64,000 nt of DNA from Bigelowiella natans CCMP2755 (taxonomy: Eukaryota > Protista > Cercozoa), in contig ADNK01000542.1 in NCBI GenBank assembly GCA_000320545.1, positions 124,001-188,000 on the forward strand, read 5' to 3'. Shown here in pieces: positions 1 through 64,000 of this stretch. The notes under the pieces were generated by a model that saw nothing but the letters and a program-made list of their open reading frames with translations, was not told the DNA's origin and searched no databases. The number at the start of each line of letters is the position of its first letter. The stretch's first letter is position 1. Both the position numbers and the translations under genes were made by a program.

Positions 1-179
1 TCTTCTAAATGGCAAGGCAGCGGTGGCTTCGCATCCTCGTCCTTGGGAACAAAAACCAATCTCCTCTATTGTAAAGGAAAAACATAGGATTTATCATGTA
101 CGACATCCACAATAATGCTAAATTCTACGGTAATCCACGCCATTACATTGACTGCATCATCATCAAATGGTCTCTTCAT
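1..179 (-). CDS. 5' part of an unidentified gene running off the window
   Basis: ATG at 179 reads MKRPFDDDAVN, then a GT..AG intron (about 66-146), then in-frame RRLVFVPKDEDAKPPLPCHLE to the edge. No recognisable domain. Confidence 0.35.
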
Positions 180-198
180 TCAGTGCAATTATTGTTCG

Positions 199-582
199 TT
201 AGTTAGTTAGTTAGTTAATCTTTTCGCGCCCTTGACTTCCCAGCTATGTTGTTACACCGAAGTGATTTTCATAGTGGATGTTGTCTCATAACGGACATTG
301 CGAAAGTCAAAATCGTATTGTTGTTATGATGTTAATTTTTATTTGGCAACAACAAAAACAGCAACAATAAAAACAGCAACAATAACAACAACAATAACAA
401 CAAAAATAAAAAGAAAAAAGTTTATTAGTCCTATAAGTCACAAATTTTGCTATGTTTTGCCATGCAAGTTTTGACTTTCGCAATGTCCGTTATAAGAGAA
501 CATCCACTATGAAAATCACTTCGGTGTAACAACATAGCTGGGAAGTCAAGGGCGCGAAAAGAATAACTAACTAACTAACTAA
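199..582. repeat. Long inverted repeat (arms about 199-312 and 469-582)
   Basis: Arms of about 114 bp are reverse complements with about 3 mismatches; AT-rich (CAA)n spacer. Confidence 0.95.
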
Positions 583-818
583 TAACAACAATAACAACAA
601 CATTATCATCATCATTACATGTAGGAACGAGTAGATCTAGAAGTGAACGACGATAACAACAACCCTCAAGAAGAATGAGGGGGAGGGGGAGGAGGAAGAT
701 GATCAATCAATAGGGGGAGGAAATCCCATTTATTACAATTACAATCAGCTTGTGTGCAACGGATATAAAGTCTTTCCTCCACATGTTTAATGAGTCGCGC
801 AGCAGCATTCATTATTGA

Positions 819-1954
819 ATGTTGATCTCATTCTTGCTGTTATGGACGGCGGCTGCTCTATGCACCACGCTCAGAGGTAATCGAGCTGTTGGGGGAAGGT
901 GGCTTTCTCATCACCGCTGGCATGGTATTCCGGTTTCATGGAAAGTGCAGAAAAAAAGATCACGACGAGACAATACACATATCGCGAGAGTCTCCAGCAT
1001 CACATTATCACGGCTAAACTTTGCCCGGGGCATTCTTGCTCTTTCCCTGGAAGCTACGTGCATAGATGTGGAATTACCAACAAATGGAGGATATGTCAGC
1101 GAATGCATGAAAAATTCGACACAGAAATTCAAACTGAATGGGGGGGAGACGCTCACCCTTAAACAAGGATGGGACGGTCGTCCAGGTTTATACTGCTGCA
1201 GCGTGTGTTGTGCATGTGAGTGAGTGAGTGAGTGTGTGTCCTTACATGTATTTCAAAATATTTCTTAGATACTGCTAATAAGGTTAGCACTCCAATCTAC
1301 TTAGTGATCATGTGACTTCTCTCTACTTCTTCTCCTCCTTCTTCTCCTCATACGAATAATAACAATGATGATACCAAAGGTCACACAGGAACTTCAGTAT
1401 GGCAATCTGGAAAAGCACTTGCGGCATATATGGAAGATCTTGGCCCAGAGTTCTGGTCGGATAAAAAGGTAATTGAGCTTGGATGTGGGACTGGATTGGG
1501 TTCTTTGACAGCGCATTGGCTGGGAGCTGCAGAAGTTTTAGCCACGGATGGAAACGTGGATGTACTTGACCTTGCGGAAGAAAACATCAAGAGCAACAGA
1601 TGCCACAACAGAAGCCAATCATCAACAATCCGAACAGTGAACTTGAAGTGGGGAGGGTCGCTACCCTTGGAGCTACAAAAGGAATGGGATATCGTAATTG
1701 GAAGCGATTTAACATACAATGGGCAGGTTTGGATCCAACTAGCAGAAACTGTGGCTCAGCTTCTAGACTCAAATCCAGCATGTAAGTTTCTCTATTGCTC
1801 AGCCAAACATGCACAATTTTCGGCGGAATTGTCAGGTTTTCAAACTGTCATAGAATCTAAAGGGCTGAGATGGACAAACGAGACAACTTTAGTGCTTCCA
1901 GGGACTAAACAAAGTGCCTCCATAGCATGGATTGTACGATCAGACGTCATCTAA
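819..1954 (+). CDS. METTL21/family-16-type SAM-dependent (lysine) methyltransferase with N-terminal signal and transit-like leader
   Basis: join(819..1185,1380..1954) gives ..GRPGHTGTSVWQSG.., motif I VIELGCGTG, post-I VLATD, then LKWG and DIVIGSDLTY. Hydrophobic N-terminus MLISFLLLWTAAALC. Confidence 0.85.
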
Positions 1955-2834
1955 CCTAAGTAAACAATGGAATGATGGTTATACGAAGGTTTGTCAAGCT
2001 TTTGGACAATGTGTACAGGATACATTCATGCAGTAGCTCCGAACAAGCAGCTTATTTCATAACTACTTTAGCTAATGACCATAGACCACGCGTAGCGCCA
2101 GTCCATAATGCAACTAGTGAATCGAAGAACGCAACGCTAAGGTGTGCGGCTATAAACACCAAACATGGACAGTATCTCACTTAACAGTGATATTACTCGA
2201 TTAATTATTTTGCAGTATTGTTAGACTCGCGTGTCAGCTATCAGTCGTCTATTGGTAGCTCGAGCGTATGTAGTTAGAGTAGAAGCAGCAGCTGCTATTT
2301 CGTTCTGACTTGTATAGTGTGAGGTATGCATATGTGTCAGCATTTAATATATAGCTAGCTGCGGCTGTAGTAGCCGCGCAACACAACATAGCGTCGTATC
2401 TGTGCCATACATGCAATTGCAATGCTCTCCACCGCGCTAGCTATAGCTACTGCCTCGCTCCGATCCGTTATTGCCGGACGGTAGCACGCATTGATGCATG
2501 CATGTAGACAGTAAATAACGCCTATGATACGATCACAACTCCTTTCATCCCACGAGCTTAGAGCTTAAGCACTTCAATGTAAACGAGAAGGACATGTCCA
2601 CCCACTTCCTCCAATATGGGCTTGGCTTTGACTGGTATATGCCTAAACGCGTCACAATGCACATGCACTACAGATACAACGCATGTACGATATATACTGT
2701 GTCCATTGTTGTGGTAATATTTTGTGCCCAAAATATTTTACGTTGTGTTTGCTGGTGTGCACACATTGCAGTTCCAGCAAAGGAAGAGCTAGCGATATGA
2801 TCCCATGTATAGTAAGACAAAAGCTATGATATTT

Positions 2835-4798
2835 TCAAATCTGTGCCACTCGATTTTCCTCGTTGTTTTTTTGGACGGTCCGCATCTTCGCAAGAGTCTG
2901 GTGAAGTATTTCCGTGCTTCTTCTATTGTGGCTTAAACGTGTCTTCACTGGATTTGGGGGAGGAGCTTCTAACGTGTGACGTCTTTGTTGTGTTGATCCT
3001 AGTTTGCTGGCAGCCTGCACGACTGCAATAGTTTCATTCAATAGTTCAGTGCTCTTCCGTGCATGCGAGTGTCTAGCTTGTTTCTTAGTTGAGCTACGCC
3101 ACGTTTCCTCTGTAATGACCTCAGCAGAGAAAACTTTATCTTCATTTTTATTTTCAGATACCGAAACTATAGTGCCTCGTGCTTGTTGAGGTGCAGTAGG
3201 GGACTTCGCTGAAGATATCTCCAATACGGTGCTGAGCAAGTAAGCAATCTCCCTCTTTTGATTGTTAATCTGTTTTGCTTGAATGCCTAGAACTCTATAC
3301 AGATCATGGATTTGATTTGTGATATCCTGTGGTTTTACATTTAGTTCACATAGCTCGAGGCTGTCTTCCTTTTCATCTTCTGATATCGGTGCTTTGCTTT
3401 GAGTACAGTCTCGAGTACATTCTTGCACCTCATTCTCACCATCGTCACTAACTTTCTTGCTGTGCACAATAAGGCTCTGTTGATGTTCATTGTCATTCGG
3501 TGCACATGGGGCGTATAGAATCGGCACAATAATTCTCAAAAGGGAGATAAAACCACCCATCAGTCCGAAGACTACGATAATAATTGCTGTGGCACTTGCA
3601 TGCTCCTCCTTAACGTAGCTACATTTATCGGGGCTGCATTCATCAAAGTAGCTATTATACACAATATCACTAGTTGTGTCTACGATGAATGCTTCTCTTA
3701 TACCGTTTAAAATGGTGGGATACGTGCTCTGGTTCATAGCATAACCAAAAGAGCTATCTGCTAGTGTTGACCAATTCCAAAATTCTCTAGATGCTAAAGC
3801 TTTTGTTGGAAAGTAAGTTAATGTTTCTACAGCACTGCAATAGTATGACACTTCGAAGTCATAGGAAAAGGAAGTATCTCCAAGCAAACTTCCATCCCTA
3901 ATCAAGTATACCATCTATCGTAGTCCTTTTTGCATTCTTTGCCTTCCCAAAAAGAGAAGTAACACTGGAGGTCCGTCCGTGTAATCCGCGCCGTTGACAA
4001 AGTACTGTCATTATTCAAATAAAGGCTTACACCCTCGCAATCGCGGCTGTAGTTGGTTCTGGTATTCCTCCATATGGAAGACATTTGTGACAGAGAGATG
4101 AGAGTATTATTTGGTGCCAACCTAACACTTCGATGATACGCCCAGATGTCTTTATAAGTAGTTGGAACTGACTGAGTATCTCCGGAATATGAGGCAGGAG
4201 AGGCAACATCAAGCATCACACGAAACAATTGAAAGGAGGTACTAAGTAGAGCAGCTATATCTTGCTTTAGTGTATTTCTCTGGACTCCGAAAATTTGGTT
4301 CAAGTCTTGCTTCTTAAGAAGCGTTGGTGACTTGAAGTACTGCTTTCCGAATCGCGTATAAGTTTGCTGTTGAATTGTCAGGGAGATTTTGCACAAATCA
4401 TATATTCCTTTAATCACAAGTTTGAACACATCTTTATCCCAGTTGTCCGTTCTTTTAGATTGGACTGCATTCCAAACATTTGTTATCTCCAGACATAATG
4501 AATCTCGTGTGAAGTTTACTGAGAGGATTTTTGAGTTTTGTACGATAGTATTTGTACACTCACAGTAGGGCTGATAACCGCTTCGAAAAAGATCATTGAT
4601 TTCACGTAAGCCTGGACTTGAGATTACTTCTGAAGTTGCATTTTTTTCCAGAGCGTAATAGAGAGTGAGAGATAGGAGAAGGACAAGGCACACCAGACCA
4701 AAAGTTGTCGTTTGGCGGCAACCATGGATAGCATGCTTATTGGTCCTCTTCTCGACAAACTCTGGGAAGAGGTTGAATTTATGGTACATAGCCAACAT
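2835..4798 (-). CDS. Uncharacterised Cys-rich membrane protein (TM, large Cys/N-glycosylation-rich loop, TM, cytosolic tail); 5' end uncertain
   Basis: Two overlapping ORFs (3902-4798, 2835-3914) joinable by an intron. TM1 FGLVCLVLLLSLTLYYAL, CECTN, YFDECSPDKCSY, TM2 IIIVVFGLMGGFISLLRIIVP. Confidence 0.65.
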
Positions 4799-5946
4799 AG
4801 ACCTCTTTGTGCTGGAGGATAGAACAAATGTTAAATTAATAGTCTATATCCAGGCACAGAAAATTAAGGCAATTGATGCTACCTTTCACTCACGCCTGCA
4901 AGGCTATTTCTTCGGATGTTAGACATGTTTCTTGTTCGATTCAGAGGTCATTTTTTTTCCTTTACTTGATACGAACTACGGCAAACCGTCAGTGGATAGA
5001 TATAGATACGCGTAGATCTACGGGTTAGCTTCTGGCTACTTCCACAGCCAAAGCTGGACTACCTCCTCCTCCAAAAACTGGGTTGTTCGTGCGTCAATAT
5101 CCACCATTTTTATGGTGGATTTCCCTTATAAACATCTGCTGTTACTCTACTCGATAAGTGTGCAGCGTGGTGCTCTATATACTACCACTAGGTACATGTT
5201 CCGCCGTTATTTTATTATTTTTGATCATCTTCACAACGAAAGAGCAGATACGTTACTTTTACAGTTTACAGTTCGTTTGTCGTTGAGCAATTATATTACC
5301 AAAAAGAGTTGTTAGTAATTGTCTCAGGTAGGAAATAACCTGCAGCAGATCTATCGCTACTAATATCGTACAATTTATTGGATGTACCTCTATGTTTGTC
5401 GAGCTCTGTGTATGCTCGTAATTTCTACACTGCGACGTGGGGAAAAATCGTTGAATCTCAGACTTATTATGTTATTAATAATCCGGTATAGTCCAGATGT
5501 ACATGTTGAAACCTCAGCTGATTTATTATTTTTATGGGGTACAATCCTTGACGTAAAGAAGATTTCGATTCTGTAGAATATTTGTAAAGGAATAATAGCA
5601 TTTTCACATCGCGACAACATTTTACATGTGCCGTAATGCATATTTGGATAGATTCCATAGCCACCTCCCTCCATTTTTGCGGGAGCAGTAGTATCCAGGT
5701 AATAAAGATAGTAAATCAATCAGAAGACATTACAGCCAAGTGCCCTGGAGACAGAATTATTCCTCAGAATCAAAAGCTATTCTAGAAACTGAAGTCCTTG
5801 CTTTGTATCGTCCCCCCCTCTATCATTCAGCACATCACTGGCAACGTTTCTTAGATGTCAGTGGAATATATCTAGACGGCACATCAACAGCTCATTATTT
5901 GATTCCAGTATTATTATAAGGGGTGATCTCAGTTGGGTTGTGAAAC

Positions 5947-8900
5947 ATGAGTAATAATGTACGAGTTCTGGCTCGGTTTCGGCCTGCATCTAAGAAGATT
6001 GGACACCGGAAAGAGGTTCACCGTCTGTCTGTCTCCTTGGTTTAATTTGCTGAGAGCTCTCTGAGAAGGAAGGAAGGAAGGAAGGAAGGAAGGAAGGAAG
6101 AGAGAAATTCACCCATCCGCCACAGTATGGATGGTGATGATTACCATCCTCATATTTTCGAAAATACTTCTTTATTCAGGGTAAACAAAAGGGGAAGAAG
6201 AAGCGTAGTGTACCAGTTGACGACCTTGATGACGACGCAAACTTGGATTTTAGTGCAGACAACAAAACGGTTGTCGTAACTGGCGGGTAATCATTCAATC
6301 AATAGAAGTTGCTACACACTACTTTGGTGATTGATCTGTTGCTGATCTTCTTACATCATCAGTGGGGTTATCAAAAGGAGATTCAATTTTGATCATGTCT
6401 TCAAGCCAGATAGCACGCAGGAGGAGCTTTTTGAATATGTAAGAAGAAGAATGCCACTACTCAGATTATTACATCGTCCTTTCATTCTTGCAATAATATT
6501 CGAAAGAAGTGATAAACGGTGACTCTTATCGCCTTCTTCTTCTTCTTCTTCTTCTTCTTCTTCTTCTTTAGGTTGCAAAAGCCACAGTTGATGATATTCT
6601 TACGGGTTACAACGGAACAATCTTCGCGTATGGTCAAACTGGAAGCGGAAAGACTTTCACAATGTTCGGCGAGCCAAAGAGCGAAGGCATCATTCCACGG
6701 TAGTGTACACTTAGTCACTAACATTTCTATCATCATTCTACAATTTATCATCTCTCTTTGCGTCCCATCCCATTTTCCCATTTTGGCCGATAATGATGAT
6801 TGATTGATTGTATGATGGGACAATTTAGCTGCGCGGAAGCTTTGTTCAGGGGTATTGCGAATGCGAAGGTGGAAGTAGAAGAGGTTTTCATCAAATGCTC
6901 TTTTGTGGAAATATACCAGGTAATACTAGAGTTAGCAAACCACTACCACATGATGATGATGATGATGATGATGATGATGTGCTGGTGCTTGGACATGATG
7001 AGACTACCACATGATGATGATGATGTGCTGGTGCTTGGACATGATGAGATATTTGAGTGTCCTACCTTTTATCATTCTTCCTAATTGGGGAGGAGGAGGA
7101 GGAGGAGGTGGAATCTGCCTGTTGCCAGGAATTCATTCATTCATTCTTGAGGAGGAATCTGCTTGTTGCCAGGAATTCATTCATTCATTCTTTAAATCGT
7201 GGTGATCAACCACTTGTTTTTCCTTGTGATTTAGGAAAATGTGAGAGATCTTCTCCAACCTACCGGTGAAAAGCTCAAGATCCGTGAGAAACCTGATGGC
7301 TCTACATATCTACAGGTTTTTGTTGTTGTTGATGATGATGATGATGCACACAGCAGTGTATGTGTAATAAATTGATAATTATGATAATAATCACAATAAG
7401 GGTGCAACGGAAGAGTACGTAGAAGGTCCAAACGACATCTACAAGATCATCAAGCAAGGAAACAAGCACCGTGCAACCTCCAAGACCGATATGAATAGCC
7501 AATCGTCGAGGTCTCATAGCGTTTTGATTATCAACCTTGTGCAGGTGAAGATGATTGATGATAATTGTAGTAGTAGTAGTAGTGATAGTAGAGTTGGTGG
7601 ATGGCGATAGTGGATGATATGGTGGTGTTGGTGGTGGTGGTGTAGATTCGAATTGATGGGACGGACCAGAGATAGTAACACATTCATCATTCAGTGAACA
7701 ACAACTGCATAATGCATATACAAACTGCTATAATTTCTATATTTGAGAATAACCCTGCATGTATGAAAGGGTGTATTTATTAATGACCACAAAGTGTTTA
7801 TATTTTTTAATATTACTATGTATTCTTGATATTTGATATTGATGATCCTTGTTGATAATTATGTATGTATGTATGTATGTATGTATGTATGTATGCAGCG
7901 ATTAAGCAATGGCACCCAACTGGAGGGTGTACTAAACTTGGCGGATCTTGCTGGGAGTGAAAGGGTGGACAGGACACATGTCACTGGTAATATTTAGTGG
8001 CACCAGTACTACGTACCACTAACAGAAGAGGCTACTACTACTACTATTACTACTACTACTACTACTACTACTAATCAAAAGAGAAACAAATACCAAGTTT
8101 GTGGCACTAAATTGTGTTGTTGTTGTTGCTGTTGTTGTTGTTGTTAATGGTAGGGATTGGGTTGGAGGAAGCTAAGAAGATCAACCAGTCGCTATCAGCT
8201 CTAGGGAACTGTATCAAAGCTTTAACAAGCAAATCGAGCAGACATATTCCCTTTCGAGACTCTCAATTGACACGACTTCTGCAAGATGCACTAGGAGGCA
8301 ACTCCAAGACTGTTCTTGTTGTTTGTTGCTCACCTGATAGCAATGACGTTTTTGAAACTCTTTCTACTCTCCGATTTGCTGAAAGGGCAAAGAAAGTAAA
8401 GAACGCTGCCAAAGTGAATACCGTTTTATCTGTGGAAGAATATCAGAAGCTAGTTCAGTCTCTTAGGAAGCAACTTGAGAAAAAGGATAAAATTATACGG
8501 AAACTTCAAGAAACCCTTGAGTCTGGCGGCCAACTTTCAGCTGAAGATTTAGAAATTATCCGATCTGCTTCTGCTACGAGTGGTGGTCCTGCAGCAGTAG
8601 CAGCAGCATCAGCAGCATCATCTCCACGCCCCGTAATAGCTTATGATCGAGCTCAAAGTCAATCTGGGCAGCTCAACATGCATGAAGATGGATTTGTAGA
8701 GGAAGAAGTGGGTAATGACGTCAAGGAGGGGCGAGGAGGAGGAGGAGAAGCAGGAGGTTTGATGGTAGAAGATCCAACAACTCGTGAGGAATCTGAATTT
8801 ATACAGGAAGCATCTGATGTTCTCAAGGGCATTCAAGAGAGTTTGCAGCAAAGCAGTGATGATGGAGGAGGGGGGGGAGATGGTAATAATAGCACTCCGT

Positions 8901-11900
8901 TGCAAGGTTCACCAGCTTTCATTAAAAAAATGGCTGAAAGGTTTCTAGGCCATGGTGGTGGGGATGGTAGTAGTAGTAGTAGTATTAGCGGTGTACTAGC
9001 TGGACGTCGGTCTCCAGGAGAATCGAAGGGAGATGATGTGCTCTTGAATTCTGGAGGCGGTAGCTTTGCATTTCCTGATGGAATGCCTCAGGATGTTAAC
9101 GTTGATCAAGCCGAAGATCTACTCAAGTCCTTCCAAGAGATGCACGGCATGGGTGATGATATGGAGAGTAGCTTCGATGTAAGCAAAAGTAGTAGTAGTG
9201 GTAGATTAGTGGGTAGTAGCAGTAATGGCGAATGGACAGAGACGCCAATAGCAACTCCGAATACTACTAAATCGAAGAAACCACTTGAGAACAACAACAA
9301 CAACAACTCCAAGATTCCAACATTATCAACATTATCATCATCGTCGTCGTTGTCCTCACCACCACCATCATCAAAGCAGCAGCAACACCCACAGCAGTCT
9401 TCTGAGCTTTCATTGGAGCAAGTTTCACAAATGATAAGAGATGCAATTCTTTCCGGGGACAAAGATACGTTCAATAAGTTATGTGCAAGTTCATCTACGG
9501 CAGTGGATCTTACAGAGTACCTTGATATGGTGGTTGATGCTGCGAAGGCTGGAAGCATAGAAATACTGAGGCAATTAGTAGACCATAAAGCCGATATAGA
9601 TGCACAACATGGTAGTTCAGGAAGAACCGCATTAATGGAAAGCAGCAATATTGATGTCGTAACGTATCTAATAGAGTCCAAGGCGAATCTTGATATTCAG
9701 GATGAAGATGGAAATACTGCTCTCATGCACTCTGCAAAACATGGCACTCAAACAATAACCGAAGCTCTTGTTAAGGCTGATGCAAACGTTGATCTAAAAA
9801 ACAAAAAGGGTGTTACAGCAGCAGAAATATCTCGCCAACGAGGCGCTTATATGTTATCCCTCCTTGAAGGCGAGAATGATGATAAGAAGATCATGTCCAA
9901 GAATGGTGAGGAAAAGATGACGACGATTACTACTCCAGAGCAGGCTGTAGCACAGTATGAAACAGAATTGGCTAACGGAAGCATTGATGCTGCTCTGTCA
10001 CTTGCAGAATGCTACTTTTATGGAAAGGGTGTTGACCGAAATCCTGAGAAAGCTTTCGAGCTGTATAACAGTGAAATTCTTGCTGCAAATCCAAAAGCCC
10101 TCACCGAGGTCGGTCGTTGCTATCACTTTGGTATTGGCGTTGGAAAATCATTGGAAAAGGCCATTCCCAAGTACCAGGAAGCGGCGGAAATGAAGTATGC
10201 AGATGCACGTTGCGAGGTTGCGTGGTGCTTTGCGAAAGGGGAGGGGATTCCTAAGGAGCCTGAATTGGCATTCCAAATATTTACTGATCTTAGCCAATCT
10301 GACAATCACGCAGGGGCTATCTGTGGTCTTGGTTATTGTTACCAGAAAGGACTTGGTGTTTCTGTAGTCGATGAGAAGAAAGCTGTGTCACTATACGAGA
10401 AATCGGCTGCTCTGGGGCATGCCAACGCATATACACATCTTGGAAAGTGCTTTCTTGCTGCGAAAGACGACTCAGCTGCATTTCTGCTGTTCCAAAAGGG
10501 TTCAGATCTTGGAGATAGGGTGGGAAAGTACTGCCTCGCTCGCTGTTATCACGAGGGAAAAGGTGTTGCTAAGGACTCGAATAAAGCGGTTGAACTCTAC
10601 CAGAAAGCAACAATCTTGGGAGATACTGATGCCTTATTGCGGCTTGGAAGATGCTACATGAAAGGAGATGGAATTAAGAGAGACCCTACAAAAGCAGTAC
10701 AGCTTTATCAGCGTGCAACGGATCTTGAGAGCACTGGGGGTATGATATCTCTCGGAGACTGCTATGAAAGGGCTACTGGGGTTGAAAGAGACTTTAAAAA
10801 GGCTGCAGCACTGTATCATCAAGCAGCTGATAAGGGAGATCCTAGAGCTATTCTTCGATTGGGTGAGTGCTGCGAGAATGCGAAAGGGGTTGAGAAAGAT
10901 GCAAACATGGCTTTTAAGCACTACAAACGTGCACAAGAAGCAGGCCTGAATGAAGCAACGACTCGGTTAGCATGGTGTTATGCAAACGGTGTAGGAGTAG
11001 AAGAGAAAGACGGAGCTAAAGCCTTTGAGATGTTCTCAAAGGCCATAGAGAATGGCAGCAAGGAGGCTCTTCGAGGACTTGGGTTCTGCTATGAAAAAGG
11101 TCTAGGTGTAAGATCGAATCTTAGAAAGGCTGTGCAGATGTACCAGCAAGCTGCAGAAGCTGGCAACTCTACTGCTTGGAGCGACCTAGCAAATTGTGTC
11201 GTAAATGCGAGCGGAATGAGTCGCAACAACCAAAAGGCATTCCTGTTGTTCAAAAAATCAGCAAGTATGGGCGATGCTGTAGGAAACCGCAAGCTAGGCT
11301 GGTAGTAGTAGTAGTAATAGTAGTAGTACTAGTCCTCCTCACAATAATTGATTTATTCTTTCTTTGTTTCTTTCATCATCATAGGTGTTACGTCAAGGGC
11401 ATTGGAGTTGAGAAAGATGTGAGGAAGGGTGTGCAGTATTATCATCGTGCCGCTGATATGGGGGACTCTATGGCAATTTCAAGTTTGGGAGTTTGCTACG
11501 CTAAGGGCATGGGAGTTAGGAAAGATCAGGTAGTAGTTTGTGGTAGTAGTAGTAGTAGTAGTAGTTTATTTATGTACGTATTTATATATAATGTCGATCG
11601 ATATCAATACCGACGACGATTATGTCCTGTTATGAGAGAATTTGTCGATAATACTATATTCTCCCTAATGTTTGATTATTCTTCTTATGCTATGCTACTA
11701 CTGTAAGGTCAAAGCTTTTGAACTATTCAAACGTGCGGCAGAGATGGGAAATCCTACAGATATTTGCAACCTCGGGGTATGCTACAAGAAGGGGACAGGA
11801 GTTGAAGTCAATCATCAAAAAGCAGCCGAGTTGTACCAAAAGGCAGCGGACATGGGTGATGCAGCCGCTATTTGCAATCTTGGAGTGTGCTATTACAACG

Positions 11901-12054
11901 GCACTGGAGTTGAAAAAAACGGCGACAAGGCTCTTAGGTGCTACCTGCTGCAGCAACACTCACTTCATCATACGACATCAACAACATTCTATTGCTAACG
12001 GCGAATTATTATCAATGTGTAGAAACAAATAATTTCTATATGAATGTAATTATA

Positions 12055-12093
<39 letters not shown>

Positions 12094-13016
12094 ATTTATA
12101 TTTTTACATACATGTTATTTGCGACCCTCCCCGCAGTTTTTGGCATGAAGCCGCGAAGATGGGCAACTCCGCTGCAAAGCACAATCTGGAGCGTTGTCGA
12201 AAGCAGAGAGGGGGTGATAAAGCAGAATCTGTTCTCCTCCTTGCTGCTCTCAGTAAGCTGGTACTACAACTACTACTACTACTACTACTACTACTACCTC
12301 TTCCTCTCCTCCTCCTGCAATATTTATGTATCCTTATTTGCCCATCATCTTGCCCTAACACAAGAGGGAGGCAGGGCTTGTTCGATGTTGTGTGAAACAT
12401 CAATTTTTAAAACCTGATCGAGCGTCATCATTATCATCATCAACAACTACCATAATCATCATCATGCTGTTGATTTATTTGACAGGTTCCCCCAACGGTA
12501 AGTCACAAATCTATGATGCAGAGGCCATTATTTAAAGAACCTATGGCAACGTTGTCTCCAGAAGACCAAACAAAAAGAAGGTCTTTGGCCCTGGAGGCGC
12601 TCAAGATGACGTTAGAACTGGTTGGTAACATGTACTACTACTACTACTACTAGTAGTAGTAGTAGTAGTAGTAGTAGTAGCAGTAGTAGCGGTAGTAATA
12701 GGCTGCTACTAATGATGATGATAATGATTATCTTATGCACCACTGTTGTTTATTTGTACGACAACAGGTCCAGGCAAAGCACCGGAAGGATCTTGCTGAG
12801 GCTGCTCAGAGAGCAAGAGAACAAGCAAAAAATAGCGATGACGAGAGGAAATACAAAGACAGGGGAAAGTTAAGTTCAAAGACAGACCTGAGACTGATCC
12901 AACTGATCGATTCTTGCAAAGCCTTGTTAACTTTATTGTCGGAACCAAAGAAAAGAAATAATGCGCCCAAAATTGTAAAACCAATCCAGCTCCATCGCAA
13001 AAAAGAGAACAAGTAA
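5947..13016 (+). CDS. Kinesin motor protein with ankyrin and SEL1-like repeats
   Basis: Spliced exons give [18 protein letters not shown]-loop [10 protein letters not shown] (about 6626-6655), [33 protein letters not shown]. Then coiled coil, ankyrin repeats (GRTALM, GNTALMH) and more than 15 SEL1 repeats (LGxCYxxGxGVxxD). Final exon ends at 13016. Confidence 0.92.
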
Positions 13017-30571: not shown

Positions 30572-31465
30572 ACACATACACATACACATACACACATACA
30601 TAGACATATACACACATCTAGGATAATAATAAAAGAGTAAAGGTAGAGCAGTATTGTGTTAGCAGTTGTGGTACTACCAAGGTGGATTTGTTTACAAGCG
30701 GCTCAGTAGCAATAGTTCTCTTCAAAGATTGCAAATCCAAAGAGAATTGCAGATCTATAGTTGCGAAGCACTCACCATCGTATATGTGATCATTGGCAAA
30801 CAAACTCAATTGATGAGAGCTGCTGCTGAGTGATGTATGACCCGTTGTTAACATTTTGCTCCAACCAACGCGCACTTTATTCACTTCATTTCCCTGATCT
30901 ATATTATGTGATAGTGAGGAAAATATATGACAAATAGATTAAAGCGTTGGCCAAGGAAACCTTGAAGCTCTCGAAGGAAGTTATGGGCCATTTTTAGTTT
31001 CTTCTGGCGCATTCCAATGGTTTGGCTTTGTGAATGGTCAGCTATTATTTCCCCCACCATTCCAAATGATGATGATGATGATGTCTTGAGAAGAGGCTGC
31101 TCACTCCACAATGTTTCTGTCACTAAAGTGGTGGTGGGAGTCTGCATCATTGCAATAAAAACTAGAAGGGCAACAACAAATGCAGTGCCACAATGGCCGC
31201 TGTTCCGTTCACCCTCGTGTCTAAATGCCCTGTGGTAGTAGTAGTAGTAGTAGTAGTAGTAGCAGCAGCAGCAGTAGCAGCTCATCTTTTATTGATATGA
31301 GAATAGCAACATTTCTTGGGTAAATTTTGAATTTGATTTATTGATGCGAGCATATATTCTTGACAGTTCTGAGGATAGATAGATGGAGATGATGAGATGA
31401 ACTATTGACTTGAGGAGGCACAGCTTTTCTGAGGTTGTGGTCTTAATAGGGATGTAGGTAGCCAT
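27740..31465 (-). CDS. Divergent SET-domain (Rubisco-LSMT/SETD3-like) protein; both ends uncertain
   Basis: LFANDHIYDGECFATI, LPDFPHHLPLLWP, LRWCYAVVRGC, LLLIAEKDIKLG|DELV follow the LSMT-family SET order. Long low-complexity exon 28691-29821; hydrophobic N-terminal stretch. Confidence 0.55.
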
Positions 31466-31828
31466 TATGAGATAACAATTTGTTGCGATCCTTCATGCGG
31501 CTATATTCTCCATTCTTCTTCCTCTTCTTCCTCCTCCTCCCTCCTCTCGTTCCGTGGTTCTCCCTCTCCTGACAAACATTGACGTTGATATGTATATTTA
31601 TGTGACTTACATGTCTTCCAAAAATTACAATAAAATCTTCGGGGAATAGCTTAAAATATCCCGTTATTAACATAGATTTTCGATAATATTAATAAAATCG
31701 AGGCGAAACGAGTTGATGCTGCTTGTTGAAATTAAGTCAAACAAGGAAACACACAGATCTCATACAATTATTCGATGCTCGGTGCCCATCCCCTTGTGTG
31801 AGTGAGTGAGTGGGTGGCAAGAACCACG

Positions 31829-32956
31829 ATGCGATCCATGTCATCATCACTGAGCACACTCGTTAAATTGTGTGGTGGCGGCTGTAGTTGCAGCAGTTCT
31901 TCCACCCCTGTCCATGGGATGAGGCGTCGCCTAGCTCCATATTCCACCTCCCCTTCAACTAATCCTTACCACGTTCTCGGGCTTCCCTATGGCGCTTCCA
32001 GAGTATTTTTGTTGTGTGAAAAATAATTAAGCAAAGGATATTTATCGACCTCAATAGTTGTTGAGTCTAACACACTGATTGCTTAAATCCCTTTTTGCTT
32101 CAGGAAGAGGTGAAACAGTCATATTTCAAACTTGCCAAGACCTGGCATCCAGACATAAACCCAACCGGTACCTGAAATGATCTTTACATTATTGAATATT
32201 TACTTAGCTATTGGATAATTATTCCTCAGAAGCAGCACAGGCCACCTTTCGTCGCATAACGACGGCTTATAATGAATTATTGCGTATATCTCCAAAAGAG
32301 TCCAAATCCGATCGTGATCACGCTACCTCAAAACCAGATGACGATTTTTCAAGAAGGTCCAACAAATGCTATTCGCAATCGATTTGATTTCACAAATGCG
32401 CGTGTAGGTTCTGGTCTGGATCGTCTGGCGGAAAATTTAGGAAAGTCAAGGGATGGGATTGGCGATCACAAGACCAATGGACACATCAAGACTCAAAAAT
32501 GGCCCAAAATGCGAAGCAGTAAGCATGCCGCCTGCTATAGGTGAATGAAGAATATGAGATCAATGTTTTGTTCTCAAGGTCATGGAATGAAAAAGTACGT
32601 GCGGAGGCTAATGATAAACGAAAGAAAGTTTACGCTGAGGTATTTAAGGCATTGTGTGGATATGGTAGAGTCAAATCTTAAGAGGGCACATGATTCATGC
32701 AAACAGGAATTAAATCGGCTATTTCTATCTCTTGTACCTCCACACCAGTTGTCTACATATGAATTGAGAGCGCTTTCACTGAGGTATGAATGTGGAAAAT
32801 TATTTAATTAGAGAATTCATTACCAAACAGCATGTGATAACAACAAGCAGATTGGGACTGCCATCAGAATTAAGAAGAACTCAATTGATAAAGCAAATAG
32901 AAACCGTTGTCGAAAAGAATAAGGCTCTCTGTGGAGCTGCGGAAATAGACGACTAG
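31829..32956 (+). CDS. DnaJ (J-domain) protein with probable mitochondrial presequence
   Basis: Spliced NPYHVLGL..ASR|EEVKQSYFKLAKTWHPDINP..|..ATFRRITTAYNELL with HPD motif; Arg/Ser-rich N-terminus; stop at 32956. Confidence 0.88.
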
Positions 32957-33883
32957 GGATCACAATTGCGACGCAATGACATATGTGTGATGCATTTGAT
33001 TCATATTCAAACCCATCCCTTCGACCAGCAATTTACTACGTTAGAAGCATTTAGTACATTGCAATCTTCGATCGATAGCACATGCAGACAGATCAGGCGG
33101 CCAAAGAGAATCTCGCAAATTGGGTCGGCGTTGTATGTCTTCTCGCACCAGAAGCGTATGGCAAGTTGTGCTCAGGATGGTTATAGTGGTACATGCATTG
33201 ATCCTAGTAGCATAGCATGATCAACCCAATCGTTACTACGTTATATTGTGTATATCATGATCATCGCCGCCGGCAATGATATCGTAGAGTGTTATTTGTC
33301 AATGATGCAGTTGTGCAAACTGAAATCAGCCAAGTCTAGCCTGCTCTAGTGATCAAAGCGTTGTGTGACAAATTTGCGACACAGCAATCTAGCAATGTCC
33401 AGATGTGCATGATCGATGCCTTTGCCGAGAAATTCCACGACACAACGTTGTATAGATGGCGTGCTAATATTTTTCACATGTGAGTCTGCGGCAACTACAC
33501 AATATTTACAGGCAATAATGTGCGAAGTTCAGCCTGCATGCAATCTAGCAATGCTCGCTCATTCTACAAAAGCTATGTGTATCTAGAGACGCATGTAGGC
33601 GATGCACACTGCCATTTGTACGCATCAGTCTGTTTTTGTTTTTGAAAATACAGGGCGATGTGCAAGTCTTGAAGATGGAATAAGGAAGAGATGGGTTGAG
33701 ATGGGTTGATCATTTCATGGGAGCAGGAACCTAGCTATAAGGGCTAGAAGAGCACATTGGTACTTGTAGTGCGAGGCCGTTGCTGCATGCTCTTAAGTAC
33801 GTTTCCCCCATCATCTTCTGGCTGGGTGCGTTTCATAGTGCCACTTAAATTTGTAGATGAAGCAATATGGATGTGTACAAAGG

Positions 33884-34036
33884 TTACGCTAAATGCCATT
33901 GACACCTCTGACCTCCAGGAGGTACATCGGGCACCGTCCATCTGAAAATGTCTAGCACGACGGAAAATAACAACGATCCGTCCTCTACACACACACACAC
34001 ACACACACATGTAAAATATATATTTATTTTCTTTCC

Positions 34037-34073
<37 letters not shown>

Positions 34074-34778
34074 CAACAGGTGGTATGTAGTATGGTGATA
34101 GCGGGGGATGTTCTTTTCGAGAAGTCTATTGATTCATTAGACAATGCTGGAAAACTCTAGGGTTGTGGTCGTCTTGCACATACATAGCATGGCCTTCATA
34201 ATAATTGGTATGCTTGTGAGTTACATCGAAGTCCTTGATTTTCCTGATTCTTTATTATGCACTTGGTCACTTGTGTGCGTAAAGTTGTCCTCCTCACCTT
34301 CGCCCACATCATCCCAAAGTCATTCTCATAATTACTAATCATCATCCTTGAGATTGTTGCTTTTAATAACTCAGTGGCACTTGCGCATCGTAAAGAGCAT
34401 TCCTTTCCCGCCTTTTTTGAGTGCGCTTGTTGTTTTCTTCTTTTTCTTAACCATTGCAATACAGAGCCGAATAAATAAGCCATCTTGTGGCTCTAACGCC
34501 CTTCATAAAAGTTAAATCTTTCGTGCGGTCGGTTTTATCAGTGAAGCTACAGGTAGCGCGGTGGGACAAAGATGGTCGTTTTGTTTCACACACAACTCTT
34601 CGCGTGTACGTTTCGGAGCACCCTGATTTGGCGCCACAAGGCATGATTTGGCACTTGGAGCACTCATCTCTTTTTTGGTTTTTTGAAGTAAGCGGTAGCG
34701 GTTCACAGGGGCAAACTCTCTTGTTTTAGTTTGAAGTTGTGAATGGAGTATCCTCTCCATTGGAGACACCTGCCTCAT
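33884..34778 (-). CDS. Hypothetical protein
   Basis: ORFs 34512-34778, 34196-34483 and a final exon near 33884-33985 on one strand; no domain recognised. Confidence 0.35.
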
Positions 34779-35256
34779 AGAAAGCGCCCGGTACTGACGT
34801 GAACCTAAAATATTCCCGGGGAAAATAGATTAATCCCCGTTAGAATCGTTAATACTGGGATAAAAAAAAGAGAATTTGGTATCAATTAGTGCCGCTCCAA
34901 GAGATCCATCGTTTTTTATTTCGACATTGTTTTTTGAAGTGCGACAAGAGCATTTGTGTGTCGTAGGGATAGATAGTCGAATATGGAACAAGAGCGTATG
35001 AATACGACCACGGCCCTTTTAAGTTCTGTGGCTCTTTGGATTCATTTGGATTTGGCTTATTTTAAAAATATATACCCAAAAATCACGATCAAAACAAAAG
35101 ATTAAGGGAAGGTCAGGTGCCACTGATCAGATCCAATTAAGAAAAGTCGTACACGTAACTCGGTGCACCTTGAGCGAGTGCCGTTCGAAGATTCGAACGT
35201 ACATCACAACAGGGCAGGCAAGAACCCTCGTGAGCGATGAACCTAAACAGCTACAA

Positions 35257-35827
35257 CATGGGACTGAAGAGGCTAAGTTCTGAAAACGAAAACGAGGAAC
35301 TTCCTTCACGTGGCTCAGACGAGTTTTTTGCACTGAAACAACTTTCGTCCGCTTCACCCATTACATTTGGAAGAAGGAAAAGGAGACATCAGCTTGTAAA
35401 GTTTAGGCCAGCAGACTCGAAATGGCATTTGGATTCTCCAACATTACGACCGAATACAAAAAAATATCCGAGGAAAGCTTCATGTTCGAATTCTCAACTG
35501 TGTGTAGAGGAATTGAGGCCAAATTCTAAGAATTCTATATCCGACTCCTCAATCGGTCTCCCAGAGGGTGAATCGTCACAACTTTCTACTTCTCTTCCTC
35601 GCCCTTTTCCTTCTCCTCGAATTCAAGAGTCGACGCTTCCTGCAGAAACTACCGTGGATCTCTGTTCTAGTTTCTCAATGTTAAGTACATTCAGTGCAGA
35701 TTTGAGTAGAAGTAACCCAAGTATACTAAAAGTCATTCGGCGTCCAGTTGCTATCCATCCCACACCACACTCGTGTGATGAACTGAGCTCCCGTGCAAAA
35801 TCTCTGGAAGTGGAAGGATTTCTTTAA
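35257..35827 (+). CDS. Hypothetical Ser/Pro-rich protein (single exon)
   Basis: Open frame of about 190 aa from MGLKRLSSENE; no domain recognised. Confidence 0.5.
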
Positions 35828-37202
35828 TGAAAGAGTAATCTGTTAGTTTATTTTATTAATCTTAGAACTGCATATAGAACCTACTTAATAATCAAAGAAA
35901 GAGCTTTGACATAATTGATCACTGGGCACTGCAATTCTTTTGAGCATTGCAATCCTTTACCGATAGTGATCAAAGATTTTATACATATTGTATTTACTTT
36001 GTAAAATTAACGCCTCACAATGTTGTAGCGATTACAACATTTTTCCTGAAGTTTACATCCTAAATGTACTTCTATCTTGAGCACAGGACTGTAGATGACT
36101 GTGTGTGAATAAGAATACAAGCCAGACTTTGTGTCTCTCAACACAATTCTCATCATCATAGTATTGAAGACAATATTTGTTTCTACCTTTTTTCATTCAG
36201 CGTCCCTACCTAGGGTACGTATTTAAACGACGAAAATGTGGAAAATTTAGTCATACGAAGATATTAGATTTAAAGATACTTCAAATTTCTTTCTAATCTT
36301 CTTTTCAGCCATTAACCCATGCTGCCCCTAAATTTCTGTCACACATGAATTTAATTTGGCACAATCGATCTCATAAATTTCATGTTATGCATGGATTCAT
36401 TCATACTGAACCTTGATTGCACATGCAGTTTTTTATATAGCGCTTGCTGGGATCAATGAATCATCGATCGTTAAAATAACTGCGATGCGATGATGTTCAT
36501 TTGTTACTAGTGTAAATTGTATGATGTTTGCGTAGCGGCGTGATGTACGCATCATGCAAGAGCTAGCAAGTAGCAATTTCACATGTATATCGTCGTTATA
36601 AATCGTCACGTGCTAGCGTGATTTTGTCAAATAGCGTACAAGCACTCGATCAGCATAACGCTCCGCTCGTAATATAGTAAACACCGGTGAAACAGAGAGC
36701 AAGTGCAACGCAACTGTACGTATCACAATATGATTGCTTGTCAGCTCCGAGCATGATACAAGCAGCACTAGCAGGGTGTTTTGCCCGCTAGGTACGCGTC
36801 TGGAGGTGCATGCATGCATCGCACGGCTAACAATCTAGCTGTGCTACGTGCGGACTTTACATCACATAGAGACCACACAGCACAATCGTATCAAATGTGC
36901 AAATGATTTGATTGGCAAGCACAAATCTCATCTATCGCATCTACTAGTCTAGCTAGCTAAGTATGATTGAGCAGCTTCATTGCATGGAACATCAATCATC
37001 GCTAGCACCGCATTTGCCAGCCGCCACAGCTCGCTTTACATTGACATCATTGCGTCATGCTGCATTGCATGTAATGGCTTGTTTGCGATGAACGAAATGT
37101 TTTGAGCATGGACATGTGCAAAGGTGTCTGGTGTCCTCATGCACACCACCTCGATCCTCCTCATATACCACTGTACTACCTACTACTTGCATTCAAATTG
37201 GA

Positions 37203-38433
37203 TCACTCCATCGACGTACCGCTAGCAACAGGAATCGTGAATGGTTCTGAGGATGAGTCTTTCATGACAATCAAAGTGTCTCCTCGGATGTCTCTGGCGA
37301 CCCGTAGATCAGAATCCATGTACACAGTTTCGAACCACTGAATGAAATCGTGTGAAAAATAATGGTGACTGTTTTTATCATATCGAATTCAATTTTTGGC
37401 GCTAAAATATTTTTCACTGAGAGATCAGATGTGTAACATGTCGATCTCGATCTTTACTAGCAGCGATATAAACATTCCTACCCCTCTTCCGAACGGTGGG
37501 AGTCTAAAGGGTCCAAAGTTGGCGTACTTCACTTCTGCAGACGTGAACACGAAGTTGCAACGATTCGAGTTTATCATATCTCTTTCAAGTGTTGACGACA
37601 CAGAGAAATACCTTCGATAGACAAAGAACCTCAGGAAGAATTTGAGAATATGTAAATAGGAAAAATCAATTTACCCATCATCAAACACAATGAGATTCTG
37701 AAGTCGTCCAGAGACAACGTCTATATCCTGGAAAGCATTCTTAAATGTCTTTCCAAACAATCCATTCTTACGGAATGTTAGAGTTTCCTGGAGAGCAATA
37801 AAATCATACGTGAGAGGAATATTGATGATAAATCGTTTTAGAAACTTTTTCCGTTGTCCAAATCAGTTTCCATCGTCCGTTGAACTGCTTCTTCAGTGTG
37901 GCTTCTGTGATCGGGCTGGCTTCTTCCAACCGGTTGACTAAAGAGAGGACCTCAGCTTTCTTTTCAGAAGTCTGTTCTGCCCCCTCTTTCAGATCTAATA
38001 TTGAGCTAAGTAATTCTTGTTTCAGGGATAATACCTGAAGAATGAAAGTAGTCCAGATTCGACGCATGGAGCTTTCTTCAGTTTAAAAAGATAGAATGCT
38101 CTAATTGTCTATGTTCTTCAAAACCTTGCCATTATTCCGGATATCATTCATGATTCCCTCAAGAAAATTTGTGGAAGCAACAGGATGATTTTTTCTTCGT
38201 TGACATTTCCAAAAGCGCTGCCGCACTTCGGGGCCATGAAAGTATTTATTATTTGACACATGCCATCTTGGCTGAGGTCTCACCCTGAGGAAACATCTTC
38301 AAGAAGTTGCTTGATATCATCAAATCACCTACGATTTTTACCTCAAACAAGTTGCGAAGGGAGAACAGAATAAGAGGGTGATCATCACTGTTGTGACATA
38401 TGAGCGTGCGAAGTACGATTGATCTGCTGCCAT
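37203..38433 (-). CDS. Plastid lipid-associated protein / fibrillin (PAP) with bipartite leader
   Basis: LKQELL..VLSLVNRLEEASP, FNGRWKLIWTTEK|ET, FQDID, LQNLIVFD, LPPFGRG|WFETVYMDSDLRVARDIRGDTLI; signal-like TTVMITLLFCSPFA. Confidence 0.88.
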
Positions 38434-38809
38434 TCTTATCGACGTCGGCGGGCGGCAGCGAGGAGCACCACAGAAGGAACCAAGATTTAGACGAATATAC
38501 AGGGCATTTCTCATATGATGCAATGTTCTACCCTTGACGCAGGACTGAAATGATACAATTCTGCTTGTAAATGGGTTTTTGCCTATGTCGTAGCATGAAA
38601 TCAGCATCCATTTTCCCAGAATAAATACGGTCACGTTGCCAGAAGGAAGTCACCACTCACTACCACGGTGGTGTGCATGCATGCATGTGTGTGACGCACC
38701 CCCTCTTAATTCCTATCCAATTCGTATGAAGAATCCAGAGATAAATGTTGCATACACCTGCGAAGCTAATTTCCACCCTGATTACACTAATTTGTTCTCA
38801 GTTCTTTCA

Positions 38810-40369
38810 ATGGAAGCAAACGCCCACAGCTCTGAATTTAACCTCGACAAGATCCTGAGGAAGAACATTAAAAAACTCGTACTTGTCCACTTCCAATATA
38901 GTGCCTCAGATTGCTTGCATCTCAGATTTCTTTCTATAATATGGTTTACTGCAGAAACCTTATCGATGTGCCCGAGATGATTACCAAGACGGTATATACA
39001 TCATTGTTACTGTCATCTCAAGGTGGATATGATTGGGTGAATGCAGTCAGCTTTCTTCTTCTGGATTCTTAGGTCTTCTTCTTGATGCGAATGAAAACCT
39101 GTATGGGCCCCCTGAATCCCTCGAAGAGAAGTCGCTACCAGATCTCTTCACATATCCCGACCCACACCAGGTAATGAGAGTGTGTGATAATTCTGATTAT
39201 TATTCTTCTTTGTTTGCTGTTCTCGCAGCTTTAACCACCAGCTCTCCTCATACAACACAACCATTCAGTCAGCATTAAAGAAGCTTTATGGAGAATGGCG
39301 TGGCGTAGCTCCGGAACAAATCTTTGTCGGAGTCGGTAGTAGTTAAACATGAAGAACTAACCTAAGAATTATATTCTACAAAATGTCACACATCATTGCA
39401 AAATATCGAAGGAAGTGACGAAGCAATCGATATGGTCATAAGAATGGTTTGCGTGCCTGGAGAGGTAAACAGCTTGTCTCGAGTTAATGATGATGATAGA
39501 CGTAACTTCACATAACTTCTATAGCTAAGAACATTTAAATTCATTTAAATCGAAGATTAATAGCCTTCCTTCAAAGTAAAATAATTATCAGGATAATATA
39601 CTCATCTGCCCTCCAACATATGGAATGTATAAAGTCTCTGCTGCCGTTAATGATATTGGGTACTCCCTAAAGATATAATATACATTTACATAAAAAAGAT
39701 GAAGTCGTTGAATTTGAATCTCGTAATACTGAAAAACGCTCTTTAGAGGGTTCAATTGTGTTTGCTTCAAGTATTTAGATCTTCTTCTTCATGACATATA
39801 TAAATTAGTGTCGCTTGCTTCTGATTGAAATGAATTGTTGTTGCCAGTTTGGTGAAAGTCCCGCTCACTGATGACAGCTTTCAAATTCAGGTCTTCTTCA
39901 CCCTAAAATAAGAATCGTTGTCAGACGCATTTATTTTAAAGATTCTTTTAGCTTGTAGAGTTCCACCAAAATTTCCCTAGAAAGAAGTCCAACGCGAAAC
40001 TGTTTAACGTGATCATCTGCCTCAATATCCGTATGTAATCCATTTCTACCCTCTCAGCCGAAGAAGATGTTGGAAGCTCTGAATGAGAAAACCAAGATCA
40101 TTTGGATATGTTCTCCAAATAACCCCACGGCTAACGACATCGAAGCTGATAAAGTAAGGAAGTTCTGCCAGCTAAGATTTGTAAATAAATATCATCGACT
40201 AGAATGGGGCTACTAAGATTTGTAAATAAATATCATCGACTAGAATGGGGCTACTAGCCTATTACTTTTAACTACAAAAACAACTTTTAATCTTGCTGCT
40301 GCTGCATGATCTACTCCTCTGCTGATGAGCACCGTCACTAATTGTGTATTACTATTCCAATTCTTCTTC

Positions 40370-40401
<32 letters not shown>

Positions 40402-40669
40402 CTTCTTGTCACAATAATAAATAAACCCAGATAAAACAAGTATTAGAGAGCAAGTTCAATGGGTTGGTCATTTTGGATGAGGCCTACGTGGATTTTTCAC
40501 CTAGGTAGGTATTAGCTAGGTATTAGGTAGGTAGGTAGGTAGGTAGGTAGGTGGTGGGGATTGCCAGCATTGTCCTCGTCATGATCATCGTCGTTGTCTG
40601 TAAGAAGGAGACCCTAGCAGCATTATTTGTTGTCGTCGTGGACATTGTATATATATTTATATATATTAA

Positions 40670-40705
<36 letters not shown>

Positions 40706-40730
40706 CATGGAGGATACCCTAGCTCGATTA

Positions 40731-40775
<45 letters not shown>

Positions 40776-41747
40776 GGAGGATACCCTAGCTAGCAGCTAC
40801 CGCACAATGATTCCTGCGTCAGTATGTGTGTGTGGGTGTGTGTGTGGGTGTACGGTTTAGTATTTCTATATAATAATCGATATATATTCACACGATGATG
40901 ATTCAACATGATGATGCTACAAAGGGGGTCTCTGGCATCATGGACTAAAAAGTAAGAGACGAGAGCATCAGCAATGATCACCATCCCATCGGCATGATAT
41001 TTATAATAATACTCTTATATCCATCATAGAATCATGATGGAGATTGCTACTGTGCCCAAATAATACCTTGAAGCATTATTGTTCTCATATCAAATACACA
41101 GCACACTAGCAGCACCAACCACAATGACTTCGATTATGATGATCCTACTAGTGTAGTCTAGTATATGATGATGATGATGATGTTGATGATGATGGAATCA
41201 ATTTAACCAATACCAATCATGAGAAAGCTATACGATAATCCAAATGTCAGTTATTATGTGTGCATAAGTTCCACACATACGTTTTGTTATGATGGTAGTA
41301 GGTATAGAGTATAAAATGTGATTCTTTGTGTAACGTTAAGAAGAAAGATAAATAGTTGTAATCGAGAATATCCCTCCTCCACACACATCTCATCCTCATC
41401 CTCATCCACCTCCTCTCCTTCCTACTACTCACCGAATCATCATAGATACCCGAATCTAGTCGTGTTGCAGACATTTTCAAAGTCTTGGGGTCTTGCTGGA
41501 GTTCGGTATTATGATAAATGATGAGGATGATTGATGATGAGAATGGTGGTAATAATATATAATACACGACGATGTTATTATCAGGTGTGGGGTTGCTATA
41601 TCAAGCCCTCAAGTGATAAGCTTCATGGATCGAATGAAAGCACCGTGAGTCATCAATCAACTCAGAAACGAAGATATTGCACTTTACAATAGAGAGAAAA
41701 GGAGTAGGGATATGAGGATGGTGTGTTTTGTGTGTGTTATGTGAGTG

Positions 41748-41784
<37 letters not shown>

Positions 41785-41805
41785 GTTGTGTGTACATATT
41801 GTATA

Positions 41806-41885
<80 letters not shown>

Positions 41886-42082
41886 TGAAAGAGAGGGAGA
41901 GTAAAATCGAAAGCAGATAATGTGCAGCATTGCACAATAATAATACCACACAAAGCAGCAGCTTATGTCCTCTATTCTTGTGGTAGATACAACATGAACG
42001 TGTTAACTTCGTCCGTGGTAGTGAAGAATCTTAAGAAGAAGGAAGAGATGCTCAAAACAGGTTCTCGTAATTGTTGTTGTGT

Positions 42083-42116
<34 letters not shown>

Positions 42117-43059
42117 GGTGGTGGTGGTGGTGGTGCGAATGGTGTGGCTACTATCCTTCACGTATCATTGATGCAATAGTAAGGATAGTAATAGATATTA
42201 TCTCTTTAGTATTACTAAGTTGGATTTATTTGTGTATTCTTTAAGTTGAGGAAATTAAAAACGAGAAGAAAAAGGTGGTGGCTGAGTTGGAGAAGATACC
42301 ACACGTTGTCAAGGTGGTCAAAGCAGTATTTTTATCTGGATCAACCACCACCAAAACAGCTCCTCTGAAGAATAATCTGTTACTAGCTTTCAATAAAATA
42401 TAACTATTTTTATTTCTTTTGTTGTTTTGCAACTTTTAGGTTTTTCCTTCTTCAGCAAATTTCCTGCTATTTCGTGTGAAGTCTCACTCGAAAGTAGAAC
42501 CAGCATGAAATTAAAAATGGCACTTAAAATATATCGAGTATTATGTCGTGGATGCTTTTCCCACCACATGTTTTTTCTTGGCTTGTCAGGAAATTTATCG
42601 TGCGATTGCTGCCTCAGGAGTAGTGATTCGGTTAGTGACGTGTGTGCGTGCTGCTGTGTATGCAGCGGCATGTATCATGAACATATGTAAGCATTGATGG
42701 TAGTAATTCGATGAAACTTAAGTAAACAACAAAAATATGATCAAGTTGTCACCATCATCTCTACTCTTGGCGAAGAACAGCTGCGTCGTCCATCTATGCT
42801 AATTGGTGTTTTTACTATATCATCAGTTATAGGGGGGATAACCACGGTTGTGAGGAATGTCTTCGTGCCACAGTGGCAAAACCAGAGGTATGACTTAAGT
42901 ATTAACACACACCTTAATCAAGCCAACCTTGTACCTATGATAGTGGGAGGTTCAGGTGTGTGTGTGTTTTGGATTAATTTTTGGATGGTAATATAAACAC
43001 AGGATACGAAACTCTTCCTGCAGAAACTGAAGCAGGCAATTACCGAGGTCACAAAATGA
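38810..43059 (+). CDS. hisC: Histidinol-phosphate aminotransferase
   Basis: Exons give PYRCARDDY, LLDANEN, YPDPHQ, GV|GSDEAID, PPTYGMY, CSPNNPT, DEAYVDF, PLP-lysine motif TFSKSWGLAGVR, ANFLL and CLRATV. Confidence 0.95.
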
Positions 43060-43449
43060 GCATCTACTCGTTCCATCTTTAACTGATTTCAGTGGCAGCG
43101 TGTCTTCCCTGTTTTGATAAGTCTGAGTTCCTAGCAACACTTGCAACACTTGCCAGGAAAATGTCTTACCAAATAAATGTACCATCTGACCAACTATCGT
43201 CAGTATAATGACAGCACCGCAGCAAATTATCAATACATGCACGAGGTATTTGTGTGCATACATGTGACTGCGAGATAATGTTATATATGTGTGTTATATA
43301 TGCACAAGACGGATGAAAGTACATGGTCACATAGTAAGGGGCTCACACCCTTGCATGACTGCTGGCTTATTAGCTTATTAGAGCGGTGCTGTACCGATCG
43401 AGCTAGCTAGCTAGCATTATCGACCTGTTGTCGTGCGTAGTTGTGCTGA

Positions 43450-44075
43450 GAAGGATGTAATGAATGAATCAATTAAACCATATTGCATCAATAGTCATCC
43501 TAATATAGCTGTGCAAATAAGCTGCGGCTACAGCGCTTATGTGTATTATTTGTTAGTCTCAGTTAATTAACATGCAGCGTCGGCTACGTGCATGAGACTA
43601 TATAAGACGGATTCACAATGCAGCGGCTACAACGCGCATGTTGAATTTGTTGGTTGCTGCGAAACAATCTTGCACTAGTGCACATGCTAGCCTAGTAGCA
43701 TGTGTTGCATGTTTTGTGAACACATTGCTAGATTGGCTAGTTAGACAGCTTAGCCTGTCTATAGCCTGTCCGGCATAACGTGCGCGTAAATTCTCTTCTA
43801 GTTCTCGTCACTGACCATGACAGCATGCTATGGCATGAAGCTGCATGCCAGCGTTTCCAGATCCACAAGTGGCGATTTTGCTAGACACGCCACACATGTA
43901 ATGGCGTTCTCGACAAACATCACGCGTCACGTACACATGACTAGCATAGATGAATGGATGTAATGAAGCGATATTTTTTTTTCAATTATACGACATCCCT
44001 CAACTAGATCCTCATGTAGCTATGCAAAACAGCGGCCACAGCGCTCATGCTATATCTGTTTGTTTCTGTTGTTAT
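43450..44075 (+). repeat. Dispersed intergenic repeat family, three degenerate copies (about 43450, 43604, 43950)
   Basis: GCTGTGCAAATAAGCTGCGGCTACAGCGCT; CAATGCAGCGGCTACAACGCGCATGTTGAATTTGTTGGT; GTAGCTATGCAAAACAGCGGCCACAGCGCTCATG. Confidence 0.7.
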
Positions 44076-44555
44076 TAGCGTCACATGCACGGCATGCATG
44101 TGGCTAGCATGCGATGCAACGCTACATGCTGCATGCTGGCATGTCGTACTTGCATCCCTACGTCCGTGTACATTCAATGAGATGGTTTGCTGTTGTGATC
44201 TTATATTTAAAGGGCGGCTATGTATGACTCCTGTTAACACATACATTGCACACTAGCAGACGTCGCGTGTGACCTGACCATGGTACATGTGAATGTGGTG
44301 TCTATTGTTGTGATTGGCTCGCTGCATGCGGACACCTCAAGAACCGGCCGCTGCACGTATGGTTGACAAATCGGCTGCGGTGGATGAAAACTAATGAAGA
44401 AACAAAATGAAGCGATCGGCAATGCATCGAATATTACAAAGTAATCTCTTTTTGATATTCTTACTTAAGCTATAAAGCCATAATAGAATGAACCTGTTAC
44501 TATTTTAAATCCACGCCAATTCACATTAGAAACAAGAATGAATAATAATTTCTTG

Positions 44556-45591
44556 CTATGAGGAACCCAAAAGTTTTTCTATGTCCGAATAGTAATTTCT
44601 TCTGTCTGCATCAAGATTTCGTAAACCTTTAAAAATGTTAGAGATTCTCTTGTTAAATTTGTCGTTATGTACACCTCTAGCTTTTAAGCCTCCAATTAGG
44701 AATGCTATGGCCAGTAATGCCCATTTGCAGTCAGGTTCAACTTCAAGTAATTCTTCAGCAACATTCTTCTCGCGTTGAAGAATCTTAATTTGTCCTTCTT
44801 TCTCTGCTATAAGTACTTTTTTCGGTTCAGTGAGGGATTTTGAATCCTTTTTCACACCTAACCCGATTACTAGTCCGAGCAGCCACCGATGATATAACCA
44901 TGCACTCTGATCACCTGGATCTGTAAAAAAAGCCTGCTGGAGAAGACTAAATTCTTCGTCGATGAGATTTCTAATATTATCCTTACCAGCAGAATCTAGT
45001 AACTTTGGTATGATGAAACTCCGATGGTGCCATGCAGAGTAATTTGAAAAATTCTCGTCAATTTTGGAGGAAGAAAAGTGAAGCTCTTCCCCAAGAGGCA
45101 CTTTCCCTACCATCATGACATAACGTCTATAATTCCAACAATGGAAGTTTCTGGAGTCATACCCTAGATATTTTGAGCAAAGTCCGATTTCGGTTTTTAA
45201 GTTAGTGGTTCCCTTTGCTATGACCCACAATCTGTGATGCCATGCGTAGTATGATTTCGGATTCTTACGAAGTGCTGACTCAGCAAGCTTCATCTCTTCT
45301 TCACAAATACTCTTCTTTTCTTCAGGATTCGCTTGTATCATTCGAATTACACTCTCTCTCCGATAATTCCACAAGCTGTAGAAATCTGGATTTATCGCTA
45401 TGAGGCTTCCTGTCAATTCAAACATTTTCGACGAAAAAACTCCCTCGCGATGCGCTTTCAAAACGACTTTCGAAAGCTTGGAATAGTGCTTTACTTTTTT
45501 TAGTTTTTTTTCTCTCTCTGCTTGAGAAACAGCTTCATAGTCCACACGCTGGATTCACAGACGATGTGTGAGTTACATTTATCAAATATGT

Positions 45592-45686
<95 letters not shown>

Positions 45687-45826
45687 CTATTTCTCTCACA
45701 CACATGAGTGTGACTAATAGAAATGACGCCATCAAAGTCAAGTGGGTTGTATTTCGCTTCCAATGAAAAATTGATGACATACTGCACCGTAATGAACATT
45801 TTGCAATGTACCTTTACGTTATGCAT
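44556..45826 (-). CDS. RABGGTA: Geranylgeranyl transferase type II alpha subunit
   Basis: Exon 45812-45826 (MHNVK) plus 44556-45548; PFTA repeats NPDFYSLWNYRR, NPKSYYAWHHR, DSRNFHCWNYRR, NFSNYSAWHHR, DPGDQSAWLYHRWL. Confidence 0.95.
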
Positions 45827-46399
45827 GGTTCAATTCCTTTGTTTCCAACTTTAAACCAAGATTGAAGGGTTCTTGCTCTTGCTTATCAAAGCAGCTTCGA
45901 AATTACTATTGATCTATAACTTACGTATTGCCTGCCAGTTTATAGACTAGCTGCTTGAGGCTATGGCTACGAGCAGCGTTGAGTGCGTTGGGTGTCTTCG
46001 TCTTCTAGACTTTCAGCAGTATAAAGACCCACAACTAACCCTCGTCGTCAGTCCTCCTTCCATGCAGTAGTGTGGATCTGGGACGCAAATTTTTGTCATT
46101 ATATTACCCTCTCAGTGGTGAATAATAACATGTCTCACTTATCTATTTCAGCTACATTTTACCTTGCGACAAAGAAAGGGGGTAGTTCATTCATTTTTTT
46201 GTTCGATTTTTTTAGAACTGCTTGTTTTTTGCTTCTTTCTCTCTTTCCCATGCACTAGATCTACTGCGACATCATTTCTTTCTTTCTTTTTCTTTTAATT
46301 CTGCGATATTATTAGTACGACTTGTTTGTTTGTTTCTTTTTCTTTATTTTGTACTGCGATATTATTAGTACGACTTGTTTTCACATTCATGCGTTGTCA

Positions 46400-48241
46400 T
46401 CTCAGTGCTGCTCGTACAAGTAGATCTATTCCTGCATTCCACAAGCAGAGGAGGATGTGATTGTTGGTGGATGGTTATCAAATACTGGTAGAAGGGAAGA
46501 GAAAGGTCTTAGGAAGAAGCAGAAAAAAGAAGAGGAAGCTGGGAAATCCTTACCAGATTTGTCTGCGCACTTAACGCTTGACGCCTGACACACAGTTTCA
46601 GGCAGGGCTAGAGGGCACCCTGTCAGAGTTGAGTTCCTCCATCGCTTCGTTGAACGATATCACCTATTGTACATCAAAGTGAGCGAAGGATCAAGAAAAT
46701 AATTGTTACTGCCTCGAACAACACCGCGGGACGTCCCATCTTCGTTCAAAGCATGGGAAAAGAGAAAAGAGGTTCTAAATTTTCCGCAGATGGTCCGTCT
46801 TCTAAGAGGACTGCAAGCAGGGTAAGCCAGAAGTATGCCTATGCAGAATAAATCTTGATTTTAAACTTACCCGACAGATCGAACTAGCCAAAAGGAGAAA
46901 GGGAAAATCTGGTAATGAGGTTTTAAACATGACAAAAGAGGCCAAGAGTTAAAGCTTTTATGAATAAAATCCTAGGCCATGCTTCGGGTCTGGAGGCTTT
47001 GCTTTCATTGGCAAATGCCGCTGAAATAGAGGAGGAACCTCCATTGAAAGAGAAAAGGAGGTCTGAGCTCGAGAGTGAGGGGAAGGGAACTAAAAGGTCT
47101 CGGCCCCAGCTTCAACTTCAAAGGAAAAAATGTCCGTTGAAAAGTAATACGGGTAGACGGGTAGCTTTGGTGAAAGATATCTCTTAGCCTCTTTCGTTTT
47201 AAATTTATTCCTTACCATCCAAACTTCAAATGTAGGCGAAAGAAACGGGAACACAAAAGATACAACCATTTCTGGTGCACCGCACGGTCCTGGATTTTGT
47301 GCCGTAGGTTGTGCTCCAACTATAGAAAAGGCAAAGCATTGTTTGAGGCATACTGCGATTGCTTATTTCATATACTATCAGCAAAGAAAAAGTATGACAC
47401 AGGTGAGCAGTGATTTTCAGTCGCATATTCTTTGCTTGACTGACTTTCTCTCTCATTGGCGTAGTGTGTAAGTCCCGGAGGAAAAACTGCTGCCCACGTT
47501 TCATTAGACCCAACTTTGGAAGCACGGCTGCTGAAAGAGAGGACCAAATGGATGAAAAACACCAAACCAAATTATCTTCAAAGTGCATCAATCGAGAATG
47601 AAACTAGTTTAGAGGCTGCCACATCATCAATGGCATATTTTGATAATGCTAATAAGGGCCAGCAGGAGGCGTCAGATGGAATGCACCGGCATCAAGCAGT
47701 GAAGCTAGTAGGTGAAAGACAGCAGTATTTGGGGAGTGAACACCAGCAACAACCAACGGTAGGGGTAGGATATTACAGATACCAACAGCTACGTCCCTCG
47801 AAAGAGGCAACAGCACATGGAGAAGATGAAAGACATTATCAGCAACAACAACCCACCTACGAAAGAGTTGCAAGACCGTTGTCGTCGTCTGTGGACCGTC
47901 TTCACCGTCCTGTTTTGAATAATCATTCTCTAGGATCACATTCCGTGCCGATGTACATGTCATCACCAATGGTATATGATGAACTTTCGAGATCTAATGC
48001 CGGTGCTGGCCTCCCAATGGATTTGGTTCCCTCCTCATCTTCTAGTGTGACGAAAGGAAATAGTAGTAGTGGGCAACTACTACATAGAGAGAATAACCTT
48101 TATTTCTCTGCGGCAAAACACATTATGGAGAGAGGAAACGAAAGTGGTAGCCGCCAGCTTGAGCAGCATCTGTACCCTTCGACGAAAGGAATAGGTGACA
48201 CTAAAGACAGTGCATTATTTCAGATTTTTCGTCATCCTTGA
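46400..48241 (+). CDS. Hypothetical multi-exon protein with basic segment and Q/S-rich C-terminus; start uncertain
   Basis: Terminal 241-aa open frame 47516-48241 and upstream exon-like frames (GLEALLSLANAAE..KRSRP). Confidence 0.5.
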
Positions 48242-48629
48242 TACCCCACTAGGCACGGTTGGAACGAACATTATCAGAGGACACGGGCATCTGCGGGCTG
48301 AAAATAATCTTTCAGAAGGTGATATGAAGGCAGTGGAAAATACTGATCAGTTATTGCAATATGATCATCGGTAGTCAAATAATACGGTAGGGACTTCCAA
48401 TTAACATATACCTCTAGGACATGGCTAGATGGATAGCGGCGGAGAACACATGCACGCATGCGAGTAGCATTGCTGCTGTCATAATAACGCACTCATGCAG
48501 GGGCGACAGCTAGACAGGCCTCTCGGTTTCTATTTAGATGCCTAAATGTGTTTAGGTTCACAATACAAATCCCATGCACATGCATCACAAATGACGCCAG
48601 TCACTTGTGATGTAAGGATACAAATATTA

Positions 48630-49010
48630 GAAGACGGATGTAATTAATCAATTAAATTTGTTCAATGGTTATCCTTGTGTAGCTGTGCAATGCAGCGGCT
48701 ACAGTGCCAATGTTGAATCTGTTGGTTTCTGCTATGATGTATTTCATGCGAGCAAATTCATGTTGTTTCGGTTTTGGTCTGTGGTGTCGCGCATTAACAT
48801 CGCGCAGCAGTTCGTATTTCCTTCTATTCTCATCAGATGTCAGTCTTTTCGTTTCGTCCTCGCATATCACTAACTAGCTAAGGCCGTGAGCTGGTTCCTC
48901 AAGCGGCGTGGATGTGTGGTGTGCAATGAGCAAGAAAGTAGGTGATCCACATCTTCGGTGACATATGCAGACGCTTGTACAGTGCGCATCGCTAGATCGT
49001 GCTTCGGCCA
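48630..49010 (+). repeat. Dispersed intergenic repeat family, long copy
   Basis: AAGACGGATGTAATTAATCAATTAAATTTGTTCAATGGTTATCCTTGTGTAGCTGTGCAATGCAGCGGCTACAGTGCCAATGTTGAATCTGTTGGTTTCTGCTATGATG; downstream CTGGTTCCT and ATCCACAT blocks are shared with 21520-22000. Confidence 0.78.
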
Positions 49011-49034
49011 CAATGCTGTCAGTGTTCTTTTCTC

Positions 49035-49530
49035 CCGGACTAGTGTGCCAAAATGCGATGCTCTAGATGTCGTCTAGCTAGATGTGTGTCTAGTAGCGGT
49101 GTGTGTGCGGCAGCCCGGGCTTGGCAATACTGTCGTCGCTATGAGCAGGCGTACGCAGGAACATGCATGCTAGCATGCATTAGCTAGCTAGTGCAGGCTA
49201 GCAGGCCTAAACTAGTGCACTCTAGCACTGCTAGACGAGGCTTGTAGGCTAGCTAGCTAGTCTAGCTAGTGCTAGAGTGTGCTAGTGTGTGCAAGACGAC
49301 TAGAGCATGCGGTCTAGTGGTGCGCGTGGCCATCAGTCTAGACTAGAAGAACTAGAGAAGTGCTCATGCTGGCATTTGTGCATCACATGGCCGGGCTAGC
49401 GGGGTTGCACATCTAGCTTTGTAGAGCTCTAGATAGCTAGCTAGCTAGCTAGAGCTAGAGCTGTATGAAATATAGCAGATGCTCGGCTCTAGCTAGCTAG
49501 ATCGTTAGCTGCATGCACTATCTAGCTATT
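49035..49530. repeat. CTAG-dense palindromic low-complexity island
   Basis: About 35 CTAG tetramers by hand count in about 500 bp. Confidence 0.9.
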
Positions 49531-49977
49531 GCAGATAACTTTAATGTCGTTAGCTGATGCCAAACTTGTTAGCAAATTTCAATTCACGACGCGATTACTT
49601 GCAGCAGCATCATGTCATTTTCATGAACTTTCGCACCGCAGCTACGCTCACCAAGAAAACAACATCTGCGTGACCACGATCTAGACGATGCATTCGATTC
49701 ATTTTAAAATGAGCGTGGCTAGATGGGACATATCAGTATGTAGTAGTGTAGCGTAGACAGCATAGCATCAATTTGCCCACAATCTTCATTCCATGTAGAG
49801 CTAGGTAGTTTATATTTATAATTATTGGCTTTGTTGGCACTTGTAATACAACCAAAAAGTGATGACAGAATATTACAGAGGTTAAACTAATTCACACACT
49901 AAATTCATGTACACACTGCTAGACTGCCGAGTCCAGATTTGCCAAGTTCATACACGTCGACGTAACTAGCTATGTAA

Positions 49978-52505
49978 CTAACGATTTTTTAGACAATTCT
50001 TCGATATAAATGATTACTAAACCTAAAAATTAGAAAGGGTTTCTGCAATATGAAATTGCCTCATTACATTGAATGAGCATATAACATCACCTGTGGGCTG
50101 CTTCCTTGATTTCTGAACCTTGAAAAACCTTCCAGGCGGGATGACGTATTCATCCTCGCCTTTGAAAGCTGAAAATTTTTGTATACTGACCGCGGAATTA
50201 GGCTGTATGTAAAACAAGGTCCGACTTCCACTATTTCCAATAAAATCTTTTGCAATTTTTACATCGCCTGGAAGCAATGTAGTCTCAATCATTTATTCGT
50301 TATTTCTGAGATGATGATTACTTGTGCATGAGCTCACACCCCACCATACCACTTGTTTTCCTACTGGGTAATCTTTCGCGAGATCTGCTTTGACACCTCT
50401 GTACAACTTCTTTGTGAATTTTGGAAGCTTTTCTAGCGCGACCGTTAAAAGTTTCAGATATGGAAAATACACCTAACGCAATAAACCTCATTCATAAACT
50501 GTGGGAAGTATAGAGTATGTTAACCTCCAGCCCTTTCCTTAATGGATCTCGCAACTTCTCATTTAACTTCCGATAAAAGCCACACTCTTGAGTGTACAGA
50601 TGCACGGCTGCCCTCTCATTAAATTTCAGGACAGAGTCATCTTCTGAATGTTCGATGGCAAATTTTAGGCTGTTTTTAAGGAAAGGATTAAGGGACTTGA
50701 TAGAGGCAAAAAGAGGTTTGACTGCATCCATAAGAGGTACAAGTGGGAGCTTAGATATGCCTTCAATGGAAGGAAGCTTGAAGAGAGGCACTTCGTTTTG
50801 AAGGTCAGAAAGTCGCTTTAGATAAGACTCGTGTAGCATCATTGTGTCTTTTATAAAAACTGTCATCCGATCCGCTGTTTCCTTAACAGAAGAATTATGC
50901 AATGCGTCCCACTCACCTATTCGATAATATAGTTTTCTGTTATGAATCATGTTATGCTGGAATCCTCACTGCAAATAAAGTGGACCTTCACGTGGTAGCC
51001 AATCTACTTGATCCATCTTCAGCTCACCGAGAGCGCTGTTTATTCTTTTAAGTGGATTGCCAACGCCTTCTGTACCTTATCTCATAATAACACTCAAATC
51101 AGGAAATTCAAGCTAGGGTACAAAATAATTAATGAGTCTTACAAAATGATTCAGCGTTTGCAGCTGGGTTACAGTGCGATACGTGCCTGAAACTCATAAT
51201 TATTAGTCATTAATTGTTTCAGGTTTATCGTATTAACATCAGAGATCGCCATATTTCTACCGTATGGGAACATTCTGGAATAGGGGACTGATATTCTGAA
51301 CATATTGTCGAAGACTTTGAGCTTTTGTTCCCCACCAGACAAATACAACTCCCTGATATTTTGGATCGTCTGTTTGTTCCTTTGCTTTGAGAATTTGTTT
51401 CACGATTTCCTTAATAACAGGTCTCCAAAATGAAATGTGAGAGCTATGATGTAATGATTTGTCGCAGGTAGACGTCAGAGAAGCATTTAACAGCAAGCAC
51501 CCTTGCGTCAGCAAAGCTTTGAAGTATGAGGGCGGCTGAAGAACTTTTGCCTTACTCAGAATTGTTCGCAATTCTTTAACTGGTGTGCGTTTGTTTACAA
51601 TTGAGCAATATTTGTCGGTTGCCATCAGCGCCGATTTTATAATGCATCTTATTGAAGTTACGCGGCCGAATCTCTTGTCGTCCCAATTGTGAAACGTGTT
51701 GTCGAACATCGCGATTCCTAATTGTTGAGCGTGAAAAGACATGTTGTAATTGTTAAAGGCAGGCGAAGAAAATTCAATGAGAGTCTACATCCGATGTATG
51801 TCGTAATTTCGTTATTCTCTCTCTACTCCTTATGCAGAAGAGAGAATACGAAAACATAGATTGTATTGAAAGTTATGTTCCAACCAGGAAAAAACCCAAT
51901 GATTTAGCTAGTGTGATTTTTCTAGCAGCAGCAATAATAGCAACACAACCACCACCACCTACTAGATAATGGTAATACACATCAATTTTCGACCTGTTGC
52001 AGATTCAACACGTGGATATGGTAATACATCAATTTTCGACCTGTTGCAGATTCAACACGTGGATATGGCGATTGTCCCAATATTATCACATTCCACCTCT
52101 CTGGGGGATTGGGTTTTAAGGCTTGGAAAGTAAGTTCTCTGACTGGAACAATTGCCTTCGATCTCTTCGGCCCCACAAACTTTGCAGCATTGAGTTGGCG
52201 TTCAATCATTGGTTTTAGGAGAGGTAACCAAGACTCGCCGCCCATGTTAAACAAAGCATTTAGCTCTAAAGGGTCACCTTCCTCAGTATTTTCTGACGAA
52301 CTTGAGGCAGTGAAAGGCTTTAAGTGTCCAACCTATTTAATTCGAAGACTTTTATTCGAATCTTCCGTTCATTCATTTGTCTAAATTGACACGTGGGGTG
52401 CACCTTTTGCTTCTTCTTGTTCTTCTTCTTGTTGTTGTTACTATGGATTTCATTTTTAACATCAGAAGCACCAGAATGCTTAAAACTGGCCCAATCCAAA
52501 TCCAT
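49978..52505 (-). CDS. Uracil-DNA-glycosylase-fold / ADP-ribosyltransferase (R-S-E clade) fusion protein, 9 exons
   Basis: Exons 52404-52505, 52041-52332, 51261-51717, 51143-51186, about 50987-51075, about 50525-50916, about 50322-50472, about 50091-50267, 49978-about 50021 splice in frame. UDG motifs: VIILGQSPYP, QGCLLLNASLT, FVWWG, HCNP, INSAL..VDW. ART motifs: LYT, LYRG, WWGVSSCT, SAFKGEDEYVIPPG. Confidence 0.88.
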
Positions 52506-53408
52506 GTTCGTGGGGCTCGAAGGAAGATGAATTGTACGCTCGGTAAGACAGGGAGGAGGAAAAGCTTCCCGCCATATGAAATATATCCTAGAAATGCCCT
52601 GTAATTCCATAGGACGACAAGCTCTTCTTCCGGGGATTATTTTCCGCAAGAATAATGAATGAGAATGCTTTGCATCCGAGGACGCCCTTCCCCCGATTAT
52701 GTGGTAGGTGATAACCGTCTCGTGAATGATCACACTCCTTTTCGGTGTTGCAATAAGTATCATCGCCCAAAGCAAAGCGAGGATGGTAGGGCCACAGCTG
52801 CCCGATTCACATCAATCTGACCGTGAACAACTGGAAATGCAAGCTCCAGATTCGATACCATTCAGGTTCTAGGGTGTATTTCCCCACGAAATCTGCTGTA
52901 AAAACCTTCGAATTAATACTAGATTCCATCATCAAACGGAACCTCGCACGCTCGACAGGAAGCTGTATCCATTTGACCCACTCGTAATAAATAATTTACG
53001 TCGTTTTGTTGTGGGTGTAGTACACTGCCTGACAAAACTGCTGCTGCTGCTGTCGAAACTTAAAAGGGTTACGGCGAAATGTTGAACAAGAACCAACCCC
53101 TGATGGCACCCCCCGCGTATCAACGCCAGGAGCAAGCACTACGTGCCTTAGAATGTTGGGCAGCACCATTCGAATAATCTTCTAAATGAGAATCCCACTT
53201 AACAATATATTAATCCCTCTTATTTTAGATCTTCGGCATAAGCGAATAATCAGTGGATCAAGACAACGCCGTATGCATTACGAATCCACAGCTAGTTGGG
53301 ATTGACTGAATGTTATATTTGATAATGATAAATGGGTTAAAATAATAATATTAATTAGGCGAACCAGTTCTTCAATATGGCCCACATTTACCCCCCCCGT
53401 TGGGACCC

Positions 53409-53461
53409 ATGGTGCGCGATGATTCACATCTGTCTCAGGGTGGTAGTAGTAGTAGTGGTAA

Positions 53462-53496
<35 letters not shown>

Positions 53497-54054
53497 TCAC
53501 TGTCAAAGAGGAAAGCGAGGTAGTAGAAGTAGTATGAGGCCAATTATTATCATTAAACAGTTATTATGCGTTCATAAAGATGTTTCATAAAGATGTGTTT
53601 GTTTGTTGTCCAATTATTATCATTAAACAGTTATTATGCCCTTATAAAGATGCGTTTGTTATGCGTTCATAAAGAAGATGTGTTTGTTGTCGTAATTTCG
53701 ACTCCCTTCAAAGGTATGATGATGAAGCCAATATTGTTAACATGACTCAGGAGTAGTTGTAGCGCTCAGGGAGGAGGAATGCAATCAAAAGCAGCTTGAT
53801 AATCAAACAAAATCAAATATGGTTTCAGGGTGAATTATCCTAATTTTTGCAAATTCGTACAAAGTTGTGTAATTTAACCATGCATTGCGAGAACATTGTA
53901 CTAACAATTATGCTCTACCTAATGTGATCTACACATCTTCGTCGTTGTTTCAAGTAGGATTCGCCCATGGACGAAACCATTGCTACCAGAGAAAGACGTA
54001 ACATACAACAGCAGCATTTGTATCAATTTCATTGATACGATAAATTACTAGTGA

Positions 54055-54086
<32 letters not shown>

Positions 54087-54408
54087 GCAGGATCGTCTGT
54101 TCGATGGTGGAGAGAAAATGATAAAATGGTAGCAGTATTTATTAAATGATGATGCGTCTTCGTCAAACAAATAGTTGGGGATTATTCGATGATGGTTGCT
54201 TATCACTTCTTTTCCTTAACAGGACCTCAAAAAACGAGGACAATATACTTGAGCAGGCATCTGGGGGACTTTTGAAAGAGGCAACCTCTAATCTTCCTTG
54301 ATATACAATTATATATTTCTTGAAGAATCTTTATGGTATTTTTTTAGATTCCTGGTGAAAAAGAAATAGAGTTGGACGGTCAGTCCGCAGTGATACAACA
54401 TGCATAGA

Positions 54409-54443
<35 letters not shown>

Positions 54444-55514
54444 CCGTTACTACTACTTCGGATAATTTGTAATGAAAACAGAGGAGGCTATTGATAAAGG
54501 CGTATCTCAGCGATTGACAGCGCTTGTTCTAAAGAAATTTGAGAGAATACTACAAGAGGACGTGAGGAAATGATGATGATGATGATGATGATGATGATAG
54601 TAGTAGTAGTACTAGTTGGGGCCTGAAGAAAAGAAGATCAAGAAGAAAGAAAATGTAGCAAGAAGATGGAGGAGAAGGATGATAATGTGGAACTGGAGGG
54701 TTAACAGAAGGAGCGGGAAAAAACAGGGGAAAAGCAACACCACAATATCATCATCATCATCATCATCATCATCCTAGTAAGCAATAACATAGCTGCTACT
54801 AGTGAGTGATCTTTGTGATCCTCCTCCTCCTCCTCCTCCTCTAATGTGCTTTTGCTGCTACTGCCGCATATAGATTGCTTTGGATCAGATACCTGATCAA
54901 CTACCCGAAGATGATGTTGACGAGGGATTTATGAGGTGGTGGTGGTGGTGGTTAGAGTAAGGAACGAGAGCACCTCCAAAAGATAGATAGTAAACAATGA
55001 TAAATATAGTGTACTACTGCTCGTCGATAGATAGTAAACGATGATAAATATAGTGTACTGCTGCCCGTCGCTAAATACATAATAGAAAACAGTCCCATCA
55101 ATTGGCGTTCATGACAGAAATAATCATCTTATGAAAGTAGTGTGAAATGATGCTTCGTATGCTTCGTCTGAAAATAGACAACTGAATGCTACCTTGGAGT
55201 TTCTTCGAGATCGGTGATTAAGAACATATCATGGGGACTGATAGTAACAGAGTGTATTAGAGATCGGTGATTAAGAACATATCATGGGGACTGATAGTAA
55301 CAGAGTGTATTATTATTTTTTTTTTTTTCCAACATCGAGCAGAAATGAACTAGGATACCACTACATTGTTTGGTCTCCTTTCATTCATTTAAGTGTAAAC
55401 AAAACCACCGCCTCCTCCTCTTCCTCCTCCTCTTCCTCCTCATCCTAGGTACAAACCCTTTGCTGCTGCTAGGGAGGAAGAGGTAAGAAAGAATGATAGA
55501 TATTAGATATGATT

Positions 55515-55552
<38 letters not shown>

Positions 55553-55967
55553 AATAAATATAATATTATGTTGTGATTTTTTTTTCTTTAACATCAAATT
55601 TTACCACTGGCCACCACCTTATGAATACTGCTATTGATTTTCGGATATTCTTCAGTAGCACGCATGCTATTTGTGTTTTTCCCCGTGCTGATTTCTTGCC
55701 CTTTTCTTATTTATGCGGACGATGACAAATGTTGTTGCTTATAATCTCTAACATTAGGAAAAGGACAAAGAGAGGCACGAACTTCAAAAGAGAAAGCTTC
55801 AGTGGATTGCGAAGAACGTTCATACGGGTGCAGAAGATGTGAAGAGGTGGACTAATAATAATAGCACAACGTCGACATTCTTCTATATTACCATTGATGT
55901 TTTACGATAATAATAATAGCACAACGCCAACATTCTTCTATATTACCATTGATGTTTTACGATAAAT

Positions 55968-55999
<32 letters not shown>

Positions 56000-56349
56000 C
56001 TCTTATCCAACCTGATTATTAATAATTCAGGAAATGGGTACAGGCAAATGATGACTTCCACGGCTATAATCAATACTTAGCTTTGAGGAAATGGCAGGAG
56101 AAAACGTAATAGTTGTTCTCTCTTTCAGATTCGTGGATCCAATCTATTTCTTTCACATTATGGGAGAGTAGGTTATAATATAGGTTATCCATGTCTGAAA
56201 GAATGTTTGCACACTATTAACAAATCATGTTTGCATATCATTATTAAGTGAAAAGGAGGCAGAGGAATTTCAGAAGAGATTAGAGCAGCAGGATGACGAA
56301 AATAAGGTTGTGATTTAGGATATGTCAATAACCATGGAAAAAGAAATTT

Positions 56350-56392
<43 letters not shown>

Positions 56393-58311
56393 ATTTGAAT
56401 AATATCTCCCTAATATACTTCAGTGGTCAGAAGAAGCAAAAAAATACAATCAGAAACAGGTTCTACTATTAAAACATCATATCTTTCTGTCGAATTATGT
56501 TATGTTATGCAGCATCCATCCATCCATTATGTGGTCGTCATTGTCTTCTCTTTATGTCTCTTTTGCCTCTCTGTTATAAATAACCTTGAAGTCCTACAAT
56601 ATCCCTCAGGAAGAAATAATCCTCAAATCTAAGCTGTTATAAATAACCTTGAAGTCCTACAATATCCCTCAGGAAGAAATAATCCTCAAATCTAAGCTGC
56701 AACAACGTGCTTCAAAGGCTAGGTTATTATATATTCTTCAATGATTCACCTACATCATTATCATCACCATCATTATCATCATCATCATCATCATCATAGG
56801 AAGCGGCGGGAAGATAAAGAACATGTAAAGTTGGGTAAGCAAAGAGAGCAGCACTTCAAACCACTAGGTACACTTACTTGAAACACCGGCATACTCTCTC
56901 TGGGGTTGTCCAGTTTATCTTACGTCTATTTCTCTAGGAATGAGTGGAAAATTGTCCAAGATGAGCGAAGAAATATCAAATTCTTCAACGTAAGTATAAA
57001 TCACAAACTGCAATTCAAATTGTTAATTGTAGTTGTATAAAGCGCTCGTAGGTATCTGGAGGATCTGCAAGATGTTCAAAAATCAAGCAACAAAATCACG
57101 CATATCGACCAAGCACAGCATCCTGGATTCTTAAGTTCCCGCAGCAAAAATTTGCATATCGTAATTTTTACTTTAGCATTAAATGTTCTTCTTCCTCTTT
57201 GCCGTGTGTGTGTGTGTGTGTTGTGAAAAATCAATAACAATGCTATATTATTATCATCATATCCAGGAAACAAGATATGATGAAATGGGACTGGGAAAAT
57301 GTGTTGGTATGTTATACAATTGGTTGCAGCTGCTTCTCTGAATGATACGGCGAAGATTCTGTCTGGATGATGATAGCTTGGCACTTCTTAAATAGGAGTT
57401 CAAGCATGGCAAGCCGCCCCCCCCACTCCTCCGCCCACAGTACCACCGAAGAAAGATCGAGTCATTTTCACGGGATTTGGAACGTAGTTCTTATTAGAAG
57501 CCATAGATTGTTGCCTTAATCATGTACTTCATATTCAATATGAGCTTTCTCATTACAGCGTGGTGGACATTGATAAAGCTTTCCCAAAAAAAAAAAAGAC
57601 TCCGGAGGAAGAGGTTTTCTATAATTCCATATTTTGTATTATAGCATTGGATCTTACCAATGTTGTTTTTGCGTTAATATTCAGCTTGAAGTGATGCTAA
57701 GTCTTGCACTTAAAACTGCCACGGTATATTAGTGAGTATATTAGTAAGTGTGGCGTCTCGAATGTAAGTCGTATGAATTTATGTCTTGCTATTGGGTTGT
57801 TACCTTAGGCAAAGTTAGAAAATGTCGGTGTTCAATATCCCCCTCCTTTGCCACCGGTAACTCTCACTATACGGCAAAAAATGAAGAGGTCAGTCACATC
57901 AACAGCAAGCAGAGAGTGTCTAAATTATTTAATTATCTTGACTTTTTATTAGGCGAGTAAGAACTGAAGTCGAGCGCATGAAGGAGAAGATTCGCCAGAC
58001 AGAGGTAATAAACACATATTGATGATAATTATTAAAACTTCTAAGAACTCGTCATCTTTGACATTGCAGCTGAGGGAAAGATTGATAAAAAAAAGGGAAA
58101 AGAAGGCAAAAGCGGTATGCATCAGAAAGAAAATACTCCATGGAACATATGTGTGAAGTTGCATTTTTTTCCAATTTTGCAACAGGAGGAGAAATTGCAA
58201 CGATTGAGCGATGTCAGGCACAACAAATTGGTTGGTGAATTTCATTCGGTAGGAGGAGAGCTTCAGGTAGCACAACTTCGTCGCATTGATAGTAAACATT
58301 TAGGTGCGTGA
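53409..58311 (+). CDS. Hypothetical coiled-coil-rich protein with more than 20 small exons; start uncertain
   Basis: Many GT-AG-bounded E/K/R-rich mini-exons (EEAIDKGVSQRL.., EKDKERHELQKRKLQW.., APPTPPPTVPPKK..) ending ..IDSKHLGA* at 58311. Confidence 0.55.
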
Positions 58312-58680
58312 TTCCCACAATATGCACTCTTCATTAGAGTTTGTATTATGGTCGACTAAATCTTCGCATATCTTAATAAAAGTTTTGAAGCCATCAAAAA
58401 TAAGAGTAAAACTCCTTTGTCAATAAATGAAATGGAAGCCAAGCTACCAAGCACAGACAGTATGCCGCGCTCGTAGATCGCCGCAGTGCAAACACGCCGC
58501 TCATGTCCTTAAGACATGTGGACAAATACATATAAACAAAGGATACATCATTATAGACATCATGTAGATAGCTTCATGTGCTGCATTAAACTACTACATG
58601 CAGCTCGCACATGCTTGCGATTCGTCTCACTCGAAGGCGCGCTACACTAGCTTGGCGTTACACATGTGTGCATAGACTTA

Positions 58681-58795
58681 TGAGACGGATGTAATGGATT
58701 GATTAAATCTTTTGAATGGTCTAGTGGTCATCTGTCTAATGTAGCTATGTAATATAGCGGCTACAGTACTTATGTTGTGCCTGTTTGTGCATACT
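58681..58795 (+). repeat. Dispersed intergenic repeat family copy
   Basis: GAGACGGATGTAATGGATTGATTAAATCTTTTGAATGGT..GTAGCTATGTAATATAGCGGCTACAGTACTTATGTTGTGCCTGTTTG. Confidence 0.7.
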
Positions 58796-59303
58796 AGCAT
58801 AGCTTACTTCTAATGACGACGAGGTATTCGCAGTGTATCTATATCTGCAGCTGCATGATAGTGCAGTGCATCGCAATGTACATTTTACCCTTTCATCAAG
58901 ATAGGATCAACTAGTAGCGCTCATGATCTCATCTGTCGATTTGTGGCACATCAGGCGATGATTCAGGTTAAGAGAAACATCACAATAGCCGTTATGTGGG
59001 CGGGCTCGCATGTCTTGTAATGTGCACTTATGCTCAACAAGTGTACACTTGTTATGGGTTCTCATTTGCACGTACTGTTCATGAAGACTTAAGCGTAAAC
59101 ATCATGCGAGGGGCATAAGCAGTAGTGCACGCACATTATGATGTGCCAGTATTTTAAAGATTAATAGTTGATCAACATGGTCGAAATTCTTCGTGGGAAC
59201 AATGGAAACTTGGTATGAGTATATGATGTACAAAGCGAACATTATTGACAGACATGTGTGGTATCTCAAACTAAGTTACAGGTTGCGCTTTCACACTTCT
59301 CAA

Positions 59304-60643
59304 TTAGCCTTCTAGTGAAACAAAGCCAATTTCACTGCTTTCATCACAAGTACGAGCCTAAAAAGCCAACCATCAGCTCACATCTAAATGTATGTGGACA
59401 ATGATTACTTCCCATCTCTTGAATTTCCTTGACATCTTCGAGATTTTGTACTGGATCTTAAAGTTGGTGTGTCGGTCTATAAATATTTAAAAGTTAAAAT
59501 GTAAGGAATTATGAATTGCTCCTTGGGTTCATATTTAAGATAGGTTAAAGCCAGATTTCTGTCAAATTGTTCCAATCAGTGTGTTTTTGTTTAGGAGAAC
59601 CAACTATCTTTTTGTATCTTTTCCACCAACGGAACGATCACTTCTTCTGGACCCTCAAGCACTTGTCGAACCCTTTCAGATATGCATGTTGTCAACCAGA
59701 GGTGATAAATTCTCCTATTAACAAATTACACTCCAGTTTTGAGGAAAAGCCACATCATTCCGCCAATGGTTAGCAATTCATTTCTCGCACGTGCAAATGA
59801 AAGAATTGGCTCAACGTCTTCTGATTTCTTTAGCTTAGATGTGTACTCAATCTGCTAACATTAAAACAAACACCACCACTACGTTGATTGTCAAATTTTG
59901 TCAATGGGTTTTATTCGAGTTGTGGTTGAGCATGCCTGAAGAATCTGGGGAGATGATGCACAAGTTTTCTTCAAATCAAGCTCAGAAGTGACGACGAGAG
60001 TCATGACTCCCCACCTTTAGAAATGAGGGGTGTAGAGGGTAGGGGAAATTTTGGAGTTGACACCAGAATCAACTTCATTATTTTGGTTGTTGCTTATTAC
60101 TTTTGAAATGAGCGCTGATCCACAAACTTTCTTTCTTCAACTACGATATCTGTGTGTCTATTGTCAAGACGAATTTTCTCGAATAAAACTAATACGTCTT
60201 TATATTTCCCCTCTAGAGTCTGCTTTACCTAATATAATATAAGGTACGGGAATAGTGTGTACAGTGAAGGTATTTACATGATGAAATATGTAGTACCCTT
60301 TTTTGTTGCAGCTCAACCCAAAGCATACCCCCAATCTGGAATTTCCGGATTATTCCTCTGTGCTTGAGAGATTATCTTATTTATCTCATCCGATGCGATT
60401 TGTTTCATTCTTAGGTTTTAGAGGAAAGTGGTCAGTGGTTCATCATCTATACATCAAATGACCACCAAGTGACATGGATAATTGTACCTTGACGTGTAGG
60501 TCAGCCTGAAAAGCTTTTGATCCACATTATTGTCTTCTTGTCCTTGCATGTCTTGACAAAGGAGGAAAAGATGATTTAGACTTTCATTTATGATTACTAT
60601 CAAATTTCTCACCACCTGTCTGTGAAGAAAGGTGCATATCCAT
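59304..60643 (-). CDS. Tandem BLUF-domain (blue-light FAD sensor) protein, about 9 exons, with a 1-nt frameshift in BLUF1
   Basis: BLUF1: LFRLTYTSR..AQRNNP/KFQIGGMLW..VKQTLEG..LFEKIRLDNRHTDI..RSFQKW. BLUF2: LQIEYTSK..ARARNELLTIGGMMW..VRQVLEGP..KIQKDNRHTNF..RKFKRW. Signature Tyr, Asn, Gln-x-LEG, DxRH and Trp are present in both. Confidence 0.85.
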
Positions 60644-60862
60644 CAATCTAGTCGGAGTCCTTGTTGCAACACTTCGGAAAGGAGAATGACTCCATTGTTC
60701 TGCTGCACCACTTCTCCTTGGTTCCTGCGAGTATCTGTGTTCGTCCTCCTCCGAATTGCAGAAAATGAAGAAATGCAGGCTATTTCTTTACTTGAGACAT
60801 CATTTTTATTATCAATTTGTTTTCAGCCGATATCTTTTCCGTGTGGCTGTGGCAGTTAATAG

Positions 60863-60948
60863 CATGTCGCAGGATAAAAACGCATTGTTGGAAACATGTC
60901 GCAGGATAAAAACGCATTGTTGGAAACATGTCGCAGGATAAAAACGCA
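60863..60948. repeat. About 2.7 x 32-bp tandem repeat in the BLUF/CDK8 divergent promoter
   Basis: CATGTCGCAGGATAAAAACGCATTGTTGGAAA at 60863, 60895 and 60927 (partial). Confidence 0.9.
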
Positions 60949-61020
60949 TCGTAGTAGAACCGAGAACGCACTAGCCCCGCCCCGCTTAAGGGCCGTCCGT
61001 TAACAGGTGGCATAGCAGCG

Positions 61021-62499
61021 ATGAGTACAGCTATTGACCCAAAGCATCAGGTCTCAAGGGAATTACTCGAATCCTTTTCGCTTCAAGGGATAATTGGTAA
61101 TGTAGTCGCATCGTCGTTTCATACACGTACAACTACATTTGTTCGGTAGAGAGCATGCGACTGGAACCCTCGATGATGCGGTCAATCGACTCTACCTTCA
61201 AACCACATAATGAAATTTATTGGTTCAGGTGAAGGAGCATACGGTGTAGTGTATAAGGGAGAATGCAAAAAGACCAAAGAAGTTGTTGCAATCAAATCGA
61301 TGAAGCCTCCACGAGAAGGTTGTCTCATCTCTTTACTTCTTTACTACTACGATGGTGCTAAATGGTGCTACTAACTACTGCTACTAATCCTAGAATTGTT
61401 ATCAATTTCTTGTTTTATTTCTTGCTGTTGCAAAAAGGTTTTGGGATTCCGATGGATGCCTACAGGGAGATTAAAATACTGAAAGAGCTCCAACACAAAA
61501 ACATAGTACGCCTCATAAGGTCATTCATTCTTTACTATTTGGTCGAACAAAATACTGAAAGAGCTCCAACACAAAAACATAGTACGCCTCATAAGGTCAC
61601 TCATTCTTCACTATTTGGTCGAACAACAGAAACTTAGCTTACCTCACAGTTGTCAACGATATTAGTCACTAGATGCTCGATCAAACAATGGTATTTAGTG
61701 ATATTTTTTTGATATAGAGCTATCATGGGGGCTGATGATACTACTACTACAACTACTACCGGAAAATCTGAAAGTAGTGTTGGAAAAGCGAGAACCGGCT
61801 TGAATCTCACCGTAGCCTTGGTTTACAGCTACGCAGAGCACGACTTATCGCAAATTATTCGGCACCAACTGGTTTGAAAAGACTGCAGCATTTGAATCAA
61901 AACTACTTTTGATTTACTTTTGATTTCTTTTTTTTAAGAAAATTCATGTTGGTTATATTAGCAAGCCAAGCGGCCATTTCCAAAAAGGATGATTAAGAGT
62001 TTCATCTTTCAGGTAGGATGATAATATTTCTTTGGTGGTTTGAATTGCGCATTTCAGTACCAAATTATCTTTCATCAGTTACAACTACTCCTAACTTAAA
62101 ATTATAAATTTGCTCCTCTTATTCTTCATTTTGTTGTTGTTTATTTAGATTTTGAAAGGGCTCGACTATCTTCACCAAAATTGGGTCATGCATCGAGGTA
62201 CTAGTAGTAGTAGTAGTAGTAGTAGTAGTAGCAGTAGTCATGCTTCGAGGTACTAGTAGTAGTAGTAGTAGTAGTAATAGTAGTAGTAGTGCGTGCATGA
62301 GTTGGTTAGGTAGTTAATTAGTTCTGCTGCTAACATTTTCTTGTCCTGTAATTGATGATGATACACGTTCTCATCATTCTCACATCTTTATAATAAATAA
62401 ATAAATTAGATATAAAACCCGCCAATATTCTGGTGATGGGTCAAAGACGGGAAGAGGGTTGTGTCAAGATAGCAGATTTTGGTCTCGCGCGGATTTTCC

Positions 62500-62542
<43 letters not shown>

Positions 62543-62736
62543 ATTATTCAGCATTATTTTTATCATGACGGTCACTAATAAAATGATAGAAATTAGGCGA
62601 TGAGTTGAAGAAGGTGAAATAATAAAATATTAATAACTTGGGTAATGGACAAATAGGCGCCGTTGCGAAAGCTTTCCTATGATGGAGACGTAGTAACAAT
62701 CTGGTACAGGGCGCCTGAGCTATTGCTTGGATCGCA

Positions 62737-62771
<35 letters not shown>

Positions 62772-63092
62772 TAAAATACCGGCCTTTTATTTTCAAAATA
62801 TTGTGATCTACACTAAGTCGCTACTTGTTCGTTGCTATAGCATACTCTCTATAGCATGCTTTCTTGCCGTTTTCGAACAAACCTTGCATAGCCATGACAC
62901 TCACCATTATCGTCATCATTATTTTGAGCAAGTAATATCATCAAGCATAAGATCAACATAATCTGGGTAGTAGTACTGGCCATCATCATCATCATCATCA
63001 TTATCATCATCATCATCATCAGGCACTATACCCCCGTCATTGATATCTGGTCTGTTGGCTGCATTATGGGGGAATTAATGAAGGTAAGCTAG

Positions 63093-63123
<31 letters not shown>

Positions 63124-64000
63124 AATACTCATTAGAAACAATTTTAATAAACCGAAAATTAGTGTGCGCGTGTGCGTGAATTTGCATGAAAACACTACTC
63201 TTGAAAGTGTTATTTAATCATCCACCTTAATAGTATTTTCTTTTATCTCGTTTTGTAGAGGCAGCCCCTCTTTGCTGGAGACGATAAAAAGAAAACCAAA
63301 AACAAACCCAACTTCTACTATGACCAGGTAGTCACTTCTTTTGCTTTGAATAAAGTATGATTAACAGTAATGATTAATTAGTGTTGCTGCTATGAATATA
63401 GTATATCATTAACAGCAGCTAGCACATCTTAGTAATTTTGGTGGTTTCAACTCTAACAACTAGCCAATATTTTATTCTCTGTCTGTTGTCATCCGTCATC
63501 ATTTTGCGTTGGTTTGCTGCTTTGGTGTGATCTTGTTTAGATGGACAAAATTACAAGTGTATTAGGCCCTGTTACTACGAATCGTTGGCCAAATGTCACG
63601 CAGGTATTCTAGTGGTAGTGGTAGTGGTAGTAGTAGTAGGAGGAGGAGGAGGAGCACTAGCTCTTGCAACGCCAACTACTACTCATTCCGAAAGAACGAA
63701 TGAGCTCAACTCATCAATTCTCTAACAATAAGTAGTAGCTCATAATATTCGTTTTGCAGATTGTTCAGTAGTCTCACAACTACTTAGTATAATCTCCTTC
63801 CTTGTCTCCTTTTTTCTTTTGATATTACAAAACAGTGTGCTCACTATAGTCATCTGAAAGATAGGCAGCCATCCTTATCTTCTTCCTCTGAGACCAACAA
63901 CAACAACAATAACAACGGCAGCAAACTAGACCGAATAGTAACTACTTTCAATAATAACTGCTATTTCTATTATATTTGATAGTGTTATTGCAAACAGTTT
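61021..64000 (+). CDS. CDK8: Cyclin-dependent kinase 8 / CDKE (3' partial)
   Basis: [36 protein letters not shown]|[28 protein letters not shown]|[32 protein letters not shown]. Confidence 0.92.

Follow-up and report, generated by a model that had tools for sequence, protein, structure and literature searches.

What is the purpose of a protein that joins a uracil-DNA glycosylase (UDG) fold to an ADP-ribosyltransferase (ART)? The question is raised by a locus in a stretch of 64,000 nucleotides of Bigelowiella natans CCMP2755 (contig ADNK01000542.1, positions 124,001 to 188,000), here called the window, whose numbering is used throughout. An earlier note, made from the letters alone, had taken the locus for a candidate DNA-sensing toxin or immune module that was transferred from Actinobacteria and acquired introns later.

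The gene and its protein

The gene occupies positions 52505 to 49970 of the minus strand. Mechanical ORF calling yields only fragments, as the earlier note had observed, and these minus-strand ORFs are pieces of one gene. Exon placement, guided by a paralogue and an MMETSP transcript protein, produces nine exons that make up a single frame of 585 codons without a stop or frameshift. The coding sequence of 1758 nt (585 aa plus a TAG stop) ends at 49970. The single fusion frame had been recognized correctly; its length is, however, 585 and not about 560 aa, and its edge is at 49970 instead of 49978. All eight introns are of the GT...AG type, measure 52–323 nt and are consistent in phase. Splicing is judged from these canonical sites and from collinear transcript-derived proteins of relatives. 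P0205, the MMETSP transcript protein of a close relative, also comprises 585 aa, is 85% identical and is collinear with all nine exons. Since both P0205 and P0004 of Lotharella (MMETSP, 553 aa) contain the two domains in one protein, a single mRNA encodes them in these relatives. Sequence comparison confirms the nine-exon locus as a real nuclear gene of Bigelowiella natans, intact and split by introns.

The protein consists of a Lys-rich N-terminus, a UNG-like domain, a helical linker and the ART domain, in this order. Exon 1 (52404..52505; like all others on the minus strand) provides the start codon and the Lys-rich tail with the NLS-like KKKNKKKQK (52430-52404; aa 26-34) that had been pointed out before. 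The UNG-like domain begins in exon 2 (52041..52332), which includes motif A, GQSPYP (52077-52060; aa 120-125), with Ser at the place of the catalytic Asp. The core of this domain is provided by exon 3 (51261..51717), which contains QGCLLLN (51505-51485; aa 203-209) and WWGTKA (51337-51320). Exon 4 (51143..51186) covers the motif B region with HCNPAA (51176-51159; aa 288-293), which aligns with HPSPLS of UNG, and exon 5 (50986..51075) adds the C-terminal helix, ending in DWLPRE. The helical linker, which had been proposed and is present in the AF2 model of P0205, is encoded together with the N-terminal helices of the ART (LYTQE...FY..LN..LR) by exon 6 (50525..50916). The ART core follows in exon 7 (50322..50472), with the catalytic Arg in LYRG (50406-50395; aa 482-485) and the S-x-S motif SSCT (50334-50323; aa 506-509), and in exon 8 (50091..50267), where the ExE motif reads EDE (50157-50149; aa 547-549). 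The frame closes with exon 9 (49970..50022), whose 17 codons before the TAG correspond to the C-terminal ends of P0205, P0004 and P0121. A 47-bp tandem duplication of 2.1 copies (51969..52068, minus strand) spans the boundary of exon 2 and intron 2 and duplicates the donor site, the additional copy lying within intron 2.

Lys-rich N-termini are limited to the eukaryotic rows of our alignment A1; the bacterial homologues have no such segment. In the AF2 model of the orthologue P0205, residues 1-48 have a pLDDT of <50. The tail is predicted to be disordered and to resemble a nuclear localisation signal.

A uracil-DNA glycosylase fold without its aspartate

Database searches relied on proxies, i.e., the orthologue P0205, the paralogue P0207 (JGI Bigna1 69972) and a single-exon domain (L002:1267-2247); the exons of the window were searched singly. 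The single-exon domain of the paralogue retrieved family-1 UNGs from the PDB with E = 8e-10 (phmmer). The NCBIfam UNG models TIGR00628 and NF003592 matched with E values of 1e-15 to 1e-19, yet scores of 56-70 bits, of which about 70 for P0205, do not reach the curated family cut-offs of 162-237. PF03167 was not reported by a Pfam search of the single window exons and the paralogue domain. The AF2 model of P0205 (mean pLDDT 80.5) was matched by Foldseek to the Nitratifractor UNG 5x3h (E 3e-9, TMt 0.70), which reveals the UDG alpha/beta fold. The family-1-like fold postulated earlier is upheld by these comparisons, and the homologies to UNG and ART are, by sequence scores, far beyond chance.

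The active site differs. When the paralogue is aligned with PDB entries, GQSPYP faces GQDPYH of the Coxiella UNG, which means that the water-activating Asp is replaced by Ser. The His of HCNPAA aligns with the UNG His; the position of the intercalating Leu is taken by Ala and that of the stacking Phe by Met. Because of these two replacements, specificity for uracil is uncertain. Gln, Tyr, the Asn of LLLN and the motif-B His are retained in the window's domain and represent much of the uracil-pocket scaffold.

The loss of the Asp is not peculiar to the window. None of the 16 ART-fused cluster representatives has it (8 Asn, 6 Ser, 1 Ala, 1 Met); 33 of 71 short stand-alone relatives have kept it. 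It is also missing from all UNG-like relatives that are fused to a TKL kinase, to zf-PARP plus FHA plus PBZ, to SAP, to WWE or to SAM. The motif-B His varies among the eukaryotic ART-fused lineages and is gone from several. Of course, MUG/TDG and SMUG1, which make up UDG families 2 and 3, use an Asn in place of this Asp for catalysis, and the bacterial GQNPYP forms could for this reason still be slow glycosylases. The domain as a whole, homologous to UNG and devoid of the catalytic Asp, is predicted to be glycosylase-dead.

That the homologues might be housekeeping glycosylases had been considered in the earlier note. Canonical UNG with GQDPYH is, however, encoded by separate genes elsewhere in the B. 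natans genome, and the fusion gene is therefore not the housekeeping UNG. The genome contains two further paralogues of the fusion gene, and the third family member, on contig C2029, has a degenerate motif A. A paralogue transcript, P0001, ends after the UDG-like exon; it could come from a retained intron or represent a short isoform of its own.

The ADP-ribosyltransferase domain

The ORF of exon 8 alone is recognized by PF01129 with 33.2 bits (4.3e-8) against a Pfam cut-off of 22.3, and the collinear orthologue P0205 reaches 58.8 bits. The catalytic residues are an Arg within LYRG (R484/R485), S506 and E547-x-E549; across 43 sequences no variation is seen at R484/G485, S506/S507, E547 and E549. 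Foldseek matched the P0205 model to Tre1 (6drh; TMt 0.80, rmsd 3.5), to ART2.2 (TMt 0.67-0.70) and also to Vis and C3. PF01129 with R-S-ExE was the only ART family reported, and neither a PARP catalytic domain nor an H-Y-E triad was found. As had been claimed, the domain has all its motifs; it is predicted to act as a mono-ADP-ribosyltransferase of the Tre1/Vis/ART2 type with a complete R-S-ExE set.

Bacterial relatives and the macrodomain partner

Similar fusions in Actinobacteria had been mentioned in the earlier note. They are real: hundreds of actinobacterial homologues of the whole fusion exist, about 49% identical over the full protein, a value also obtained with P0026 of S. venezuelae. 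Of 80 bacterial loci, all from Actinomycetota, 75 have a MacroD-like gene as neighbour or as part of the fusion. The orientation is divergent in 40 cases and co-directional in 17, and 18 loci have both in one reading frame; P0179 is such a Macro-UDG-ART protein of 770 aa. The macro partner had no match in the PDB when searched as a single sequence and weak MacroD-type matches when searched by profile; its AF2 model, with a pLDDT of 42, was left out of the fold search. The pairing points to a reversible ADP-ribosylation in bacteria. MacroD-type hydrolases usually cleave ester-linked ADP-ribose, not the Arg-linked one. Macrodomains with specificity for Arg exist, as exemplified by MavL (PMC10951314). 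A profile search with the bacterial partner yielded no orthologue in the B. natans genome (best E 0.86), and the Pfam Macro matches in this genome all fall on contigs other than the window's.

The fusion gene is accessory. It is present in 36 of the 151 Streptomycetaceae genomes searched, with one copy per genome and 80-88% identity across the family. Myxobacterial versions carry a VWA domain. Apart from the macro gene, the genes in the bacterial neighbourhoods are unrelated and do not form defence islands. The PADLOC models of known defence systems matched neither P0026, nor the macro partner, P0205, P0179 or the VWA form.

Overexpression of a Streptomyces Macro-UDG-ART gene, called ‘UDG-L’ in PMC13689562 (J Bacteriol 2026), moved the outcomes of base editing toward transitions, a result that the authors of that paper call not robust. 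The shift would fit a shielding of uracil.

Distribution and descent

The same fusion is found in Lotharella, Paulinella, diplonemids, a Noctiluca transcriptome, Myxococcota and Actinomycetota; its eukaryotic carriers are thus Rhizaria, diplonemids and, judged from a transcriptome, a dinoflagellate. In the trees, the chlorarachniophytes branch outside the clade of the Actinobacteria, and the bacteria form one derived clade if stand-alone relatives are used as outgroup for rooting. For these reasons an actinobacterial origin with later gain of introns, as once suggested, is not supported, and the wide eukaryotic spread does not favour it either. AU tests rejected neither a single clade of all eukaryotic ART-fused sequences (p 0.20) nor one of chlorarachniophytes plus Actinomycetota (p 0.10), and so agree with either direction of transfer. 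Judged from its sequences, this appears to be an uncharacterised family of many protists and of soil bacteria that became patchily distributed over protists, Myxococcota and Actinomycetota by horizontal transfer. The ART review of Aravind et al. from 2015 is said to mention such fusions. In two other reviews (PMC8120803, PMC9503650) neither uracil nor glycosylase is mentioned.

Related systems

The closest kin of the first domain in sequence and fold are family-1 UNGs, in particular those of the GQDPYP type (Nitratifractor salsuginis, 5x3g/5x3h; mimivirus, 6lyd). Motif A as Gln-x-Pro-Tyr-Pro, the Asn of LLLN, the WWG strand and the motif-B His are common to them and the window protein. The latter differs by Ser (Asn in bacteria) for Asp, by Ala at the Leu finger, by the lack of the Pro-rich loop and by its fusion to an ART. 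With the Arg-specific mono-ADP-ribosyltransferases of the ARTC type (PF01129; vertebrate ART2.2, Serratia Tre1, Vibrio Vis, C3-like exoenzymes) it shares R-S-ExE and the helical N-terminal subdomain. It differs in that it is not secreted, is no injected toxin, and has a DNA-repair-type domain fused to it and a nuclear-type tail. The cognate hydrolase in bacteria is a macrodomain and not an ARH, as it is in Tri1 or DraG.

An ART gene adjoining or fused to a macrodomain gene is also typical of the pairs DarT-DarG, SirTM-Macro and SidE-MavL, which the bacterial loci resemble; a link to DNA is plausible. The ART clade is, however, PF01129 and not DarT, PADLOC reports no DarTG match and the algal genome lacks the partner. 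PARP1-type sensors are similar only in the way they work, with a lesion-binding module upstream of a NAD-dependent writer, as is predicted here; a further link is the fusion of UDG-like relatives to zf-PARP, PBZ, FHA and WWE. The window protein deviates from PARP1 by R-S-E instead of H-Y-E, by being a predicted mono-transferase and by using a dead glycosylase as sensor in place of zinc fingers. Streptomyces ‘UDG-L’ belongs to the same family and is a triple fusion like P0179; this bacterial form has the macrodomain and no introns, and in PMC13689562 it was overexpressed in base-editing tests only.

A possible mechanism and its rivals

The best reading, to which we assign about even chances, is that the UNG-like module binds a DNA lesion or uracil and directs mono-ADP-ribosylation. 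By means of the glycosylase-dead domain the protein would attach to uracil or a similar DNA lesion, which would not be excised. The ART would then modify a target in the vicinity, most likely an Arg of a chromatin or repair protein or of the protein itself. The logic would be that of PARP1, a lesion sensor plus a NAD-dependent writer, built from different parts. In bacteria, the dedicated MacroD-like hydrolase, adjacent or fused, would reverse or restrain the modification; B. natans has no such partner. A context of DNA damage is suggested because relatives of the UNG-like domain are fused to zf-PARP plus FHA plus PBZ, to SAP, WWE, SAM and TKL kinase. The idea of a sensor coupled to an effector survives in spirit, considering the absence of the Asp from the ART-fused representatives and the bacterial macrodomain as eraser, and among the functions listed in the earlier note a PARP-independent repair signal would fit the context best.

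The protein could instead be an effector in biological conflicts, although we consider this unlikely. The dead UNG would sense foreign DNA that contains uracil or is modified, or act as a decoy for phage UNG inhibitors; an ART or NADase would then be unleashed as toxin and be countered by the macrodomain, the antitoxin of a DarTG-like arrangement. The nearly constant ART-macro pairing in Actinomycetota (75/80 loci), the accessory nature of the gene (36/151 Streptomycetaceae genomes), the myxobacterial VWA domain and the toxins Tre1, Vis and C3 as closest ART structures could all be so understood. The missing PADLOC matches, neighbourhoods that are not defence islands and a single copy per genome, conserved at 80-88% across Streptomycetaceae, disagree with it. 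Eukaryotic copies, moreover, have nuclear-type tails and no antitoxin, and related domains are fused to modules of DNA repair, not of immunity. The toxin or immune module of the earlier note is not borne out.

Two further readings are still less probable, and about equally so. In one of them the UNG-like domain remains a slow glycosylase that works with Asn or Ser, and the ART modifies the enzyme itself or downstream factors of base-excision repair for coordination. This would be allowed by the four residues that the window protein retains (Gln, Tyr, the Asn of LLLN, the His of motif B) and by the Asn with which UDG families 2 and 3 work; Ala and Met at the Asp position, the loss of the motif-B His in several ART-fused lineages, stand-alone relatives of the same subfamily that keep the Asp (33 of 71 short sequences) and UNG-model scores far under the curated cut-offs argue otherwise. 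In the other, DNA is the substrate: the UNG-like domain would position the enzyme at a base, the ART would modify the base or a DNA end like pierisin/Scabin, DarT or PARP10, and the macrodomain would remove the mark. A MacroD-like partner, from a class not typical for Arg-ADP-ribose, agrees with this, as does the reversal of nucleic-acid ADP-ribosylation by the macrodomains DarG, TARG1, SCO6735 and SCO6450 (PMC9411070, PMC8120803, PMC13036486). The known base-modifying ARTC enzymes, however, have QxE and not ExE (table in PMC8120803), and the nearest folds are Arg-specific protein ARTs. Finally, a decaying or non-expressed paralogue without present function is very improbable: the degenerate motif A on contig C2029 might suggest decay in this family, but the window's gene has 585 open codons, eight canonical introns and every catalytic residue that is invariant in the family, and its orthologous transcript is of the same length and 85% identical.

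What the family may mean

If the dead UNG directs the ART to uracil or lesions, the family would represent a second, PARP-independent coupling of DNA-damage recognition to ADP-ribosylation. A more far-reaching proposal, which we regard as possible but clearly less probable than lesion-directed ADP-ribosylation as such, is that of an unrecognised class of DNA-lesion-directed ADP-ribosyl writers. Here the dead UNG would read uracil, an abasic site or a modified base, the ARTC would mark chromatin, repair proteins or DNA, and the bacterial macrodomain would erase the mark. This non-PARP axis of damage signalling would be common to protists, Myxococcota and Actinomycetota, and the UNG-like domain would be a sensor with exchangeable outputs, wired also to kinases and zf-PARP/PBZ.

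Tractable Streptomyces operons already combine writer and eraser, and several protist lineages have nuclear versions. A uracil-binding module that does not excise could serve base-editing tools. Genes of this family have also passed between bacteria and eukaryotes, with introns colonising them later, and the AU tests fit either direction of this exchange. If true, a repair enzyme would have been repurposed here as a lesion reader, in which fusion to a signalling enzyme always goes along with the lack of the catalytic Asp.

Gene structure

The region has a G+C content of about 39%, and its ORFs are short on both strands. Minus-strand ORF fragments bear, in order, a Lys-rich start, GQSPYP (motif A), QGCLLLN...WWG, HCNPAA (motif B), a helical stretch ending with LYTQE..FY..LN..LR, and the ART motifs LYRG, SSCT and EDE. 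An MMETSP transcript protein and the paralogue located on contig C3177 served to place nine exons on the minus strand: exon 1 at 52505-52404, exon 2 at 52332-52041, exon 3 at 51717-51261, exon 4 at 51186-51143, exon 5 at 51075-50986, exon 6 at 50916-50525, exon 7 at 50472-50322, exon 8 at 50267-50091 and exon 9 at 50022-49970. All introns are of the GT...AG type and measure 52-323 nt; the phases close, and the spliced frame comprises 585 codons with TAG as stop. The small ninth exon proposed in the earlier note is real. It restores the conserved C-terminus of the family (G-L-x-I-I...L-V-x), which would be absent from a read-through product.

A 47-bp tandem duplication (51969-52068; 2.1 copies, 96% match) straddles the boundary of exon 2 and intron 2. 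It repeats the final codons of exon 2 together with the splice donor and so creates a second potential donor 47 nt downstream. The genomic setting is that of an ordinary eukaryotic gene, with a prenyltransferase alpha subunit as neighbour: about 5 kb away, a minus-strand ORF (44559-45545) contains five protein prenyltransferase alpha-subunit repeats (PF01239, 2e-43).

Homology searches were performed with the individual exons and with natural database proteins as proxies for the spliced product. The MMETSP transcript protein (P0205, 585 aa) aligns collinearly and without gaps to the translations of all nine exons at 85% identity, the missing residues coinciding exactly with split codons. It is thus an orthologue from a close relative with the same splice junctions. 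In Lotharella globosa, too, both domains reside in one ORF (P0004, 553 aa). One transcript of the C3177 paralogue (P0001) terminates after the UDG-like exon; this may reflect a short isoform or a lack of splicing. The window gene is intact, and the nine-exon frame and the collinear P0205 confirm the spliced fusion that had been noticed before.

A glycosylase fold and an ADP-ribosyltransferase

The single-exon domain of the C3177 paralogue matches family-1 UNG structures (E = 8e-10). Both P0205 and the Streptomyces protein are recognized by NCBIfam UNG equivalog models (1e-15 to 1e-19), yet with 56-70 bits only, the cut-offs being 162-237. The domain is a homologue of UNG without being its orthologue. 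For P0205, the AF2 model (mean pLDDT 80.5; residues 1-48 disordered) resembles the unconventional UNG from Nitratifractor (TMt 0.70). Gln, Tyr, the Asn of LLLN and one motif-B His are retained, the latter varying among eukaryotic ART-fused lineages. The catalytic Asp, however, is Ser in the window protein and Asn in bacteria. Ala aligns with the Leu finger of UNG, and opposite the stacking Phe stands a Met that precedes an invariant Phe. The Lys-rich disordered N-terminus is found in eukaryotic members only; in the C3177 copy it is of the PKKKLK type. Canonical UNG is encoded separately, with exon-wise matches at G000:C2559:1-1837 (L099) and G000:C2424:84512-87661 (L098). The C2559 copy shows GQDPYH, so that a housekeeping UNG exists apart from the window gene.

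The C-terminal domain of the P0205 model matches Tre1 (TMt 0.80), Vis, ART2.2 and C3. Arg484, Ser506/507, Glu547 and Glu549 are invariant in an alignment of 43 sequences, and all are found in the window protein. The R-S-ExE ART is intact and under constraint. B. natans also has separate PF01129 ARTs in long intron-free ORFs, an Ank-ART at one locus and a WWE-ART at two (L090 on C3341, L091 on C1267, L092 on C1731).

Loss of the catalytic Asp

When the bacterial UDG-like domain was the query of an exhaustive search, E values of 1e-30 or lower were obtained for 58 clusters, and of 1e-3 or lower for 1393. None of the 16 ART-fused representatives has Asp in the catalytic column (8 Asn, 6 Ser, 1 Ala, 1 Met). 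The 14 long non-ART representatives, which include a TKL kinase fusion (Thecamonas), zf-PARP+FHA+PBZ (dictyostelids), SAP, SAM and tandem-domain forms, lack it with one exception, a form without detected partner domain. Among 71 short sequences (< 420 aa; Gefionella and Kipferlia proteins, but also many fragments), 33 have Asp, as GQDPYP. Individual fusions of the subfamily in other protists (P0246, P0255, P0293, P0286, P0129, P0220, P0233), none with the catalytic Asp, combine it with a TKL kinase (Thecamonas), zf-PARP+FHA+PBZ or FNIP repeats (dictyostelids), SAP plus a second UDG-like domain, SAM, or WWE + ART.

Glycosylase chemistry thus seems to have been given up whenever the domain acquired a damage-response module or a signalling enzyme as partner. 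This loss is the main argument for considering it a DNA reader, not an enzyme.

Bacterial homologues and their macrodomain partner

Actinomycetota have hundreds of proteins, about 539 aa long, with the whole architecture; over exons 2-9, P0026 of S. venezuelae and the window protein share 49% identity. In a survey of 80 loci from species-representative genomes (75 actinobacterial, 5 Myxococcota), a conserved 226-aa macrodomain gene lies immediately upstream at all 75 actinobacterial loci: divergent in 40, co-directional in 17 and in the same open frame in 18, as in the 770-aa Macro-UDG-ART protein P0179 annotated by NCBI. The linkage is obligate in Actinomycetota; apart from it, everything in the neighbourhoods differs. 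The partner has the MacroD-type motif N-x6-GGVD and weak MacroD/YmdB-type matches.

No macro gene is found near the five Myxococcota loci (within 4 kb at L017, L021 and L082). These three have an N-terminal VWA domain instead, and in one myxobacterial genome the macrodomain is encoded elsewhere. The VWA-bearing versions measure about 1040-1060 aa, some 300 unassigned residues preceding the UDG-like-ART part.

Among the 151 Streptomycetaceae genomes searched, 36 have the gene, each in one copy (75-88% identity), which makes it an accessory one. PADLOC models matched none of the components. The sole mention found in the literature is a 2026 paper naming a Streptomyces Macro-UDG-ART gene 'UDG-L'; its overexpression moved base-editing outcomes toward transitions, an effect "not robust" according to the authors (PMC13689562). 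The family is uncharacterised yet visible in databases.

Distribution and origin

Beyond chlorarachniophytes, the fusion occurs in Paulinella, Diplonema (on a genomic contig of 235 kb), Flectonema and a Noctiluca transcriptome, and on further MMETSP and metagenomic eukaryote-like contigs; variants with WWE or SAM domains exist. In the full-length tree, a branch (support 100) separates the four chlorarachniophyte-type sequences from the rest; Actinomycetota group in a clade (99), with a grade of Myxococcota in between. When the tree is built from the UDG-like domain and stand-alone, kinase and zf-PARP forms serve as root, all bacteria fall into one clade (96) that lies among eukaryotic lineages. 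An actinobacterial donor of the algal gene, as formerly suspected, is not the favoured topology. AU tests rejected neither a single clade of all eukaryotic ART-fused sequences (p = 0.20) nor one of chlorarachniophytes plus Actinomycetota (p = 0.10); transfer between domains of life is clear and may have gone in either direction.

The B. natans genome has three UDG-like-ART loci, on C3195, C3177 and C2029. The C3177 paralogue (L002, G000:C3177:35509-38961) is JGI Bigna1 protein 69972 (P0207). In the C2029 paralogue (L003, G000:C2029:3448-6627) motif A is degenerate; this copy may be decaying. Few intron positions are common to the paralogues, and the entire UDG-like domain of the C3177 copy lies in one exon, which implies that most introns were gained or lost after duplication.

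Possible function

ExE ARTs with Tre1-, Vis- or ART2-like folds modify Arg. The UDG-like domain, whose relatives have partners of the DNA-damage type, would bind DNA at uracil or at a lesion; the ART would, because of its fold, modify Arg on nearby proteins, and the macrodomain would reverse the modification. An Arg linkage is not quite what a MacroD-type partner would lead one to expect, which keeps DNA or an acidic residue alive as possible acceptor. Arg-specific macrodomains are, however, known (PMC10951314). In favour of DNA, ADP-ribosylation of uracil and thymine bases by other enzymes is documented to be undone by macrodomains (PMC13036486, PMC9411070).

Bacterial members could possibly be defence or toxin proteins, as the earlier note had envisaged for the algal one. 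This reading found no positive support in the present analysis and suits nuclear algal proteins poorly. The earlier interpretation is, overall, partly supported: a DNA sensor coupled to ADP-ribosylation is still the preferred reading, whereas the defence role and the actinobacterial origin are not supported. The putative logic of a dead glycosylase as reader, an ADP-ribosyl writer and a macro eraser would be a novel variation on known ADP-ribosylation systems and merits biochemical follow-up.

Follow-up and report, generated by a model that had tools for sequence, protein, structure and literature searches.

The finding of a series of small minus-strand exons that spell out two consecutive BLUF domains and little else in the genome of Bigelowiella natans, the model chlorarachniophyte, raises the question of whether this alga makes a eukaryotic blue-light sensor devoid of any effector. 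Such a gene, hidden from gene callers, was proposed in a preliminary description of the window, i.e., the whole stretch of 64,000 nucleotides of strain CCMP2755 that was analysed, which is eukaryotic DNA with a G+C content of about 40% and many microsatellites. Our analyses lead to a more nuanced answer. With a probability of roughly 0.6, we regard the locus as a copy, still transcribed but inactivated not long ago, of a conserved tandem-BLUF gene: the reading frame is disrupted relative to that of intact orthologues, no intact copy occurs elsewhere in the B. natans genome, and the B. natans copy most likely makes no working photoreceptor, being either a young unitary pseudogene or a null allele.

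That the exons exist is not in doubt. Read mapping over positions 57001-61400 brought together two transcript assemblies (X15 and X16), raw stranded RNA reads (X23) and an independent DNA run (X2), and seven minus-strand introns of the gene were recovered as joints in the contigs of X15 and X16, among the best-supported joints listed (Table 1). One of them (59852-59935) is a GC..AG intron, whose ends read CT..GC on the plus strand and which is supported by a transcript joint, and the junction of exons 4 and 5 (donor caa-aa/gt, the slash marking the exon boundary here and below) is in frame and reads QKWGVM according to both indexing and the observed joint. A public cDNA contig of 1073 nt (L010) is 100% identical to the window across 60739-59106, and contigs of X15 and X16 extend to 59073, so that the 3' UTR runs from the stop at 59304-59306 to about 59073. 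The raw RNA reads over the gene have the orientation opposite to those of the plus-strand neighbour, from which it follows that the RNA derives from the minus strand. Three introns (59477-59600, 59852-59935, and 60015-60100) are also kept in contigs whose depths are near those of the spliced forms, and the transcript depth amounts to about one quarter of that of a highly expressed neighbour despite the early stops described below. The small exons are a real, transcribed gene. No further exons of this gene were found, the transcript ends being followed by a gap without any RNA (zero depth across 58765-59058) and by a convergent neighbour; since transcript ends and flanking genes bound the gene on both sides, there is no room for an effector exon. 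Neither does the BLUF chain contain a cyclase domain, as judged from a transcript that covers 59073-60739 only and from complete orthologues with BLUF matches alone, and the claim that no cyclase or other effector is encoded downstream is borne out. It is worthy to note that a uORF of 15 codons (60648-60695, minus strand) in the 5' UTR ends 4 nt ahead of the main ATG.

Table 1. Coordinates of the tandem-BLUF gene of B. natans, counted from the first letter of the window
Feature	Coordinates	Strand	Basis
Transcribed unit, tandem-BLUF gene, eight exons	59073-60739	minus	cDNA contig, transcript contigs, stranded RNA reads
Exon 1: 5' UTR, 15-codon uORF, start ATG at 60641-60643	60616-60739	minus	joint 60551/60616; L010
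Exon 2: N-terminal tail and BLUF1 beta1 (KLFRLTYTS, photocycle Tyr)	60488-60551	minus	joints, translation, orthologue alignment
Exon 3: BLUF1 helix 1 with RNN (frame A), then IGGMLW beta strand (frame B)	60297-60409	minus	RNA contigs, L010, DNA run X2
Extra base (att-c-cag), frame-breaking	60338-60339	minus	nucleotide alignment with L011 (1-nt gap in L011)
ATG of ORF B (MLWVE...)	60324-60326	minus	start of P0001, P0015, P0017
TGA ending ORF A	60313-60315	minus	translation; gene caller on L010 closes first gene here
Exon 4: BLUF1 beta3-helix2-beta4 (QTLEG, DNRH)	60101-60228	minus	Pfam BLUF 35.8 bits; joints
Exon 5: BLUF1 beta5 (WGVMTLVV) and linker	59936-60014	minus	joint 59851/59936
Exon 6: BLUF2 beta1-helix1-beta2 (IEYTS, RNE, IGGMMW)	59730-59851	minus	Pfam BLUF 13.3 bits; joints
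Exon 7 as observed: BLUF2 beta3-helix2 (VRQVLEG ... KIQKD)	59601-59672	minus	joint 59476/59601 in X15, X16; L010
Exon 8a: would-be BLUF2 beta4-beta5 (NRH ... KRWE), out of frame in observed mRNAs	59409-59476	minus	conserved in orthologues (D-x-RH ... WEART)
Last intron, 51 nt, GT..AG, in phase	59358-59408	minus	retained in L010; absent from relative's cDNA
Would-be last coding piece ARTCDESSEIGFVSLEG, stop at 59304-59306	59304-59357	minus	aligns with C-termini of 4/4 intact orthologues
Introns	60552-60615, 60410-60487, 60229-60296, 60015-60100, 59852-59935, 59673-59729, 59477-59600	minus	RNA contigs
Exons of L010	60739-60616, 60551-60488, 60409-60297, 60228-60101, 60014-59936, 59851-59730, 59672-59601, 59476-59106	minus	public cDNA contig

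The assignment of these exons to the BLUF family is equally firm. Stop-to-stop pieces of the minus strand hold KLFRLTYTS, QAQRNN, IGGMLW, QTLEG, and DNRH, then IEYTS, IGGMMW, VRQVLEG, and DRH. When the locus was queried by single exons with the Pfam profile PF04940 (cut-off 25 bits), the profile recommended in the preliminary description, positions 60100-60228 exceeded the cut-off with 35.8 bits (E 8.6e-9), 59594-59725 reached 19.3 bits and 59729-59854 reached 13.3 bits over profile positions 4-40. A six-frame BLUF scan of the whole 91.4-Mb genome returned this locus and four other places; exon matches and genome scan together place the BLUF signal far above chance. To compare the locus with its relatives, we built a conceptual product with X at the frame break, the productive donor in use and the last intron spliced, which amounts to 240 aa plus X. 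The motifs announced for the two domains are all present in this translation, namely Tyr (LTYTS, IEYTS), Asn, Gln (QTLEG, QVLEG) and DNRH twice, and Tyr, Asn, Gln, and Trp are found in both domains of all orthologues as well. The Met expected two residues after Trp is indeed out of place (WGVM, WEA), and this is a trait of the whole family, in which Met stands at W+3 in BLUF1 (W-x-x-M) and is absent from BLUF2 (WEART). At a separate locus (L001, G000:C3421:10099-13380), a 402-aa open frame (1036-2241, plus strand) encodes one full BLUF domain (72.7 bits) flanked by long low-complexity Ser/Gly/Thr-rich stretches and shares the IGGML motif with the tandem-BLUF gene; it is a further member of the B. 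natans BLUF repertoire.

The exons do not, however, form the single open frame that was first drawn, and no complete BLUF domain lies within one open frame of the mRNAs observed at the B. natans locus, owing to interruptions near 60339 and at 59600. The former resides in exon 3, which reads RMKQIASDEINKIISQAQRNNPEI in the frame of the ATG at 60643 and QIGGMLWVELQQKR in the next frame. Compared with the intact cDNA L011 of a closer relative, the B. natans sequence is longer by exactly one base near 60339, and orthologues run unbroken across the site (NNPR-I/L/Q-E/Q-I/V-GG), whereas the frame opened at 60643 (ORF A) stops after 62 aa, right behind PDWGYALG. One-base frame breaks being a classic assembly error, the gene might be intact as first drawn and the break a sequencing or assembly artefact. 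We find this hardly credible. Exon 3 is uninterrupted and free of indels between the genome, the independent DNA run of 2025 (X2), the two Illumina transcript assemblies (X15 and X16) and the separate public cDNA contig (L010), all of which share the base, so that it is not an assembly error; besides, independent gene callers all begin at MLWVE. A rescue of the frame by splicing was considered and rejected, for GT is missing from the 5' part of the exon, use of any GC candidate would remove the Asn motif, and every RNA contig runs through the exon without interruption.

The second interruption concerns the splice donor at the end of exon 7. Among the best-supported joints listed, the intron starts at 59600 (gttg/gttctc) in X15, X16, and L010, while the conserved, productive donor would start it at 59604 (gat a/gttggt), just before the x of DxRH. 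Use of the 59600 donor adds 4 nt, which are absent from the end of exon 7 in the cDNA L011, and creates a TGA across the junction after KIQKDS; retention of the intron before the BLUF2 DNRH likewise yields a stop ahead of DxRH. The two donors, 59600 and 59604, both score poorly (0.7 and 1.7 bits against 3-10 bits for 14 other local donors), and the Amorphochlora donor of the KD/xRH intron reads GTACAA. To judge from these sequences, the 5' splice site before the BLUF2 DxRH has decayed, and a minor isoform may use the productive donor at 59604. As for the last intron (59358-59408), its proposal has proven right insofar as it is conserved and spliced in relatives, Amorphochlora having an intron at the same WE/ART position, but L010 retains it; in both X15 and X16 the shared-exon contigs terminate precisely at 59357, which is what a splice branch would produce. 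The cDNA evidence called for at the outset thus cuts both ways: L010 supplies the exon layout and, at the same time, carries both the frame break and the 59600 donor.

What, then, does the locus encode? Exon 4, searched against 1.84 billion representative proteins, gave seven matches, the top one (P0001, 93 aa, 100% identical) being jgi/Bigna1/129788 (aug1.9_g4496), listed in EukProt under Bigelowiella natans. This JGI model starts at MLWVE, covers the C-terminal half of BLUF1 and enters a retained intron; the gene was therefore not entirely hidden, although the model misses the rest of it as well as the frame break. P0015 (143 aa, MLWVE...KIQKDS) corresponds to ORF B, P0017 (146 aa) retains the intron and ends in ...KDSWFS, and P0016 is partial; all four public proteins are consistent with the lesions. 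A word search with P0010, the intact protein encoded on L011, would have detected a full-length B. natans product and found none. No encoding nucleotide record was found for P0001 or P0003, and when metagenomes, with records near this genome withheld, were scanned with P0015, all BLUF loci recovered were distant (44% identity or less) and for the most part bacterial. With respect to content, ORF A comprises BLUF1 beta1, helix 1 and beta2 and scores 17.3 bits, under the cut-off, and ORF B comprises BLUF1 beta3-beta5 and BLUF2 beta1-helix 2.

It is tempting to ask whether such fragments are functional, either because the 143-aa ORF B acts as a permuted or complemented BLUF or as a regulator, or because the RNA has a non-coding role. 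ORF B does hold Tyr, Asn, and Gln of BLUF2 together with DNRH and Trp/Met of BLUF1, its Pfam BLUF match reaches 76.4 bits in two partial stretches, and the mRNA is abundant. Nevertheless, this idea seems unlikely to us: the ORF B structure model is nowhere confident (mean pLDDT 42.5 with a maximum not exceeding 70, whereas the mean for the intact P0010 was 77.3 at similar alignment depth), which leaves a permuted or complemented BLUF unsupported; ORF B is placed behind the uORF at 60648-60695, the 62-codon ORF A and several upstream ATGs; and the arrangement is found in no relative.

The relatives themselves tell a different story. Intact tandem BLUF proteins, which the preliminary description suggested looking for in algal transcriptomes, occur in Lotharella globosa (P0011, 252 aa, CAMPEP_0167777558, MMETSP0111), in Amorphochlora amoebiformis (P0014, 260 aa, GAB5366113.1) and among other cDNAs (P0010, 252 aa, on L011 of the closer relative; P0002, P0008, and P0009, 238-251 aa). 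These proteins of 238-260 aa each show two full-length BLUF matches, 117-125 bits in total, and no other domain; the complete ones end about 17 aa past BLUF2. In the model of P0010, the only intact orthologue modelled, two BLUF folds are seen (mean pLDDT 77.3), and Foldseek relates its domains to TePixD, Slr1694, and AppA at 1.0-1.4 Å rmsd and 28-34% identity. Across genera, QRSF-x-x-W-x-x-MTLVVT marks domain 1 while LQ-x-EYTS and WEART mark domain 2, and since these domain-specific motifs are kept, the duplication of the BLUF domain is older than the divergence of the genera. The B. natans locus is orthologous to this family, as seen from the end-to-end alignment, the family-specific motifs and the shared intron positions (KD/xRH and WE/ART in both the Amorphochlora genome and B. 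natans); the proposed start (ATG 60643) and stop (59304-59306) fall where the intact orthologues begin and end. Taken together, these sequences point to a conserved, predicted protein of ~240 aa that chlorarachniophytes hold, made of two BLUF domains and short ends without any effector. The notion of an effector-less eukaryotic tandem BLUF is accordingly upheld for the family and fails for B. natans, whose observed mRNAs encode the 62- and 143-aa fragments only. We found no paper in the literature that describes the tandem-BLUF family or links BLUF to Bigelowiella, chlorarachniophytes, or Rhizaria. Two further effector-less multi-BLUF proteins (P0004 and P0007) came to light, one has three BLUF domains in 503 aa, and the other, a tandem BLUF of 254 aa, begins with MGGILSSC, likely an acylation signal, and ends in CCCCY.

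The comparison with these orthologues also informs on the age of the damage. The conceptual B. natans protein can be aligned over its full length with four intact orthologues, to which it is 50-61% identical (they are 43-70% identical among themselves), keeps 74 of the 74 invariant columns and shows eight unique changes at otherwise invariant sites, mostly conservative, when the intact Amorphochlora protein shows 18. Relative to L011, pN is 0.23 before, 0.22 between and 0.27 after the lesions; synonymous sites are saturated (pS 0.73-0.84), which makes dN/dS unusable. The conservation of the conceptual protein equals that of the intact relatives, with no excess of amino-acid change, so that among losses only a young one fits. 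Nothing points to long neutral decay; the gene would have been inactivated recently, unless selection on its sequence continues. A close paralogue was not found in the genome; the next-best places being only about 40% identical, there is no close copy able to compensate for the loss.

Alternatively, a full-length protein could be made by recoding, the ribosome shifting by +1 either close to position 60339 or where ORF A terminates (GGU-UGA-G), combined with the minor 59604 isoform and splicing of the last intron. Since the overlap of ORF A with ORF B measures 14 nt, a +1 shift anywhere within 58 nt would fuse the two frames; residues invariant in the family persist before as well as after the break, no decay being evident, and expression of the transcript is good. 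The protein would have to be rescued twice, independently, though, and neither the closest relative nor three further orthologues have the break, which therefore does not represent a conserved recoding site; the sequence there contains no known +1 slippery motif, and the product of the productive donor is absent from the databases searched. We consider such recoding very unlikely. The same slim odds apply to the more ambitious proposal built upon it, in which an undescribed chlorarachniophyte class of stand-alone eukaryotic photoreceptors, with two BLUF domains, the second lacking the signalling Met, and a terminal WEART tail, would include a B. natans version still made by +1 recoding and the minor isoform; if true, the locus would represent a new type of sensor and, at the same time, an instance of recoding in a rhizarian alga.

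Another way to account for damage of so young an age is that the lesions arose only within the strain or lineage kept in culture, the sensor having been lost, for example, over decades of culture, and that wild B. natans is intact. Words sampled over 1.6 kb of intron-rich DNA were present at 100% in 14 of 14 DNA runs, which suggests a single lineage; all DNA and RNA data may come from one cultured lineage, and marine metatranscriptomes contain parts of the stretch. On the other hand, MLWVE-start products come from at least two MMETSP transcript sets, and two lesions exceed a single culture mutation. A loss confined to culture is thus a possibility that deserves to be kept in mind, albeit a minority one.

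Our preferred reading, a recent inactivation of an otherwise conserved gene, can be put in mechanistic terms as follows. The locus would be the B. natans orthologue of a chlorarachniophyte-wide gene for a soluble protein of ~240 aa with two BLUF domains only. By what is known of the BLUF family, each domain of the intact protein in relatives would bind flavin, light would shift the hydrogen-bond network of Tyr, Gln, and flavin, and the change would be relayed via beta5 and the conserved C-terminal WEART tail to a partner. In B. natans, the one-base insertion near 60339 would cut the first half of BLUF1, with Tyr and Asn, off from the rest, and degeneration of the 5' splice site before the BLUF2 DxRH strand would divert splicing to a donor 4 nt downstream or leave the intron in place, either way leading to a stop. 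The resulting mRNAs would encode fragments of 62 aa and 143 aa, neither of which includes a complete BLUF domain.

PixD and BlrB are short bacterial BLUF proteins that signal via partners, and by analogy the chlorarachniophyte family would work most like them. The likeness to PixD/Slr1694, TePixD/Tll0078, and BlrB resides in the BLUF fold, the photocycle residues and the lack of an enzymatic effector, and each domain of the P0010 model superposes on 1x0p, 8i98, and 2hfo over 91-100 residues at 1.0-1.4 Å and 31-34% identity. The bacterial proteins differ in having one BLUF domain followed by C-terminal helices and in being oligomeric, whereas the family described here has two domains, an eukaryotic intron-rich gene and a 17-aa tail after beta5, and its Met stands one place further on after Trp in BLUF1 and is replaced in BLUF2 (W-E-A). 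Among eukaryotes, the photoactivated cyclase PAC of Euglena, alpha and beta, also has two BLUF domains per chain (PMC2781859), but a class III cyclase follows each of them, and the tandem-BLUF family is free of cyclase. The view that stand-alone BLUF proteins signalling through partners are purely bacterial is outdated, since DYBLUP/MOT7 of animals and Chlamydomonas is a eukaryotic, dynein-associated and partner-binding BLUF protein without enzyme domain that acts on dynein (PMC7909887). DYBLUP/MOT7 has a single BLUF in a larger axonemal protein and its flavin binding is called weak (PMC7909887); our comparison with it is by description and implies no orthology. A review of algal photoreceptors from 2025 deals with BLUF proteins in general terms only (PMC12558739). 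The intact orthologues P0011, P0014, P0010, and P0008 have the same two domains and similar length and, unlike the B. natans locus, open frames that are intact.

The value for photobiology and optogenetics therefore lies with the family and not with the B. natans copy: as a compact, effector-less tandem BLUF of ~240 aa found across chlorarachniophyte genera and endowed with an unusual beta5 chemistry, it would best be approached through the intact Lotharella and Amorphochlora proteins, which are the ones for expression work. Cloning from the sequenced B. natans strain would give a non-functional sequence; the reference genome carries this BLUF gene, one of several, in broken form, and the public model is a fragment. 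In its own right, the locus offers a clean case of very young, still-expressed gene loss, in which splice-site decay sits beside a frame break.

The surroundings of the gene deserve a few words. A gap of ~230 nt separates it from a divergent CDK-like gene, the 5' UTR of which starts about 60967; this gap contains a perfect 32-nt tandem repeat of 2.7 copies (60863-60949), which interrupts the DNA contigs of X2 and may serve both genes as a promoter element. The CDK-like kinase gene itself (61210-63100, plus strand) has introns full of tri- and dinucleotide microsatellites such as (GTT)n, (TAT)n, and (TG)n. On the other side lies the convergent, highly expressed nine-exon gene (57043-58723, plus strand), with a poly(A) site near 58712 and a spliced ORF of at least 213 aa that is lysine-rich (KKREKKAKAEEK) and proline-rich. 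At its 3' end and poly(A) site, a piece of ~34 nt (58679-58712) has a DNA word depth of 850-1175 against 79 around it and many loose ends in RNA and DNA runs, and the copies more often carry the G>A letter at 58697; this piece looks like a short, highly dispersed repeat.
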